DNA from: an uncultured Bacillales bacterium | Lineage (GTDB): Bacteria; Bacillota_I; Bacilli_A; RF39; UBA660 | Length of the DNA stretch: 64,000 bases | Reading direction: 5' to 3' | Assembly: GCA_902477075.1 (NCBI GenBank) | Contig: CABSFU010000001.1 | Coordinates: 15,881 to 79,880 of the forward strand | In this document: in pieces, positions 1-64,000 of the stretch | How the letters are laid out: each line of letters starts with the position of its first letter | Numbering within the stretch: the stretch's first letter is position 1 | The notes under the pieces: model-generated | Database searches by the model: none | The model's input: only the letters and a program-made list of their open reading frames with translations | Told to the model about the DNA's origin: nothing | Translations under genes and position numbers: made by a program

Positions 1-786
1 CACCGTACTTCCATCTATTTTTGTTTCTCTTACAATTGAATTTGAATCAGCAAATATATGTCTACCTGTAGATTCGACAGAAATACAGCCTGGTATAACT
101 CCTTGAATATAAGTTCTTAATACTTCACAGAAATTAAGTAAAAAATCTAAGTCAGCTTTATAATCAGTTAATGCTGCATATCTACTCTCAGGATATGCAC
201 CACTATTATCATTTACTCTATTCGTAGCATGTTCTATAATATTTTGTTTCGATTCAATAGCTTTTCTATCTAAATCATCTGTATCTCCGTTTATCCAACT
301 ATTTAGTAAATCATTCATATATTTATCCTTTAATTGCTTTAAATTTCTATCACCAACAATACTATTTCCTAACTCAAATAAAATTTTCTTTTTTAAATTT
401 TCATCCAAATCAGTACTTTCTGAAGTTAAAAGTTTGGAAAAATAATGACTATATTTTTTTGCAATCCCTTTATTTGATCTATTGTTAAATATCTTATCTA
501 ATTCTTCTTCGCTTTCATTTGCTGTATCATCAAAATGCATATTTGGAATAATCAAAGCTTTTAAGTATAATTCACATATATAAGATAATCTCTCCCCAAA
601 ACTATTTATAAAACTTATTTTTTCATCTTCACACATATCTTCATCAAATAGTAAATCTGAGTTAAATCTAATCTCTCCATTTACAAGTTCTGTTGGAATA
701 AACACATTATTATTAAATATCTCTAATCTTCTACAATCAGCTGTATTTATTAAACCTTTAATTTTAATTATTTTATTTTGATTCAT
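1..786 (-). CDS. hypothetical protein, N-terminal 262 codons only; the C-terminus lies beyond the window edge
   Basis: Absent from the ORF track because it has no stop in the window. The reverse strand reads ATG at 786 (MNQNKIIKIKGLINTADCRRLEIF...GRHIFADSNSIVRETKIDGSTV) and stays open to base 1. AGGAAG lies about 10 nt upstream and the gene has its own extended -10. No family recognised by eye. Confidence 0.6.
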   Translation of the reverse strand, partial: MNQNKIIKIKGLINTADCRRLEIFNNNVFIPTELVNGEIRFNSDLLFDEDMCEDEKISFINSFGERLSYICELYLKALIIPNMHFDDTANESEEELDKIFNNRSNKGIAKKYSHYFSKLLTSESTDLDENLKKKILFELGNSIVGDRNLKQLKDKYMNDLLNSWINGDTDDLDRKAIESKQNIIEHATNRVNDNSGAYPESRYAALTDYKADLDFLLNFCEVLRTYIQGVIPGCISVESTGRHIFADSNSIVRETKIDGSTV

Positions 787-807
787 ATTTTTATCACTTC
801 CTTTTTA

Positions 808-816
808 ATTATACCA
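808..816 (-). promoter_or_regulatory. extended -10 promoter element (TGGTATAAT) for the edge-truncated gene
   Basis: The reverse strand reads TGgTATAAT about 20 nt upstream of the RBS and ATG at 786. No good -35 is present, which is tolerated with an extended -10. Confidence 0.5.
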
Positions 817-850
817 TATGACTTGATTTTAATGTTGATTTAGGCAAAAT

Positions 851-872
851 AACTTATCTAAAACTTATCTAA
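851..872. repeat. perfect 11-bp tandem direct repeat (AACTTATCTAA x2)
   Basis: 851-861 and 862-872 are identical. The repeat sits about 35-60 nt upstream of the putative -10 at 808-813, between the secA terminator and the unknown gene. Confidence 0.8.
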
Positions 873-910
873 GCGCCTTTTTTGATGCAAAATTACCTAA
901 AAATTGTAAG

Positions 911-957
911 TAGCAAAAAGCTCGCAAGCCCCTTATTTATAAGGATTTGCGAGCTTA
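911..957 (-). terminator. rho-independent terminator of secA
   Basis: A 10-bp stem AAGCTCGCAA (918-927) / TTGCGAGCTT (947-956) has an inner CCTT/AAGG pairing. On the minus strand it is followed by TTTTT. It overlaps the secA stop codon. Confidence 0.8.
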
Positions 958-3447
958 TTTACCACAACATTGTTTATATTTGCGTCCTGAGCCACAAGGG
1001 CATAAAGAATTTCTACCAATCTTTTCAACTTTTTTTGGAGTAGCTTTTTTTGTTTTATTATTGTCATTTACAGCTTGACCTTTTGCGACTTGCTTTCTTT
1101 CAATATTTTGTCTAATTTCTGATTTAAGCAAGAACATTGTAATATTTTTATCAATTGTATTTAATAATTCATCATACAATTCAAATCCTTCATTTGTATA
1201 AGCTCTTAAAGGATTTTCTTGTGCATAACTTCTAAGGCCAATACCTTCACGTAAATGAGACATTGTATTAATATGATTCATCCAGTGAGTATCAATTACT
1301 CTAAGAGATATTGCTTTTTCAAATTCATTTGCTATTTCTTCTGGAATAGATGATAATTTTTCATTGTATTCATCAATTACTTTATTATATAAGAATTCTT
1401 TTACTTCATCTGTGCTTTTTCCTTGTAATTCTTCTAATTTCAATGAATTTTTTAACAAGTGTTCATTAGTAAATTCTAAAATTTCACTTAAATCATGTTC
1501 TGTTAAATATCCTTCTGGTGCTACATGTTCTTCTACAAAACTATAAATGAAATTTTTCATATTTTCTAGTACTGTTTCATGAATACTTTCACTGTCTAAA
1601 ATTTGATTTCTAATATCGTAAATATATTCTCTTTGAGTATTTATAACATCATCATATTGTAGTAAATTTTTACGAATATCGAAGTTATTTCCTTCTACTC
1701 TTTTTTGGGCAGATTCAATTGATTTTGCTAACATACCATTTCGAATAGAAGCGTCATCAGAGAATCCCACACGTGCTAACATTTCTTTTGCTCTATCTGT
1801 ACCAAATCGAACCATTAAATCATCTTCAAATGATACACAAAATTGACTATATCCAGGATCTCCTTGACGACCAGAACGTCCTCTTAATTGGTTATCAATA
1901 CGTCTTGATTCATGACGTTCTGTCCCAATAACACATAATCCACCTAATTCTTTTATTTCATCGGTTAATTTAATATCTGTTCCACGTCCTGCCATATTAG
2001 TGGCGATTGTAACAGCACCCTTTTCACCTGCTTTTGCAATAATTTCTGCTTCACGAGCATTATTTTTGGCATTTAAAACTTCATGAGGAATATGTTCTTT
2101 CTTCAACATAGAACTAATAAGTTCACTGGTTTCAACAGCGATAGTACCGACAAGTACTGGTTGACCAATTGCATGTTTTTCTTTGATCTCCTCAACAATT
2201 GCTTTATATTTTCCAGCTTTTGTAGCAAAAATTAAATCGCCATAATCTTTTCTAATAACTGGTTTATTGGTAGGAATCTCAATAACATACATATTATAAA
2301 TTTCCCTAAATTCTTCTTCTTCTGTTTTAGCAGTTCCTGTCATACCAGCTAGTTTATTATACATTCTAAATAAATTTTGGAATGTGATAGTTGCTAAAGT
2401 TTTTGTTTCTTTTTGTATTTCTACATTTTCTTTTGCTTCTATCGCTTGATGTAAACCTTCTGAGTAACTTCTTCCTGCCATTAAACGACCTGTAAATGGA
2501 TCTACGATGATAATTTTACCATCTTGTACTACATAATCATAATCTTTTTTCATTGCGTAGTTTGCTTTTAATGCTTGATTAATGTAGTGAACTAAATTTG
2601 TGTTGTTTATATCATATAAATTTTCTACTTTAAAGTATTTTTCACCAGCTTTAATACCTTTGTCATCCAATGTTACAGCTTTGCTTTTTTCATCATAAAT
2701 ATATCCGTCATTTTCTCTTAATGTTTTGGCAAAACGATCTGCTTCAATATATAAATTAGCAGATTCCATATAACCGCCAGAAATAATTAATGGTGTTCTT
2801 GCTTCATCTATTAATACAGAATCGACTTCATCGATAATAACAAAATTTAATCCTCTTTGAACCCTATCACTTGATTTTACAACCATATTATCTCTTAAAT
2901 AGTCAAATCCTAATTCATTGTTGGTTGTATACATGATATCACATTCATATGCTGCCTTTTTTTCACTATGTGTGTTCTCTCTATAATTAATTCCTACTGT
3001 TAAACCTAAGAAACGATAGATTTCTCCCATCCAACCAGCATCTCTTCCTGCTAGATATTCGTTTACCGTTATAATATGAACTCCCTTACCATCTAGGGCA
3101 TTTAAGTAAGCAGGCATTGTTGCTGTTAAAGTTTTACCTTCACCTGTTTTCATTTCTGCTATATTTCCGTAATGGATAGCAAGTCCACCTAAGATTTGAA
3201 CATAATATGGTTTCTCACCAATCACACGATAAGCAGCTTCTCTTGCTACCGCAAATGCTTCTACTTTGATATCTTCTAATGTTTCTCCATTTTTTAATCT
3301 ATCTTGAAATTCTTTTGTTTTCCCTTTTAATTCTTCATCTGTTAGCTTTTCAATTACAGGTTCTTCTTCCATAATTTGATCTGCTATTTTTTTGAATCTT
3401 TCTAATTCTTTATATTCATGATCAAATAATTTTTTTAATAAATTCAT
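955..3447 (-). CDS. secA: preprotein translocase ATPase SecA
   Basis: The translation has the SecA DEAD-motor signature (MKTGEGKTL, DEVDSVLIDEARTPLIISG) and a C-terminal zinc-binding tail, CPCGSGRKYKQCCGK. The likely start is MNLLKKLF at 3447 rather than the ORF-track ATG at 3483. Confidence 0.97.
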   Translation of the reverse strand: MNLLKKLFDHEYKELERFKKIADQIMEEEPVIEKLTDEELKGKTKEFQDRLKNGETLEDIKVEAFAVAREAAYRVIGEKPYYVQILGGLAIHYGNIAEMKTGEGKTLTATMPAYLNALDGKGVHIITVNEYLAGRDAGWMGEIYRFLGLTVGINYRENTHSEKKAAYECDIMYTTNNELGFDYLRDNMVVKSSDRVQRGLNFVIIDEVDSVLIDEARTPLIISGGYMESANLYIEADRFAKTLRENDGYIYDEKSKAVTLDDKGIKAGEKYFKVENLYDINNTNLVHYINQALKANYAMKKDYDYVVQDGKIIIVDPFTGRLMAGRSYSEGLHQAIEAKENVEIQKETKTLATITFQNLFRMYNKLAGMTGTAKTEEEEFREIYNMYVIEIPTNKPVIRKDYGDLIFATKAGKYKAIVEEIKEKHAIGQPVLVGTIAVETSELISSMLKKEHIPHEVLNAKNNAREAEIIAKAGEKGAVTIATNMAGRGTDIKLTDEIKELGGLCVIGTERHESRRIDNQLRGRSGRQGDPGYSQFCVSFEDDLMVRFGTDRAKEMLARVGFSDDASIRNGMLAKSIESAQKRVEGNNFDIRKNLLQYDDVINTQREYIYDIRNQILDSESIHETVLENMKNFIYSFVEEHVAPEGYLTEHDLSEILEFTNEHLLKNSLKLEELQGKSTDEVKEFLYNKVIDEYNEKLSSIPEEIANEFEKAISLRVIDTHWMNHINTMSHLREGIGLRSYAQENPLRAYTNEGFELYDELLNTIDKNITMFLLKSEIRQNIERKQVAKGQAVNDNNKTKKATPKKVEKIGRNSLCPCGSGRKYKQCCGK

Positions 3448-3530
3448 GGTATCAATCCTTTCATACACATTATATTTTATCATAAATTTATATCATTATT
3501 AAAGTATTATTCATTATTTTGTTAAATTAC

Positions 3531-3567
3531 AATAAAAAAGGAATATATCATTCGTTTATATATTCCT
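3531..3567 (-). terminator. orphan terminator-like hairpin between hpf and secA
   Basis: A 10-bp stem AGGAATATAT (3539-3548) / ATATATTCCT (3558-3567) is followed by a T-run on the minus strand. It lies about 160 nt downstream of the hpf terminator and just upstream of a putative secA promoter (TTGTAA-17-TAATAC). Confidence 0.5.
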
Positions 3568-3721
3568 CTATTTCATGAATAAATTCTTGTTTTTTTGATT
3601 TGTTCTTCTTGCTCTAAAATAAGCTATACCCTAAACTAATATGTTTTGTTAGCTTCATATCATTCACATTTTGCTTTTATTATAAATCAATGTATTTATT
3701 CTTTTTTGGAAGAACTTTTTT

Positions 3722-3751
3722 AATATATAAAAAAGGAACAAAGTTCCTTTA
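3722..3751 (-). terminator. rho-independent terminator of hpf
   Basis: An 8-bp stem AAAGGAAC / GTTCCTTT with a 3-nt loop overlaps the hpf stop codon. It is followed by TTTTTTATA on the minus strand. Confidence 0.75.
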
Positions 3752-4270
3752 TACTATTTCAATTAATCCATAAGAATTATCTTTTCTCTTATAGATAACA
3801 CACGCATTATTTGTTTCTGTATTATTAAAGATAAAGAAATCATGGTCCAATAATTCCATTTGAAGAATGGCTTCTTCTTCACTCATTGGTTTATTATCAA
3901 CTGTTTTTCTTTTTACGATTTTTTGTTCTGGTTCTTCTTCCATTTCAAAATCTAAGAAAACATCCATTGCTTCAACTTTTCTTTTTTTAATTTTTGTTTT
4001 ATTTTTACGAATAGAACGTTCTAATTTATCTGCCACTTTATCAATTGCTGCATATAAATCTTTATTACTTTCTTCTGCTCTTAAAATAGCTTTTTTAATT
4101 GGAATTGTTACCTCGATTATTTGTTCAATTCCTCTAGTTCTTACCACGATGTTTGCTGATAAGTCATCTGGTGCCTCAAAATACTTATCTAGTTTTGCTA
4201 ATTTTTCCTCAATATAGCTCTTAATAGCATCCGTTACAACTAACTTATCACCACGAATAGTTAATTTCAT
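3749..4270 (-). CDS. hpf: ribosome hibernation-promoting factor, long form (HPF/YvyD)
   Basis: MKLTIRGDKLVVTDAIKSYIEEKLAKLDKYF plus a C-terminal dimerisation domain (FIFNNTETNNACVIYKRKDNSYGLIE). GAGGAGG lies 9 nt before the ATG at 4270. Confidence 0.93.
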   Translation of the reverse strand: MKLTIRGDKLVVTDAIKSYIEEKLAKLDKYFEAPDDLSANIVVRTRGIEQIIEVTIPIKKAILRAEESNKDLYAAIDKVADKLERSIRKNKTKIKKRKVEAMDVFLDFEMEEEPEQKIVKRKTVDNKPMSEEEAILQMELLDHDFFIFNNTETNNACVIYKRKDNSYGLIEIV

Positions 4271-4324
4271 TACTATCATCCTCCTCGCAATTATATTGTA
4301 TCACAAAAATAAAACTACTTCAAT

Positions 4325-4537
4325 TTAAATTAAAGTAGTTTCTAGTTCGATTACATTTTTTGCTTGTAATCCTTTATCAGTTTTAACTAAGTCAAATTGA
4401 ATTTTTTGACCTTCAACTAAAGTTTTGTATCCTTCTGTTCTGATAGATGAATAATGTACAAATATGTCTTCTTTATCATTATATTCAATGAATCCAAACC
4501 CTTTTTCGTTGTTAAACCATTTTACCTTACCTATCAC
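4325..4537 (-). CDS. cold-shock protein (CspA family), GTG start
   Basis: [15 protein letters not shown] and FVHYSSI match the RNP1 and RNP2 motifs. The SD GAGGTG lies 5 nt upstream of the GTG. Confidence 0.93.
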
Positions 4538-4661
4538 GCTAGCACCTCACTTTCTAAATCACAAATCGATATATCATAACTTGCGCACTTTTATACTATC
4601 ATATTTGTTAACTTAAATTTTTAAAAAGTGATAAACTGTAGGTTTTTGGTTATTTTTGGTA

Positions 4662-5399
4662 TTACATTATTTTTTGATATTCACATAATTTTTCTTTTAA
4701 TTCTTTTTTCTTATCTCTAGCAATTAAATCTGTTTCTTTGTTTTCAAACTTAATTTTATTATTGGTTATATCATAACTTTTAACATTTAATAAATTAATA
4801 ATACAACTTCTATGTACTTTCATAAATCTAGGATCTTCCATTAAAAACTTTGTAATATGATTAATACAACCTTTTATTGTAATACTATCTTCTTTTGTTT
4901 CTATTGTTACATAGTTTTCATTTACATTTTTTTCAATATACAATATGGAATCATATAGTACTTGAAAAATTTCACCTTTTTGCTTAACGCTTATAGTTTT
5001 ATATGAGGAAAGAATACTATAAGCTGTCATTAAAGCAGACTTCAAATTACTTTTAATATTTTGATTTTTTGAAATAAAATCTAACATTAACATTTTACCA
5101 GTTAAATTATCTGACTTAAGTTCTTGGTAAGATGTAATAATAATCAGTGGACTTGTCCAATCTCCTAATTCTCTTATTTTTCTAGCTAAATCTAATCCCG
5201 ATTTTCCAGGAACATCAATATCCAATAAGAATACCTTTTTTCCTTCTATTCTCTTAATTTGTTTTAATGTTGTATTTGTGTATCTATCAAATTCTACGAT
5301 TTTATAATTTTGATCCTTATTACCAAAGAAATTGTGAATTACATCTTTATACATACTCCGGATTTGTTCTGCATCTTCATATAAGATAAAATTTACCAC
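4662..5399 (-). CDS. AgrA-like response regulator, receiver plus LytTR DNA-binding domain (second copy)
   Basis: The receiver reads FLLDIDVPGKSGLDLARKIRE...IIITSYQEL...MLDFISK, and the LytTR domain reads FMKVHRSCIINLLNV. A GTG start lies 4 nt after the stop of the upstream csp, so the two are probably coupled. Confidence 0.85.
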   Translation of the reverse strand: MVNFILYEDAEQIRSMYKDVIHNFFGNKDQNYKIVEFDRYTNTTLKQIKRIEGKKVFLLDIDVPGKSGLDLARKIRELGDWTSPLIIITSYQELKSDNLTGKMLMLDFISKNQNIKSNLKSALMTAYSILSSYKTISVKQKGEIFQVLYDSILYIEKNVNENYVTIETKEDSITIKGCINHITKFLMEDPRFMKVHRSCIINLLNVKSYDITNNKIKFENKETDLIARDKKKELKEKLCEYQKIM

Positions 5400-5403
5400 A
5401 AAA

Positions 5404-5619
5404 TCACTTGCTTTCTATTTTACTTAAACTTTTGACATTTGCCGCTCTTAAGCCTTTGTCTGTTTGACGTAATTCAAAGGATACTTCTTCATCTTGAACT
5501 AAAGTCTTATAATTTGTATCTAAAATACTACTATAGTGAACAAAGACTTCTTTGTTTTCCCATTTTATAAAACCATATCCCTTTTCATTATTAAACCAAA
5601 TGACTTTTCCTTCAAACAT
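5404..5619 (-). CDS. cold-shock protein (CspA family)
   Basis: GKVIWFNNEKGYGFI and FVHYSSI. GGAAGGAGG lies upstream. Confidence 0.93.
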   Translation of the reverse strand: MFEGKVIWFNNEKGYGFIKWENKEVFVHYSSILDTNYKTLVQDEEVSFELRQTDKGLRAANVKSLSKIESK

Positions 5620-5672
5620 ATACTACTACCTCCTTCCGACGAACAAAAATAACATATCATATATAAAACATA

Positions 5673-5701
5673 TATATCTTTCATTTAGCTTGAACAGTCA
5701 A
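5673..5701 (-). promoter_or_regulatory. putative sigma-A promoter of the csp/agrA-like operon (TTGACT-17-GATATA)
   Basis: Reverse strand: TTGACT (5696-5701), a 17-nt spacer, then GATATA (5673-5678). It lies about 55 nt upstream of the csp ATG. Confidence 0.45.
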
Positions 5702-5723
5702 TTTTTGTACATAAACCGTCATT
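5693..5723 (+). promoter_or_regulatory. candidate LytTR/AgrA operator: two 9-10 bp direct repeats with 21-bp periodicity
   Basis: AACAGTCAAT (5693-5702) and AACCGTCATT (5714-5723). Each resembles the AgrA-type half-site [TA][AC][CA]GTTN[AG][TG], at 8/9 and 7/9 matches. They sit in the divergent intergenic region between the csp/agrA-like operon and agrB. Confidence 0.4.
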
Positions 5724-5840
5724 TAGTTAAGTAATCTTATATGGTAATTTTTATTTAAAATAATTTCAAAAACAGATAAAAGTTAAAATTAATTTTTATT
5801 CTTTTTTTGTTGTATTCTTTAATTGTCAAAAGGAGTTTTA

Positions 5841-6449
5841 ATGAAACAGTTATTTTTAAATTATTCTATGGAAAGTATTAAAAAAAATTATCCAAATTAT
5901 GATGATCAAACACTTGAAGAAATTCGATATGGATTAGAGGGAATTTATCTATCATTAACAAAATTAGTTGTGATTTCTATACTATCCATCATTTTGAATA
6001 TTTTTTATGAAATGTTAATTATGTTGATATGTTTTAATATATTACGAACTACAGGTTTTGGATTACATGCTAAAAAAAGTATACAATGTTGGATTTCATC
6101 CACTATTATGTTTATTTTTTTACCACTTATTTCTAAATACTTTGTTATATCCAAAGTAGTACACATTATATTCAGTATTTTATTATTGTTACTTATTCTT
6201 TTATATGCACCAGCTGATACATATAAAAGACCATTAATTAAAAAGAAAAAAAGAGTTATTTATAAAATCATAACTACTATTAATACTTTAATCTTAATTA
6301 TTATTTCGTTTTATACAAAAAGTACTATTACGAATTTGATATTGTTTGGAATTTTAATGGAAGTAATATTAACAAATCCGATTACTTATAAAATATTCCA
6401 TTTACCATATCAAAACTATAAAACTTATGGTTTAAACAGGCATGTTTAA
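5841..6449 (+). CDS. agrB: AgrB-family autoinducing-peptide processing endopeptidase
   Basis: RTTGFGLHAKKSIQCWISS has the same catalytic His-x6-Cys spacing as staphylococcal AgrB (HAPSSFWC). LYAPADTYKRPL matches the AgrB YAPAATKKKPI block. The protein is polytopic membrane. AAAGGAG lies 5 nt before the ATG at 5841; the track's TTG at 5823 is unlikely. Confidence 0.9.
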   Translation: MKQLFLNYSMESIKKNYPNYDDQTLEEIRYGLEGIYLSLTKLVVISILSIILNIFYEMLIMLICFNILRTTGFGLHAKKSIQCWISSTIMFIFLPLISKYFVISKVVHIIFSILLLLLILLYAPADTYKRPLIKKKKRVIYKIITTINTLILIIISFYTKSTITNLILFGILMEVILTNPITYKIFHLPYQNYKTYGLNRHV

Positions 6450-6470
6450 ATATAATTTAGAAGGAGGTAT

Positions 6471-6602
6471 ATGAATATGACTAAATTATTTGCTGCTATT
6501 TTAGGATTAATTGGAGGAATTGGAGCTGTTGCTGGTTCTACTGCTTGTATTTCTTTCTTTATAGACGAACCAGAATGTCCAAAAAGTATGATTGAAAAGT
6601 AA
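6471..6602 (+). CDS. agrD: AgrD-like cyclic autoinducing-peptide precursor (43 aa; alternative start 6477)
   Basis: Too short for the ORF track. AAGGAGG is at 6461-6467. The translation is MNMTKLFAAILGLIGGIGAVAGSTACISFFIDEPECPKSMIEK. It has an amphipathic leader, a Cys-X4 core (CISFF) and an acidic tail with an E-P-x-x-P-K motif, directly downstream of agrB. Confidence 0.85.
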   Translation: MNMTKLFAAILGLIGGIGAVAGSTACISFFIDEPECPKSMIEK

Positions 6603-6615
6603 TGATTAACAGCTA

Positions 6616-6648
6616 AAAATGATATGAGCTTCATATCATTTTCTTTTT
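6616..6648. terminator. bidirectional terminator between convergent agrBD and agrCA-like operons
   Basis: A perfect 12-bp stem AAAATGATATGA / TCATATCATTTT has a 3-nt loop. A T-run follows on the plus strand and an A-run precedes it. It overlaps the kinase stop codon. Confidence 0.75.
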
Positions 6649-7949
6649 GGTTTAATAATCAACTTCTGAACATAATATTGGTCTACAATCACTCTTTCAT
6701 CTGTTAATTCCTCATGTTTTGATAATAAATCTTTAACCAATGGTAATCCATATCCTCTATTTTTGCCTTTACTACTATACCCTTCATTATCTAGCTTACT
6801 TTCTTCGATTTTTCCTTTAAAGGTATTGCCTAGACAAAAAACTATATTTTTATTCTCTAAATAAAATTGAATTTCTATAGTTTTTTCTTCTGATATACTC
6901 GCAGCTTCTATCGCATTATCTAAATATACTCCAATAATCCTACTAATATCTTGAGCATCTTCTTCATAAGTTTTCCACAATGATTTTTTCTTCAAATCTT
7001 CTGATACTTCTAAATATACATTTAACTTTTTATTCATCATTTCATTTAATTTAAAATAAAGTAATCCTTTTAACCCACCATATGGAATATAAGTTAATTT
7101 CGTTAGCCACTTAATATCATTTTTCTTTTCATCACTTTTTAAAATTCTATTAATATACTCTACAGCATTGTCTTCGCCTTCTTCTATCATACTTCGAATC
7201 ATTATTAATTGATTTTCATATTCATGCTGTCTTTTACTTCTCTTTACTAATTCTTGTTCATATGTTTTGGAATATTCATGTAATTGGTCATATTTGGAAA
7301 TCAAGCTATCATTATTAGATTTTTCTACAAAAAATCCAATTATAAAAATATATACACCTATAAAAAATAAATTAATTAATATGACATAAGATAGTGGTCC
7401 TTCATTATAGCCATTATTATAAGCAATAAAAGTTACAATAGATAAACTTAATATTAAAAAGAAAGATAACAAAATTTTTCTATTTTCATTAATATTTGAA
7501 ACGATGTTACCAAATATATCCTTGAATTTTTTCAAATTAGATATAAACAAGGCTATTAACATTATTTGAAAATTGCCAATTAATATTCCTATAATACCAT
7601 TATTAAAAAATTTAATATCAAATCCTCCTACCTGAACAAATAATATTCCAAAAATAACTTCACTGATAGATATCGTAATAAATGCAATAAATAATCCAAT
7701 TAACGTTTTACCCCAAGACTCTTTATAATAAATTTTAAAAACAATTAAATAAATCAAATGAGATATAAATGGTTTCAATGCTGTAGTATTATAATAAAAA
7801 TTTATTGATAAAAATATAGCAAAAAATAAGCTTAAAATGATTAATTTTTTTGTTATATAAAAATCTTTTTTTAAAGCTGTTTTACAAAATAAATAACAAT
7901 TTAACAAAATATAAATAACTCCAACAATATACAAACTAAACATTAACAT
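6636..7949 (-). CDS. AgrC-like (HPK10) membrane sensor histidine kinase
   Basis: The N-terminal roughly 200 aa are polytopic membrane. The H-box RQHEYENQL matches the AgrC type KHDYxN. The GHKL ATPase end reads YLDNAIEA...NRGYGLPLVKDLL. It overlaps the upstream regulator gene by 14 nt. Confidence 0.85.
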   Translation of the reverse strand: MLMFSLYIVGVIYILLNCYLFCKTALKKDFYITKKLIILSLFFAIFLSINFYYNTTALKPFISHLIYLIVFKIYYKESWGKTLIGLFIAFITISISEVIFGILFVQVGGFDIKFFNNGIIGILIGNFQIMLIALFISNLKKFKDIFGNIVSNINENRKILLSFFLILSLSIVTFIAYNNGYNEGPLSYVILINLFFIGVYIFIIGFFVEKSNNDSLISKYDQLHEYSKTYEQELVKRSKRQHEYENQLIMIRSMIEEGEDNAVEYINRILKSDEKKNDIKWLTKLTYIPYGGLKGLLYFKLNEMMNKKLNVYLEVSEDLKKKSLWKTYEEDAQDISRIIGVYLDNAIEAASISEEKTIEIQFYLENKNIVFCLGNTFKGKIEESKLDNEGYSSKGKNRGYGLPLVKDLLSKHEELTDERVIVDQYYVQKLIIKPKRK

Positions 7950-8655
7950 AATTTTTCAATCCCTTTTTTCTTTCTCTTGCTAGCAAATCAATCTTATAAC
8001 CATTGTTAAAAATAATAATGCCATTAGACCAATCTACATGTTCAATATAATTAATATTTACAACGCAACTACGATGGGTAAGATAAAAGTTATCATCTAA
8101 TTTTTCTAAAATATCACTTAAAGTACAATGAATATAATATATTTCATTTTTTGTCACAACCTTACATTTTCTATCCAATGGTTCTTTTACTACATAAATG
8201 ATGCTAGAAATATCAATACGATAGCTTGTTCCTTTATTGTTATAATAAATGAAGTTTTTATTATTAGATTGATCAATAATCTTTTGAATTAATCCTTCTA
8301 ATTGTAATTTGTAATTATCAAACTTAGAAATAAAATCTAAAACCATTGCTTGAGCTTTTAAAACTTCATAGCCCATTTCTCCATGAGAAGTGATCATGAT
8401 GATAAAACTGTTCCAGTCGTGTTCCCTTATTTTTCTTGCAATATCAATACCAGAAATACTATTCTTCATTTCAATATCCAGAATATAGATTTTATTTTCC
8501 TGATGATCTTTAATAATTTTATCCAAATCATTATTATAACCAGAAAAAATTGTTGTACTATATTCTAAATTATTATTCATAAAAGTGCTGTCTATAATTT
8601 TAACAATTCTTTTTGAAAACATAACTTCATCGTCACAAACTATAAATCTATACAT
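7936..8655 (-). CDS. AgrA-like response regulator (receiver plus LytTR)
   Basis: MYRFIVCDDE...YILDIEM...IIMITSHGEM...VLDFISK, with LytTR THRSCVVNINYI. Confidence 0.88.
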   Translation of the reverse strand: MYRFIVCDDEVMFSKRIVKIIDSTFMNNNLEYSTTIFSGYNNDLDKIIKDHQENKIYILDIEMKNSISGIDIARKIREHDWNSFIIMITSHGEMGYEVLKAQAMVLDFISKFDNYKLQLEGLIQKIIDQSNNKNFIYYNNKGTSYRIDISSIIYVVKEPLDRKCKVVTKNEIYYIHCTLSDILEKLDDNFYLTHRSCVVNINYIEHVDWSNGIIIFNNGYKIDLLARERKKGLKNYVNV

Positions 8656-8750
8656 ATAATCTCACCCGATACTTTTACAAAAAAAAACAACTACTATAAA
8701 ATAAATACTAACATAAAAAGCCTTATTTTTCAATATAATTTCCATATTTT

Positions 8751-8792
8751 GGAAAAATAAAAAGAAAAGATAGTTATATTTTGTAACTATCT
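8751..8792 (-). terminator. rho-independent terminator of the AbiEi-like gene
   Basis: A 9-bp stem AGATAGTTA / TAACTATCT overlaps the TAG stop. It is followed by a CTTTTCTTTTTATTTTT tract on the minus strand. Confidence 0.65.
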
Positions 8793-9329
8793 ATATACTT
8801 CATTTTCAATACGATACATAATCATCGGATCTTTAAAAAATTGTACATATCTTCCTATCTTATTTTTATTAAGTAATCTTACTATTTTTTTATATCCAAG
8901 AATAATTTTAGAATACAAATTAAAGTCCATATTTTTTTTATTTCTTACTACTTCAATTAACAATCTTTCTAAATCATAAATTTGAATACCAAATCCTAAA
9001 TATTTTACATGATTCAATCCAATAGGATATAATTCATCCATCATGAAAATTTGTTTTACATTTTCATCTTTTATTTTTCTATCTTTTTGCTTTGTAACGA
9101 TATAATAAGGTAATCTGTTTTCCTCTATCAAACCATAACAGAAACAAGCTGTTTGAAGAGTAAACACAATATTAGGATGTTTTTTTGATAAATATTCCAA
9201 ATAATGAAAGGAAGGAGTTGTACTATATACACCTTTTTGAATCATAAATAATTCTTCATTTTGAACCATTTTTTTAATATTAAAATCATTTTTCCCTAAT
9301 TTCGTTAAATCCTTGTATAAATAGATCAT
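8787..9329 (-). CDS. hypothetical protein, AbiEi-antitoxin-like (wHTH) architecture
   Basis: The N-terminal pattern DLTKLGKNDFNIKKMVQNEELFMIQKGVYS, followed by PNIVFTLQTACFCYGLIE, resembles AbiEi-type N-terminal domains. No nucleotidyltransferase partner is adjacent. Confidence 0.4.
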   Translation of the reverse strand: MIYLYKDLTKLGKNDFNIKKMVQNEELFMIQKGVYSTTPSFHYLEYLSKKHPNIVFTLQTACFCYGLIEENRLPYYIVTKQKDRKIKDENVKQIFMMDELYPIGLNHVKYLGFGIQIYDLERLLIEVVRNKKNMDFNLYSKIILGYKKIVRLLNKNKIGRYVQFFKDPMIMYRIENEVYR

Positions 9330-9393
9330 AGTATCACCTAATGATATTATACTATAAAATAACCTCTAACACAATTATATACCGACGTTTAAT

Positions 9394-11988
9394 CTATACT
9401 CCGCCAACAATTCCTCTTTTACGTAAAGTATATTTACGCAACCAGTCAACCGGTATAACAGTGGAAGCAATTAAAATCATAATCTCTAATTCCTTTAACG
9501 TAAGTCCTGCTGTTCTAAATAACTCTCCACCAAAATAGATTAAAATTAATTGAACAATAGCAATAAAAAAGATAATACTCAAAAATACTTTATTTTTAAA
9601 TAAATTCGCTAATAAATTAATTCGTACCGTTCTAGCATTAAAAGCATTAAAAATAGAAATAAAAATAAATAAGCCAAAAAAAGCAGTCATAAAGTATTCA
9701 TCATTTACGCCATCTCTAAAAAAATGATGGATAAAAGGACTTTTCAAGAAAAATACACACATGAAAGAAGAATAAAGACCCGTAAATACAATTTCATGAA
9801 TCATATACTTATTTAAAATAGATTCCATTTTCTTTTTAGGTTTTTCATTCATATATTCTAAAAGAGGTGGTTCAAAAGAAAAAGCTAAACCAGCTAAAGT
9901 ATCCATAACCATATTAACCCATAACATTTGAATAACCGTTACAGGAGTATCCACTCCAATAAATGGTCCAATAATAGATAAAGAAACAGCACAAATATTA
10001 ACAGTTAATTGAAAAATAATAAACTTGCGAATACTTTTAAAAATAGTTCTTCCATATAAAATGGATGCTGCAATTGATTTAATATTATCATCTAGAATAA
10101 CGATATCACTAGCCTCTTTGGCAACCTCTGTCCCTGAACCCATTGCAAAACCTATGTCTGCTTTTTTAAGTGCTGGTGCATCATTCACCCCATCCCCTGT
10201 CATACCAACTACCAATCCCATAGAAGAAGCTATTTTTACTAATCTGCTTTTATCTTGTGGAAGAGCTCTTGCTACCACTTTTAACTTGGGCATCTTATTT
10301 TTAATTTCAATATCAGATAAATTTTCTAACTCATTATGAGTTAAAATAATATCTCCTTCTTTATATAATCCCACTTCACTAGCAATAGAAAGTGCTGTTT
10401 CCCTATTATCTCCTGTAATCATAACGGTTTGAATATGTGCTTTTTCAATCAACTCAAGTGTATTCTTTGCTTCTTCTCTCACCTCATCTTTGATTAATAA
10501 AATACCAATTAAATTTAAATTTTCGTAACTTGGTGTAAGGGAATTAGCTAATAATATAACACGAATCCCTCTTTTGGTTATTTTTTCTAAATAATCTTTT
10601 ATCTTATTTTTATTTAAGGTAAATAAACTACCATTGGAATGATAATATTTATTACATTTTGGAAGCAATATTTCAAAAGCTCCTTTAATATAATATTCTC
10701 TTTTTCCATCTTTCTCAATTGTTACTTTAGAATACTTTTTTTTACTATCAAATGGTTCCGATGATACCGTTTGATAATTTAAATTAGGGTCTTGTCTAAT
10801 AAATTTTAAAATAGATTTATCTGTACTATTTCCTCCAATAATGTACCCTTCTGAAAAATGGCTAGAATTGTTATAATAAATGGATTTTAAAACAACATCT
10901 TTGAACCTTGGAAAAGCATTTAATTCTGTAATATGGTTTCTTTCCTTTAATTCACCATCTACAAAACCAGTAACTTCTAGTTTTCCTTTTGTTAAAGTTC
11001 CTGTTTTATCTGTAAACAAAATATTTAAACTTCCTGCTGTTTCTATTCCAACCAATTTTCTCACTAATACATTGTTTTTTAACATTCTTTTCATATTAGA
11101 TGATAAAACTAATGTTATCATCATTGGCAAACCCTCTGGAACAGCTACTACAATAATCGTAACTGATAAAGTTAACGCATGCAAAATATATCCAAATAGT
11201 AGAGGAAAATTAGTCATTGTTTCTTTAATCAAAGCACTATCAAAATTATTTTTTAATACAATCATAGAAAAAAGATAAGAAACAGATACTAGAAAAGCTC
11301 CTACATATCCAATATAACTAATAATTTTCGCTAAATGTCTTAAACGTAATTTTAATGGACTATCCGGTGATTTTTCGGAAACTTCTTTAGCCAATTTTCC
11401 ATAAATAGTATTAGAACCTACCTCTGTGACAATCATAATACCTACTTTTGAATAAACCACGCTTCCTCTTAAAAGTTTATTTCTTTCTGACTGGTTTTTA
11501 GCTGATGTTTTTTTTACTTCTTTTGTTTCTCCTGTTAAAGAAGATTCATCTACTGTAATTTCCCCTTCCATTAAATAACCATCGGCAGGAATTTTATCAC
11601 CTGTTTCTAGTAATACAAGGTCATTTACTACTACATCTTTAATAGGTATCTCTTTTATTTCATTATTTCTTTTTACTCGGCATTTGATTTTAGAGGCTTC
11701 CATTTGTAATTTTTTAAAAGCTTGCTCACTTCCATATTCTGATATTGTAGATATAAAAGAGGCAATGAATATTGCTATTACAATACCTACTGTTTCATAC
11801 CAATCAAAATCTTTGATTAAAAAAACAGTTTTAATTCCCAGTGCAATAATTAGAATACGAATAATAGGATCTCCTAATGACTCTAATAATTTTTTTAAGA
11901 AACTAACCTTATCTACATTTTCTAAAGCATTACTTCCATATTTTTGTCTATTTTTTATTACTTCTTCTTCTGTTAATCCTGATTTCAT
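9394..11988 (-). CDS. calcium-type P-type ATPase (P2 family cation pump)
   Basis: DKTGTLT phosphorylation motif, TGES (SLTGET), MITGDN, GDGVNDAPALKKADIG, and 10 predicted TM helices. Confidence 0.93.
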   Translation of the reverse strand: MKSGLTEEEVIKNRQKYGSNALENVDKVSFLKKLLESLGDPIIRILIIALGIKTVFLIKDFDWYETVGIVIAIFIASFISTISEYGSEQAFKKLQMEASKIKCRVKRNNEIKEIPIKDVVVNDLVLLETGDKIPADGYLMEGEITVDESSLTGETKEVKKTSAKNQSERNKLLRGSVVYSKVGIMIVTEVGSNTIYGKLAKEVSEKSPDSPLKLRLRHLAKIISYIGYVGAFLVSVSYLFSMIVLKNNFDSALIKETMTNFPLLFGYILHALTLSVTIIVVAVPEGLPMMITLVLSSNMKRMLKNNVLVRKLVGIETAGSLNILFTDKTGTLTKGKLEVTGFVDGELKERNHITELNAFPRFKDVVLKSIYYNNSSHFSEGYIIGGNSTDKSILKFIRQDPNLNYQTVSSEPFDSKKKYSKVTIEKDGKREYYIKGAFEILLPKCNKYYHSNGSLFTLNKNKIKDYLEKITKRGIRVILLANSLTPSYENLNLIGILLIKDEVREEAKNTLELIEKAHIQTVMITGDNRETALSIASEVGLYKEGDIILTHNELENLSDIEIKNKMPKLKVVARALPQDKSRLVKIASSMGLVVGMTGDGVNDAPALKKADIGFAMGSGTEVAKEASDIVILDDNIKSIAASILYGRTIFKSIRKFIIFQLTVNICAVSLSIIGPFIGVDTPVTVIQMLWVNMVMDTLAGLAFSFEPPLLEYMNEKPKKKMESILNKYMIHEIVFTGLYSSFMCVFFLKSPFIHHFFRDGVNDEYFMTAFFGLFIFISIFNAFNARTVRINLLANLFKNKVFLSIIFFIAIVQLILIYFGGELFRTAGLTLKELEIMILIASTVIPVDWLRKYTLRKRGIVGGV

Positions 11989-12046
11989 ATCATCACCTAT
12001 ACTTAACTATATGTACAAGTTCTTTTTTTAGAAATGATTGACAAAA

Positions 12047-12682
12047 TTAGAATGATATTTCTTCCAAAATACTATTTATTTTTTTGTAATCTTCTGTTTC
12101 TATTTTGTTGTTTACAATATGACTGACATCTAATACATCAATTTCATATTCAATTGCTATGGCATTCATTTTTGAATTTAAATAAGAAATTACTTCATCA
12201 TACTTACTATTACCAGGATTGTAAAAATTCATGAAAATTATTTTTTCTTTTGAAAATTTTCTTAGTAGTAGAAATAATTCTTCTAAATCCATTAGGATGG
12301 TATCACTATAACGATATAATTCCTGTATATCTTCCGTATTTATTTTATAAGATAATTCATTCATTCCTACCCATACTGTGATAATATCTGCTTTAATTAA
12401 AGCATGATTAATGGTTTGTTTTTTACCATTCACTACAATTTCTGTATTCTCATTAATGAATCGAATTAAGTCTGTAATACGGTAATCTTCTACATTATAA
12501 TCATTATTATAATATTCTAATTTATCATTTTGTTCTAATGTTTCTTTGTAATATTTACTATAATCATCATTCGATATTGTATTTAAATTTAAATAGTAAA
12601 TTTGATTATCTAAAAATACTTTATATACTAAAAATACAAGCAAAACAATAACGACAACAAACAAAATTTTTTTTATTTTCAT
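12047..12682 (-). CDS. membrane-anchored hypothetical protein, possibly a degenerate SGNH/GDSL-like fold
   Basis: N-terminal TM helix. GMNEL resembles block III (GxND) and LDVSHI resembles block V (DxxH). No clear GDS nucleophile block. Confidence 0.3.
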   Translation of the reverse strand: MKIKKILFVVVIVLLVFLVYKVFLDNQIYYLNLNTISNDDYSKYYKETLEQNDKLEYYNNDYNVEDYRITDLIRFINENTEIVVNGKKQTINHALIKADIITVWVGMNELSYKINTEDIQELYRYSDTILMDLEELFLLLRKFSKEKIIFMNFYNPGNSKYDEVISYLNSKMNAIAIEYEIDVLDVSHIVNNKIETEDYKKINSILEEISF

Positions 12683-12717
12683 ATTTCACCTCAAAAAAAG
12701 TAGATTTCTCTACTTCA

Positions 12718-13980
12718 TTATATTTCATTATAATCTATTAATTCTATCTTAGCGCCAACATTTTGTAATTTTTCAATAATATTTTCATATCCCCTTAAAA
12801 CATGTCCAATAGATGAAACCGTTGTTGTACCAGTTGCTACTAAAGCAGCTAATACCATACAGGCTCCAGCTCTTAAATCGGTTGCTTCTACTTCGGCTCC
12901 ATGTAATTCTCTTTTTCCATGAATTTCAATTTTCTGACCATTTATTTTAATATCGGCACCCATTTGATTTAAATAAGGGACATTCTTAAAACGATTTTCG
13001 TAGATTGTTTCCTCTAAAATAGAAACTCCACATGCTTGTGTAAGAAGAGTAGTCATTGGTTGTTGCAAATCGGTTGGAAATCCAGGATAACCTAGTGTTT
13101 TAATATTAACACTTTTAGGGTTTGAACAAGAAGACACCAACACATAATCATTTCCTACTTCTAAAGGAATATTCATCTCTTTTAATTTTTCAATTAGAGA
13201 TTCAACATGATTTGGAATCATATTAGAAATTTTTAAATTTTTTCCAATTAAAGCACCGGCTATGATATAAGTACCGGCCTCAATACGATCAGGGATTACT
13301 TCTGTAAATCCCCCTGTTAATTTTTCTACTCCCTCTACTGTTATAACACTGGTTCCTGCTCCTCTTATCTTCGCACCTAAATTATTTAAAAATGTTGCTA
13401 CACTAACAATTTCTGGTTCCTTTGCAGCATTGTATATTTTTGTTTTTCCACTCGCTTTAGTAGCTACTAACATGGTATTAATTGTCGCTCCTACACTTGG
13501 CATATCAAGTGCAATATCTGTGCCAGTTAATTTTTCAGCTGTAATAGTATATTTGTTGTCTTTTTCTATAATAGTTGCTCCTAAAGAATGAAATGCTTTT
13601 AAAGTTTGATCAATTGGACGTGCTCCAATAGAACATCCACCTGGAAAATACATTTCTACCTTTTTGTATTTTCCAAGTAAAGCGGCCATAAAATAATAAG
13701 AAGCTCTTAATTTTTTTGATATATTTTCTGGTATTTCTCTATTTTGAATGGAAGAAGAGTCTATTTTTATTTGACTATCTTTCCAGTCTACTTTTGCCCC
13801 TAAATACTCTAATATTTCATTTAAAGCATCTATATCTGAAATATTTGGAATATTATCAATTGTAACAATTCCATCCGATAAAATAGAAGCAGGAATTAAT
13901 GCCACAGCACTATTTTTTGCTCCACTTATTTTTATTTCACCTTGTAGTAAATGTTTTCCTTCAATTCTTAGTTGTTTCAT
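12718..13980 (-). CDS. murA: UDP-N-acetylglucosamine 1-carboxyvinyltransferase
   Basis: MKQLRIEGKHLLQGEIKISGAKNSAV, with the catalytic Cys in PGGCSIGARPID. AAGGAG lies 5 nt before the ATG at 13980. Confidence 0.96.
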   Translation of the reverse strand: MKQLRIEGKHLLQGEIKISGAKNSAVALIPASILSDGIVTIDNIPNISDIDALNEILEYLGAKVDWKDSQIKIDSSSIQNREIPENISKKLRASYYFMAALLGKYKKVEMYFPGGCSIGARPIDQTLKAFHSLGATIIEKDNKYTITAEKLTGTDIALDMPSVGATINTMLVATKASGKTKIYNAAKEPEIVSVATFLNNLGAKIRGAGTSVITVEGVEKLTGGFTEVIPDRIEAGTYIIAGALIGKNLKISNMIPNHVESLIEKLKEMNIPLEVGNDYVLVSSCSNPKSVNIKTLGYPGFPTDLQQPMTTLLTQACGVSILEETIYENRFKNVPYLNQMGADIKINGQKIEIHGKRELHGAEVEATDLRAGACMVLAALVATGTTTVSSIGHVLRGYENIIEKLQNVGAKIELIDYNEI

Positions 13981-13991
13981 AAATACTCCTT

Positions 13992-14810
13992 TCATGACAG
14001 TATTTGTAGTTTATGGCGAACTGCTTCTTTGATTGCTTTTTCACCGCTTTTGATTATTTTTCTCGGATCATAAATATCTGGATTTTGATTTAAGTACTCT
14101 TTTATAGCTTTTGTCCAAGCAATTTGTAATTCTGTATTAATATTTACTTTTGTTATTCCAGATTCAATAATTTATTTTAATTCTTCGTCGCCAATTCCTG
14201 TTCCTCCGTGTAAAACAAGAGGAATATTTAAAATGTTTTGCAATTTTTTTATTTTTTCTACATCAATTTTAGGTTTACCAGTATATAGCCCGTGAACATT
14301 TCCAACAGCAGGCGCTAAAGAATCTATTTTTGTTTCATTTACAAACTCACATGCATCTTCTATATCAACGTACACTGGTTCTTTTGATTTTCCTATATAA
14401 CCAATTTCTGCTTCTACTGTTACATTATTTTCATGAGCTATCAAAACGATTTGTTTTGTTAATTCTATATTTGTTTTTAAATCATACTTAGATGCATCAA
14501 TCATTACCGATGTAAATCCTGCTTCAATAGCTCTTTTACAAGCATCTACACTACCATGATCTAAATGAATTGCTACTGCCGTTTTGATATTTAAATCTGT
14601 AATTAAACTTTTAATTAGTGAAACTACTACATGATAACCACCCATATATTCTATAGCACTTTCACTAACGCCTAAAATAACTGGTTTGTTTAAAAAAGCA
14701 CACTCTTCTAAAATAAATCTTGCCCATTCAAGATTATTGATATTAAAATGAGCTACAGCATAATGATTTGTTAAGGCTTTTTGTAACATTTCTTTTGTGT
14801 TTGTTATCAT
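13992..14810 (-). pseudogene. fba: class II fructose-1,6-bisphosphate aldolase interrupted by one in-frame TAA (14172-14174)
   Basis: The N-terminal 212 codons (HLDHG, EAEIG, GNVHG, LVLHGGTG) end at ...GDEELK-TAA. The same frame then continues IIESGITKVNINTELQIAWTKAIKEYLNQNPDIYDPRKIIKSGEKAIKEAVRHKLQILS-TGA. That stretch is the conserved aldolase C-terminus. Confidence 0.85.
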
Positions 14811-14859
14811 GTTATCACCAGTATTATTATATTATTTTTTCCTTAAAAAGGCAATAAAT

Positions 14860-15393
14860 CTATTTTATTATGCAACAGATACCAATAATAATTAAAACAA
14901 GACCTCCTATGAATGTCGATGTTTTTCCAATCCAATTATTAATTTTTGTGCCTAAATATAGTCCTAAATAAGTAAATAAAAAACTAAATATTGAAAATAA
15001 AAAAGCTGCCAATATTGGTTTATTATAGATTGTATTTAACCCGATACCAACCGAAAAACTATCAATAGATACAGCAAAACCAAATATAAAAAATTCACTG
15101 ATTTTTAAAAGTGTAATTTGTCTATCTTCTTTAAAGCTTTCTATTATCATTTGAATACCAATTATTAATAGCACAAGGAAAACAACAATAGATGGTTTTA
15201 CTGGTAATAAATATAATACCGTCTTACCTACATTCATTCCTAAAATTGGCATAAAAAAATGATAGACACCAACAATAATAGACAAAAGAATTCTACGACT
15301 CTTTTCTATGTTTAGGGTCCCGTAGGCAAGGGATAAAGAGAAGGCATCCATACTAAGACTAACTGCTATTAATAAAACAAATAAGAATGACAT
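14860..15393 (-). CDS. MntP/YtaF-family membrane protein (Mn efflux or sporulation membrane protein)
   Basis: MSFLFVLLIAVSLSMDAFSLSLAYG, with a second repeat at AVSIDSFSVGIG. GGAGG lies 7 nt before the ATG at 15393. It is 40 nt downstream of spoIIR. Confidence 0.8.
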   Translation of the reverse strand: MSFLFVLLIAVSLSMDAFSLSLAYGTLNIEKSRRILLSIIVGVYHFFMPILGMNVGKTVLYLLPVKPSIVVFLVLLIIGIQMIIESFKEDRQITLLKISEFFIFGFAVSIDSFSVGIGLNTIYNKPILAAFLFSIFSFLFTYLGLYLGTKINNWIGKTSTFIGGLVLIIIGICCIIK

Positions 15394-15433
15394 ATAAAAA
15401 CCTCCTAGCAAATTATATGCAAGAAGGTTGTAC

Positions 15434-15949
15434 TTATATTATTTTTTCAATCAATTCTTGTAAAAAGAATTTGTATTCTACTTTTTCACTTTCTTCAGCT
15501 TCTACTAGACAAAATGGTGGAAATAAAACACACCACCAATTTTCTCCTTCACCACTTCCTAATGTTACTAACACCGATTTATAATAACCAGCATCATATG
15601 TAATCCCCTTGTAGTTTTTTTCTGGAAAATAATTTTGTCCATAATGAATAGTATAACCTAGATTGTAATTTTCTTTTTTTAATAAACTATATATATTGTT
15701 ATCAATGGAATTTAAATTTTTTTGAATGATTTGTTCTGCTTCTTCACTGTTTTTTGCGTTTTTAAGTAAGTAGTACATATCTTTTTTTAATAAGTTGCTT
15801 ACTTTTTGCTTTATCTCTTGATCATAATTGGTATTCGAATTTGCTACTACTCTAATTCGAATAGCGTCTTCTGGAATCTTATTTGCAATGACTTTTACTG
15901 TGGAAAAAATGACTAAAATAACAATAATAGCACTTATGATTTTTTTCAT
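15434..15949 (-). CDS. spoIIR: stage II sporulation protein R
   Basis: Signal anchor, IRIRVVANSNTNYDQEIKQKV, and GEGENWWCVLFPPFC, the SpoIIR hallmark. Confidence 0.88.
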   Translation of the reverse strand: MKKIISAIIVILVIFSTVKVIANKIPEDAIRIRVVANSNTNYDQEIKQKVSNLLKKDMYYLLKNAKNSEEAEQIIQKNLNSIDNNIYSLLKKENYNLGYTIHYGQNYFPEKNYKGITYDAGYYKSVLVTLGSGEGENWWCVLFPPFCLVEAEESEKVEYKFFLQELIEKII

Positions 15950-15999
15950 TTGAATCATCTCCTATTTTATATTGATGATTCAAAATTATTTTATTCAAT

Positions 16000-17061
16000 T
16001 TAACCTACAACTTCTAAAAGAATTCTTGTATATATGGATGTTGTCAATTTCATTGAATTATATAAATAATAGTTTAATTGATACTCCGTATCTGGTTTTA
16101 CTTCAAATATATCTACAATACTAGACTGTGTCCAAGTAGTTGCTGCAGGAGCATATACAATTGACGCCTCTGAAGGGCCAAATTTATAATTATATTGTCC
16201 TGGTGATGATGGATAACTTTGATAGGTTGCTGTTATTTTAACATATGAAACAGATGGATCAAAACTAACTGTACCATTGCTATTATATATTATTTTATTT
16301 CCCTTTTTATAAAGTAAAACAAGAGGAATTTTTTGATAAGAATTTACCACTGAATATTCTTTTCCATCTATTCTTAATAGCATATAATTTTCTTTTAGAG
16401 ACACCAAACTAGATAAATTTTCTATGTTTGTATTTGTTTTATCTAATTCGCTTTGTAAAGCATAGTTATTTAAATTACTTTGTAATTCTTCGATATTACT
16501 TTTGATACTTGTTATTTCATTTGTATTATTTGTTATTTTTGTATCTAATTCTGTAACCTTTGCATCTACTAAGTTATTTACTTCATCTTTAGAATATACA
16601 TTACTAACATTTCCTGTTCCATTATCTAACATTGCTACATATTTATTTGTTAAAGCATCAAATCCTATGATACAATTTCCAGTTTTTCTTTCTCCTACGA
16701 TAATTCCACTATTATAGTTTTTATATACATAATATTTATCATTTGAGATACAAACACTGACATTTCCTTCTTTATCTAAATAGAGTTTTCCTTCTCCATC
16801 TATGGTTCCTCTATAATCTAGACTTTCTCCTTTTATGGTACTTCCTTTGTGTTCCTTATCAAATAAAAATTCATAGACTCCATCATTTTCTATCGCATAC
16901 AAATTTGCGGATTCTACTAGTCCCTCTACACTAGACGCAAGTGCTTTCTTTTTACTTTCTTCTATTACATTTGTTATCATTGGTATTGTGATTAAGGTAA
17001 TTACTGATAATATAACAATTACAGCTAATAATTCTATTAATGTAAATCCTTTTTTCTTCAT
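16000..17061 (-). CDS. prepilin-type N-terminal cleavage/methylation protein with a long coiled-coil and beta-rich C-terminal extension
   Basis: MKKKG/FTLIELLAVIVILSV is a class III signal with Glu at +5. A pilin-like globular part of about 150 aa is followed by VYSKDEVNNLVDAKVTELDTKITNNTNEITSIKSNIEELQSNL and a beta-rich module of about 130 aa. GGAGG precedes the ATG at 17061. Confidence 0.8.
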   Translation of the reverse strand: MKKKGFTLIELLAVIVILSVITLITIPMITNVIEESKKKALASSVEGLVESANLYAIENDGVYEFLFDKEHKGSTIKGESLDYRGTIDGEGKLYLDKEGNVSVCISNDKYYVYKNYNSGIIVGERKTGNCIIGFDALTNKYVAMLDNGTGNVSNVYSKDEVNNLVDAKVTELDTKITNNTNEITSIKSNIEELQSNLNNYALQSELDKTNTNIENLSSLVSLKENYMLLRIDGKEYSVVNSYQKIPLVLLYKKGNKIIYNSNGTVSFDPSVSYVKITATYQSYPSSPGQYNYKFGPSEASIVYAPAATTWTQSSIVDIFEVKPDTEYQLNYYLYNSMKLTTSIYTRILLEVVG

Positions 17062-17142
17062 AAAGCCTCCTGTTTGTAACTGTATGGTTACTTTATACAA
17101 TAATATTATAACTAAATGGTTACAATGTCAATAGGTGATTTT

Positions 17143-17358
17143 ATGTTTGAAAGAATTAAAAATCTTCGTGAAGATCATGATTTAACTCAAGAGTACATAG
17201 CTAAATATTTAAAAATCAATCGAGTTGTATATAATCGTTATGAAAACGGATTAAGAGAAATACCTATTAGCTTATTAATAGAACTTGCTGATTTTTACAA
17301 TGTAAGTATCGATTATATAACTAATAGAACTAGTATAAAAGAAATCAATAGAAAATAA
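17143..17358 (+). CDS. XRE-family helix-turn-helix transcriptional regulator
   Basis: MFERIKNLREDHDLTQEYIAKYLKINRVVYNRYENGLREIPISLLIELADFYNVSIDYI. It is divergent from the pilin-like gene. The start is ambiguous (17116, 17125 or 17143). Confidence 0.85.
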   Translation: MFERIKNLREDHDLTQEYIAKYLKINRVVYNRYENGLREIPISLLIELADFYNVSIDYITNRTSIKEINRK

Positions 17359-17400
17359 AAATGCACAATATTTCTAATATTTTGTGCATTTTTATATTTT
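17357..17400 (+). terminator. terminator of the XRE gene
   Basis: The stem ATGCACAA (17361-17368) / TTGTGCAT (17382-17389) is flanked by an A-run and a T-run. A second hairpin, TGCACAA-TTA-TTGTGCA, at 17413-17429 abuts the rlmH stop. Confidence 0.65.
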
Positions 17401-17429
17401 TTGGATCTTTTTTGCACAATTATTGTGCA

Positions 17430-17876
17430 TTATTTGTGATATGTTTCATGATGCATAATTTTAAAAGAACGATAGATTTGCTCTAGTAACATAACCCTAA
17501 ATAATTGATGTGGAAATGTTAATTTTGAAAATGATAAAGCATAATTACTTCTTTTTTTTATATCATCATGTAAACCATAAGATCCGCCTATGATAAAAGT
17601 TATGTTAGAATAATTTAAATAAATAGACTCTATTTTTTTAGATAATTCCATAGAATCTATACTAGAACCATCTATTTCTAATGTTATAACATAATCTTTT
17701 TCATTGATATATTTTAAAATTTTTGTTTTTTCTTTTTCTAAAATATTACCATTTGATTCATCTTCTAATTCTATCATCTCTATTTTAGAATATTTTGTAA
17801 TTCTTTTTTTATATTCTTCCATTGCTTTTTTTAAATAGTCTTCTTTTAATTTTCCAATACAAATAATCTTAATCAT
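17430..17876 (-). CDS. rlmH: 23S rRNA (pseudouridine1915-N3)-methyltransferase RlmH
   Basis: MIKIICIGKLKEDYLKKAMEEYKKRI...IGGSYGL. It has SPOUT-family size and motifs. Confidence 0.92.
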   Translation of the reverse strand: MIKIICIGKLKEDYLKKAMEEYKKRITKYSKIEMIELEDESNGNILEKEKTKILKYINEKDYVITLEIDGSSIDSMELSKKIESIYLNYSNITFIIGGSYGLHDDIKKRSNYALSFSKLTFPHQLFRVMLLEQIYRSFKIMHHETYHK

Positions 17877-18637
17877 ACTTCTATTACATCCGTTCTTTCC
17901 GTTTGACTAGAAATTAATATATTATTAAAAGAAACATTTTTATTATGTAATTCATCTTTTAAAGTCTTTAAAGCTAAAGAAGGATCATTATTATCATGAC
18001 TTAAATGAATTAAAACAACTGTTTTTGTATCATTTCCTATAAACTTAGACAAATAAAAAGATGAGTCTACATTAGATAAATGACCCTTATCTCCCAAAAT
18101 TCTCTGTTTAATTTGATATGGATAGTGTCCATTCATTAACATTTTTACATCATGATTACTTTCCATAATATATAAATTTTTATTTTGAAGTAGAGAATGA
18201 TTCTTTTGGTTAATATATCCTGTATCAGTAATATAAACAATACTTCTATGATTACTTTCAATAATATATCCATTAGAGTCGCTAGCATCGTGAGAAGTTT
18301 TAAAAACAGTCAAATGAATATCTTTAATATCAAATTCATTTTCAATAATTTGATACTTAAAATCAGGAATAATGGGTATTAAATCATGTAACATTTTTTG
18401 AGTTAAATAAATAGTAGGATGATACTTTTTTATAAATACTCTAAGTCCATTTATGTGGTCTATATGGGTATGTGTCAAAATGATACCCTCTATTAATTTT
18501 GGATCTACATTCATACTTTTTAATTGTTTTTCCACATATAAACTAGTTGTACCTAAATCTACTAAAATATTGGCATTAGCAGAGGCAATATAGGTACTAT
18601 TGCCTTTACTTCCCGTCGCTAATACACAAGCTATCAT
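17873..18637 (-). CDS. yycJ: MBL-fold metallo-hydrolase, YycJ/WalJ-like
   Basis: MIACVLATGSKGNSTYI and THTHIDH (HxHxDH). It lies immediately upstream of rlmH, as in Bacillus. The likely start at 18637 overlaps the upstream stop. Confidence 0.85.
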   Translation of the reverse strand: MIACVLATGSKGNSTYIASANANILVDLGTTSLYVEKQLKSMNVDPKLIEGIILTHTHIDHINGLRVFIKKYHPTIYLTQKMLHDLIPIIPDFKYQIIENEFDIKDIHLTVFKTSHDASDSNGYIIESNHRSIVYITDTGYINQKNHSLLQNKNLYIMESNHDVKMLMNGHYPYQIKQRILGDKGHLSNVDSSFYLSKFIGNDTKTVVLIHLSHDNNDPSLALKTLKDELHNKNVSFNNILISSQTERTDVIEV

Positions 18638-20100
18638 GAATACATTCTCCAAGGATTGATACGGGTACCACCCATCCATGGTTTTCCATTTATCCATACC
18701 TCAAAATGAACATGTGTACCAGTTGCCCATCCGGAATGTCCCATAAATCCTATAACATCACCACGTTCTACTACTTGACCTACTTTTACATTTTGTTTTG
18801 ACATATGAGCATAACAAGTATAATAACCATTGTTGTGGTTTATGCAAACATAATTACCATCTTGTGTTCTAGAAGAAACTTCTGAAACTACACCATTTGT
18901 TACGGCATAAATATTAGAGCCATATCCGGTTCCCGCAATATCCAAAGCTTGGTGAATTTCACGATAACCAGATACTGGATTAATACGATAAGTCCAACCT
19001 GATGTGATAGTCCATCCACTGTTGGTTGGCCATAACCAGTTTTTTGTATCTCCTACACCACTTACTTCTTTTTCACCTTTTAATATGATTTCATCGATTG
19101 CTGGTTGTAATTCTTCTTTTGAAATAGCTTCAATAGCTTCTGTTACACCATTTACCACTTTTACTCTCTGACTAACCCTCTCTAATCCATTTGTACCAGA
19201 TTGTAGTTTTTGTTCATAATATTGATTCTTTGTAGAATCATATTGATATTCTGTTTGATATTTAATTTCCTTATCTTCTACAACATACTCTTCTACTGCA
19301 ACTGATATTTGTGGATTCATAATTCCAATTGTTACTATTTGACCTGGAAATAATAAGTTCTTACTATTTGTAAAATTGGGATTGGATATTAAAAATTCTT
19401 CTACACTGATTTCATTATTAAATGCTACCTCTTCAATCGTATCTCCTATTTTTACTTTATATGTTTTTTGGGCTTCTGTTGTACCAAACAATAAATATTT
19501 AGACAATTCTGCTTCTGACAAATAAATATCTTCATCTACTGCTATATTTGTTTTTTTAACAGTAATATTTTCTTCTACATAAATATCTTCAATAATACTT
19601 CCTGTTGTTGTAATAGCTTGTTGAGTCTTTTCTTGATAAGCCTCATAATTCTCTTGTCCAACTAATGTTTCAATAATGTTGTTAATTGCATTTTTAAATG
19701 TTTCTTCTTTTAAAGTATAAATAGTAATTGTTTTATCATCTGATTTAATATTAAATTCATATCCACTAATAGTAAATGGTTCTCTTTCTAATATTTTTTG
19801 ATATACTTCTTCAATAGAATCAATATCTTTTGAATAAGTAGATACTTTTTTTACTTCCAAACCATTTGGAGAATATACTTTATCTACTCCATATTCTTCT
19901 TTGTATTTTGTATTTTGAGTATCTATATAGTTTTCTAGTTTTTCTTTTGATTCGATGGTACCAATTACTTCATCATTTAAATATACTTTATAAAGAATAA
20001 TAGCCTTTATTCCACTGGTATAATGAAAACCAAATAAACCAATTATAATAACACTAAAAATTAGTATTACAATAGATTTCCAATTTTTCAAATTAATCAC
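18634..20100 (-). CDS. membrane-anchored M23 (LytM) peptidoglycan endopeptidase with LysM-like and G5-like segments
   Basis: The C-terminus reads HQALDIAG...GNYVCINHNNGYYTCYAHMS...GHSGWATGTHVHFEV. There is an N-terminal TM helix. It overlaps dnaB by 8 nt. Confidence 0.88.
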   Translation of the reverse strand: MINLKNWKSIVILIFSVIIIGLFGFHYTSGIKAIILYKVYLNDEVIGTIESKEKLENYIDTQNTKYKEEYGVDKVYSPNGLEVKKVSTYSKDIDSIEEVYQKILEREPFTISGYEFNIKSDDKTITIYTLKEETFKNAINNIIETLVGQENYEAYQEKTQQAITTTGSIIEDIYVEENITVKKTNIAVDEDIYLSEAELSKYLLFGTTEAQKTYKVKIGDTIEEVAFNNEISVEEFLISNPNFTNSKNLLFPGQIVTIGIMNPQISVAVEEYVVEDKEIKYQTEYQYDSTKNQYYEQKLQSGTNGLERVSQRVKVVNGVTEAIEAISKEELQPAIDEIILKGEKEVSGVGDTKNWLWPTNSGWTITSGWTYRINPVSGYREIHQALDIAGTGYGSNIYAVTNGVVSEVSSRTQDGNYVCINHNNGYYTCYAHMSKQNVKVGQVVERGDVIGFMGHSGWATGTHVHFEVWINGKPWMGGTRINPWRMYS

Positions 20101-21439
20101 CTACATTTTCTTCATTTTGATAATCTAAGAAAGTACTTGTATTTAATTTAAATATTAAGTTAATATCTTTTGTAATACCATTACGATGTTTTGCTATTAT
20201 AAAAGTACTCTTACTTGTTTGTTCATCAATTGACATTTGTTTTGTATAATAATCTTCTCTATATAGGAATCCAACAATATCAGCATCTTGTTCTATTGAA
20301 CCCGATTCCCTTAAATCACTTAAAATCGGACGTTTATCATCTCTTTGCTCTACACTACGTGAAAGTTGCGCTAGAGCAATAACAGGCACATTTAATTCCA
20401 TGGCCATTGTTTTTAAGGAACGAGAAATTTCTGCTATTTCTTGTTGTCTATTGGTTCCTTTTGTAGAACCTGTAATTAACTGTAAGTAATCGATAATGAT
20501 AATTCCTAATCCCTTTTCACTGCTTGCTAATCTTCTACATTTCGCTCTAATTTCTCCAATTGTCATTCCAGGAGTATCATCCATAAAAATATTTGTGTCT
20601 GCTAAACGACTGATTGCTTCATTTACTCGTTTCCAATCTTGATGTTCTAAGTTACCACTTCTTAATCTATTATTGTCGATTTGACCTACGCTAGATAACA
20701 TACGGGTAGCTAGTTGTTCTGCACCCATTTCCATGTTAAATAATGCTACCGTTGCACCATTTAAAGTAGCTGCATTCACTGCTAAGTTTAAAGCAAAAGC
20801 TGTTTTTCCCATACCAGGACGGGCTGCTATAATAATTAGTTCATTGGCATGTAATCCTGATGTAATTCGATCTAATTCATTAAAACCTGTTCTTAATCCA
20901 GTAATTTCTCCTCTATTTTTAGAGAGTTCTTCTAAGTTTGCTTGTGTTTTAAATAATACATCTTGGATTGTTCTAAATTCTGAACCTTTTCTTGTTTTAA
21001 CAACATTTAAAATCGTACTTTCTGCTTTATCTAAAATATCGCTAACAGAATCAGTAGATTCATAACAAGAAGTTTCTATTTTTATATTAGCGTCAATTAA
21101 TCTCCTTAAAATAGCTTTTTCTTCCACAATTTTAATATATTCATCTATATTGGTTGCTAGGGGAACGATATCTGCTATTTTTAACAAATAATCCATTCCA
21201 CCTATTTGTTTTAATTCTTTTCTAGTTTCTAGTTCATTTGCTATTGTTGTAATATCTATTGGTGTTCCCTTTTCTGATAAACTTTTGATGGCATTAAAAA
21301 TTTTACCATGGGCATCTAAATAAAATTGATCTCCTGTTAAAGTTTCAATAGCTCTTTCTTGTGCATACTTTGTTAGAAACATAGCACCTATTACGGATTG
21401 TTCTGCTTCGATATTATGTGGTATGATTTTTTCTGCCAT
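20093..21439 (-). CDS. dnaB: replicative DNA helicase
   Basis: IPHNIEAEQSVIGAMF, Walker A ARPGMGKTAF, IIIDYLQLI, and SRSVEQRDDKRP. Confidence 0.97.
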   Translation of the reverse strand: MAEKIIPHNIEAEQSVIGAMFLTKYAQERAIETLTGDQFYLDAHGKIFNAIKSLSEKGTPIDITTIANELETRKELKQIGGMDYLLKIADIVPLATNIDEYIKIVEEKAILRRLIDANIKIETSCYESTDSVSDILDKAESTILNVVKTRKGSEFRTIQDVLFKTQANLEELSKNRGEITGLRTGFNELDRITSGLHANELIIIAARPGMGKTAFALNLAVNAATLNGATVALFNMEMGAEQLATRMLSSVGQIDNNRLRSGNLEHQDWKRVNEAISRLADTNIFMDDTPGMTIGEIRAKCRRLASSEKGLGIIIIDYLQLITGSTKGTNRQQEIAEISRSLKTMAMELNVPVIALAQLSRSVEQRDDKRPILSDLRESGSIEQDADIVGFLYREDYYTKQMSIDEQTSKSTFIIAKHRNGITKDINLIFKLNTSTFLDYQNEENVGD

Positions 21440-21447
21440 TTTTTCAC

Positions 21448-21888
21448 CTACTTTGTTACTTTAATTTTAATTGTTGCTATTACATTTTTATGTAATTCTA
21501 TATTAACATTGTGGACACCCAAACTGGTAATTTGGTGGTCAACACTTATTTTTGTTTTATCTATTTTATATCCTTTTTCATTTAATAATTCTTTGATTTG
21601 TTTAACAGAAACTGTACCAAACATCATGTCTTGTTTTCCTGTTTTTACTTTTATTTCAAAGTTTTCTTTTTCTAATTTTTTCTTTACATCTTCCATTTCT
21701 CTGACTAGTAAATTTTCCTCTAGTTGTTCTATATTTTTTTGATTATTGAATTTTACCATATTACTGTCAGATGCTTTAATAGCATAACCATTTTTTATTA
21801 GAAAATTTTGGGCATAACCATCTTTTACTTCCTTGATTTCATCTTTTTTTCCTTGACCTTTTACATCTTTTATAAATATTACTTTCAT
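21448..21888 (-). CDS. rplI: 50S ribosomal protein L9
   Basis: [36 protein letters not shown] lies 5 nt before the ATG at 21888. Confidence 0.95.
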
Positions 21889-21955
21889 GTTTATCACCTG
21901 TATTTATTATTATACTATATTTTTTTTATCTTGTCTTTTGATTTGAAGTATTTTA

Positions 21956-22861
21956 TTAACCATTTATTTTATCGGCTAAATCACTTATTTTTTTAAATCT
22001 ATGATGTAACCCAGATTTTGTTATTTTGTTTCCTGTCTCAATACTGATAATTTCACTTAATTCTAATAAGGAAGATTCTTTGTATTTTAATCGATATGTA
22101 GCCGCAACTTTTGTTTTTTCGTCTAATAAATCTAATCCTCCCATTTGCATAATCTTTTCTATATCTTTTATTTGTTTATTGGCAGTACTAATAGATTTGT
22201 CTACATTAGCTTGTTCACAATTATTAAGTCTGTTTGTCATGTTTTTGTGATCTCTATAAATTCTAATATCTTCATAGTAAAATAGGGCTTGTTTTGCGTG
22301 AATTAGTTTTAAGAAATCGCCTATTTTATCAGCTTCTTTTATATATATCATATATTTGTTTTCTCTTTTAATAACTTTACTATTGAGTTCAAATTGATTT
22401 AATAATTTTGAAACAAATTCTGCATACTCAAAATCATTAACTAAAAATTCTAAATGATACCTAGATTTTTTAGGGTCATTAATAGATCCTACTGCTAGAA
22501 ATAATCCTCTTAAATATGCTTTTGTTAATTCTTGATCATCTAAAATATAATTTTTAGGAATATTTGTAGTTAAAGATAGATCATTCAAAATGATATCCAT
22601 TTTATTACTAATTTCTAGAATATAAATATAGTTTTTATTAAAATTAAAGCCACGTCTAACAGTGATACCTGGTGTAACATGATACAAATTCTGAATTAAA
22701 TTATAAATTCTTCTTGTTACACTTACATTTTCACTTGTTATTTTAATAGTATGATCGATGATTCCAATATTTCTAATGATTGCAGATAGCTCTGAAATTC
22801 TTTCTGTTTCTATTGTATCTAATTTACTTACTTCATTTTTTACAGTACTTGTAAATGACAT
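21956..22861 (-). CDS. whiA: DNA-binding protein WhiA
   Basis: MSFTSTVKNEVSKL, LAGLIDADG-like repeats, and a C-terminal HTH (SGLHHRFKKI). Confidence 0.93.
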   Translation of the reverse strand: MSFTSTVKNEVSKLDTIETERISELSAIIRNIGIIDHTIKITSENVSVTRRIYNLIQNLYHVTPGITVRRGFNFNKNYIYILEISNKMDIILNDLSLTTNIPKNYILDDQELTKAYLRGLFLAVGSINDPKKSRYHLEFLVNDFEYAEFVSKLLNQFELNSKVIKRENKYMIYIKEADKIGDFLKLIHAKQALFYYEDIRIYRDHKNMTNRLNNCEQANVDKSISTANKQIKDIEKIMQMGGLDLLDEKTKVAATYRLKYKESSLLELSEIISIETGNKITKSGLHHRFKKISDLADKING

Positions 22862-22869
22862 ATTTCCTC

Positions 22870-23808
22870 CTACTTAATTAGATATCCATAAATATCAAGG
22901 GATAATTGATCCACTTTATGTCTAATTACATTGTCTTCTATTGTAACATAATTTCCTGTTATTAGTTTCACATTTTTAATATTTTTTCGATCTAGAATTA
23001 CTTGTTCTTTTTGCTCTAACGTTTCATATTTTTTTAGGATATTTTTTGATATAATTCCTTTATTGGCTACTACAACACCAATTTTTTTATTTCCTAAATA
23101 TTCATTAATAATCTGAATATGATCTGTAACCTTAAAGTGGTCTGTTTCACCAGGTTGTGTCATCATATTACAAATATACATAATTTTTGCTTTACTTTCA
23201 TCTATAGCTGACACTACCTCTGGTATTAATAAATTTGGGATAATGCTGGTATATAAGCTACCCATACTTAAAATTATTAAATCTGCTTTTTTGATTTCTT
23301 TTATTACTTCTGGATTTACAGAAGGCTTTTTTTCATAATAAACTTTTTGAATTTCTTTCATTGATTCTGTAATGTGATGTTCTCCTTTAATAAAACTGCC
23401 ATCCTTCATATCCGCTATTAAAGTTGGTGAATCCTCTGTAAGTGGTAGAACTTTTCCTTTTAATTTTAATACCTTTTCAATTGTTTTAATACCATCACTC
23501 ATATTGCCACTGATATTAATCAGCGCTGTTAAAAGTAAATTTCCAATCGTATGACCATCTAAATCGCTTGTAGTTTGAAAACGATAGTTCAATAGTTTTT
23601 CAAATAATGGTTCTGTCTCTGATAAAGATACAATTACTTTCCTAATATCACCAACTGCTGGAATATTAAATTCTTCGCGTAATCTTCCTGTACTATTGCC
23701 ATCATCGCATACAGAAACTACAGCAGTAATATCTAAAGGAAATAATTTTAACCCTTTTAATAAGGTCGACATTCCTGTGCCACCACCTAAAACTACTACT
23801 TTTTTCAT
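22870..23808 (-). CDS. yvcK: YvcK-family gluconeogenesis/cell-shape factor (CofD-like)
   Basis: MKKVVVLGGGTGMSTLLKGLK...GDIRKV...GSLYTSIIPNLL. Confidence 0.93.
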   Translation of the reverse strand: MKKVVVLGGGTGMSTLLKGLKLFPLDITAVVSVCDDGNSTGRLREEFNIPAVGDIRKVIVSLSETEPLFEKLLNYRFQTTSDLDGHTIGNLLLTALINISGNMSDGIKTIEKVLKLKGKVLPLTEDSPTLIADMKDGSFIKGEHHITESMKEIQKVYYEKKPSVNPEVIKEIKKADLIILSMGSLYTSIIPNLLIPEVVSAIDESKAKIMYICNMMTQPGETDHFKVTDHIQIINEYLGNKKIGVVVANKGIISKNILKKYETLEQKEQVILDRKNIKNVKLITGNYVTIEDNVIRHKVDQLSLDIYGYLIK

Positions 23809-23915
23809 ATCATCACCTACTACATTATACTATATTTTTTTTAAAATAACATCTATTAATTAGCCCATACCATTTATAAGATTTTCCATAAAATAGTAGT
23901 GTTAGGAGGTATTGG

Positions 23916-24713
23916 ATGGAATTTTTAAATTCTCTTAATCCTGTGATTCAGGCGTTTATTGCTACTTTGTTTACTTGGGGTATTACAGCACTGGGTGCTA
24001 CTGTTGTATTTGCATTTAAAAAGGTAAATAAAACAGTCATGGATTCTATGCTAGGGTTTGCTGCTGGGGTAATGATTGCTTCTTCTTTTTGGTCAATGCT
24101 TTCACCTAGTATTGAAATGGCTGGAAAATTAAATATGTGTAGCTGGTTTATCGCTTTTATCGGTTTTTTTAGTGGAGGATTACTACTTTTTATTGGTGAT
24201 AAATTATTTACTCATTTTGATAATCATTTAAAAAAAGAAAATACTGATCGAAAAAAAAGATGTTGGATGTTAATTTTTTCTATTACATTACATAATATTC
24301 CGGAGGGATTAGCTGTTGGAGTTTCTTTTGGATCTCTTGCTTATGGTTTAGAAGGGGCTACACTTGCTAGTGCATGTATTTTAGCTCTTGGAATTGGATT
24401 ACAAAATTTTCCAGAAGGAACAGCTGTCAGTGTTCCACTTCGAAGAGAAGGAATGAGTCGTAAAAAAGCATTCTTTTATGGACAATTAAGTGGAATTGTA
24501 GAACCTATTGCTGGAGTAATTGGCGCTATTTTAGCTATTAAAATAAGATTTTTATTACCATTTTTACTTGCTTTCGCAGCTGGTGCTATGATATATGTTG
24601 TTGTCCAAGAATTGATTCCAGAAAGTCAAACTAACAAGAAAAAAGAAGTGATGGCTTTATTCACTTTAATTGGTTTTTCAGTTATGATGATTTTAGATGT
24701 TGCTTTAGGATAA
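23916..24713 (+). CDS. ZIP-family divalent metal transporter
   Basis: HNIPEGLAVG and QNFPEGTAVS motifs, with 8 TM helices. Confidence 0.9.
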   Translation: MEFLNSLNPVIQAFIATLFTWGITALGATVVFAFKKVNKTVMDSMLGFAAGVMIASSFWSMLSPSIEMAGKLNMCSWFIAFIGFFSGGLLLFIGDKLFTHFDNHLKKENTDRKKRCWMLIFSITLHNIPEGLAVGVSFGSLAYGLEGATLASACILALGIGLQNFPEGTAVSVPLRREGMSRKKAFFYGQLSGIVEPIAGVIGAILAIKIRFLLPFLLAFAAGAMIYVVVQELIPESQTNKKKEVMALFTLIGFSVMMILDVALG

Positions 24714-24726
24714 AAAAAGCTAGTGC

Positions 24727-25326
24727 TTAATTTATGGTTACAGTATAGCTATAATTTCCATTACTGTAATTGATTATAACACTAGCATTATTAATTAATG
24801 TACCATCCTCTATATTTTTTAAATTATTACCGGCCTTTAGATTCGTGTGTGCCAAAGGTAATAAATCAGATAATGTTACAATTGTTTTAGAAGTAACATT
24901 ATTTTTTTGCGCATATAATGAAGCTAAATATTCTAAATGTTTTTCATTTGTCTCATACAAAGTATAGGTATATTTATAATTTTCATTATTATTTTCATCT
25001 GCCTCTATTACATCGCAGTGAATTAAAACAAATAAATTACTATTATAAGTATGGCCTTCTGTATCTTGATAAAGTGGTTCATCTATGTAACCATTACTTT
25101 GCAAGTCTTTTAAAAATACATAAGAATCATTATTACAAGATAATTCTCTAATATGATCTGCTGACCATTCTTTAGCACTATCAATGATACTTGTTGTTTG
25201 TGTTATTTTGATTTTACTTTTGGAATCATCCATATTTTCATATACGTTTGGAACTACTATAATTGCTACAACCGACAAAATAATTAGAGTTGCAATTAAT
25301 TCTACTAATGTAAAACCCTTTTTCAT
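24727..25326 (-). CDS. prepilin-type N-terminal cleavage/methylation protein (pseudopilin-like)
   Basis: MKKG/FTLVELIATLIILSV with Glu at +5, and a globular domain of about 170 aa. Confidence 0.8.
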   Translation of the reverse strand: MKKGFTLVELIATLIILSVVAIIVVPNVYENMDDSKSKIKITQTTSIIDSAKEWSADHIRELSCNNDSYVFLKDLQSNGYIDEPLYQDTEGHTYNSNLFVLIHCDVIEADENNNENYKYTYTLYETNEKHLEYLASLYAQKNNVTSKTIVTLSDLLPLAHTNLKAGNNLKNIEDGTLINNASVIINYSNGNYSYTVTIN

Positions 25327-25393
25327 ATTCCACATCCCATTCTTTTATTATTATATAATAAAAATTTTTTGAAAGCAAATAAAAAGAAGCGAT

Positions 25394-26110
25394 TTATTTT
25401 AACACTTCATTTGGATTAATACAAAATAATAATTCTGAATATTCTTTTCCATATTTTTTGTTAATAATTTGATATGCTTCTTTTAATACAGTGTAATTTC
25501 TTTTTTCATTAGAATGATTGTCACTAGCAACAATATCTATTAGTTTGTTTTTTAACAGTTTTTTACTGAATTTATATATTTTATAAGGTGTTTTTTTTCT
25601 TACCATGCTACTAGCATCTAACTGTAACAAAACACCTATTTCTTTTAATTTACTGAAAAAATAAATGTCTTGATAATGAACATATAATTCAGGATGCGCT
25701 AGAATTGGTTTATAACCAATATCTATAATGTCTTCTAGTAAAGAAATGGCTTTTTCTTGTTCCATGTTTTCACTACGTTTAAATTCAACTAATACATATT
25801 TTTTACCATCTAAAGGGCGTAGTCTTCTTTTGGATAATAAATTGGCCGTTTCAGATGTCATTAATATTTCAGTTCCTAAAAAAAGTTCAATATTTTTTTC
25901 TTTGGCTATTTGTCTTACTTTCAAAAAATTTTCTTTTATTTTATAGATATGTTCTATATTTCCATGGCAAATATGTGGTGTGCATATCACTTTTTTTATT
26001 CCTAGTTTTTCTAGTTGCTCTAGTGTTTGAATGCTGTCTTCGAGTGTTTTTGCGCCATCATCTACACCAAATATTAAGTGGGAATGAATATCTACTACAT
26101 TATTTATCAT
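25394..26110 (-). CDS. cpsB: PHP-family protein-tyrosine phosphatase (CpsB/YwqE type)
   Basis: VDIHSHLIFGVDDGA, TPHI, and SDNH motifs. The likely start at 26110 overlaps the kinase stop; the ORF-track start is 26143. Confidence 0.88.
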   Translation of the reverse strand: MINNVVDIHSHLIFGVDDGAKTLEDSIQTLEQLEKLGIKKVICTPHICHGNIEHIYKIKENFLKVRQIAKEKNIELFLGTEILMTSETANLLSKRRLRPLDGKKYVLVEFKRSENMEQEKAISLLEDIIDIGYKPILAHPELYVHYQDIYFFSKLKEIGVLLQLDASSMVRKKTPYKIYKFSKKLLKNKLIDIVASDNHSNEKRNYTVLKEAYQIINKKYGKEYSELLFCINPNEVLK

Positions 26111-27494
26111 AGCTTGCATAATAGTAATCATATTTATAGCCATATAACTTCTTTTGACTCTTAATATTTACTTTTGTTAGTACTGCTCCTAAGATAAAGG
26201 CTTTATTTGATTTTAATTCTTCTAGACATCCTCTAATAACTTGATAATCCGTTCTTTCTGATTCAATCACATAAATAGTTCCGTCACTTAAATAAGAGAC
26301 TAACATACCATCTGTCATAGAGGATATAGGAGGACAATCAATTAATACTAAGTCATAATCTTGTTTTAATTTTTCTATTAATTTAGCAAAACTTTTAGAG
26401 TTAATTAACTCAGAAGGATTGGAAACTTTAGAACCAGCCGCTAATACATCTACTGATATATGATTTTTTTGATCTTCATATTTTTGAACTGCTTCTTTGT
26501 AATCTATTTCATTTTTAGATAACACAATATCGCTAACACCAATTCCTCTACATAAACCAAAGTTTTTATGTACTTTTGGTTTTCTTAAATCACAATCAAC
26601 TAGAATTACTTTTTTTTCTAACATTGTGAAAGATACAGCTAAATTTGTTAATACCTCTGTTTTCCCTTCACTAGGTACAGTAGATACCGCATTTATTACT
26701 TTTAAATCCATAAAATTTAAATTTGTTCGAAGCATTCTGATAGATTCAGAAGCTACATTATTTGGTTCATCTACTATTTTGATATTGGTAGTTCTACTTA
26801 AATTATTTGGTTTTTTCTTATTTTCACTAATTACATTATAATTTGGTATCATTCCAATTGTTTTAATTTTTAAGTATTTTTTAACATCATCATGATTCTT
26901 AATTTTATTATCCATGGAATCCAATAAGAACGCTAGTGCACAACCTACTACTGAGCCAATAATAAAACCATATATGGTTAGTTTCACCATATTTGGTTCT
27001 ACTGGTGTTAAGTTTTCCACAGCAGAGTCTATTACAACTATATTTTCAATCCCCATGTCTTCTTTCATTTGTTCAATGAAAACACTGGCAATTTCATTTG
27101 CTATAATTGGTGCACTTTGATAATATTCGCTTCTTACAGAAATAGATAACATTTCTGTATCTGAAACAGTTGATATCTCAATTTTTTGCAATAATTGTTC
27201 ATATGTTAAATTAGAATTTAAATTGTGAATTACTTTTTCAATAATTTTTCTACTTTGAAGAATTTGCTTATAAGTTTTTATCATCTTACTGTTGGTCAAA
27301 ATACCTTCATAATCCACAATACTAGAATTTACTTGTGGTTCTACATATAGAGTAGTTTTGCTTTCATAAATAATTGGTGATGTATATCCATAGAATATAG
27401 CACCACTAACCCCTACTAAAATAAAGAATAAGATTACTAAAAACCATTTTTTTATAACATCAAATAAATAAGATACATTTAACTCTTCTTCCAT
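26100..27494 (-). CDS. fused Wzz-domain/BY-kinase (CpsC-CpsD in one polypeptide)
   Basis: N-terminal chain-length-determinant domain with two TM helices. Walker A reads VPSEGKTEVLTNLA and Walker B reads LVLIDCPP. The C-terminal tyrosine cluster is YGYKYDYYYASYDK. Confidence 0.88.
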   Translation of the reverse strand: MEEELNVSYLFDVIKKWFLVILFFILVGVSGAIFYGYTSPIIYESKTTLYVEPQVNSSIVDYEGILTNSKMIKTYKQILQSRKIIEKVIHNLNSNLTYEQLLQKIEISTVSDTEMLSISVRSEYYQSAPIIANEIASVFIEQMKEDMGIENIVVIDSAVENLTPVEPNMVKLTIYGFIIGSVVGCALAFLLDSMDNKIKNHDDVKKYLKIKTIGMIPNYNVISENKKKPNNLSRTTNIKIVDEPNNVASESIRMLRTNLNFMDLKVINAVSTVPSEGKTEVLTNLAVSFTMLEKKVILVDCDLRKPKVHKNFGLCRGIGVSDIVLSKNEIDYKEAVQKYEDQKNHISVDVLAAGSKVSNPSELINSKSFAKLIEKLKQDYDLVLIDCPPISSMTDGMLVSYLSDGTIYVIESERTDYQVIRGCLEELKSNKAFILGAVLTKVNIKSQKKLYGYKYDYYYASYDK

Positions 27495-27527
27495 AAAAAA
27501 AGCCCCCTTTTTCCTTATGTGGGGCTT
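27495..27527 (-). terminator. terminator-like hairpin whose 3' arm contains the only SD-like sequence for the BY-kinase
   Basis: The minus strand reads AAGCCCC-14 nt-GGGGCTT followed by TTTTTT, then directly the ATG (27494). The G-run lies 8 nt before the ATG. Confidence 0.55.
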
Positions 27528-27575
27528 ATTCTAGCACATGTCACTTTTTTTGTCAAATTATTTTAATCAATTATT

Positions 27576-29384
27576 TTAATCAATGTGTTCTTTTATTGTT
27601 TCAAGAAGATTATTTTTATTGACTGGCATGAATATTACATCTTTATAACCTTTTTCTTGATATCTTTCTTTCATACCAAATCCTTTATTATTGGATATTA
27701 ATATTACTGGTATTTTATAGCCAGGGGTATCCTTTATTTTTAGCATTGTATCTTCGCTACTTAATCTTTCTAAATTTTCTTCCATTAATATAATATTATA
27801 TTTTTCTTTGTTTCTTAATCTTTCTAAGCAAGGTTGTCCACCATTTACTTCTACAATATCATAAGGTGATTTTTTTAAAAAATAATTAATTTTTTTACTT
27901 AATTCAGCAGAATTTATAACCAATAAGATTTTTTTATTTTGCTTTAACATTTTTTCATATTGATCTACTTTTTCTTCTATTTCTGTTTTATTTTCTGTTT
28001 TAATAATTTGATCTACTGCTATAGTGAATTTTGTTCCTACACCCAATTCACTTTTAACTGTTATACTTCCATTCATCAAATCTATTAATGATTTGGCTAT
28101 TCCTAAATTATTTTTTGTATCATCCACAATTTTTAATTTTTTATCACTATATATTTTTTCTTTGTCAAATAAATGCTCCAATTCAGTGCTTTCTATACCA
28201 GAGCCAGAATCTTCTACAGTGATTATTAATCGGCAAATATCATTTTTAATGATAGAATTAACATTTAATTCTATAAATCCTTTTTCTGTATATTCCCTTG
28301 AATTTTCTAAAATTATATTGAGTATTTGCTTAATTCTAATAGAATCTCCATATAAATATTCCGGAATACTTTTATCATAGTTGAATCGATATTTTACATT
28401 AGAATTGATTGTTTTTTCAAATGATTTACTTATCATATAAAACATACTATAAGTATTATATTTATTTTTTTTGATACTTATTTTTTGCTTTTCAATTTCG
28501 GTTATATCTAATATATTGCTGACTAATTGACTTAATGAACCTATCGAATTTTGGACTTTTCTTATTTCATTTTTTAATTCTTCGGGATCATCACTATTAA
28601 GTGCTTCACTCGTTATCGTTTTGATATTCGCAATTGGCGTTGTAAGATCTTTGGATATGTTAACTAAAAATTCATTTTTAGATGCATTACTTTCTTCTTC
28701 CTTTTCTTTCATTTTATGAAATTCATTTAACATTTTTAAATCTGGATTTTCGATTGTAAAATACATAATCATATCAATATATACCATTATAGCTGGTATA
28801 ACAATTAATGTAGGAGATAAACTTCTTAAATAGATAGCTAATACCATAAATACAATCAAAGTAACATAAGGAATACATTTTTTTAATTTAACGAATTTTA
28901 AATTTTTTAGTACAACTATGAAAATGGCTAGAAAATAAATGGTCGCAATTGCTAAAACAAAATTAGTTGCCGTACCAGCTACTCCCATAGCACCATTATC
29001 GTTAATAATATCTATTGGTAATAAAAATTCAATTATTATGAAGATTACGTCCAAAACCATACATAGATTACGAAGAGTTATATATTTTTTTTCATCTTTA
29101 TATGTAATATAAAACATATATAAAAATAATAAAGTAGGCCATAAAACGTAATAAATCATATCAATTTTATTTAGTATTCTTAACAACCCATATGGAATAC
29201 TATTAAAATCCATATATCCAAATGATACTTCTAATATTACTAATAATACATCAATACAACTTGCTACAATCATTACTCCATAAATTTTTGTTTCAATTGA
29301 ATTAATTTTCTTCTTACAAAAAAAGACAATCATAAGTAAAATAATACAAAGCAATCCACAGATTGAAAAATACTGATTTGTCAT
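27576..29384 (-). CDS. hybrid sensor kinase homologue with degenerate phospho-acceptor sites (pseudo-kinase, pseudo-receiver)
   Basis: About 7 TM helices. The HisKA-like box reads EFLVNISKDLTTPI, where the consensus is FLAxMSHELRTPL, so His is replaced by Lys. HATPase motifs are retained (ENSREYT, DSGSGI, GVGTKFT). The C-terminal receiver-like domain has LVINS for VDD, LMEEN for LMD, and FMPV for KP. Confidence 0.8.
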   Translation of the reverse strand: MTNQYFSICGLLCIILLMIVFFCKKKINSIETKIYGVMIVASCIDVLLVILEVSFGYMDFNSIPYGLLRILNKIDMIYYVLWPTLLFLYMFYITYKDEKKYITLRNLCMVLDVIFIIIEFLLPIDIINDNGAMGVAGTATNFVLAIATIYFLAIFIVVLKNLKFVKLKKCIPYVTLIVFMVLAIYLRSLSPTLIVIPAIMVYIDMIMYFTIENPDLKMLNEFHKMKEKEEESNASKNEFLVNISKDLTTPIANIKTITSEALNSDDPEELKNEIRKVQNSIGSLSQLVSNILDITEIEKQKISIKKNKYNTYSMFYMISKSFEKTINSNVKYRFNYDKSIPEYLYGDSIRIKQILNIILENSREYTEKGFIELNVNSIIKNDICRLIITVEDSGSGIESTELEHLFDKEKIYSDKKLKIVDDTKNNLGIAKSLIDLMNGSITVKSELGVGTKFTIAVDQIIKTENKTEIEEKVDQYEKMLKQNKKILLVINSAELSKKINYFLKKSPYDIVEVNGGQPCLERLRNKEKYNIILMEENLERLSSEDTMLKIKDTPGYKIPVILISNNKGFGMKERYQEKGYKDVIFMPVNKNNLLETIKEHID

Positions 29385-29452
29385 TTTACATCACCTATTT
29401 TAATTATATCAAACTAATTTTTTATTGTAAATAATACAAAATAACACACAAA

Positions 29453-30394
29453 TCATTTTTTGTGCGTTATTCCAGGAACAAATTCATTGTGATCATTTAA
29501 AGTATACTCATTTTCATAATTACCATTTTTATCTTTTAGTAAATATTTAAATTCATGATCAGCATCATATTCAAAACCAAAAGCATCAAATTTTTTTAAA
29601 TACGTATGATTTAAATATACTTGTTGATTAACATCCTCCAAAGATTTTTTATGTATACCAAGTTTTTTCCATAAATTTTTTCGCATTTCTTCCATTGTAT
29701 TTTCAATTAATTTCGTTTTTTGTATAATATTATCTTCTGGTTTTACTAGAATTGGCTTACCAAATTGAACGATACACTTTGAATATAATTCTTTTTCTTT
29801 ATCTACAACATCAGGTACTTCCACATATTCAAATATAGTAGGTATAACCATCTTGTTTGTTATAATAGCAGATTGAGTACCACCAGCTTTTATTTTTTGC
29901 ATAGGTTTAATCGGATGTAGATTCCATGTTCCTTCCCCAAAAATAATACCATCTTCTCCGTCCATAATTTTCTTTGAAAATGTCATTAAACCTTCTAAAG
30001 ATGATTGTTTATCTTCTCTGTTAATTAATGTTACATCTCCTAGTTTAAACATTTGCAAACTTATGAAATTTAAACAATCTGACGCAGCAAATGGTGTAAC
30101 ATTTCTTTTCATTTCATTAAATACTTCTTGTGTTGTAAAAAAATCATGTGAATTAGAATGATTACATATAAAAACCGCTGAATCATCTTTTGGAATATTT
30201 TCATCACCATATATTTCTAATTTATAATTTCTTAGATGAGGCGCTAATAAAGAAATTAACTTCTTACTGATTTTTTTTGATTCTATATTTACTTTAAGTG
30301 AATCACAATATTCCTTCACGATTTGATAATATTTTATTTTTTCTTCAAGAGATAAACCTTCTAGATTTTTCAATGATAAAAATTTTTCTAACAT
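29453..30394 (-). CDS. lysophospholipid/glycerol-3-phosphate acyltransferase family protein (PlsC-like)
   Basis: The HX4D motif occurs in ICNHSNSHDFF, and FGEGTW matches block III. GGGGGAGA lies 6 nt before the ATG at 30394. Confidence 0.7.
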   Translation of the reverse strand: MLEKFLSLKNLEGLSLEEKIKYYQIVKEYCDSLKVNIESKKISKKLISLLAPHLRNYKLEIYGDENIPKDDSAVFICNHSNSHDFFTTQEVFNEMKRNVTPFAASDCLNFISLQMFKLGDVTLINREDKQSSLEGLMTFSKKIMDGEDGIIFGEGTWNLHPIKPMQKIKAGGTQSAIITNKMVIPTIFEYVEVPDVVDKEKELYSKCIVQFGKPILVKPEDNIIQKTKLIENTMEEMRKNLWKKLGIHKKSLEDVNQQVYLNHTYLKKFDAFGFEYDADHEFKYLLKDKNGNYENEYTLNDHNEFVPGITHKK

Positions 30395-30395
30395 A

Positions 30396-31301
30396 CTAAT
30401 TCTCCCCCATAATATAATGATATATTTCTTCAATTATTATTTTAGATTCAGAAATTGGATAAAGTTCAAAGTTATGAAATTGATTTTCGAATTGGACAAA
30501 TTTATAATTGATTCCCAATGGTTTTATTTTATTAATCAATTTTATACAATCTGGTTGACATATTTCATTTCCACCACAAGAAATAAATACCTTATTTAAA
30601 TTTTCTAAATTACCATAGATAGGGCTAACCCTATAATCATTAATATCGTATTTACCTGCCCATATTTTTCCACAATAACGATTTCCTACTATAGAACAGA
30701 CAATATCTTTTTTTTCATTTATTTTTGGATTGCTTAATGACACATCTAACCAAGGGCTTAACATAATTGCTGCTGTTGGTTTTTTTATATTTTCTTTTGT
30801 TAATAATAGATTTAATGATAGAACAGACCCTCCACCAGCAGAATCACCAATTAGATATATTTTTTGATTTTTAGTTAATAACAATTGATATATTTGCTTC
30901 ATTTCTTCTAATAGTTCCTCTGATGTTCCACTAGGAATTGTTTTATATAATGGAAATATAAGGGTTGAATTCAATTTTTTAGCAACTTTTTTTACAAAAT
31001 TTATTTGCATAGGCAAAGGTTTGTCTATAAAGGACCCTCCATGAATATATAACAAAAAGGAATCTTTATTGTTTTCTAACGATCCATTCCAAGTATATAA
31101 TGTATATCCATTATAATCTATTTTTGACATTCCTTTGAAAGCAGTTTTATTTACTTTTTTTCTATTGCATTTTGCAATATATTTTTTTGTATTTGATATT
31201 GAATTTGTATTTTTTTTAAATCCTGATATTTTGATTAATATTTTTACAATTCTACTCTTAAATGAATTATTAGAATAATTTATTTCCATACATAACACCA
31301 T
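30396..31301 (-). CDS. alpha/beta hydrolase (HSL/Aes-type esterase-lipase)
   Basis: HGG oxyanion motif (YIHGGSF) and GDSAGG nucleophile elbow. Confidence 0.8.
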   Translation of the reverse strand: MVLCMEINYSNNSFKSRIVKILIKISGFKKNTNSISNTKKYIAKCNRKKVNKTAFKGMSKIDYNGYTLYTWNGSLENNKDSFLLYIHGGSFIDKPLPMQINFVKKVAKKLNSTLIFPLYKTIPSGTSEELLEEMKQIYQLLLTKNQKIYLIGDSAGGGSVLSLNLLLTKENIKKPTAAIMLSPWLDVSLSNPKINEKKDIVCSIVGNRYCGKIWAGKYDINDYRVSPIYGNLENLNKVFISCGGNEICQPDCIKLINKIKPLGINYKFVQFENQFHNFELYPISESKIIIEEIYHYIMGEN

Positions 31302-31364
31302 AACTATTGTATCATAATTTTGAAAATAATTATTGTTTTTTATTTATAAATTAAAAAAAGATGC

Positions 31365-31721
31365 TTATGCAGCATCTCCTTCTACTAATTCTAAAATTAC
31401 CATTAAAGCGTCGTCTCCTCTTCTTTCTGATAATTTTATAATTCTTGTATATCCACCATTACGAGTTGCATAACGTTTTGCTAGATCATCAAAAACTTTT
31501 TTAGTTGCTTCTGTATCATTTTGCATAAACGCTAATGCTTTTCTTCTTGAAACTAATGATCCATCTTTTCCGTAAGTAATCATTTTATCAACAAATTTTC
31601 TTACTTCTTTAGCTCTTGTTTCCGTAGTTTCAATACGTTCATTCATAATTAAGTTTCTAGTTAAATTTGCTAACATACTTCTTCTATGTTTGCAAGTTCT
31701 ACCTAACTTTCTATAAGCCAT
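31365..31721 (-). CDS. rplQ: 50S ribosomal protein L17
   Basis: [20 protein letters not shown]. Confidence 0.97.
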
Positions 31722-31735
31722 ATTAATCCTCCGTT

Positions 31736-32686
31736 CTAATCTTCTTCGCGGAATTTAAGTCCCATATCTTTAATTTTGTCTATTACTTCTTTTAAAGATT
31801 TTTTACCTAAATTACGTATTTTCATCATTTCTAATTCAGTTTTTTCTGTTAAGTCACCCAAAGTATTAATACCTGCTCTTTTTAAACAATTATAAGCTCT
31901 AACAGAGAAATCTAAATCATCAATTGATGTTTCTAATTTTTTAAGTTTAGAATCTTCTTGTTTTGCATTCATAACTCCAGTTGTATCTGCTATTTCACTT
32001 AAATCAGTTAAAATATTTAAATGTTCAATTAATATTTTTGATGCTAAAGCCATTGCTTCTTCTGGACGAAGAGAACCATTTGTAGAAACGTTCATAATTA
32101 ATTTATCATAATTAGCGTCTTGTCCTACACGAGCACTTTCTACATCATAACGAACATTTTCAATTGGAGAATATAGTGCATCAATTGGAATAAATCCAAC
32201 TTTATCATCTTCTACAAAACTTTTGTTTTCTGTTGATGGAACATATCCTCTACCACTAGAGATAATAAATTCCATTTCTAACTTTCCACCTTTAGCTAAA
32301 GTAGCAATTACTTGATCTGGATTAATGATTTCTACATCATCATCTGTTTCGATATCGGCTGCTGTTACTACTCTTTCTTCTGAAACAGAAAGATGAGCAT
32401 GTGAAACACCTTCTGATGATTTCTTTACAACAACACTTTTTAAATTAAGAATGATAGATGTTACATCTTCTACGACACCATCCATGGCTTGGAATTCATG
32501 CATTACACCATCTATTCTTACTGCAACAATTGCACTTCCTGGCATACTTGATAACATTACTCTTCTAAGTGCATTACCTAAAGTTGTACCAAATCCTCTT
32601 TCTAAAGGTTCGATTTCAAATTTTCCATAATTATTATTTTCGATATAATCAGTTATTTTATATATTGGTTTTTCAAAGTTTAACAC
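31736..32686 (-). CDS. rpoA: DNA-directed RNA polymerase alpha subunit
   Basis: [25 protein letters not shown], with C-terminal domain [24 protein letters not shown] lies 8 nt before a GTG at 32686; the track's upstream extension overlaps rpsK. Confidence 0.95.
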
Positions 32687-32705
32687 TTTAATCACTCCTT
32701 TTCTT

Positions 32706-33089
32706 TTATCCACGAGGACGTTTTGGTGGACGACATCCATTGTGTGGTACAGGTGTTACATCAGTGATTGATAAAATTTCTAGACCAGCTGTTTGTAATG
32801 AACGAATTGCTGTTTCACGTCCAGAACCTAATCCGTTAACGAAAACTTCAACTTTTCTCATTCCCATATCATATGCAGCACGTCCTGCAGCTTCTGCTGA
32901 CATACCTGCAGCAAATGGAGTTGATTTTTTACTTCCTTTAAAACCTAATGTTCCAGCAGATGCCCAACTAAGTGCATTACCTTCTTTATCACTAAGTGTT
33001 ACAATAGTGTTATTGAAAGTTGAACGAATATATGCTCTACCTTCTGGTACATTTTTCTTAACTTTACGTTTTCTTGGTTTGTAAGCCAT
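32706..33089 (-). CDS. rpsK: 30S ribosomal protein S11
   Basis: [17 protein letters not shown]...[15 protein letters not shown]. Confidence 0.97.
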
Positions 33090-33114
33090 ATATATAACCT
33101 CCTTTTACAGTTTA

Positions 33115-33480
33115 TTATTTTTTCTTATTAGCTACTGTTTTTCCTTTACCTTTACGAGTTCTTGCATTTCTATTTGTTCTTTGACCTCTTACTGGTAATC
33201 CTTTTTTATGACGAGTTCCTTGATATGAATTAATCTCCATTTTAGTTTTAATATTCATATTTACTTCACGTCTTAAATCACCTTCGATTGTGTATTTATC
33301 AACTTGAGTACGAATAGCATTTAATTCATCATTTGATAAATCTTTTGCTCTTTTGTTGATATCTACACCGGCATCAGCTAATATTTGGTTAGATAAACTT
33401 CTACCAATTCCATATATATAAGTTAATGCTATTTCAATTCTTTTATTATCTGGTATATCTACACCTTTAATACGTGCCAT
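33115..33480 (-). CDS. rpsM: 30S ribosomal protein S13
   Basis: [26 protein letters not shown]. Confidence 0.97.
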
Positions 33481-33495
33481 AAAACACCTCCTATA

Positions 33496-33609
33496 TTAAC
33501 CTTGTCTTTGTTTATGTTTTGGATTCTTACAGATAACTCTTAAAGATCCTTTTCTTTTAATAATTTTACAATCTGAACAGATTGGTTTTACTGATGGTTT
33601 AACTTTCAT
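33496..33609 (-). CDS. rpmJ: 50S ribosomal protein L36 (37 aa)
   Basis: Below the track's length cut-off. The reverse strand reads [37 protein letters not shown], between infA and rpsM. Confidence 0.95.
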
Positions 33610-33620
33610 ATTCTACCCTC

Positions 33621-33884
33621 CTATTTTCTATAGGTTATACGCCCACGTGTTAAATCATATTCTGATAATTCTAAAACTACTGTATCACCTGGTAAAATGC
33701 GAATATAGTTCATTCGGATTTTACCAGAAACGTGAGCTACTACAGTATGTTTATTTGGTAGTTCTACGCGAAATTGTCCTCCCGGTAAAACATCTAATAC
33801 TTTTCCTTCTACTTCAATTGCAGCTTTTTTACTTACACTTTCACTTGCAACTGTATGTTTTTTATTAACATTTCCTTTTGGCAT
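33621..33884 (-). CDS. infA: translation initiation factor IF-1 with an N-terminal extension of about 15 aa
   Basis: [20 protein letters not shown]...[37 protein letters not shown] lies 6 nt before the ATG at 33884, and there is no in-frame internal start. Confidence 0.93.
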
Positions 33885-33887
33885 AAA

Positions 33888-34634
33888 CTACCTCCTTGTT
33901 AAAATTTCATACCCATCTTTTGTTACTAGAATGGTGTGTTCAAAATGTGCAGAAGGTAGGCCATCATCTGTTACAATTGTCCAATCATCATCTAACATTG
34001 AAACTTCTTTAGTTCCAAGATTTAACATTGGTTCAATTGCAATTGTCATTCCTTCTTTTAAGATAGGTCCAGTATTTTTTTCTCCATAATTTGGTACATC
34101 AGGCTCTTCGTGCACTTTTGTACCGATGCCATGTCCAACTAATTCTTGAACAACACCTAATTTATATTTGTGTGCTACTGATTCAATAGCATTTCCTATA
34201 TTTCCTAAGTGTACTCCTGCTTTTACTTCTTTTAAACCAGCCATTAGTGCCTCTTCTGTATGTTTCATTAAATATTCGATTTCTTTACTTGGTGTTCCAA
34301 TGACATAACTCCATGCAGAATCACCATGATAACCTTTATAGCAAGCACCAATATCTAATTTTACAATGTCTCCTTTTTTTAACTTTCTTCTACCTGGAAT
34401 TCCATGTACAACTTCATCATTTACTGATATACATATTGTACCTGGAAAACCATATAGATTTTTGAAAGAAGGGGTAGCACCTTGTTCAAGAATATAATCG
34501 TTTGCTAATTTATCTAATTCTATTGTACTAATTCCTGGTTTTAAAAACTGTTCTAAATAATGATGTGTATCACCAACAATTTTTCCAGCTATTCTCATTA
34601 GCTCTATTTCACGTTCTGATTTAATACTAATCAT
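33888..34634 (-). CDS. map: type I methionine aminopeptidase
   Basis: KSEREIELMRIAG, VVHGIP, DIGACYKGYHGD, HGIG, and EPM motifs. Confidence 0.96.
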   Translation of the reverse strand: MISIKSEREIELMRIAGKIVGDTHHYLEQFLKPGISTIELDKLANDYILEQGATPSFKNLYGFPGTICISVNDEVVHGIPGRRKLKKGDIVKLDIGACYKGYHGDSAWSYVIGTPSKEIEYLMKHTEEALMAGLKEVKAGVHLGNIGNAIESVAHKYKLGVVQELVGHGIGTKVHEEPDVPNYGEKNTGPILKEGMTIAIEPMLNLGTKEVSMLDDDWTIVTDDGLPSAHFEHTILVTKDGYEILTRR

Positions 34635-35262
34635 ATAATACCTTCTTTATCTCTTGATAAACTTCTTCTGGATTTTTCGAACTATCAATTTGATATAAAT
34701 TTCCTTTATTTTGATAATACTCAATTAAAGGAGCAGTTTCATTCATGTAGGTATCAAATCTTACATTGAAAGTTTCTTCATTGTCATCGCTTCTTTTTAC
34801 TAATGATGACTTGCAATCATCACATATCATGTTTACTTTGGAATTCATTCCATCAATCATTGTATTGTATACATTTCCACATTTTGGACAAGATACTCTA
34901 CCCACGATACGTTTTTTTGCTGTTTCTTTATCTAAATCTAAATAAATTACAGCATCTATTTTGGTATTATTTTGCTTAAGCATTTCATCTAAAGCAATTG
35001 CTTGATTTAAATTTCTTGGAAATCCATCTAATATATAATCATTAACTGTTTCTAATTTATTTTTTAGAATCGTTAAGATAATATCATCATTTACTAGAGA
35101 TCCAGATTCCATCATTTGTTTTAGTTCTGTATTTCCCTTTTTTACTTCTTCTCTAAGAAGATCTCCTGTGGAAATATGTTCTAAATTAAATTCTTTGCTT
35201 AATCTAGATGATTGTGTTCCTTTGCCGGCTGCTGGCGGAGCAATAAATATAATACTTTTCAT
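34627..35262 (-). CDS. adk: adenylate kinase (zinc-lid type)
   Basis: P-loop APPAAGKGTQ, and a lid CPKCGNVYN...CDDC. Confidence 0.95.
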   Translation of the reverse strand: MKSIIFIAPPAAGKGTQSSRLSKEFNLEHISTGDLLREEVKKGNTELKQMMESGSLVNDDIILTILKNKLETVNDYILDGFPRNLNQAIALDEMLKQNNTKIDAVIYLDLDKETAKKRIVGRVSCPKCGNVYNTMIDGMNSKVNMICDDCKSSLVKRSDDNEETFNVRFDTYMNETAPLIEYYQNKGNLYQIDSSKNPEEVYQEIKKVLYD

Positions 35263-36530
35263 TATCTTCTTCTTCCTCTTGTGTAATTACGAGTTACCAA
35301 TTCACTTGATAATTGTTTATAAGTTTCGAGTGCAACTCCTACAACGATTAATAAGCTTGTTCCTCCAAGTGTAATACTTGATGGTAAGCTTGGAATTAGT
35401 GAACAAAGTATTGGAATTGCTGCTAGAATAGACAAGCTTAAAGCTCCTATAGTAGTAATTCTTTTTAATACTTTACTAATATAATCAACAGTTTCTTCAC
35501 CTGGTCTAATTCCTGGTATATATCCACCATTTTGATTAATATTTTCCGCTAATTCTTTTGGTTTCAATTGGAAAAATGTATAAAAATATGCAAAAGTAAA
35601 GATACAAACAATATATAATATGAAACCAGTTACAGATGAACTATATGATAAGTATTTATTTACAAATAATTTTAATCCTTCGTTTTTTGTAACTGCAGCA
35701 ATAATACTTGGCACAGATACAATAATAGAAGCAAATATTACTGGCATAACACCTGCTGAATTTAGTTTGAAAGGAATATAGTTTTTAGATTGTGACATTG
35801 TTGATTTGTTTGCATATTGAATTGGAATTCTTCTTTCTGCGCATTCAATATAAACAACTCCTACAATAATTAAAACATATACAAGTAAGAATAAAGCAAA
35901 TTTTAATATTCCAAATAACATTGTTTGAGTAGTTGCAAAATCAACTAAACCTGTCCATGCTTGATAGAACATATTAGGCAATGTTGCAATAATACCCGCC
36001 ATAATAATCAATGAAATACCATTTCCTATTCCTTTTGCAGTAATTTGATCTCCTATCCATAATAATAGGGAAGTTCCTGCTGTTAAAATAAGAGCAAATG
36101 TTAGATATTCCATTGGTGTTCCATTTGCTACAAAAGCAAATGAGAAAATATATCCTTGGATAAAAGCTAATGCAATACCCATATATCTTGTTATTTGATT
36201 TAATTTTGCTCTGCCAGTTCCACCTTGTTTTGCCAAATCGGCAAAATATGGAATGACATCTGCTTGTAATAATTGTACAATGATGGATGCCGTAATATAT
36301 GGCATAACACCTAAAGCAAAAATTGAAAATTGCTCTAAGGCTCCTCCTCCCATCACATTCATTAATTCTAAAAATCCTAAATTATTTGTTCCTAAACTAT
36401 CAGTGTCTATTCCTGGTACAATAATTGTTGTTCCAAGCTTAAATATAAATAAAGCAAGAAAAGTGAATAAGATTCTTTTTCTTAAATCTTTATTATTGGG
36501 ATTAAATATTTGCTTGAACTCTGCAAACAT
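35262..36530 (-). CDS. secY: preprotein translocase subunit SecY
   Basis: Ten TM helices, GVMPYITASIIVQLL, and its position after rplO. Confidence 0.97.
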   Translation of the reverse strand: MFAEFKQIFNPNNKDLRKRILFTFLALFIFKLGTTIIVPGIDTDSLGTNNLGFLELMNVMGGGALEQFSIFALGVMPYITASIIVQLLQADVIPYFADLAKQGGTGRAKLNQITRYMGIALAFIQGYIFSFAFVANGTPMEYLTFALILTAGTSLLLWIGDQITAKGIGNGISLIIMAGIIATLPNMFYQAWTGLVDFATTQTMLFGILKFALFLLVYVLIIVGVVYIECAERRIPIQYANKSTMSQSKNYIPFKLNSAGVMPVIFASIIVSVPSIIAAVTKNEGLKLFVNKYLSYSSSVTGFILYIVCIFTFAYFYTFFQLKPKELAENINQNGGYIPGIRPGEETVDYISKVLKRITTIGALSLSILAAIPILCSLIPSLPSSITLGGTSLLIVVGVALETYKQLSSELVTRNYTRGRRR

Positions 36531-36531
36531 T

Positions 36532-36975
36532 TTAAATCACCTCTGCTTTTCCACCTAGTTTTTCTATTTCTTCTTGTGCTTTTTTAGAAAATTGATTTGC
36601 TTGAACTATTAATTTTTTCTCTAAAGTTCCATTTCCTAAAATTTTAACTCCATCAAGTTGATTTTTTAAAATTCCCATTTCTTTTAATAATTCTGGTGTA
36701 ACTGTTGTATTTTCTTCAAATTTATTTAAATCACTTAAGTTTAATACTGCATATGTAGTTTTGAACATTGCATTTGAGAAACCTCTTTTTGGAAGTCTTC
36801 TGAATAATGGAAGTTGTCCACCTTCAAATCCAGGTCTTACTCCTCCACCACTTCTTGCATTTTGTCCTTTATGTCCTTTTCCACTTGTTTTTCCAAGCCC
36901 GCTTCCTGTTCCACGTCCAACTCTTTTACGAGTTTTAGTAGCTCCTTCTGCGGCATACATTGTATGTAATTTCAT
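36532..36975 (-). CDS. rplO: 50S ribosomal protein L15
   Basis: [49 protein letters not shown]. Confidence 0.97.
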
Positions 36976-37481
36976 TATCTAATTTCCTCAACTTTCTTAC
37001 CACGAAGTTTTGCAACTTCTTCGATTGTTCTTTGAGATTTTAATGCTTCAAGTGTTGCATATGCCATATTAATTTTTGTATTTGATCCAAGTGATTTTGA
37101 TAAAATATCTTTAACACCAGCTAATTCTAGTACGGCTCTTACTGGTCCACCAGCTTTTACTCCTGTACCTTCTGCTGCAGGTTTTAACATAACCTTACTA
37201 GCACCTCTTACACCAATTGCTTCATGAGGAATTGTTCTTTCATCAACTAAAGAGATTCTAACAACATTTTTTTGAGCTGCTTGTGAAGCTTTTTTAATTG
37301 CATCAGGTACTTCATTTGCTTTACCAGTACCTAGTCCAACTTTACCTTTTCTGTCACCTACAACTACTGTTGCTGAGAAACGAAAATGACGACCACCTTT
37401 TGTAACTTTTGTTACTCTTCCAATATTGATAACTTGTTCTTCATATTGTTTTGGGCGTGGTTCTCTTTTTGTTCTTTCCAT
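36975..37481 (-). CDS. rpsE: 30S ribosomal protein S5
   Basis: [27 protein letters not shown]. Its stop abuts the rplO start, so there is no room for rpmD. Confidence 0.97.
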
Positions 37482-37495
37482 TGGTTACCCTCCTT

Positions 37496-37858
37496 TTAGA
37501 ATTCTAATCCATTTTCACGTGCTGCTTCTGCTAAAGCTTTTACACGGCCATGATATAAGTATCCACCTCTATCAAAGACTACTTTTTCGATTTTTGCTTT
37601 TTTTGCTCTTTTTGCTAATAATTCTCCAACTTTTGCAGCAGCTTCTGTGTTACCACCGTTAGCTAATTTTAGTTCTTTATCAATAGAGGAAGCACTTACT
37701 AATGTAGTACCTTTTTCATCATCTATGATTTGAGCAAAAATATTACTATTTGATCTAAATACGTTTAATCTTGGAGTTGTTGCAGTGCCACTGATTTTGT
37801 TTCTTACACGTGCATGTCTAGCTAAACGTACTTCGTTACGAGCTACTTTATTAACCAT
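37496..37858 (-). CDS. rplR: 50S ribosomal protein L18
   Basis: [24 protein letters not shown]...[24 protein letters not shown]. Confidence 0.97.
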
Positions 37859-37884
37859 AGTTACTCTCCTTTACTTAAATTTAA

Positions 37885-38415
37885 TTAAGCTGCTTTCTTT
37901 CCTTCTTTACGAGGAATATATTCATCTTTATAACGAATACCTTTTCCTTTGTAAGGTTCTGGTTTTCTTAGTTTTCTAATATTAGCAGCAAATTCTCCAA
38001 CTTGGCATTTATCAATACCTTTTATAACGATTTCTGTATTACTAATACCTTCAACAGTTAATCCTGATGGAACTTCAACGATATCTGAATGTGATTTACC
38101 TGTGTTTACAGTAATTTTATTACCACTTACATTGAAACGGTAACCAACACCTACAGCTTCTAATCCTTTAGAATATCCCTCTGTTACACCAATAATCATA
38201 TTTCTGATATTAGCATTTGCTGTACCATGAAAGTTTTTAAAGTTATCATTTTTTCTTTCTACAATAACTTCATTATCTTTTACAGTAACTGTAATGTTTT
38301 TATTAATTTCAGTAGAAAGTTCACCTTTAGGACCTTTTACTGTAACTGTTGTACCATTTACAGTTAATGTTACGTTTTCAGGTAAAGTTAATACTCTATT
38401 ACCAATACGACTCAT
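37885..38415 (-). CDS. rplF: 50S ribosomal protein L6
   Basis: MSRIGNRVLTLPENVTLTV...PEPYKGKGIRY. Confidence 0.97.
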   Translation of the reverse strand: MSRIGNRVLTLPENVTLTVNGTTVTVKGPKGELSTEINKNITVTVKDNEVIVERKNDNFKNFHGTANANIRNMIIGVTEGYSKGLEAVGVGYRFNVSGNKITVNTGKSHSDIVEVPSGLTVEGISNTEIVIKGIDKCQVGEFAANIRKLRKPEPYKGKGIRYKDEYIPRKEGKKAA

Positions 38416-38431
38416 ATTTAATCCTCTCTTT

Positions 38432-38824
38432 CTACCAAATATAAGCTAATACTTCTCCACCTAGAGATTCTTTTCTAGCTTCTTTATCTGTCATTAATCC
38501 TTTAGATGTTGAAACAATAGCAATTCCAAGTCCATTTAATACTCTTGGAAGCTCCTCAACTGAGGCATAAACACGTAATCCTGGTTTTGAAATTCTTTTT
38601 AATCCAGTGATTACACGTTCCTTATTTTGTCCATATTTTAAATTAAGTGAAATAATATTTTGAACATTATTTTTCTTAATTTTATAGTCACTAATGAATC
38701 CTTCTTCTTTTAAGATTCTAGCAATTTCTACTTTAATCTTTGAAGCAGGTACTTCAACTTCTTTGTATCGCATTACGTTAGCATTACGAATACGCGTTAA
38801 CATATCTGCAATTGGATCTGTCAT
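38432..38824 (-). CDS. rpsH: 30S ribosomal protein S8
   Basis: [15 protein letters not shown]...GGEVLAYIW. Confidence 0.97.
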
Positions 38825-38843
38825 ACAATCCCTCCTTCTCTAA

Positions 38844-39029
38844 TTACCAACTAGATTTTTTTACACCTGGTATTTGTCCTTTATAAGCTAATTCTCTAAA
38901 ACAAATACGACAAATTCCATATTTTCTAAGTACTGCGTGAGGTCTACCACATCTTTCACAACGAGTATATTCACGTACTTTAAATTTTGGTTTTCTTGAT
39001 TGTTTTACAATCATACTTTTTTTAGCCAT
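38844..39029 (-). CDS. rpsZ: 30S ribosomal protein S14, type Z (zinc-binding, 61 aa)
   Basis: [25 protein letters not shown]. Confidence 0.96.
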
Positions 39030-39048
39030 AATATCCTCCTAATATCCA

Positions 39049-39588
39049 TTATTTTTTAAATGGCATACCGAATCCTTTTAAAAGAGATAATGCTTCTTCA
39101 TTTGAAGTCGCTGTAGTAACAAATACGATATCCATACCTCTTACTTTAACAACGTTATCATATTCAATTTCTGGGAATATTAATTGTTCTGTAAGCCCTA
39201 AAGTATAGTTACCTCTTCCATCAAAAGCTTTTGGAGATATTCCTCTAAAATCTCTTACACGTGGTAATGTAATACTAATTAATTTATCTAAAAAGTTATA
39301 CATGTTTTCTCCACGTAATGTTACTTTACAACCAATTGCTTGGCCTTCTCTTATTTTAAATCCGGCAATTGCTTTTTTTGCTTTTGTAGCAACTGGTTTT
39401 TGTCCAGTAATTATTTCCAAATCTTTCATAGCTGCTTCTAATAATTTACTATTTGTAGAAGCATCACCACATCCAATATTTACTACGATTTTTGATAATG
39501 CTGGAACTTGATTGACATTAGCATATTTAAATTCTTCTTTTAAACTTGGTACGATTTCATTTATATATTTTTCTTTTAGGCGGTTCAT
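39049..39588 (-). CDS. rplE: 50S ribosomal protein L5
   Basis: [16 protein letters not shown]...[24 protein letters not shown] lies 8 nt before the ATG at 39588. Confidence 0.97.
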
Positions 39589-39608
39589 AATCAATACCCT
39601 CCTTCCAA

Positions 39609-39917
39609 TTAATCAAGGGTTGAATTAGATTTTTTAGTTACTCTAATTTTTTTCCCTTTTTTATCTATTTCATGTCCTATTCTGGTACCTTTTTTAGTTT
39701 TAGGATCGATTATCATTACATTTGAAGCATGAATTGGAGCTTCTACTTCTACGATGCTTCCTGGTTGGTTACCTTGAGGTTTTACATGTTTTTTTGCAAT
39801 GTTGATACCTTCAACGATAACTTTGTTTTCATCTCTAAGTATTTTTGTAATAGTACCTTCTTTTCCTTTATCCTTACCAGTAATAACAACAACTTTATCT
39901 CCAGTTTTAAAGTTCAT
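39609..39917 (-). CDS. rplX: 50S ribosomal protein L24
   Basis: [23 protein letters not shown], a KOW motif. Confidence 0.96.
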
Positions 39918-39938
39918 ACTGTCTCTCCTTCCTGAAAA

Positions 39939-40307
39939 TTATAATACTTCTTTCGCAAGCGATACAATTTTCATAAAATCATGATCACGTAATTCACGTG
40001 CTACTGGTCCAAATACACGAGTTCCAACTGGACTCTTATCATCTTTAATAATTACACATGCATTATCATCGAACTTAATATAAGATCCGTCTTCTCTTCT
40101 TAGACCAAATTTGCTTCTAACAACTACAGCTTTTACAACTTTTCCTTTTTTTACTGTACCGTTAGGAGTTGCTTTTTTTACAGTTGCAACAACTATATCA
40201 CCAATATTACCAGTTTTAACTTTGCTTCCACCAAGTACACGAATAACGCTTATTTCACGAGCACCTGAATTGTCTGCTACTTTTAAACGGCTTTCTTGTT
40301 GAATCAT
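39939..40307 (-). CDS. rplN: 50S ribosomal protein L14
   Basis: [28 protein letters not shown]. Confidence 0.98.
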
Positions 40308-40332
40308 ATATTGATCCTCCTTCCAGTTTCAA

Positions 40333-40587
40333 TTATAAAATAATTGCTTTTTCTACAATTTCTACTAAACGAAAACGTTTTGTTCTAGATAATGGTCTAG
40401 TTTCAACAATACGTACGATATCGCCAATTTTTGCTTCGTTCTTTTCATCATGAGCAGCATATTTTTTAGAATATTTTACACGTTTTTTATAAAGTGGATG
40501 ATTTTTGTAAGTTTCAACTAATACTGTAATTGTTTTATCAGTTTTATCGCTTACTACTCTTCCAACTAATTCTCTTTTTCTTTCCAT
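40333..40587 (-). CDS. rpsQ: 30S ribosomal protein S17
   Basis: [29 protein letters not shown]. Confidence 0.97.
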
Positions 40588-40590
40588 TAA

Positions 40591-40794
40591 TTAACCCTCC
40601 TTAACTTCTAATTCACGTTCACGTAAAATTGTTTTCATACGGGCAACTAATTTTCTTAATTCATTAATACGTGCTGGTTTTTCTAAATTACCTGTAGCTT
40701 GGCTGAAACGTAAATTGAATAGTTCTTCTTTATATTCAGCAATTTTATTCATGATTTCTTCATTTGTTAAAGCTCTAATTTCACTATTCTTCAT
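40591..40794 (-). CDS. rpmC: 50S ribosomal protein L29
   Basis: [42 protein letters not shown] lies 9 nt before the ATG at 40794. Confidence 0.95.
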
Positions 40795-41212
40795 TCGCTT
40801 CATCCTCCTTTTTTACAAATTTACATTTGATTGGTAGTTTATGCATAGCAAGTCTTAACGCTTCGCGTGCTACTTCTTCACTTACATCACCAATTTCAAA
40901 CATAATTTTTCCTTTTTTTACTACTGCTACCCATACTTCTGGTTGTCCTTTACCTTTACCCATACGAGTTTCCAAAGGAATTTTAGTTAGTGATAAATGT
41001 GGAAATATATTAATCCATACTTTACCACCACGTTTCATATATCTTGTCATTGCAACACGAGCTGCTTCGATTTGTTGTTGCGTAATCCAAGCACCTTCCA
41101 TTGCCATTAATCCATATTCTCCAAAATGTAATTCTGTATTACCTTTTGCTACACCATCATATCTCAATCTATGAGGTCTTCTATATTTAGTTCTTTTTGG
41201 TATTAACGCCAT
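40784..41212 (-). CDS. rplP: 50S ribosomal protein L16
   Basis: [15 protein letters not shown]...RMGKGKG. GGGAGG lies 8 nt before the ATG at 41212, inside the 3' end of rpsC. Confidence 0.96.
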
Positions 41213-41864
41213 TAGTATTACCTCCCTTTTCTTTTGAGGCAAGGATTTCACCTTTATAAATCCATACTTTTACACCGATTTTACCATAAGTTGTATCAGC
41301 TTCTTTGTGAGCATAATCAATATCTGCTCTTAAAGTATGTAAAGGAATATTTCCTTCTGTATATCCTTCTGTTCTAGCCATATCAGCGCCACCTAAACGA
41401 CCTGATACTGAAGTTTTAATTCCTTTTGCTCCTGCTTTCATAGCATTTCTAATTGCTCTTTTTTGTGCAATTCTAAATGATACTCTATTTTCAATTTGAT
41501 GAGCAATATTTTCAGCAACTAATGCTGCATCAATATCTGGATTTTTAACTTCTTTAATTGAAATTTGTATATTTTCATTAACTAATTTTGCAACTTCATT
41601 TTTAAGTTTTTCTATTTCTTCGCCACTGTGTCCAATAATTACACCTGGTTTTGCTGTACTAATGATAACTTCTGTTTTATTAGCATTTCTTTCAATAAGA
41701 ATACTTGAAACTGCTGCGTCTTTTAGTTTTTTTTCTAAAAATCTACGAATTTTAACATCATTGTTTAAAAATTTTGCGAAATCTTTATTACCTGCATACC
41801 ATTTTGATTCCCAAGTTTTATTGATTCCAACTCTAAGTCCTATTGGACTAACTTTTTGACCCAT
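41187..41864 (-). CDS. rpsC: 30S ribosomal protein S3
   Basis: [24 protein letters not shown], with a KH domain. Confidence 0.97.
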
Positions 41865-41875
41865 CAGTTTACCTC

Positions 41876-42211
41876 CTATCTAACGTCACTAACAACAATT
41901 GTTATATGACTTGTTCTTTTCTTAATTGGATCTACATGACCACGTGATCCAAATTTCATTCTTTTCATTGTTTGACCTTCATTTACATATGCTTCTTTTA
42001 CATATAAATTTTCTTTGTCTAAACCTAAATTATTGCAAGCATTTGCAACTGCAGAAGTAAGTACTTTTCTACTTAATCTTGCAGATTCTTTATTAATATT
42101 ACTTAAAATAATATCAGCTTCTACTACATTTTTTCCACGTATTAAATCTATAACTAAACGGCATTTACGAGGAGCAATTCTAAGACCTTTTGCTATCGCT
42201 TTTGTTTCCAT
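41876..42211 (-). CDS. rplV: 50S ribosomal protein L22
   Basis: [21 protein letters not shown]. Confidence 0.97.
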
Positions 42212-42236
42212 TTTAGTCCTCCTTCCTGATCAATCA

Positions 42237-42509
42237 CTATTTTTTATCTTTGTTTTCGCCGTGTCCACCACATTTACGAGTTGGAGCAAATTCTCCTAAT
42301 TTATGTCCAACCATATCTTCTGTTACATAAACTGGGATGAATTCTTTCCCTGAATGAACACCAAATGTATGTCCAATAAATTCAGGGAAAATTGTTGAAC
42401 GGCGAGACCAAGTTTTAATTACTTCTTTTTTTCCAGTTTCATTTAATTTTTTTACCTTTTTCATTAGACTTTCATCTACGAAAGGTCCTTTTTTTAAACT
42501 TCTAGCCAT
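42237..42509 (-). CDS. rpsS: 30S ribosomal protein S19
   Basis: [15 protein letters not shown]...[11 protein letters not shown]. Confidence 0.98.
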
Positions 42510-42525
42510 CTAAACCATCCTTTCA

Positions 42526-43356
42526 CTATTTTTTACGACGACGAACAATTAATTTGTCAGTTGATTTTTTATTTTTACGTGTTTTATATCCTAATGCTGG
42601 TTTACCCCAAGGAGTAACTGGTCCTTTACGTCCGATTGGTGCTCTACCTTCACCACCACCATGTGGGTGATCATTAGGGTTCATAACAGAACCACGAACA
42701 GTTGGGCGAATACCCATATGTCTCTTACGTCCTGCTTTTCCTAAGCTAACAAGTTCATGATCAGCATTTCCTACTTCTCCAATTGTTGCATAGCAAACGC
42801 TAAGAACTTTTCTTACTTCACCGCTAGTTAAACGAATTAAAGTATATTTTCCTTCACGTCCTAAGATTTGTGCACTTGAACCTGCACTTCTAACTAGGCT
42901 TGCGCCTTTTCCAGGATTTAATTCAATATTATGAACTAAAGTACCTTCTGGAATTTTTCCAAGTGGCAAAGCATTTCCTGCTTTAATATCTGAATTTTCA
43001 CCACTTACAATTTTGTCTCCAACTTTTAATCCTTTTGGAGCAATGATGTATCTTTTTTCACCATCTACATATTTAATTAAAGCAATGTTAGCACTTCTGT
43101 TTGGATCGTATTCAATAGTTGCTACAGTACCAACTACATCATATTTATCTCTTTTAAAATCAATAATACGATATTTTCTTTTAGCACCGCCACCGATATG
43201 TCTTACAGTAATTCTACCTTGATTGTTACGACCACCAGTTTTCTTTAATGTTACTACTAATGATTTTTCTGGAGTACTTGTTGTAATTTCTTCATTTACT
43301 AATTTTGACATTCCACGAGTACCATTAGTCATTGGTTTATAATTTTTAATAGCCAT
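42526..43356 (-). CDS. rplB: 50S ribosomal protein L2
   Basis: [20 protein letters not shown]...[14 protein letters not shown]. Confidence 0.98.
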
Positions 43357-43374
43357 TATATACCTCCTTTAGGA

Positions 43375-43653
43375 TTAGTTAAGTTCGATTGAACTTCCTT
43401 CTTTTAATTTAACGATTGCTTTTTTAACTTTATTTGTTTTTCCAGTATAACGTCCTACTCTTTTTTTCTTTGGCTTTACGTTTACTGTATTAACACTATC
43501 TACTTTTACATTGAAAATTGCTTCAATTGCTTGTTTGATTTGTGTTTTATTTGCTCTTACATCAACACTGAATGTAATTACATTATTTGCTGCTAATGTA
43601 GAACTTTTTTCTGTAATAATTGGCGCTTTGATGATATCTCTATAATTATTCAT
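43375..43653 (-). CDS. rplW: 50S ribosomal protein L23
   Basis: [13 protein letters not shown]...[17 protein letters not shown]. Confidence 0.96.
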
Positions 43654-44276
43654 TATTGAAGCACCTCCTCAATTGTTTTTACAGCTGCTTCTTCAATAAT
43701 CATTTTATCAGCTGCAATAATATCTAAAACATTGATTTCATCTGCTTGTAATAAATTTACATAATTTAAATTACGAGTAGCTAAAATCATATTTTCGTCT
43801 AATTCGTTTACAACGATTAATACATTTTTAGTAGCTTCTAATCCATTCAAAATTGCTTTTAAATCTTTTGTTTTAGAAGTTTCTAATTTAAATGAATCAA
43901 CAACGATTAATTCACTATTAATTGTTTTGTATGCTAAAGCTGATTTTAAAGCTAAACGTCTTTCTTTTCTATTCATCTTTTTAGCATAACTTCTCATATG
44001 TGGTCCGAATACTACACCACCGTGATACCATTGAGCAGCACGAATAGATCCTTGTCTAGCACGTCCTGTTCCTTTTTGTCTCCATGGTTTTCTTCCACCA
44101 CCACTTACTTCACTACGTGTTTTTGTTTCATGAGTACCTTGTCTTTCAGAATTTCTAGCTAATGTAATTGCATCATATAAAACAGCATCATTTGGAACAA
44201 TTCCAAATACTTCTTCATTTAAAGCGATGTCATTTATTTGTTCGCCTTTAAGATTAACAATATTCATTTTTTTCAT
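43653..44276 (-). CDS. rplD: 50S ribosomal protein L4
   Basis: [35 protein letters not shown]. An alternative start is at 44267. Confidence 0.96.
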
Positions 44277-44286
44277 ATTGTACCTC

Positions 44287-45015
44287 CTATTCTGAAACCG
44301 TTTCTTCTGATACTTCTTGAGTTTCAGCTTCTACTGTTTCTACTGGTGCTTCTACATAACTGTTTAATTCTTCCATTTCATTTACTTTTCCTGCTTTTTT
44401 TACAGATGTTTTAATTGTTACTACAGAATTTTTAGCTCCTGGAACATTTCCTTTTACTAAGATAATATTATTTTCAACATCTACTTGTACAATCTCTAAA
44501 TTTTGGATTGTAACAGTTAAGCTACCCATATGTCCTGGTAATTTTTTACCTTTAAATACACGCATTGGTCTCATTGTACCCATAGATCCTGGTCCTCTAT
44601 GATAATGTGAACCATGTCCCATAGGTCCTCTTGATTGGTTATGACGTTTAATAACCCCTTGAAACCCTTTACCTTTACTAGTTCCTGTAACATCAACAAC
44701 TTCACCTTCAGTAAAGATATCTGCAGAGATTTCTTGACCTAATGTATAAGCGTTAACGTCTACACCTCTAATTTCTTTAAAGAAGCGCTTAGGTGCAGTA
44801 TTTGCTTTTTTCGTAATTCCTACGCTTGCTTTTGTCGCTAACTTTTCTCTTTTTGTATCAAAACCTAATTGAATTGCTTCGTAACCATCATTTTCCATAG
44901 TCTTAATTTGTGTTACCACATTTGGTTCTACTTCAATAACAGTTACAGGAATTAATTTACCAGATTTTGTAAATACTTGAGTCATTCCTAATTTACGACC
45001 TAAGATTCCTTTCAT
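44287..45015 (-). CDS. rplC: 50S ribosomal protein L3 with an acidic C-terminal tail of about 35 aa
   Basis: [15 protein letters not shown]...[12 protein letters not shown]. The tail reads [31 protein letters not shown]. Confidence 0.96.
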
Positions 45016-45032
45016 ATTATTTCCTCCTTATT

Positions 45033-45341
45033 TTATAACTTAATTTGAATATCAACGCCACTTGGAATTTCTAGACGTGTTAATGCGTCAATTGTTTCCT
45101 TACTTGGATCGTTAATAACAATAAGTCTTTTGTGTGTTCTTTTTTCAAATTGTTCTCTTGAATCTTTATATTTGTGAACAGCTCTTAAAATAGTGATTTT
45201 TTCAATTTCAGTTGGTAGTGGAATTGGTCCTGAAACTATGCCACCTGATCTTTTAACAATTTCAACTATTTTAGCGCAAGCATTGTCCAAACTTTTGTGT
45301 TCAAAAGATTTCAATCTGATGCTAACTTTAGTTTTTGCCAT
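45033..45341 (-). CDS. rpsJ: 30S ribosomal protein S10
   Basis: [20 protein letters not shown]...[26 protein letters not shown]. Confidence 0.98.
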
Positions 45342-45473
45342 AATATCCTCCCTTCGCCTATATCTAGTATAGACTCGCTCCGTGTAAAAACCTGATATAT
45401 CAGATTAAATTATTTAACAACTTAACCTGGCGTATCAGCAACCTCACACATCTATGCGTGCCACACATTCAAC
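45342..45473 (-). promoter_or_regulatory. putative structured 5' leader of the S10 operon (about 125 nt)
   Basis: The leader lies between the strong promoter and the rpsJ RBS (GAAGGGAGG). It is locally GC-enriched relative to its surroundings. It contains self-complementary segments, for example CTGATATATCAG and GTGTGGCACGCATAGATGTGTG. Confidence 0.4.
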
Positions 45474-45502
45474 ATTATACATAAAAATTGTATGAAAAGC
45501 AA
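45474..45502 (-). promoter_or_regulatory. sigma-A promoter of the S10-spc-alpha cluster (TTGCTT-17-TATAAT)
   Basis: Reverse strand: TTGCTT (45497-45502), a 17-nt spacer, then consensus TATAAT (45474-45479). Confidence 0.7.
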
Positions 45503-45550
45503 GACCTTTTTATTCTTTTTTAGTTTTTATTTTCAATTTATATTTCAATA

Positions 45551-45584
45551 CCAAAAAAGAAAGTCTTATCACTTTCTTTTTTGG
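45551..45584 (-). terminator. 14-bp perfect hairpin at the end of the amidotransferase gene
   Basis: CCAAAAAAGAAAGT (45551-45564) / ACTTTCTTTTTTGG (45571-45584) with a 6-nt loop containing the TGA stop. The distal T-tract is weak, so terminator function is uncertain. Confidence 0.5.
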
Positions 45585-46267
45585 TATTGTTTTGCGCTTT
45601 CTATTAATTCACCAAATATTTTTTGACTATTCTCATCTTCCTTTGGTAATAATTCAGGATGCCATTGTAATCCTAGATGAAATTTGCATATTTGAGATTC
45701 TATAGCTTCTATGATTCCGTCCTCTGCATAGGCTCCTACTTTATAATTGCCACTACCTGTAATATGGTAATTATGGCGACTATTTACCATAATTTCATCC
45801 TTTGACAAAATTTGCTTTAGTAATGTTAATTCTTGTATTAAAATTTTATGGCAATATGTTTCTTTTGAATTATGAACAATATTGCTGCAATTTTTTTCAT
45901 TCACTATTTGGTTATTATAAGATGCCATCATTTGCATTCCAGCACATATTCCCAAATATGGTATATCTTGTTCATAACAATACTCATATATTTTTCTTTC
46001 ATGATTATATATTCTTGTGGCACCCGGTTTTACAATCGCATCACATAATGAAATGGATTCTTTTAATTCTTGTTGTTCCATTTCTGTTAATAAAGGAATT
46101 TCACTCACTTTATTATCTACAAAACGAGCAATATTACTTGGAAATAAACCAATTGGTCTTCCTCCACTTCTTACAATCCATTCTACGATTGGAGTTAATA
46201 CCTCATATATATAATCTCCATCTTTATCTGTATATGGCCATTCGACTATTCCTATAATTGGTTTCAT
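45569..46267 (-). CDS. class I glutamine amidotransferase / gamma-glutamyl hydrolase family (peptidase C26)
   Basis: Nucleophile elbow GICAGMQMM and a LQWHPE His-Glu block. Confidence 0.85.
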   Translation of the reverse strand: MKPIIGIVEWPYTDKDGDYIYEVLTPIVEWIVRSGGRPIGLFPSNIARFVDNKVSEIPLLTEMEQQELKESISLCDAIVKPGATRIYNHERKIYEYCYEQDIPYLGICAGMQMMASYNNQIVNEKNCSNIVHNSKETYCHKILIQELTLLKQILSKDEIMVNSRHNYHITGSGNYKVGAYAEDGIIEAIESQICKFHLGLQWHPELLPKEDENSQKIFGELIESAKQYQKRK

Positions 46268-46306
46268 TTCATCACTCCTAATGGGGTATATAATATAAGA
46301 GAAATA

Positions 46307-47140
46307 TTATTTTGTCAAATTATTTGCTATTTCAACAAATGTTTCTATTGTTATCTGTTCAGCTCTGGTACTTAAATCTTGATGATGTTTTTTTAAAACT
46401 TCTTCTATTTTATTTAAATCATAATTTTTTAAATTATTTCTAATTGTTTTTCTTTTTTGTGTAAAACTGTCTCTAATTAATTTAAAAAATAGTTGTTCAT
46501 CTATTAAGCGATACCTATTTTCTTTTTTTGTAAATTCTACTACAATGCTATCTACATTTGGTTTTGGAAGAAAAATATTTTTACTAATATCCATTAATTT
46601 TTTTACACCAAAATAATAATTTAGATATATGGATAATGAATTATAATCTTTCGATCCAGGTTGAGCCTTAAAGCGATCACCAACTTCTTTTTGAACCATT
46701 ACTACCATTTTATCTACATTTAAGTTTTCTTCTATTACATGAATAATGATTGGTGTTGTAATGTAGTAGGGTAGATTAGCTACTATATATAACTTTTTAT
46801 AATTGTATTTTTTAATATCTTTTACAACGTCTGCTTGTAAGAAATCTTGATAAATAATTTCTACATTATTAGTATTTTTTAAATTTTCATTTAGTATTTC
46901 TTTTAATGTTGTGTCAATTTCATAACACAATACATTTTTTGAAAATTCCGCTAATTTTGATGTTAAAGAGCCAGCTCCTGGGCCTATCTCTATTACTAAT
47001 GTATCTTTATCAATTCCAGATTTTGTAACAATTGATGATATTATATTTTCATCTATAATAAAATTTTGTCCAAACTTTTTTTTGAAATTAAAGTTGTTTT
47101 TTTCTAATATTTCATTCATTTTTTTTGGTGAATATTCCAT
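46307..47140 (-). CDS. rsmA: 16S rRNA (adenine1518/1519-N6)-dimethyltransferase
   Basis: KKKFGQNFIIDENI, EIGPGAGSLT, and ANLPYYITTPI. GGAAGTGA precedes the ATG at 47140. Confidence 0.95.
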   Translation of the reverse strand: MEYSPKKMNEILEKNNFNFKKKFGQNFIIDENIISSIVTKSGIDKDTLVIEIGPGAGSLTSKLAEFSKNVLCYEIDTTLKEILNENLKNTNNVEIIYQDFLQADVVKDIKKYNYKKLYIVANLPYYITTPIIIHVIEENLNVDKMVVMVQKEVGDRFKAQPGSKDYNSLSIYLNYYFGVKKLMDISKNIFLPKPNVDSIVVEFTKKENRYRLIDEQLFFKLIRDSFTQKRKTIRNNLKNYDLNKIEEVLKKHHQDLSTRAEQITIETFVEIANNLTK

Positions 47141-47282
47141 AGTATCACTTCCAAGAAGAGTATAGCAAAAACCATATATTTTTACAAGAAAAAAATATTC
47201 TAATACCACAGAAGGTTGTTAAAAATCGATATTCAAAGAACATAATTAATATAAGTTCATTAGATATATTCTTTTTTATTTA

Positions 47283-47306
47283 TATATGGTTGATTATATG
47301 GTTGAT
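47283..47306. repeat. perfect 12-bp tandem duplication (TATATGGTTGAT x2)
   Basis: 47283-47294 equals 47295-47306. It is intergenic between the ftsH stop and the rsmA start. Confidence 0.8.
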
Positions 47307-47350
47307 TTATTTTTTATAATGACTTCTAATCATTATAAAAACAAAAAGAA

Positions 47351-49342
47351 CTATATTTTGCTTTCTAGTTCTTTTATTAATTCTTCTTTATTCATTTTTG
47401 AATAGTTTTTAATTTCTTTTTCTTTGGCTAATTCTTTTAACTCTGCTAAAGTTAAATCAGATAAGCTAGCTTCTTTGAAATCACTGCCATCTACTTCATT
47501 ATCTTCATCTGGCATTACACCATTTGCTACTAAATATTCAATTTGTTCTTTTGTAATAGTTTCATGTTCTAATAAAGCATTAGCTATTAAATTTAATAAG
47601 TCTCTATTTTCATGAATTGTCTTCTTTGTTATTTCATAGCATTCATTAATAATTTTTCTTTGTTCTTGATCAATTTCAAAAGCTACTTGACCAGAAAAAT
47701 TACGACTCTTATTATAATCTCTTCCTAAGAAAACACTACCTTCTTGTTGTTCATATTGCATAGGTCCTAAATCACTCATACCATATTCAGTAACCATTGC
47801 ACGAGCAATTTTAGTAGCTTTTTCAAAGTCATTTTGTGCTCCTGTTGTAATTTCATTAAATACTTCTTCTTCTGCTACACGTCCACCTAATAAACCGCTT
47901 ATTCTTTGCAATAATTCTTTTTTTGTTGCTAAATAGTTTTCTTCTTTTGGAAGCATTAAATTGTAACCACCAGCTGCTCCACGAGGAATAATTGTAATTT
48001 TTTGAACCTCGTTTGCGCCATCTAATTTAAGTCCCATAACAGCATGACCAGCTTCATGAAAAGCAACTACTTTTTTTTCATGTTCTGTATATTTATGACT
48101 AACTTTAGCTGGACCCATTAAAACCCTATCATGTGCCTCATCAATTTCAGCCATTGTAATCATATTTTTTCCACGTCTAACAGCAAGTAGGGCAGCCTCA
48201 TTTAATAAATTTTCTAGATCTGCTCCTGATAAACCAACTGTTCTTTTTGCAATATTAGTTAAATTAACACCTTTAGAAAATATCTTATTTCTTGCATGAA
48301 CTGCTAAAATTTCTTCTCTTCCTTTTACATCAGGCAAATCAACTGTAACTTGTCGATCAAATCTTCCTGGACGAAGTAGGGCAGGATCTAGTACATCTGG
48401 TCTATTTGTTGCTGCAATAATAATAATACCTTCATTTGCTCCAAAACCATCCATTTCTGTTAACAATTGATTTAAAGTTTGTTCTCTTTCATCGTGGCCA
48501 CCACCTAGTCCAGCACCACGTTGACGACCAACTGCATCTATTTCATCAATAAAAATTAAACAAGGAGCATTATGTTTTGCTTGTTTAAACATATCTCTAA
48601 CACGGCTAGCACCGACACCTACAAAAAGTTCAACAAAGTCAGAACCACTAATATAATAGAATGGAACATTTGCTTCTCCAGCCACTGCTCGCGCTAATAA
48701 AGTCTTACCTGTTCCTGGAGGACCTTGTAGTAAAACACCTTTTGGAATACGAGCACCTAATTTAGTAAATTTTTTAGGATTTTTAAGGAAATCAATTAGT
48801 TCTTGAACTTCTTCTTTTTCTTCTGTTAATCCAGCTACATCTTTAAATGTTACCTTTTTAGTATCTTCATTTAAACGAGCTCTACTTTTCCCAAAATCCA
48901 TAGATTTATTGGCATTTCCCATTTGTCTTGAAATGAAGAAAAAACCTGCACCTACTAAAATAATTAGTGGTAATACATTGATTACAAATAACAATAGAGT
49001 AGAAGAGGCTGGGTCTGTCGTTGCATCCATTTTAAATTGATACTCTTTTTGTCCATTTAATAATTGAGCCATTACTTCCTCTGCTAATGGAGCTGTTACA
49101 GAAAAACTCTCATTTTTAGCATAGTCTTTCATAGTACCTTTAATTTGATAAACATTTGCGTTTGTTAATGGGGTAATTACAATTTCATTAACGTTTGAAT
49201 TATTCATGGCACTTAAAAATTCATCATAACTTAATTCATTTACTTTAGTACCACCAAGGTTTAAAGCAAATAGCATAGTTGCCATAAATAAAAACATAAA
49301 TATATAAGGAACGAATCCTTTTTTTACTGCTTTTTTATTCAT
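47351..49342 (-). CDS. ftsH: ATP-dependent zinc metalloprotease FtsH with a C-terminal HeH/Rho_N-like motif
   Basis: Two TM helices, [17 protein letters not shown], and HEAGHA. The extra C-terminal tail reads [37 protein letters not shown]. Confidence 0.97.
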
Positions 49343-49356
49343 AGATTTCTCCCTTC

Positions 49357-50685
49357 TTAATAGTACCTAAGTATTATATCATACTTTTCTTCTTTTTGTT
49401 TGTCAAATTTTGATTTTTTTAATCCCGGAAGCCATACAATGGTATTATTGGAATCCACTACAATTGGCCAACTATCTCTTTCTGAAACTGGAATTTTTTC
49501 ATTGATAAAAATATCGTTTATTTTTTTGCTTCCTAGCATTCCTTTTATCGTCATTTTATCTCCATCCATACGAGTTCTAACTCTTAGTGGAAACTTAATC
49601 TCATCTTTGGATAATCGACATATGTTATTACTACTATCTTTACTATTTTGAATTACTTCAATATTTTTACCATTTGGTAAATTCACATAATCTATAATTT
49701 CAATTTCGTATTCTTTATTCTTAATTACTTCTTGTATAAAGGTTAAATTGTTATAACTTTTAACTGCTTTTAAATTATTTGGCAAATAGATATAGGCATT
49801 TGGTTTTTTCGATTCAATTAAATCATATAGTAATTCAGCATGATGATCCGTAATTAACATTAAATCATCTTGATAAGTTTGTTCTAAAAAATAATAAATT
49901 ACTTTCATTTGTATTACTTTTTCTAATTTATTAAATTCTTCTATATTTAAAATATTTTGAGGTAATACTGTTGGAATAATTTTTCTTACTTGCCTATCAA
50001 TATATTCATTGTATTCTAGCAATGTTTTACTGAATTTATAAAATTTTTGATGAACATTTTTATCTTCTTTTTTAAATTCTGGAACAATATATTTTCGGAA
50101 ACGATTTCTAGTATAAACATCTTTACTGTTAGAAGAATCTATTGCATAATTAATTTTATTCTTTTTATTATATTCTAGAATTTCCGCTTTTGTAACATGA
50201 ATTAATGGTCTTAAAATGGTATATCCATCCATTTCCACTTTTTCTGAAAAACCACTATATCCCCTTAAAGTAGAACCACGAACAATACGCATTAAAATGG
50301 TTTCCATTAAATCGTCCCCATGGTGTGCTGTTAATAAGTATTTAGCATGATATTTTTTTACAATTTGTTCGAAATAATGATATCTTTTACTTCTTGCTTC
50401 ATTATGAAAATTGTCATCACCATAATCATCTATTATCATTCCTTTAAATACAACACCATTATTTTTGCAATATTTTTTTACCATTTCTTGTTCTTCACTT
50501 TGTCCTGGTCTTCCTGTATTATGATTTACTTGTGCACATATTACCTCAATATCAATTGCTTTTTTGATCTGGATCATTAAATGTAACAAAGCCATAGAAT
50601 CAGGGCCACCGCTTACACCAACTACGATAGCATCTCCATATTTAATTTGTGCGTCATTCATTAAAAAATCATATACCTTATCCAT
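49357..50685 (-). CDS. tilS: tRNA(Ile)-lysidine synthetase
   Basis: PP-loop VGVSGGPDSMAL, and TAHHGDDLMETILMR. AGAGGTG lies 5 nt before the ATG at 50685. Confidence 0.93.
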   Translation of the reverse strand: MDKVYDFLMNDAQIKYGDAIVVGVSGGPDSMALLHLMIQIKKAIDIEVICAQVNHNTGRPGQSEEQEMVKKYCKNNGVVFKGMIIDDYGDDNFHNEARSKRYHYFEQIVKKYHAKYLLTAHHGDDLMETILMRIVRGSTLRGYSGFSEKVEMDGYTILRPLIHVTKAEILEYNKKNKINYAIDSSNSKDVYTRNRFRKYIVPEFKKEDKNVHQKFYKFSKTLLEYNEYIDRQVRKIIPTVLPQNILNIEEFNKLEKVIQMKVIYYFLEQTYQDDLMLITDHHAELLYDLIESKKPNAYIYLPNNLKAVKSYNNLTFIQEVIKNKEYEIEIIDYVNLPNGKNIEVIQNSKDSSNNICRLSKDEIKFPLRVRTRMDGDKMTIKGMLGSKKINDIFINEKIPVSERDSWPIVVDSNNTIVWLPGLKKSKFDKQKEEKYDIILRYY

Positions 50686-50788
50686 ATTTACACCTCTGGT
50701 ATCTATTTTATAATAATACAAATTTTTAAGCAAGTAATTAGTTGAACTATTTTATTTACTATGTTAGTATAATGGAAAGAGGGATTTT

Positions 50789-51451
50789 ATGAAAATTATT
50801 AAACAAAAACAAAAAGGAATTTTAACCGTTATTAGTGGTCCTAGTGGAGCTGGTAAAGATAGTATTGTAAATGAAGTAGTGAAAAGAAAAAATATGAATG
50901 TTTGGGTTTCTATTTCTATGACATCTAGAGAACCAAGAGGGACTGAACAAAATGGAAAAGAATATTTTTTTGTTACAAAAATGCAATTTGAAGACCACAT
51001 TAAAAAGGATGATTTTTTGGAGTATGCAGAATATAATGGAAATTATTATGGTACACCTAAAAGCAAAATTAATGAGTATTTAAATCAAGGTATTGATGTT
51101 ATTTTAATTATTGAAATTAAAGGTGCTTTACAAATCAAAAATTTAATACCAGAGGCTTTATTCATCTTTATTATGCCTCCTTCTATGAGAGAATTAAAGG
51201 AAAGATTAATCAATAGGGGAACAGATAGTGAGGAAAAGATTATTTCTAGATTTAAAACTGCTTATCAAGAGATTAATGAAGTTACAAAGTACAACTATGT
51301 TGTTGTAAATGATAATTTAGAAAAAGCTGTTGAAAAAGTAGAAGCCATTTTATTGGCCGAAAAGTGTAGAGTAGATAGAATAGAAGAAATATTTTTAAAT
51401 AATAAAGAAGAATTGATTCATGAAAATTTGTTAGATAACAAAATTTTTTAA
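50789..51451 (+). CDS. gmk: guanylate kinase
   Basis: GPSGAGKDSI, TSREPRGTEQNGKEYFFV, and EYAEYNGNYYGT. Confidence 0.95.
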   Translation: MKIIKQKQKGILTVISGPSGAGKDSIVNEVVKRKNMNVWVSISMTSREPRGTEQNGKEYFFVTKMQFEDHIKKDDFLEYAEYNGNYYGTPKSKINEYLNQGIDVILIIEIKGALQIKNLIPEALFIFIMPPSMRELKERLINRGTDSEEKIISRFKTAYQEINEVTKYNYVVVNDNLEKAVEKVEAILLAEKCRVDRIEEIFLNNKEELIHENLLDNKIF

Positions 51452-51471
51452 AATAACTAATAATAACATAT

Positions 51472-51510
51472 AAAAATCTACACGTCTTTTATTTCGTGTA
51501 GATTTTTTTT
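51472..51510 (+). terminator. rho-independent terminator of gmk, probably bidirectional
   Basis: An 11-bp stem AAATCTACACG / CGTGTAGATTT has an A-run upstream and T8 downstream. Confidence 0.8.
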
Positions 51511-51532
51511 AAACTAATTTTTCCATTTTTTA

Positions 51533-52576
51533 TTATTTTTGTTTTTCATTTTCTTTGTCCATGAATTCTTGATTTAATTGTTCATAAATGGGATTTAAAT
51601 AATTTTGAGTTCCTTTATTAGTCCAGAAATTATGTTTTTTTTGATACAGTATGTTTTCCATTACTTTTACTGAATTCATTTTTGTATCCATTATTTTTTT
51701 CATAATTTCAAAACTTTGTTTGTCATTATTTTCTTTGATTTGATTGGCATATTTTATAGCTCTTAATAACATTCTTTTTTCATTATCATTTAAACTATGA
51801 ATCTCTATATTACTTAAAAAAGCAGAACTAATCATAATAATATTTTGACTAATCTCATCTAGAGATTGAAAGTAAGCATTTTGAAATATCTCTTTATATG
51901 ATTTCATTTCTCCTGATTCATTATAAATTTCTTTTAACCAACTATTTGGATAAAATTCTTTAAACCATTCTTCGTTATGTTCTGTTAATAACAAACTATT
52001 TAATGAGTTAAACATGTACAGAGGATTATATCCGCTTAAATAATTATTATATACTTGCAATCTTAATTCATATTCTTTTTTTTGTTTTTCTGATAAAATA
52101 TTATATTTTTTTAAATAATCCATAGCACTTTTATATCCATATTGCGAAGCATCTATTTCAATGAAAAAAATATCATGATGTTTTTGATACAATCTTTTTT
52201 TACTAGAAAGTACTATAGTTTCTATATTCCAAAGAAATCCTATATAATTGTTAGCATATGATTGATAACCATGGCGACATTCGTGAAAAAGAAGCTTAGC
52301 TAAAGCATTTTTTTGATATATTTTATTTCTAAGTAAAACTACTATTTTATCTTCATAGGCATTATAATAACCATATACTCTTTTAAAATTCATTAGTGCC
52401 TTTACTAAAAATAATGACTTTTTTTGAAGAGATATTTTCTTTTGCAATGCTTCAACATTTAAATAATCTATAATTGTATAACTATTGGTATTCATATTTA
52501 TATGATATTTTTTACTTTCAGAAATTGTGATTTCTTCAATCATACTTTTTAATTGACTTACTACTTGATTTTTCAT
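51533..52576 (-). CDS. hypothetical protein with a single HExxH motif
   Basis: LLFHECRHGYQ is the only recognisable feature. No signal peptide or TM helix is seen. Confidence 0.5.
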   Translation of the reverse strand: MKNQVVSQLKSMIEEITISESKKYHINMNTNSYTIIDYLNVEALQKKISLQKKSLFLVKALMNFKRVYGYYNAYEDKIVVLLRNKIYQKNALAKLLFHECRHGYQSYANNYIGFLWNIETIVLSSKKRLYQKHHDIFFIEIDASQYGYKSAMDYLKKYNILSEKQKKEYELRLQVYNNYLSGYNPLYMFNSLNSLLLTEHNEEWFKEFYPNSWLKEIYNESGEMKSYKEIFQNAYFQSLDEISQNIIMISSAFLSNIEIHSLNDNEKRMLLRAIKYANQIKENNDKQSFEIMKKIMDTKMNSVKVMENILYQKKHNFWTNKGTQNYLNPIYEQLNQEFMDKENEKQK

Positions 52577-52581
52577 TTATT

Positions 52582-53232
52582 TTACCAATTTATTTTACTC
52601 ATACCATTTTTTTCTAAAAATTGATTTGCTTTTGAAAAAGGTTTACTTCCAAAAAATCCTCTAGAAGCAGATAGGGGAGATGGGTGAACACTTTCTAAAA
52701 TCAAATGATTTTTATTTTGAATTAATTCTTTTTTACTTCGTGCATAACTTCCCCAAAGAATAAATACCATTGGCTTTTCCCTTTCTCCTAATTTTTTAAT
52801 AATATTGTCTGTAAATATTTCCCATCCTTTATCTTTATGAGAAAGAGGGGTATCTTTTACAACAGTCATAATAGAATTTAATAATAACACTCCTTGCTTC
52901 GCCCAATCAGTTAAATCAGTTTGCGTACGAACAACACCAATATCATCTTTTAACTCTTTAAAAATATTTCTTAAACTTGGAGGCATAGGAATACCCTCTC
53001 TAACAGAGAAAGACAACCCATGAGCTTCTTTATCACCATGATAGGGATCTTGACCTAATATTACCACTTTTACATCATCATAATCTGTATATCGTAAAGC
53101 ATTAAAAATATCTTTATATTCTGGATAAATCGTTTTATGTCTATATTCATTTTTGACAAAAACTCCCAATTTTTCAAAATATGGACTTTCAAATTCATCT
53201 TTTAAAACGACATCCCATTTTTTGTTAATCAT
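52582..53232 (-). CDS. ung: uracil-DNA glycosylase (family 1)
   Basis: VVILGQDPYHG, GVLLLN, and HPSPLSA. Confidence 0.96.
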   Translation of the reverse strand: MINKKWDVVLKDEFESPYFEKLGVFVKNEYRHKTIYPEYKDIFNALRYTDYDDVKVVILGQDPYHGDKEAHGLSFSVREGIPMPPSLRNIFKELKDDIGVVRTQTDLTDWAKQGVLLLNSIMTVVKDTPLSHKDKGWEIFTDNIIKKLGEREKPMVFILWGSYARSKKELIQNKNHLILESVHPSPLSASRGFFGSKPFSKANQFLEKNGMSKINW

Positions 53233-53253
53233 ACTACCACCATAAATATTTTA

Positions 53254-54549
53254 CTATTTTTTATGATTTTCAACAATAGTTACTTCTAAAATATCTTTTT
53301 TTAACTTCAAAATAGAGAAAGTATTAATAATGGTTAATAAAGCAACTAGTATATCCACAACATTCCATAGTAGTGTAGGAGAAGTAATACAACCTATATA
53401 AACAATTACCATCGTAATTACTTTTAATAGAAACAATTTAATATTATTTGTATTTTTATCTAGATATTTATAAGATGATTCACCATAGTAATATCCCGTT
53501 AAAATAGTAGAAAAAGCAAAGAAAAAAATAGAAATTACAACAATATAATGACCATATTTAGGAATATGATATAAAAAAGAAGATTCTATGATTTCAATTC
53601 CATTTAAAGAAGAAAAATCTAAATCAATGTAATTACTAGAAAGAACAATAAAGGCAGTGATTGTACAAATGATAAAACTAGTTAAATAAACACCCAAAAC
53701 TTGCATATTTGCGAGAGATAGGGAAGAATCATTATTAGAAACACTTGCTGCTATACTACTGGTTCCAAGACCTGCTTCCGTAGCAAATACTCCTCTTTGA
53801 ATACCAACAATAAAAGTTGTTAAAAAACCTGTTATAAATGGTTTAAAATAAAATGCTGAACTCAAAATTAATTTCATAATTTCAGGAATTTGATTCATAT
53901 TTTTAAATAAAATAAATAATCCTGATAGTAAATAAATAAACATCATAACAGGAACTATTTTAGAAGAAACTTTCGCTATTTCTTTGATACCATTCAAAAT
54001 CATCGTAAAAGATAAAATTACTAATATAACACCTATTATACTAGGAGAAAGTGCAAAAATTTCCCTAATAGAAACGGTAATTGTATTTGTTTGAATACTA
54101 ATAAATCCACCAATGTAACTTATGATAATTAAAATAGCATATAATCCCCCTAATTTCGGATAACAAAGGCCTTTTTTTATATAATAACTTGGTCCACCTT
54201 TATACAAATCTCCATCTTTTTCTTTATAAAGAGTTCCTAAGATTGTTTCTGAATAACAAAGTACAGCAGAAAGAATAGTCATTATCCATATCCAAAAAAT
54301 ACTACCTGGTCCACCTATATAAATAGCAAGGGCTATTCCAGCTATACTACCAATACCAATTTTTCCAGCAAGCGACATCATAAATACAGAAAAATTAGAT
54401 AATCCTTTTTTTTCTTTAGAATGAAAACTAAAAAGAATTTTTTTTAAATTAAACTGTGGAAATCTCAAATAAAATGTCAAATATACACTGGTTACAATGA
54501 TAAAAGATGTTGCTACTGCCCACAATATACTGTTAATATGTTGAAACAT
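53254..54549 (-). CDS. alanine/glycine:cation symporter (AGCS) family transporter
   Basis: GKIGIGSIAGIALAIYIGGPGSIFWIWIMT...GGPSYYI. The protein is polytopic. Confidence 0.88.
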   Translation of the reverse strand: MFQHINSILWAVATSFIIVTSVYLTFYLRFPQFNLKKILFSFHSKEKKGLSNFSVFMMSLAGKIGIGSIAGIALAIYIGGPGSIFWIWIMTILSAVLCYSETILGTLYKEKDGDLYKGGPSYYIKKGLCYPKLGGLYAILIIISYIGGFISIQTNTITVSIREIFALSPSIIGVILVILSFTMILNGIKEIAKVSSKIVPVMMFIYLLSGLFILFKNMNQIPEIMKLILSSAFYFKPFITGFLTTFIVGIQRGVFATEAGLGTSSIAASVSNNDSSLSLANMQVLGVYLTSFIICTITAFIVLSSNYIDLDFSSLNGIEIIESSFLYHIPKYGHYIVVISIFFFAFSTILTGYYYGESSYKYLDKNTNNIKLFLLKVITMVIVYIGCITSPTLLWNVVDILVALLTIINTFSILKLKKDILEVTIVENHKK

Positions 54550-54618
54550 GGTATCACCACTACCATTATATGGTGGAAAAGTTAAAAATTATGTAAAAAA
54601 AAAGAAATATACACATTT

Positions 54619-56283
54619 CTATTTTTTAATATTGAATACTACTTGGTATTTATCTTCGAAATCTAATTCTTCTAATTCAACCTCATATCCACTATTTTCT
54701 ACAGAAGTTTTACATTCACGTATCATATTAATAATAGAACGGAAATCTTTTTTAGCTGGTTCACTAGATATTTCTTCTTCATTCGTTTGAATAACCGGTT
54801 CCTTTTTTAATTCATTTTGAATAGATTCTACTGGAATTTTTGTAGTAAATTCTGAATCATCATTCAAATGATAAGGATTTACAGAAGTAAATAATTCTTC
54901 TTGTTCTTCTGGTTTTTCTTCCGTTACTTTTTCGTTATTATAATTATATGTTTCTGGTTCTACTGATGGTAGTTCAGTTAAATTATGAACGGCTTCTTCT
55001 GATAATTTTTCACTATTTTCAAATGGATTTGAAATTTGTGTATTATTTACGTTATCATCAATATTGCTATTAGTAGAAGAAAAAGTAGTAAATTTTTCAG
55101 AAGATTGAGTATCATCTATTTTTGAATCTAGTGTATTTGTTTCTTCAGAATAAGTATTATTATTTGTATTAGAATTAAATGGATTTAATACTTCTACATC
55201 ATCATTTAAAAATGGATTAAATGGTTTCTCTTCTCTTTTTGGAATTCCAAAATCCATATTAGTTTCTTGATTTTCTACATTTTCTACAAAATTTGGATTT
55301 TCGTCTTTTGGCGCAAAATTAAACATATTGAAAAATTTTCCTCTTGGTTGTTCTACATGCTGTTGTTGTACCGGATCTTCTTCTGGAATAGGAGCCATTG
55401 CGCTTGGTGCTGGAGCAACTGGTTCTTTTGCTTCTAATAAAGCATCCACATCAGCTGGCTTTTCCTCTTTAAATATATCTTCTGCATTTTTTTCTATTTT
55501 CTGAACATCCATAAATCCTGGATTAACAGGAGTAGATGAAATTGGTTCTATTGTTGGAACTTCTTCTTGATAAATAGGATTATCAGGAATATTAAATTCG
55601 TTTTTTATTTCATCATTCATTTTTGCGCCTACACTTTCATTTGTTATTATTTTTTGTTCACCAGAATCGTTAGAATTACTTTCATTTAACATTTTATCTA
55701 CTTCTTCATCTGTTTTTCTTACTGTTAAACGTTCATTGATAATTCTACTTAACATATTTATTTGATCTTTATCGTTCAATTTTAATAATGATCTAGCATG
55801 TCTTTCTGAAATTTTACCATCTAATAATGCTTCTTGTACTTCATCGTTTAAATTTAAAAGTCTTAATTTATTCGCAATTGTAGATTGTGTTTTTCCTAAT
55901 TTTTCAGCTAATTCAGTTTGATTAAGATACCCCATATCTAATATTTTTTTATAAGAAACCGCTTCTTCTATTGGCGTTAAATCTTGTCTTTGAACATTTT
56001 CTATTAGGGCAATTTCAGCACTATTTTTATCATCTAAATCCGTAATAATAGCCGGAATAGTTGTTTTACCTGCTAGTACAGAAGCTTTATATCTTCTTTC
56101 ACCTGCTATAATTTCGTATTTATCACTAATTCTTCTAACAACAATTGGTTGAATAACACCATGTTCCTTAATTGATTCTGCAAGCTCATTAATATTTTTA
56201 TCATTAAATTGTATTCTCGGTTGAAAACGATTTGGTAAAATATCATCTAAATTTAATATTTTTATCTCCTTATCCATGTTCAT
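54619..56283 (-). CDS. ParB/Spo0J/Noc-family protein with a long acidic low-complexity C-terminal extension
   Basis: LPNRFQPR, GVIQPIVVR, IIAGERRYKAS, and HTH LNQTELAEKLGKTQSTIANKLRLL. About 330 further residues are rich in E/N/P/T. AAGGAGGG lies 8 nt before the ATG at 56283. Confidence 0.85.
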   Translation of the reverse strand: MNMDKEIKILNLDDILPNRFQPRIQFNDKNINELAESIKEHGVIQPIVVRRISDKYEIIAGERRYKASVLAGKTTIPAIITDLDDKNSAEIALIENVQRQDLTPIEEAVSYKKILDMGYLNQTELAEKLGKTQSTIANKLRLLNLNDEVQEALLDGKISERHARSLLKLNDKDQINMLSRIINERLTVRKTDEEVDKMLNESNSNDSGEQKIITNESVGAKMNDEIKNEFNIPDNPIYQEEVPTIEPISSTPVNPGFMDVQKIEKNAEDIFKEEKPADVDALLEAKEPVAPAPSAMAPIPEEDPVQQQHVEQPRGKFFNMFNFAPKDENPNFVENVENQETNMDFGIPKREEKPFNPFLNDDVEVLNPFNSNTNNNTYSEETNTLDSKIDDTQSSEKFTTFSSTNSNIDDNVNNTQISNPFENSEKLSEEAVHNLTELPSVEPETYNYNNEKVTEEKPEEQEELFTSVNPYHLNDDSEFTTKIPVESIQNELKKEPVIQTNEEEISSEPAKKDFRSIINMIRECKTSVENSGYEVELEELDFEDKYQVVFNIKK

Positions 56284-56311
56284 AATTAACACCCTCCTTA
56301 TTCTGTAATAT

Positions 56312-56357
56312 ATCTTACTATATTTTGGGAAATAATGCAATTATTTTCCGGGAAATA
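56312..56357 (-). promoter_or_regulatory. putative parB-like promoter (TTGCAT-17-TAAGAT) overlapped by two GGGAAATA-containing imperfect palindromes
   Basis: -10 is at 56312-56317 and -35 at 56335-56340 (reverse strand). TATTTTGGGAAATA is at 56321-56334 and TATTTTCCGGGAAATA at 56342-56357. Confidence 0.4.
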
Positions 56358-56402
56358 TTTTGATTTCTTTTTTTATATTAGACTTTTTTATGAAATACCA
56401 TG

Positions 56403-56455
56403 GCAAAATAAAAATGCACCAACGTTACTCGCAAACTAGTAAGTAACATTGGTGC
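56403..56455 (-). terminator. rho-independent terminator downstream of the GNAT gene
   Basis: A 14-bp stem (56416-56429 / 56442-56455) is perfect on the minus-strand RNA with one G-U pair, but has a C-A mismatch on the plus strand. It is followed by ATTTTTATTTT on the minus strand. Confidence 0.8.
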
Positions 56456-56550
56456 TTAAACCGATTTTAAGAACTACCTCTTAACATAAAAATTAATTAA
56501 TAATATAATTCTGTTCTTTTAAAATATTTTTTTCTCATCTATATAATAAC

Positions 56551-57108
56551 CTAACGTTTTTTTTGATTTATTTTATACAGTTCATTAAATCTTTCATTTG
56601 ACAATATGCTTGTATAATTTGTTATTGAAATCCCATTCTTTTGCCAAGCATTTTCTTTAACTTTATACGGTTCAAATCCTAATTTTTCTCCTATTGCCTT
56701 AGATTTAATGTTACCTTCGTCATATCCACATAATATATTTTCATATCCTTGACTAAATAAAAATTTTATTATTTCAATAACTGCTTCGCTTGTATAACCT
56801 TGTCTCCAATAGTTAGGGTGAGTATTAAATGCAAGTTCTATTGCCTTAATATTTTTTTGTTCCCTATCTGCAATTACATTTCCAATTGGCTTCATCGTAT
56901 CCTTTAAATATATAACCCAATCATAACTTTCTGGTTCTACAATTTCAAAACCTTCTATTTTTTTAAGGTCTTGTTTTTCAAATATAAATTCTCCTGCAAT
57001 ATCTCTTAATTTCAGAAAATTATATTCATATACTTTTTGTAAGTCTTCAAGTGTTCCTCTTTTTAATATTAACCTCTCTGTTTCTAATTGCGGTGTTTCA
57101 TACATCAT
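56551..57108 (-). CDS. GNAT-family N-acetyltransferase (RimJ/RimL-like)
   Basis: TERLILKRGTLEDL...WRQGYTSEAV...GFEPY. GGAGA lies 8 nt before the ATG at 57108; the track start is 57123. Confidence 0.8.
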   Translation of the reverse strand: MMYETPQLETERLILKRGTLEDLQKVYEYNFLKLRDIAGEFIFEKQDLKKIEGFEIVEPESYDWVIYLKDTMKPIGNVIADREQKNIKAIELAFNTHPNYWRQGYTSEAVIEIIKFLFSQGYENILCGYDEGNIKSKAIGEKLGFEPYKVKENAWQKNGISITNYTSILSNERFNELYKINQKKR

Positions 57109-57275
57109 AATTATTATCTCCATTTTTTATATGATATTTTTCAAATGTTATATTTTTTTTATTAATTTTTACTTTTTCTATAGTGCTTTAAGCAGCAATT
57201 TATGATGAGATTATAATTGATTCAAAAAAAGTATAAATGTATTTTACATGTATTACTTGCTTATAGGCGAAAGAT

Positions 57276-57977
57276 TTAAAGCCTATTTTTCTTAATTTCA
57301 TTATTTTTTCTTGGAAAATGTTTATTTTCTTTTTCTTTTTTAAATAATAAAATTGTTCTTTTACTATTTTCTAATGGTAGTAAAAATTCTTCTTTTCGAA
57401 TTAATTTTGTTGATAATTGCTTTAAAGCATTATCAATTTCTTTTACTTCTTCTTCTACATTTGCCTTCATTGCTATAAAATATTTCCCAACTTTTGTCAT
57501 AGGAATAGCATATTCAAGTAAGATACTAGTATGCGCTACTGCTCGAGCTGTCGTAACATCAAATTCACTTCGATGAGATAGGGCATATTCTTCTGCTCGT
57601 GCATGAACAACCTCTATATCTTTTAAATTTAATTTTTGAATTACAGCTTTTAAAAATTCTACTCTTTTGTTTAAAGAATCTAATAAAGTAACTTTTAATT
57701 CTGGAAAACAAATTTTGATAACTAATCCGGGAAATCCAGCTCCTGTTCCTATATCACAGAAAGATTCTACTGTATTTAAATCTATTATTTTTACTATCGT
57801 TAAAGAATCATAAAAGTGCTTTAAGAATACTTCATCATGTTCCGTAATTCCTGTTAAATTCATTATTTTATTATATTCCACTAACATTTCATAATAAATT
57901 TCTAATTGTAATAATTGTGTTTCTGTTAATTGAATATTTAATTTTTTTAATTCTTGAATAAAATTATCTTGTTTCAT
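57276..57977 (-). CDS. rsmG: 16S rRNA (guanine527-N7)-methyltransferase
   Basis: NLTGITEHDEVFLKHFYDSL and DIGTGAGFPGLVIKI. Confidence 0.95.
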   Translation of the reverse strand: MKQDNFIQELKKLNIQLTETQLLQLEIYYEMLVEYNKIMNLTGITEHDEVFLKHFYDSLTIVKIIDLNTVESFCDIGTGAGFPGLVIKICFPELKVTLLDSLNKRVEFLKAVIQKLNLKDIEVVHARAEEYALSHRSEFDVTTARAVAHTSILLEYAIPMTKVGKYFIAMKANVEEEVKEIDNALKQLSTKLIRKEEFLLPLENSKRTILLFKKEKENKHFPRKNNEIKKNRL

Positions 57978-59856
57978 TTTTAAATTCCTTTTTTAAATAT
58001 ACCATTAGAACGGAAATATCGGCTGGATTCACACCACTAATACGAAGCGCTTGACCTATAGAAGTAGGGCGTACTTCTTTTAATTTTTGTCTAGCTTCAC
58101 TAGCTATATTTTTTACTTTATCATAATCAATTGTATCAGGGATTATTTTGTCTTCCAATTTTTTCATTTTTTCAGCTTCTTTTTCAGCTTTTAGCAAGTA
58201 ACCTTCATATTTTATATTTATTTCCACTTGTTCCAAAACACTCTTATCATATGGCAAATCAATGAAGTATTTTAAATCTTCTATTTTAATTTCTGGTCTT
58301 TTTAACAAATTATATAATGATATTCCATCTTTTAAGGAAGTAGAATTTAATGATGATAAATAATCATTTGTTTCCTCTTTTGGAGTAGCTTTATGAGTGA
58401 GAAGTTGTTGCGTTAATTCTTGTATTTGTTCTTTTTTCTTTAATAAACGTTGATGTTTTTCTTCGTTAATAAGTCCTAATTGATATCCATATTCTCTTAA
58501 TCTTAAATCTGCATTATCATGTCTTAATAATAATCGATACTCTGCTCTAGAAGTTAGCAAACGATAAGGATCTCTAATTCCTTTTGTTATTAAATCATCT
58601 ATCAATACACCAATATAAGCTTCATTCCTTTTTAATACAAATGGTTCTTGTTTCCTTATCTTTAAAACTGCATTAATACCAGCCATTAATCCTTGGCAAG
58701 CTGCTTCTTCATATCCACTAGTACCATTTATTTGACCCGCTGTAAATAAATTTTCAATTATTTTAGTTTCTAATGAAGCTTTTAACTGAGTTGGATAAAT
58801 CGAATCATACTCTATAGCATAAGCATACTTTAATATTTTAGCATGTTCTAATCCTTTTAAACTGTGAACCATTTGTTCTTGTATATTAATCGGCATACTA
58901 GTAGAAAAGCCCTGTAAATAAATGGTATTTCCATAGGTTGGATCACTTTCTATCATACTTTCTGGTTCTAAAAATAATTGGTGTCTTTCTTTATCAGCAA
59001 AACGAACAACTTTGTCTTCAATAGATGGGCAATATCTTGGACCTATTCCTTTAATATCTTTTAAACCCCCATACATACTAGATTTTGTCAAATTATTTCT
59101 AATAATTTCATGGGTTAATGGAGTGGTATAAATAAGGTGACAGGGAACTTGAGCATTAATATCATAGGTTGGTTCAATATCAAAACTAAATGATAAATGT
59201 TCTTTATCTCCTTCTTCTACCTGCATTTCACTAAAATCTATGGTATTTTTATCTAATCTAGGTGGTGTTCCAGTTTTTAATCGTTTAATAACAAACCCTA
59301 ATTTAGCTAAGTTGTCACTTAAATGATTACTTGGCTTTTCTCCATGGGGACCTTCTCTGTGTCTTGTGTCTCCTACTAATATATCTGCTTTTAAATAAGT
59401 TCCTGTTGTTAAAACGACTGCTTCTGATGTAATTTTTTCACCATTTTCTAAAATTACGCCTTTTACTTGATCACTATCAACGATTAAATCTTCTACAATT
59501 CCTTCTTTCACACTAAGATTCTCTGTATTTGAAATAGTTTTCCACATATTTTGTGGATAAATGATTTTATCTCCTTGTGCACGTAAAGCTTTGATAGCAG
59601 GCCCTTTTTTATTATTTAACATTTTGATTTGTAAATGAGACTTATCTGCATTAATACCCATCTCGCCACCTAATGCATCAATTTCTCTAACTACTATTCC
59701 TTTTGCAGATCCACCAATAGATGGATTACATGGCATATCGGCAATATTTTTAATATTTCCTGTTACTAATAGAGTTTTTTCACCCATACGAGCAGCAGCT
59801 AATGAGGCTTCACATCCAGCATGACCGCCACCTACTACTATGATTTTATAATCCAT
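57964..59856 (-). CDS. mnmG: tRNA uridine 5-carboxymethylaminomethyl modification enzyme MnmG (GidA)
   Basis: IIVVGGGHAGCEA, GPRYCPSIEDK, and QINGTSGYEEAA. Confidence 0.97.
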   Translation of the reverse strand: MDYKIIVVGGGHAGCEASLAAARMGEKTLLVTGNIKNIADMPCNPSIGGSAKGIVVREIDALGGEMGINADKSHLQIKMLNNKKGPAIKALRAQGDKIIYPQNMWKTISNTENLSVKEGIVEDLIVDSDQVKGVILENGEKITSEAVVLTTGTYLKADILVGDTRHREGPHGEKPSNHLSDNLAKLGFVIKRLKTGTPPRLDKNTIDFSEMQVEEGDKEHLSFSFDIEPTYDINAQVPCHLIYTTPLTHEIIRNNLTKSSMYGGLKDIKGIGPRYCPSIEDKVVRFADKERHQLFLEPESMIESDPTYGNTIYLQGFSTSMPINIQEQMVHSLKGLEHAKILKYAYAIEYDSIYPTQLKASLETKIIENLFTAGQINGTSGYEEAACQGLMAGINAVLKIRKQEPFVLKRNEAYIGVLIDDLITKGIRDPYRLLTSRAEYRLLLRHDNADLRLREYGYQLGLINEEKHQRLLKKKEQIQELTQQLLTHKATPKEETNDYLSSLNSTSLKDGISLYNLLKRPEIKIEDLKYFIDLPYDKSVLEQVEINIKYEGYLLKAEKEAEKMKKLEDKIIPDTIDYDKVKNIASEARQKLKEVRPTSIGQALRISGVNPADISVLMVYLKKEFKNETR

Positions 59857-59958
59857 AAAGTTCACTTCCTTTTAACTTTTCATATTATACTATCAAATAT
59901 TTCAGAAGACAATAACATAAACAAATAAATTAACGATATACTATAGTAGGTGATAACG

Positions 59959-60252
59959 ATGAAAGATGAAATTAGAATTTTATTTCTACAAAATGTAGGA
60001 AATGATTTGGATGGTGAAACATTAAGATATATAGTGGATGTACAAGATGGAAATTACAAAATTCAACCTTTTATAAAAAATGAAAAAACATTGAACTACA
60101 TATTTCATAAAGTTTGTTATGATTTTGATGAATTATCTTTTTATAATCAACAAAGATATGAAAAATTTCATATTCAATTAAAAAGAGTAAACGGCAATGT
60201 TTACTCTGTAGAACAAAAGACTTTTCAAAAGAAAAATCAATTATTTACCTAA
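59959..60252 (+). CDS. hypothetical small protein (97 aa)
   Basis: AGGTGA lies 5 nt before the ATG at 59959. It is the only plus-strand gene in the mnmE-mnmG cluster. Its 3' end overlaps the mnmE 3' end by 12 nt. No family recognised. Confidence 0.45.
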   Translation: MKDEIRILFLQNVGNDLDGETLRYIVDVQDGNYKIQPFIKNEKTLNYIFHKVCYDFDELSFYNQQRYEKFHIQLKRVNGNVYSVEQKTFQKKNQLFT

Positions 60253-61596
60253 ACAAAATTGACTAAATAGGGTATCAATTAATTCGGTTTCATAAGAAAC
60301 CCCAATAATCTCTCCTAATTTGTCCCAGATATTTTTAATATCTATCTCAATAATATCGATTGGTAATCCTGATTTTAATCCTTTTTCAATATCTTCAATA
60401 CTATCTCTTATTTGATTTAAAATAGCTAAACTTCTAGCACTTGTAACAAACGTCATGTCACTTGTTTCAATTTTTTCCAAATTGAAGATTTCTTTTATTT
60501 TTTCTTTTAATTCATTGATTCCTTCTTTATTCTTTATGCTCATTTTTACAATATGATCTTCTGGAAGTTTACTTAAATCTATTTTACTTTCTAAATCTGT
60601 TTTGTTCAAAATAATGATGTAATTTTTATTTTGAACTTTTTTTAATAATTCTAAATCTTCTTCGGTTAATGGTTGATTATTATTCAATACATATAATATC
60701 AAATCAGAATTGGAAATCAATTGTAGACTTTTATTCACTCCTATTTTTTCTACAATATCTTCCGTTTTTCTTATACCTGCCGTATCGATCATATTTAAAA
60801 TAAAGCCACCTATATTAATTTTTCCTTCTACAATATCACGTGTCGTTCCTTCTATTTCCGTCACAATTGCTTTTTCTTCTCCAAGAAGAGTATTTAATAT
60901 ACTGCTTTTTCCTACGTTTGGCTTTCCAATAATAGAAGTTTTTATGCCTTCTGTAATAATTTTTCCACTTTTACTATCTTCTAAGATTTTTAATATTTTT
61001 TCTTTGATTTCAGCTATTTTTGGAGTTAACATTTCATAAGTCATTTCTTCTATATCTTCATATTCAGGATAATCAATATTTACTTCTATATTCGCTAATA
61101 TTTTAACAATATCGTCACGAAGACTTTGTATTTTTTTTGAAACATTTCCCGATAATTGATTAATAGACAATTTACGAGCCGGTTCTGTTTTTGCTTCTAT
61201 TAAATTCATAATCCCTTCTGCTTCTTCTAAATCAATTCTTCCATTTAAAAAAGCTCTTTTTGTGAATTCACCAGGACTTGCTGGTACACAACCATTCTCT
61301 AATAGTAATTGTAATACTTTATTTGTAGTAGCAATACCACCATGTGAATTAATTTCTACAATATCTTCTCTAGTATAGGTTTTAGGAGCTCGCATAACGC
61401 TTAATAAAACTTCATCTATCATTTGATTTTTATCAACAATGTGACCATAATGAATCGTATGAGATGGAACAGTTGTTAAATCTTTTCCTTTAAATATTTT
61501 ATTGACAATGTCAATTGCATTAGAACCACTTACTCTAATAATAGAAATGGCTCCAACGCCAAGTGGAGTTGCGATTGCTGCAATGGTTTCTTCCAT
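60241..61596 (-). CDS. mnmE: tRNA modification GTPase MnmE (TrmE)
   Basis: TIAAIATPLGVGAISIIRVSG, GKPNVGKSS, DTAGIR, and the C-terminal CLGK motif. Confidence 0.97.
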   Translation of the reverse strand: MEETIAAIATPLGVGAISIIRVSGSNAIDIVNKIFKGKDLTTVPSHTIHYGHIVDKNQMIDEVLLSVMRAPKTYTREDIVEINSHGGIATTNKVLQLLLENGCVPASPGEFTKRAFLNGRIDLEEAEGIMNLIEAKTEPARKLSINQLSGNVSKKIQSLRDDIVKILANIEVNIDYPEYEDIEEMTYEMLTPKIAEIKEKILKILEDSKSGKIITEGIKTSIIGKPNVGKSSILNTLLGEEKAIVTEIEGTTRDIVEGKINIGGFILNMIDTAGIRKTEDIVEKIGVNKSLQLISNSDLILYVLNNNQPLTEEDLELLKKVQNKNYIIILNKTDLESKIDLSKLPEDHIVKMSIKNKEGINELKEKIKEIFNLEKIETSDMTFVTSARSLAILNQIRDSIEDIEKGLKSGLPIDIIEIDIKNIWDKLGEIIGVSYETELIDTLFSQFCLGK

Positions 61597-62102
61597 TATT
61601 TTACCTCTCTCATTTTTCTTTTATATCCAAAAAATTGAAGCAAAGCGGTTGGCTCTTTAAATACTTCAAATGATACAGCTTTATCTGCAAAAGTTACTAA
61701 CCATCCTTCTAAATATTTTGGTGGAATTTTATTTAAAGGAAACATATGCCTTAATATAATATTTTCTACTTTTTTATTCATTAAATCAGGAAAATATTGA
61801 TAAGAATTGATTACTGCTTCTTTAGCATGCACAAAACCATGTTTTTGAAGCAATGGCTTTTTTTCTTCATTATCTTGCCATGGTTTAAAATAAAAATCAT
61901 GTAATAAACCACCGATAGCTGCCGCTTTATAATCTTTATTTAGTTGTTTTGCCCATTTATAGGCTTTTTTTGAAACTGCTAGTGAATGATCATACACGGT
62001 AATATCTCCGTGATGTTTATAATTCTTTCTTTTCTGAAATTCCTCACTTTTTAGAATTTCTTTAACGATTTGATAATATTCTACTTTATCATTTACTGAC
62101 AT
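61596..62102 (-). CDS. HD-domain phosphohydrolase family protein
   Basis: VYDHSLAVS...GGLLHDFY gives the H...HD metal site. Its stop overlaps the mnmE start. Confidence 0.75.
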   Translation of the reverse strand: MSVNDKVEYYQIVKEILKSEEFQKRKNYKHHGDITVYDHSLAVSKKAYKWAKQLNKDYKAAAIGGLLHDFYFKPWQDNEEKKPLLQKHGFVHAKEAVINSYQYFPDLMNKKVENIILRHMFPLNKIPPKYLEGWLVTFADKAVSFEVFKEPTALLQFFGYKRKMREVK

Positions 62103-62195
62103 GATATCACGTCCTTTTTACTAGTTAAGTTTACAATAAAACATACTTCTAGTCAAGTTTATGAAAAAGAAAAAAAAAGATATGTATTCATACCT

Positions 62196-62810
62196 TTATT
62201 TTTCAATATATTTTATAACAACATGTCTATCTTTGCCTTCTCCAAAGCTTTCTGTTGTTAAATTAGAATATTCATTAATGATATTATGGACTAATCTTCT
62301 TTCATAAGAATTCATTGGATCTAATGAAACATCTAAATGAGATTTTTCCATTTCTTCTGCTATTTTTCTTACTTCTATTTCAATATTTTTCATTTTTTTT
62401 AATTTATAATTACCAACATCCACACTTATTTTTAAATTAATACCGGCTTCTGTTTTTATTGCTTGTCTTAAAATTGTTTGGATAGCATTTAAATTTTTTC
62501 CTTCTTTTCCTATTAAAATAGCATTATTATCTGATACAAGTGTAATATTAAAGGATTCATTATTGTTTAAAATTTCACTTGTAATATCAAGATTTAATAA
62601 TTTTGATAAATTTTCTATATATTCTGTTATAAAGTTTTTGACATCTTCTTTTTTTAAAGCTGATACAATATATTTCGAGCTCTTAAATAATTTTCCTTCT
62701 ACAAACTCTGACTTCAAAAAGAAATCATCTTGTGTTAAATTTGTCTTTTTTAAAATATTTTCTAATGCTTCTTCTTTTGTTTTTGCTTCTTCTTTAACTA
62801 TTTCTAACAT
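62196..62810 (-). CDS. khpB: RNA-binding protein KhpB/Jag (Jag_N, KH and R3H domains)
   Basis: LIGKEGKNLNAIQTIL is KH-like, and SYERRLVHNIINEY is R3H. Its position after yidC fits. Confidence 0.9.
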   Translation of the reverse strand: MLEIVKEEAKTKEEALENILKKTNLTQDDFFLKSEFVEGKLFKSSKYIVSALKKEDVKNFITEYIENLSKLLNLDITSEILNNNESFNITLVSDNNAILIGKEGKNLNAIQTILRQAIKTEAGINLKISVDVGNYKLKKMKNIEIEVRKIAEEMEKSHLDVSLDPMNSYERRLVHNIINEYSNLTTESFGEGKDRHVVIKYIEK

Positions 62811-63735
62811 TTTTTTTACTCCTTTTTACTAAAAGATTTTGTATAATCGTGAATAAATTTGATATTGTCCAATAAACTGCGATACCAGTTGAAATAGAGA
62901 AAGTAGCAATTGTCATAAAAATAATCATCATATTTGTCATACTTTTCATTTGTTTTTGTTGTTCACTAGACATAGAAGCTCCGCTATTTAATTTGAAAGA
63001 ATAATATGTTGTAAGAGCAATGATAATAATAAATATTGCATAATAGAATTTTCCTTGCGCTACTGCTACTGCTGGACTAGTTCCAAGTTGGAATAATCCT
63101 AAGAAAGTTTCTTCAAAAATAACAGGAATTCTATTAATTGCTTCTAAATAAGCAAAAAATAATGGAATTTGAATAAATGAGAATAAACATCCAGACAATG
63201 GATTAATTTGATATTTTTTATAAATCATCATCATTTCTTGTGATTTAGCCATCATAGATTCTTGATCTGTTCTATTTTGATATTTCTTCTCTAATTTATT
63301 TAACTCTGGTTGAGCCAATTGAATATTTTCAGATTGCATTGCTTGTTTTCTTGTAAATGGAAATAATATTAAACGAATTAATAAAGTTGAAATGATAATG
63401 GCAAAACCATAACTTTTAACAAATTTTCCTAAATTAATAATTAACCACGCCAAGGGTTTTACAAAGATCGTTGACCAAATACCTTCATATCCACCTGTCG
63501 TTACACTAAATTCAGAACAACTTGGTAGATTATCTAAGTCTACTTTATCACTATGTTCTTTATAAATATTTAATGTTGTTTCATCTTCTGGTTTACATAA
63601 AATGTTTTCCACTAAAGCTTGATTCGTTGTAGTATTTAATACACTTTTGTTATCATTATCTTTTAACATTTTTGTACAGCCTGTAGTTGAAAATAACAAT
63701 AACATTAACATTATAATTTTTATTTTATTTTTCAT
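62794..63735 (-). CDS. yidC: membrane protein insertase YidC/SpoIIIJ (lipoprotein type)
   Basis: Lipobox LFSTTGC, PFTRKQ, MMMIYKKYQINPLSGC, and NLFTIIQ. Confidence 0.95.
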   Translation of the reverse strand: MKNKIKIIMLMLLLFSTTGCTKMLKDNDNKSVLNTTTNQALVENILCKPEDETTLNIYKEHSDKVDLDNLPSCSEFSVTTGGYEGIWSTIFVKPLAWLIINLGKFVKSYGFAIIISTLLIRLILFPFTRKQAMQSENIQLAQPELNKLEKKYQNRTDQESMMAKSQEMMMIYKKYQINPLSGCLFSFIQIPLFFAYLEAINRIPVIFEETFLGLFQLGTSPAVAVAQGKFYYAIFIIIIALTTYYSFKLNSGASMSSEQQKQMKSMTNMMIIFMTIATFSISTGIAVYWTISNLFTIIQNLLVKRSKKNVRNS

Positions 63736-64000
63736 TCGTTCCTCCTATAATACCTAATTTTTGAAAACAGAAATTTAAATCCTCTTTCATTTCTTGGTAT
63801 GATTTTGTCAATATACTTCTATTTACCATTATAATACAATTAAAAGATTTTTTATAGTCATTTTCATCAATTATATCTTTTAACTGTCTTTTTATTTTGT
63901 TTCTAATTACCGCTTTGCAGAAATGTTTACTGACAGAAAAACCAAATTGATAAGGGCCAATTTCTTTCTTTTCTAAAAAAATTAAATATTCTTTGTATCT
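63725..64000 (-). CDS. rnpA: ribonuclease P protein component, C-terminal 91 codons (N-terminus beyond the window)
   Basis: The reverse strand stays open from base 64000: ...GFSVSKHFCKAVIRNKIKRQLKDII...KLGIIGGTNEK-TAA. The stop overlaps the yidC start region. Confidence 0.85.
   Translation of the reverse strand, partial: RYKEYLIFLEKKEIGPYQFGFSVSKHFCKAVIRNKIKRQLKDIIDENDYKKSFNCIIMVNRSILTKSYQEMKEDLNFCFQKLGIIGGTNEK

Follow-up and report, generated by a model that had tools for sequence, protein, structure and literature searches.

A complete agr-type peptide quorum-sensing locus with matched signal and receptor variants in an uncultured gut bacterium

Analysis of a 64-kb window (the whole stretch of 64,000 nucleotides that was analyzed) from an uncultured gut bacterium revealed, judged by sequence, a genuine and complete agr-type peptide quorum-sensing locus. 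Agr is a textbook peptide quorum-sensing circuit, with the knowledge mostly stemming from staphylococci, listeriae, and cultured clostridia. All four agr functions (agrB, agrD, agrC, and agrA) were recovered within the window by profile searches (Table 1), in line with the first-pass annotation, which had proposed the full set; the assignment is carried by Pfam/NCBIfam profile matches, conservation, and the tripartite layout of AgrD. We consider it likely that a functional agr-type AIP system operating by the feedback mechanism proposed below is present in this species, apparently an RF39-like member of the gut Bacilli, which carries the NCBI label 'Mycoplasmatota/Tenericutes bacterium'. This kind of system is already well known; what is specific here, according to the sequence data, is the presence of at least seven matched signal/receptor variants in one species.

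Table 1. Features of the agr locus and their positions in the window
Feature	Position	Strand	Description
Predicted LytTR operator for AgrA in the agrBD promoter	5693..5724	+	Two direct half-sites
agrB	5841..6449	+	202 aa, ATG 5841, stop 6449; predicted polytopic membrane cysteine peptidase/cyclase processing AgrD
agrD	6471..6602 (ATG 6471, 43 aa) or 6477..6602 (ATG 6477, 41 aa)	+	AIP precursor; leader ends at Ala25
Predicted AIP core Cys26-Ile31 (CISFFI)	6546..6563	+	Six-residue thiolactone macrocycle (inferred); hypervariable segment
AgrD C-terminal recognition tail DEPECPKSMIEK	6564..6599	+	Predicted to be cut off by AgrB
Bidirectional intrinsic-terminator-like hairpin	6616..6642	.	12-bp perfect stem, A-tract 5', T-tract 3'
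agrC, whole	6636..7949	-	Contains RQHEYENQL
agrC cytoplasmic histidine-kinase module	6636..7328	-	DHp with His242 in RQHEYENQL, plus GHKL ATPase
agrC N-terminal sensor	7329..7949	-	Approximately aa 1-207, six hydrophobic segments; predicted AIP-binding module, peak of allelic divergence
agrA	7936..8655	-	LytTR-family response regulator, 239 aa; first in agrAC, overlaps agrC by 14 nt

The genes are organized in two convergent units, agrBD on the plus and agrAC on the minus strand. Of the previously proposed order "BD><CA", the convergence and the hairpin between the units were retained, but the order within the second unit had to be corrected: agrA is transcribed ahead of agrC, and the unit is therefore named agrAC. 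The convergent arrangement was kept in all 64 related species loci reaching both agrC and agrA. The perfect 12-bp hairpin between agrD and agrC, likewise proposed earlier, is formed by the inverted repeat AAAATGATATGA / TCATATCATTTT (6616-6627 / 6631-6642) and overlaps the final agrC codons. It folds better than shuffled sequences on both strands (z of -3.6 and -3.0), and most related loci carry a hairpin at the equivalent position after agrD (61 of 87 with z < -2), the stem sequences being species-specific. A consensus terminator scan did not pick up the hairpin of the window, because its A+T-rich stem has only two G-C pairs.

AgrB was matched by Pfam PF04647 (9.3e-34; cut-off 23 bits) and by NF002210 (6e-36). 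It contains GFGLHAKKSIQCW, in which the postulated His-x6-Cys spacing was found as His76-x6-Cys83, as well as LYAPADTYKRP. The YAPA block noted at first pass is hence present, its actual form being YAPA-D-T-x-x-x-P and thus longer by one residue than written. Arg69, Gly74, His76, and Cys83 are invariant in an alignment of 18 AgrB sequences with identities down to 53% and represent candidate catalytic residues; the S. aureus counterparts are R70, G75, H77, and C84 (PMC10196373). The Arg and Gly required in the AgrB family plus the catalytic His and Cys are all kept.

Downstream of agrB, the proposed short ORF was found in sequence and position as described, with a 21-nt spacer between the agrB stop and ATG 6471 and the Shine-Dalgarno sequence GAAGGAGG at 6460-6467; the translation of 6471-6602 is exactly MNMTKLFAAILGLIGGIGAVAGSTACISFFIDEPECPKSMIEK. 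Its description as an untracked gene of 43 codons did not hold. Translation probably starts at ATG 6477, giving a 41-aa product, because the Shine-Dalgarno sequence then lies at a distance of 9 nt (3 nt for ATG 6471) and the AgrD homologues of sister species start with M-x-K/N-L-F. In public assemblies, the agrD ORF is called as a gene in both the 41-aa and the 43-aa version. An antisense ORF (6446-6634, minus strand, 62 aa), dismissed earlier as spurious, does exist; it had no family match in the profile search, and its frame is open across agrD in just 37 of 73 related species.

The identity of the short ORF as an AgrD-family precursor is supported by profile score, conservation, and tripartite layout. 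The peptide scored 24.2 bits against PF05931 (cut-off 22.7) and 23.4 bits against TIGR04223 (cut-off 19), and, located beside agrB, it combines an amphipathic leader, a Cys core, and an acidic C-terminal tail. Two checks suggested together with the first-pass annotation thereby turned out in favor of an AgrD-family precursor: the Pfam AgrB and AgrD families and TIGR04223 all matched above their cut-offs, and an AgrD-like ORF of this layout follows agrB in 73 of the 80 related species genomes. Alternatively, the ORF might have arisen by chance or encode another small membrane or bacteriocin-like peptide, with kinase and regulator sensing something else; the peptide is indeed very hydrophobic and exceeds the profile cut-offs only modestly. 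Considering that the ORF retains its position, frame, and motif behind agrB in those 73 species, stands beside AgrC-/AgrA-type genes in 64 of 64 loci, and co-varies with the AgrC sensor, and that no bacteriocin transport or immunity genes adjoin the locus, we regard this explanation as hardly credible.

With regard to the signal itself, CISFF had been assigned as the ring and IDEPECPK as the tail. Comparison with related precursors argues for a different division. The pattern C-x5-(D/E)-E-P fits all 73 related AgrD peptides, each with a Cys-to-D distance of 6, one more than the 5 of S. aureus (C28 to M32|D33), which points to a six-residue ring; the canonical five-residue arrangement, i.e., Cys and four residues followed by the D/E motif, was found in none of them. 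The AgrB of S. aureus cuts M32|D33, and D33 and E34 adjoining the cut are essential for cleavage (PMC10196373). Since this cut lies directly before D-E, the homologous cut would be I31|D32 and would release the six-residue ring CISFFI. Across 71 species, positions +1 to +5 are hypervariable (2.5-3.0 bits), with +5 (2.72 bits) as variable as the four before it, the following D, E, and P are invariant with an entropy of approximately zero, and P-K-S is strongly conserved. Within the species, the alleles CISFFI and CISFFF differ solely at +5, yet their sensors are only 67% identical, and the alleles ending in FFI and FFF constitute separate sensor groups; among these few and phylogenetically non-independent alleles, the AgrC sensor changes together with residue +5. 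We conclude that the ring is probably CISFFI and not CISFF.

A canonical five-residue thiolactone CISFF, with AgrB cutting F30|I31 and Ile31 as first residue of the tail, would belong to the by far commonest AIP type (PMC10301443, PMC8905530). The AgrD models of Pfam and TIGRFAM, which derive mostly from five-ring peptides, match as well. The variability of +5 next to three invariant residues, the sensor divergence between alleles differing there, and the essential D-E located one residue farther from Cys than in S. aureus nevertheless make this ring unlikely. Six-membered AIPs are a known minority variant, documented for C. acetobutylicum (PMC10301443) as well as for R. cellulolyticum (PMC8251862). 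Slightly more weight may be given to a tail-less cyclic hexapeptide lactam as the mature signal, resulting from leader cleavage just before Cys26 and a spontaneous S-to-N acyl shift, as Rc-AIP1 of Ruminiclostridium cellulolyticum, also a six-residue Cys-first ring, rearranges in this way (PMC8251862). GSTA, the four residues preceding Cys, is constant across the alleles of the species, placing all specificity in the ring, compatible with a signal lacking an exocyclic tail; at position -1, 66 of 71 species have one of the small residues Ala and Gly. The conservation before Cys would, however, equally fit a conserved exocyclic tail, and no leader protease was identified in this analysis, leaving the lactam a doubtful candidate beside the thiolactone CISFFI. 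Neither the ring nor the second Cys in the tail is specific to this locus, as had been assumed: a peptide identical to the AgrD of the window is also found on other contigs, and every allele of the species has the tail Cys, which also occurs in 30 of 71 related species, the others having Met or Ala.

The convergent unit contains the predicted receptor and regulator genes, both confirmed by domain matches at the positions indicated in the first-pass annotation. AgrC shows the composition of an AgrC-type (HPK10) kinase with polytopic N-terminal sensor, DHp histidine, and GHKL domain (HATPase_c_5, 7.7e-12). Its kinase module can be aligned to that of S. aureus AgrC (6e52; 2.5e-12), which places His242 against the H of RKFRHDYVNIL. 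AgrA, an AgrA-type response regulator with LytTR DNA-binding domain (Response_reg 2.5e-9, LytTR 8.1e-17), aligns full-length to ComE 4cbv (1.4e-16) and had NF046049 AgrA as best NCBIfam match (1.8e-17). With scores far below the equivalog cut-offs (64 bits versus 400 for AgrA; 70 bits versus 500 for AgrC against the staphylococcal model NF046015), both are family members and not orthologue-level matches to the staphylococcal proteins.

Upstream of agrB, two half-sites, AACAGTCAATT (5693-5703) and AACCGTCATTT (5714-5724), form a predicted LytTR operator with a start-to-start distance of 21 bp. On sequence evidence, these are paired 9-bp LytTR sites approximately 12 bp apart in front of the signal genes, an architecture (9 bp + 12 bp) shared with S. 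aureus agrP2 (PMC10482373). The predicted operator is unique within the 64-kb window (0.02 matches expected). Of 80 species loci, 33 have a 21-bp spacing in front of agrB, an enrichment over shuffled sequences (mean 5.1) and over any other spacing (2-11 loci each). Measured from the agrB ATG, the position of the predicted operator has an SD of 11 nt, compared with 41 nt when measured from the divergent csp gene, showing that it is positioned relative to agrB and not to csp. A promoter scan between operator and agrB did not yield a good sigma-70 site, and promoter-like matches were not enriched in the region (44 found, 50 expected from shuffles). A LytTR-type operator was found in front of agrBD only, with agrAC having none.

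Combining these findings, we propose the following circuit. Transcription of agrBD would start from a promoter bearing the two-half-site operator, as suggested by its sequence and comparative enrichment. AgrB would use His76/Cys83 to release the AgrD tail, the invariant DEPECPKSMIEK, and to close a ring between the thiol of Cys26 and the newly formed C-terminus, most probably yielding, by homology to the S. aureus cleavage site, the six-residue thiolactone CISFFI; a protease would take off the leader. Based on domain homology, the exported peptide would bind the polytopic sensor of AgrC, leading to autophosphorylation at His242 and phosphate transfer to AgrA. Phosphorylated AgrA would then bind the operator and raise agrBD expression. 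Feedback would thus act on signal production only; agrAC forms a convergent unit of its own that lacks an operator of this kind and would end at the common bidirectional hairpin.

At least seven AgrD ring alleles were detected within the species (CISFFI, CVMFFI, CVAFFI, CVAFFV, CISFFF, CVAFFF, and CIMIFF). Ring type and sensor correspond in each of the six for which agrC is full-length; for the remaining one, CVAFFV (L096), agrC is available only in part and groups with CVAFFI. AgrC sensor identity is 97-100% within and 49-90% between ring types. Flanking genes share 97-100% amino-acid identity and AgrC 74-92%. Nucleotide diversity is approximately 0.003 in flanks and agrB (at most 0.02 in agrB) and 0.2-0.31 in the agrC sensor. 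dS is 0.09-1.16 in agrC. In agrB, alleles in the same background have a dS of only 0.008-0.024 and a dN not exceeding 0.008, so that the hypervariable region does not include part of AgrB. The agrD core and agrC rather constitute a hypervariable cassette of approximately 1.5 kb between near-identical agrB and agrA. The AgrD alleles differ in the core alone, except for small changes in leader and tail, and L095 and L096 combine the same AgrB allele with different agrD alleles, their partial agrC genes differing in C-terminal identity to the window. Between divergent genomic backgrounds, the CIMIFF sensor retains 87% identity.

On sequence level, this resembles the staphylococcal agr specificity groups, with a hypervariable AIP core and AgrC sensor in matched alleles within one species. 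We interpret the ring/sensor alleles as pherotypes, in which strains would hear their own signal only. Sensor omega values of 0.19-0.66 are two to eight times those of the kinase half; as they never exceed 1, positive selection is not demonstrated. Omega below 1 throughout, a dS raised in the kinase half too, and the origin of the contigs from mixed communities would also suit a diversity of agrD and agrC without signaling specificity, due to relaxed constraint, hitchhiking, interspecies recombination, or assembly chimerism, with all alleles activating each other. We consider this improbable, given that independent samples and assemblies yielded the same alleles again (97-100% identity), that divergence ends sharply at the agrB/agrD and agrC/agrA junctions, and that AgrD changes are almost confined to the ring, with leader and tail fixed. 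Moreover, ring type predicts sensor type even in divergent backgrounds, the sensor exceeds the kinase half in omega, and the signature is the same as that of the S. aureus agr groups (PMC10482373).

Taking the pherotype interpretation further, one gut species would maintain at least seven mutually exclusive hexacyclic-AIP dialects on an exchangeable agrD-agrC cassette, with agrB and agrA as possible recombination arms. A dS of up to approximately 1 versus approximately 0.01 would make the alleles far older than the clonal frame of the species, and at least one of them would be common to diverged lineages. We put this forward tentatively, as falling somewhat short of even chances. If true, long-term balancing selection would be implied, acting for kin discrimination or for interference between signals in a gut commensal of reduced genome size, with the convergent layout keeping signal and receptor genes adjacent.

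Among characterized systems, S. aureus agrBDCA (specificity groups I-IV) shares the four protein families, the AgrB catalytic residues, and D-E after the ring (PMC10482373, PMC10196373). Also common to both are the two-half-site LytTR operator with 21-bp period, which drives autoinduction in S. aureus, and an intraspecific hypervariable region pairing AIP and AgrC-sensor alleles (PMC10482373). The staphylococcal architecture of a single agrBDCA operon (RNAII) plus divergent RNAIII is, in contrast, replaced in the window by the two convergent units, with the operator before agrBD only; an Rfam scan of the window gave no family at gathering score, and an RNAIII-type effector was not found. Further differences are the Cys-to-D spacing (6 here, 5 there), the position of AgrB outside the variable block (dS 0.008-0.024; inside in S. 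aureus), and the extent of the variable cassette, taking in the whole agrC here and only its 5' half in S. aureus.

In Clostridium acetobutylicum, agrBD and the two-component genes are likewise separate units without RNAIII, and its AIPs (R6T0 peptide) are predicted or used as six-membered rings, like the ring inferred here (PMC10301443). Its genes, however, read as co-directional from the placement of CA_C0082 directly downstream of agrCA, follow the order agrC then agrA, and are linked to a LanM-like effector, which the window locus does not have; pherotype polymorphism is not reported in that study (PMC10301443). The R. cellulolyticum signal Rc-AIP1 (cAIP) is similar in its six-residue Cys-first hydrophobic/aromatic core (C+WFWSY) made by AgrB/AgrD (PMC8251862). 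Its mature form is a homodetic lactam by experiment, whereas the window signal is predicted from sequence, and R. cellulolyticum has four agrBD pairs with the signal controlling sporulation, compared with one locus in the window from a reduced-genome gut lineage (PMC8251862). In Clostridioides difficile agr2 (agrACDB), agrA is also ahead of agrC, the reverse of S. aureus (PMC3754575); its four genes appear as a single transcript, whereas the two pairs described here converge on a common hairpin. The available text of surveys of AIP/agr families mined from human gut metagenomes likewise covers uncultured Bacillota with AgrB, a small precursor, and a two-component system; within-species signal/receptor allele sets and the C-x5-DEP rule are not described in that part of these sources (PMC11953309; bioRxiv 10.1101/494179).

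The understanding of how agr works is unchanged by these data. They define a uniform agr subtype across a clade of uncultured small-genome gut Bacilli (RF39-like, often labelled Tenericutes), marked by the convergence agrBD><agrAC, by precursors of the C-x5-DEP type, and by a predicted operator limited to agrBD, with staphylococcus-like signal/receptor polymorphism in at least one human-gut species of this clade. This yields synthesizable peptide predictions (six-residue rings plus five-residue alternatives) and a natural allele series for studies on AIP-AgrC specificity and strain-level gut competition. Correct annotation of these short genes can be aided by the C-x5-(D/E)-E-P rule together with the start that gives 41 aa. 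As a side observation, agrA is frameshifted in one locus (L004), indicating that the agr system can be lost.

The locus is a genuine agr system of an already known type, and every feature of the first-pass annotation was recovered from the ORF list and the raw sequence. AgrB matched the Pfam family PF04647 (9.3e-34) in a profile search, and the short peptide scored above both curated AgrD thresholds, with 24.2 bits for PF05931 (threshold 22.7) and 23.4 bits for TIGR04223 (threshold 19). The agrC product carries an AgrC-type GHKL domain (HATPase_c_5), its top NCBIfam match being staphylococcal AgrC, and its kinase module is alignable to the S. aureus AgrC structure 6e52, with His242 (RQHEYENQL) facing the H of RKFRHDYVNIL. 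The agrA product combines receiver and LytTR domains, has AgrA as top NCBIfam match and aligns over its full length to the LytTR regulator ComE. A PDB sequence search with AgrB as query found no solved relative; its residues R69, G74, H76, and C83, invariant in an alignment reaching down to 53% identity, are the counterparts of R70, G75, H77, and C84, which S. aureus AgrB needs for activity (PMC10196373). An Rfam scan of the entire 64-kb window at gathering thresholds returned zero families, thus no RNAIII-like or other known RNA; the scanned span includes short same-strand ORFs at ~33-45 kb, taken as a cluster of ribosomal-protein genes, in which leader elements could have been anticipated.

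Features of the agr locus and of other genes discussed (window positions)
Feature	Position	Strand	Remarks
Cold-shock-protein gene	4325-4537	-	
Orphan LytTR response regulator gene	4662-5399	-	245 aa, or 230 aa with alternative start
Cold-shock-protein gene	5404-5619	-	divergent to agrB
Predicted LytTR operator	5693-5724		AACAGTCAATT + AACCGTCATTT, 21 bp apart, ~150 nt upstream of agrB
agrB	5841-6449	+	202 aa; contains GFGLHAKKSIQCW and LYAPADTYKRP (ORF list, raw sequence)
Antisense ORF	6446-6634		
Shine-Dalgarno sequence	6460-6467	+	GAAGGAGG
agrD short ORF	6471-6602	+	product MNMTKLFAAILGLIGGIGAVAGSTACISFFIDEPECPKSMIEK
Perfect 12-bp inverted repeat	6616-6627 / 6631-6642		
agrC (kinase gene)	6636-7949	-	437 aa
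agrA (regulator gene)	7936-8655	-	239 aa
180-aa ORF	8787-9329	-	directly upstream of agrA
Prepilin-like protein gene	16000-17100	-	N-terminal prepilin methylation motif
M23 peptidase gene	18634-20100	-	LysM + G5 domains
Hybrid histidine kinase/receiver gene	27576-29384	-	602 aa; HisKA + HATPase_c + Response_reg

On the minus strand, agrA precedes agrC with an overlap of 14 nt, and the convergent unit is named agrAC because transcription reaches agrA first. The precursor gene had been described as untracked and 43 codons long. Public assemblies already call it, as a gene of either 41 or 43 aa, and the likely start is the ATG at 6477, giving 41 aa, since the Shine-Dalgarno sequence is 9 nt away from this codon, and the AgrD peptides of sister species begin with M-x-K/N-L-F. 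The dismissal of the antisense ORF as spurious was borne out, since it lacks a family match and an antisense frame is open across agrD in just 37 of 73 related species.

Of more interest, although secondary, is a signal/receptor cassette that occurs in multiple alleles in this uncultured species of the human gut. Look-ups of AgrD variants (loci L001-L014) and of two divergent AgrB variants (L095-L098) provided 18 further loci, 14 from the species of the window and four from more divergent backgrounds. The flanking proteins (HPF, two cold-shock proteins, the orphan LytTR regulator, AgrA, the 180-aa ORF, and a P-type ATPase) are 97-100% identical, compared with 95-99% for AgrB, 86-95% for AgrD, and 74-92% for AgrC. 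Resolved in a sliding window, nucleotide diversity is ~0.003 for the flanks and does not exceed 0.02 in agrB, rises to 0.06-0.11 in agrD and 0.02-0.11 in the kinase half of agrC, peaks at 0.2-0.31 across 7371-7900, which encodes the AgrC membrane sensor, and is back to 0.003 just beyond the agrA/agrC junction. Seven ring alleles were found (CISFFI, CVMFFI, CVAFFI, CVAFFV, CISFFF, CVAFFF, and CIMIFF). Within a ring type AgrC is 97-100% identical, while between types the sensor shares 49-90% and the kinase half 92-98% identity. Synonymous divergence (dS) amounts to 0.09-1.16 in agrC versus 0.008-0.024 in the adjacent agrB, and omega of the sensor (0.19-0.66) is several-fold above that of the kinase (0.04-0.16). 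The sensors cluster by the residue at +5, the fifth position after the core Cys: those of the FFI-ending alleles are 76-86% mutually identical and those of the two alleles ending in FFF 90%, and CISFFI and CISFFF, differing solely at +5, are paired with sensors of 67% identity.

At the sequence level, this pattern is the signature of the staphylococcal agr specificity groups (PMC10482373). In contrast to these groups, AgrB here lies outside the variable block, and the whole agrD-agrC segment forms a single contiguous cassette flanked by conserved agrB and agrA, a contiguity that results from the convergence of agrBD and agrAC. Two of the divergent loci (L095 and L096) share an identical AgrB allele (92% to the window) yet differ in agrD, encoding CIMIFF and CVAFFV, respectively, which fits a swap of the agrD-agrC cassette through recombination in the conserved genes on either side, agrB and agrA. 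The CIMIFF sensor of a lineage with only ~88-92% nucleotide identity in its flanks is 87% identical to the one found in the background of the window.

One locus of the same species (L004, CISFFF; positions 7460-8180 of that locus) has a 1-nt insertion ~106 nt into agrA, and an early stop codon cuts the product down to 177 aa; this product (P0045) is recorded on four contigs in NCBI and ENA. Natural agrA-null variants are common in S. aureus, and L004 could represent such a variant or a homopolymer assembly error.

The ring itself had been annotated as the five residues CISFF. S. aureus AgrB cuts AgrD by Cys84 at M32/D33, yielding the ring C28-M32, with D33 and E34 being essential (PMC10196373). 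The invariant D-E pair lies one residue farther from the Cys here than in S. aureus AgrD, which would place the homologous cut at I31|D32 and predicts the macrocycle CISFFI. Position +5 matches +1 to +4 in variability and co-varies with the AgrC receptor, and we therefore infer, with a fair degree of confidence, a six-residue ring rather than CISFF. Such rings have precedents: six-membered AIPs were predicted for C. acetobutylicum and its relatives, with R6T0 as the synthetic peptide in use (PMC10301443), and the Cys+WFWSY ring of R. cellulolyticum was experimentally characterized, its thiolactone rearranging to a lactam (PMC8251862). An analogous rearrangement here would depend on the leader-cleavage site. 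Neither the ring nor the second Cys in the tail turned out to be specific to this locus, as had been proposed: the CISFFI peptide also occurs on other contigs, and the tail Cys is invariant within the species and shared by 30 of 71 related species, 26 others having Met and 13 Ala.

Extension of the analysis to species-representative genomes gave 80 loci, which did not include the window's own species (best AgrB match 75% identical). The short ORF proved conserved, with an AgrD-like ORF behind agrB in 73 loci; no candidate was detected in the other seven, several of whose contigs stop at or just past agrB. Each of the 73 peptides conforms to Cys-x5-(D/E)-E-P-x-(C/M/A)-P-K-S. The entropy is 2.5-3.0 bits at each of +1 to +5, where nearly all residues are hydrophobic or aromatic, and drops to 0-0.2 bits for D, E, and P. 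The convergent agrBD><agrAC arrangement was found in 64/64 loci reaching both agrC and agrA. A consensus terminator scan missed the hairpin at 6616-6642, as it demands at least three G-C pairs; the hairpin was evaluated instead by folding and comparative conservation. In most species a hairpin flanked by A- and T-tracts follows agrD, its position being kept and its stem sequence species-specific. The cold-shock-protein gene divergent to agrB is present in 77/80 species and hpf lies near agr in 63/80, a conserved chromosomal neighborhood that suggests vertical inheritance across the clade and not a mobile island.

Large-scale surveys of AIP and agr families in gut metagenomes have been published (PMC11953309; bioRxiv 10.1101/494179), and split agr operons as well as six-membered rings are known (PMC10301443, PMC8251862). 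The searchable literature yielded no account of agr or quorum sensing for RF39 or for environmental Tenericutes.

The predicted operator pair upstream of agrB occurs once in the window, against a chance expectation of 0.02 matches. In 33/80 species loci, agrB is preceded by a direct repeat of a 10-mer with a spacing of exactly 21 bp, other spacings from 12 to 33 bp occurring in 2-11 loci each (shuffle mean 5.1); half-sites vary by species and commonly share a GTC-type core. The predicted architecture matches the paired sites of S. aureus agrP2, two 9-bp sites with 12 bp between them (PMC10482373). An assignment to the divergent cold-shock gene was rejected, as the spacing from that gene scales with the length of the intergenic region (SD 41 nt, r = 0.96), whereas the spacing from the agrB start hardly varies (SD 11 nt). 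Upstream of agrA, no repeat spacing was enriched among the 80 loci, and autoinduction of agrAC was dropped; with enrichment confined to agrB, the predicted positive feedback would act on signal production (agrBD) only. A sigma-70 scan gave 44 matches versus 50 expected in A+T-rich DNA and no convincing agrBD promoter.

AgrB, AgrD, AgrC, AgrA, and the orphan LytTR regulator (5/5 looked up) are all present in public assemblies. AgrB has >1000 relatives, every match listed having a MAG or assembly source, and the 80 loci derive from MAGs of uncultured "Bacilli/Tenericutes" in the guts of humans, mice, rabbits, ruminants, and chickens. Among them is Candidatus Coprosoma intestinipullorum, GTDB genus CAG-822 of the order RF39 (PMC8035907). 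RF39 genomes are reduced and related to Mycoplasmatales, with peptidoglycan predicted to be kept in most species (PMC10868615). One member of the AgrB cluster bears the annotation [quoted passage not shown]. The Mycoplasmatota label might have pointed to a host without a cell wall, in which agr would have been remarkable. This reading was rejected given the prediction for most RF39 (PMC10868615) and the wall-related genes in the window, namely a MurA/AroA-family enzyme and the M23/LysM/G5 hydrolase, which argues for a peptidoglycan wall.

The orphan LytTR regulator, whose gene is flanked by the two cold-shock-protein genes just upstream of agrB, shares ~31-36% identity with AgrA. Its conservation within the species is 99-100%, and of the 80 species loci only those of the two sister species (L015 and L016) contain it. 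As no cognate kinase is adjacent, it may act as a second AgrC output or as a competitor at LytTR sites. The 180-aa ORF has no Pfam match and only a weak, sub-threshold NCBIfam match (CotS); homologues of 52-71% identity occupy the same position in 18/80 species, all nearer relatives, making an accessory or effector gene of the agr system possible. In four loci (L005, L006, L012, and L014), a ~600-aa hybrid kinase similar to that of the window lies a few kb upstream of agr, just past hpf, a position occupied by SecA in the window; this region is thus rearranged between strains. The window additionally encodes a type IV pilin or competence-pilin-like protein.

Follow-up and report, generated by a model that had tools for sequence, protein, structure and literature searches.

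The window analyzed here is a 64,000-nucleotide stretch of DNA from an uncultured Bacillales bacterium of the human gut. Its minus strand carries fba, a gene for a class II fructose-bisphosphate aldolase, between an mntP-family gene and murA (Table 1). The fba frame runs for 212 codons (...LVLHGGTGIGDEELK) and is then interrupted by TAA. Past this stop the same frame continues for another 59 codons (IIESGITKVNINTELQ...YDPRK...HKLQILS), up to a TGA.

Table 1. Positions of fba, its parts and its neighbors in the window.
Feature	Position	Strand	Remarks
fba (class II aldolase gene)	14810..13992	minus	ATG at 14810
fba codons 1-212, portion still translated	14175..14810	minus	Carries the HLDH, VHG and LHGG metal-binding motifs
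In-frame TAA, fba codon 213	14172..14174	minus	CAA (Gln) in all intact conspecific alleles examined
fba codons 214-272, now untranslated	13995..14171	minus	Strand beta-8 (KVNINTE), YDPR motif, C-terminal helices
Natural TGA stop of fba	13992..13994	minus	
Promoter-like site TTGCCT-17-TATAAT, upstream of fba	14826..14854	minus	10/12 consensus match
mntP-family gene, upstream of fba	14860..15393	minus	One flank of the conserved mntP-fba-murA order
murA	12718..13980	minus	11 nt downstream of fba; Shine-Dalgarno sequence (SD) AAAGGAG; ATG at 13980

The gap between fba and murA contains no terminator. The two genes therefore probably form one shared operon. In a mechanical list of open reading frames, murA starts at an ATG that overlaps the fba stop (ATGA, window 13978-13995). 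The start given in Table 1 is more likely to be the real one, because it is preceded by AAAGGAG and because gene calls on related contigs agree with it (420 aa). In Bacillus subtilis, fbaA adjoins murAB in the same way that fba adjoins murA in the window.

Family membership and the lost part of the barrel

Both sides of the stop belong to the same protein family. The Pfam profile PF01116 matches the N-terminal 212 aa at profile positions 2-217 (E 3.6e-72) and the tail, searched as 58 aa out of its 59 codons, at positions 220-271 (E 2.2e-12). The two matches are colinear and in the same frame. When the frame is read through the TAA, a single match covers profile positions 2-271 (E 8.4e-91, 304.8 bits). 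Among NCBIfam models, the ketose-bisphosphate aldolase subfamily TIGR00167 is matched with 293 bits, above its cut-off of 215.6. The closest is the FBA equivalog TIGR01859, with a score of 320.7, slightly under its cut-off of 343. The interruption had been predicted as an in-frame TAA that involves no frameshift, and this description is borne out, with 59 further codons that match the family.

In the tail there is neither an in-frame start codon (ATG, GTG or TTG) nor an SD, which agrees with the earlier statement that the downstream part lacks a start codon of its own. A split protein with a separately made tail is ruled out for this reason. A chance open frame behind the stop is ruled out as well, because the tail is identical to that of intact alleles in other strains. 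In one respect the locus looks as a nonsense pseudogene should: orthologues have a sense codon where the stop lies, and no restart follows it. It does not offer the uninterrupted frame of a complete (beta/alpha)8 barrel, which is broken by TAA at codon 213.

Class II aldolases bind their metal through histidine motifs (HLDH, G-x-VHG and LHGG) and their substrate through NINT(E/D) and DPR. The corresponding residues H82, D84, H85, H173, H201, N223-E227 and D248-R250 do not vary across an alignment of 15 sequences, and the window encodes all of them. Two of these groups, N223-E227 and D248-R250, fall past the stop. In solved class II aldolases, such as those of E. coli and Giardia, the NINTE and YDPR residues bind the substrate phosphates.

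An AlphaFold2 prediction for the intact allele (pLDDT 91.9, pTM 0.90) allows the effect of the stop on the protein to be judged. In this model, residue 213 lies inside the helix formed by residues 208-217. Truncation removes the rest of this helix, the strand 219-223 and the helices 225-242 and 249-271. Of the columns that are invariant in the family alignment, 22 fall in the lost part, among them those of N223-I-N-T-E227 and Y247-D-P-R250. The model thus upholds the expectation that truncation would cost the product the end of the TIM barrel. Together with the conserved motifs, the model indicates that the 212-aa product is almost certainly unable to close the (beta/alpha)8 barrel and is inactive.

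The closest solved relatives are the aldolases of Bacillus anthracis (PDB 3Q94, E 1.6e-78) and Staphylococcus aureus (PDB 4TO8, E 5e-76). These class IIb enzymes of Firmicutes match over the full length and have HLDH, VHG, LHGG, the NINTE strand and DPR in common with fba read through its stop. Unlike them, the gene in the window is broken at codon 213, has a shorter loop and scores below the TIGR01859 cut-off. Its metabolic setting also differs from classical glycolysis: phosphofructokinase, phosphoglucose isomerase and fructose-bisphosphatase are undetected.

The shorter loop is the mobile catalytic loop (window 14360-14400, codons about 137-150), which has 5-6 residues fewer than in all other relatives. 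Its sequence is GKSKEP in both this species and the sister species, and GG-x-ED in relatives. A Glu is present in GKSKEP, but it is shifted by one position in the alignment. The short-loop gene is nevertheless under purifying selection.

Ancestral codon and age of the stop

Intact copies of fba from the same species are plentiful. The 90%-identity cluster of this species in a large protein collection has 56 member sequences, and the 13 listed full-length variants (271-272 aa) all have Gln213, in the context ...DEELKQIIESG.... At the DNA level, codon 213 is CAA in 21 of 21 conspecific copies checked, which were extracted in three sets of 10, 7 and 4. In the other genera the residue is Q, K, T or E. 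A stop at codon 213 is absent from every other allele and every other genus compared.

Since all intact conspecific copies have CAA, the mutation is best read as a C-to-T transition that turned CAA (Gln213) into TAA. The original prediction, which drew on Bacillus, had the stop replace a lysine by a change from AAA to TAA. This was wrong, as every intact conspecific allele examined has CAA and encodes glutamine. The comparison of the same codon in related strains, which had been proposed as a check, gave TAA in one clone and CAA in all other copies checked.

Codons 214-272 are unchanged relative to L047, which is the nearest intact allele of the first set compared. The TAA haplotype differs from L047 by four synonymous changes and has K155E as its one private amino-acid replacement. 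On these comparisons the nonsense event is evidently young, since the tail has no differences from L047 and K155E is the sole private amino-acid change. A second substitution, T30A, was considered as decay particular to the TAA allele and was rejected, because several intact alleles also have A30.

Within the species, the dN/dS of intact fba alleles is 0.08-0.26 (about 0.1). Against the sister species it is 0.14, at a dS of about 0.5. In the matching comparison, murA gives 0.00-0.04. These ratios indicate that intact fba alleles are under purifying selection, so that the enzyme appears useful where it is kept. Loss of fba may therefore be costly, not neutral.

Possible assembly error, mixed population or read-through

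Three explanations had been offered for the stop: a sequencing or assembly error, a very recent nonsense mutation, and tolerated or programmed read-through. The recent mutation is now favored, error is unlikely, and the evidence is opposed to read-through.

Sequence records list the 212-aa product for several contigs, and the TAA allele is identical in three assemblies. These are the 177-kb contig of the window, a 99.9-kb SPAdes contig (ERZ1749120, cov 60.5; L039) and a 32.5-kb scaffold (ERZ28622187, sample SAMN03283279). The SPAdes contig is 99.53% identical to the window, and all 35 differences, over 21,988 bp, fall inside one 200-bp patch. The remaining 21.8 kb are identical. The three assemblies agree over 22 kb apart from this repeat patch and therefore represent one clone, for which at least three assemblies exist. 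They may come from a single sample, in which case they are not independent biological replicates. An initial reading of L039 as a second, independent strain with the TAA allele was withdrawn, because its differences are confined to the patch.

The patch lies at window 16556-16756, within a prepilin-type gene on the minus strand (16000-17100). It encodes a pilin-family N-terminal module that has more than 40 paralogous copies genome-wide, with 80-99% identity. The difference between the assemblies is probably one of repeat resolution; it could reflect gene conversion among paralogues or a repeat-resolution artefact.

If the stop were an error, the true base would be C, the codon CAA and the gene intact. 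The allele is known from one clone, the three assemblies may re-use the same reads, and the base sits in an A/T-rich stretch (AAAATAAATT). Against this, assemblies of differing contiguity, probably made by different pipelines and in one case at about 60x, all give the same base. The change is a substitution and not a homopolymer indel, and a consensus substitution error is unlikely to have arisen at such depth and to recur in all three assemblies. In a scan of the whole genome, no second housekeeping gene with a clean in-frame stop turned up, so errors of this type are not a general trait of the assembly. Finally, the private K155E and the four synonymous differences from L047 mark the sequence as a distinct allele, not a corrupted copy of a known one. 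An error is therefore improbable.

The consensus could also hide a mixed population, in which TAA and CAA coexist in the sampled gut community and the assembly reports the more abundant base. In populations that live with a host, dispensable genes commonly carry nonsense polymorphisms. The pilin-family patch is not the same in all assemblies of this clone, which makes heterogeneity possible, but repeat resolution is the simpler reading of a module with so many copies. CAA appears in no assembly of the TAA clone. In any case, a mixed population would be a variant of the real-mutation explanation and not an alternative to it. We regard it as very improbable. A search of JGI metagenomes with a 41-nt pattern, with N at the variable base, matched neither allele and is uninformative.

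Read-through would keep the aldolase functional if UAA were decoded by near-cognate tRNAs, such as tRNA-Gln (UUG) or tRNA-Lys (UUU). A low basal level of read-through exists in all bacteria. The 59 downstream codons are unaltered, and purifying selection on the intact alleles suggests that some activity may be wanted. An unaltered tail, however, is equally expected of a very young pseudogene. Nor do relatives share the stop: at this position all other alleles and genera have a sense codon, whereas programmed read-through would be expected to leave a stop that relatives share.

The decoding apparatus of the genome argues against read-through as well. No suppressor tRNA occurs among the 34 tRNAs found by aragorn, and no anticodon is UUA. 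The genome encodes two release factors with a PCRF domain, and both bacterial release factors of this kind read UAA. Many loci have an SD and a further gene start behind a TAA, which shows TAA to be the normal terminator of many ordinary genes. Taken with these observations, two scans of the whole genome for stops with open stretches of the same frame before and after them rule out genome-wide recoding of TAA. In these scans, fba alone among housekeeping genes is split by a stop that no restart follows. Tolerated read-through of this one codon is very improbable.

Programmed read-through and stop reassignment resemble the present case in that a conserved frame follows the in-frame stop. In reassignment as known from Mycoplasmatales, which belong to the same class, TGA is read as Trp. 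Here the codon is TAA and the stop is found in no relative. In contrast to recoding systems, the genome has no suppressor tRNA, has both release factors and uses TAA to terminate ordinary genes.

The other cases from the scans are debris of mobile elements and one uracil-DNA glycosylase (UDG)-like frame outside the window. The latter (G000:C1:117498, plus strand, about 37.6 kb past the window end; G000 is the genome of the window) resembles a family-4 UDG (...HPSPLN...) and is interrupted by a single TGA in frame, which 110 aa precede and 84 aa follow. This frame is possibly a second pseudogene. At G000:C2:128236, the C-terminal half of an ABC-ATPase lies directly in frame past the stop of a 685-aa recombinase-like ORF; a mobile element thus seems to have cut the ABC-ATPase gene. 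At G000:C21:10150, a recombinase-like frame is split by TAG. Both cases fit decayed mobile elements.

Metabolic setting and loss across the family

The genome has 1.29 Mb in 41 contigs, is 94% complete and has about 27% GC. On the profile searches made, fba appears to be the only fructose-bisphosphate aldolase gene found in it. The earlier suggestion to look for other aldolases can be answered in part. No second PF01116 gene was found by profile search. The class I aldolase profile PF00274 has no match in the genome, but the control genomes were silent as well, so that this search is uninformative. A search for the DeoC/LacD family (PF01791), for which controls do match, gave deoC as the sole match.

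Several other enzymes of sugar phosphate metabolism were not found, either in this genome or in the three congeners (G001-G003); as the genome is a 94%-complete MAG, these are to be read as "not found" and not as proven absent. They are phosphofructokinase, 1-phosphofructokinase above the family cut-off, GlpX and the class III fructose-bisphosphatase (FBPase_2), phosphoglucose isomerase, transaldolase and GlmS. Control genomes, and genomes from other families of the class, did give matches in the same searches. Triose-phosphate isomerase and transketolase are present in the genome, and the searches therefore work on these genomes. With phosphofructokinase, phosphoglucose isomerase and the fructose-bisphosphatases undetected, the aldolase has no recognizable supplier or consumer of fructose-1,6-bisphosphate.

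Across the family, 9 of 24 genomes have fba, with all copies intact, and 15 lack it. In all nine, fba adjoins murA, and mntP lies on the opposite side where the contig reaches that far. This shared mntP-fba-murA order is therefore ancestral, and the state of the three congeners is a deletion. The congeners have no fba. Their flanks align to the window on both sides of the gene, with 36-70 bp in place of its 832 bp, and they keep the TTGCCT...TATAAT promoter, there directly in front of murA. The gene has been lost repeatedly, though it appears useful where kept. It had been called a central glycolytic gene, a description that does not apply here: phosphofructokinase, phosphoglucose isomerase and fructose-bisphosphatase are undetected, three congeners have deleted fba, and most family genomes are without it.

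The evidence makes it likely that the window carries a real, recent loss-of-function allele, Gln213 to stop, in one clone. Such an allele can be called a young pseudogene or, what amounts to the same, an intraspecific loss-of-function polymorphism. On this reading, a change from CAA to TAA struck the sole fba of one clone of a gut Bacilli species with a reduced genome, so that translation ends after residue 212. The product lacks half of helix alpha-7, strand beta-8 with NINTE, the arginine of YDPR and both C-terminal helices. On the same reading, the clone survives because aldolase is dispensable in this lineage: the classical producers and consumers of fructose-1,6-bisphosphate are undetected, the ORF has been deleted in sister species, and fba is missing from most of the family's genera. 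The nonsense allele is then the first step of a loss that the congeners have finished by deletion.

Two other accounts would give the aldolase a continuing role. Either the clone still needs the enzyme and obtains it through a trickle of read-through, or the aldolase, which has a shortened catalytic loop in a lineage with no phosphofructokinase or fructose-bisphosphatase found, is non-glycolytic and its loss is polymorphic in the species. In the second case it might act on sedoheptulose-bisphosphate or another ketose-bisphosphate, beside transketolase and where no transaldolase was found. Even when the two accounts are combined, the chance that one of them is correct seems small.

A recent loss-of-function mutation is an event of a kind that is already known, namely ordinary gene loss, here as a nonsense pseudogene in a MAG. 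Loss of glycolytic genes, including the gene for FBA, has been described in reduced-genome gut lineages (PMC12306168), as has genome reduction in uncultured gut Bacilli (PMC6784871). The fba locus shares with such reductive-evolution pseudogenes a single inactivating point mutation and full deletion in related species, and the genome is likewise small (1.29 Mb, 27% GC) and has many pathway gaps. It differs from the described losses in two respects. Intact, nonsense and clean-deletion states are visible at one locus, and purifying selection still acts on the intact fba copies of the species.

The locus can therefore serve as a clean snapshot of reductive evolution, with an intact gene, a one-base knockout and a precise excision at the same place. 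In the three sister species, the excision has left the fba promoter to be re-used for murA. For annotators, the consequence is that fba in the window should be labeled as a pseudogene. The locus also raises the question of what role a conserved class II aldolase has in a family without detectable phosphofructokinase, phosphoglucose isomerase and fructose-bisphosphatase.

Phosphofructokinase was found in 3 of the 24 family genomes and not in the other 21. The three genomes with the phosphofructokinase-like gene have no class II fba. Phosphoglucose isomerase, GlpX or class III fructose-bisphosphatase, transaldolase and GlmS are undetected in five genomes (G000-G003 and G009). Triose-phosphate isomerase, transketolase and deoC are kept.
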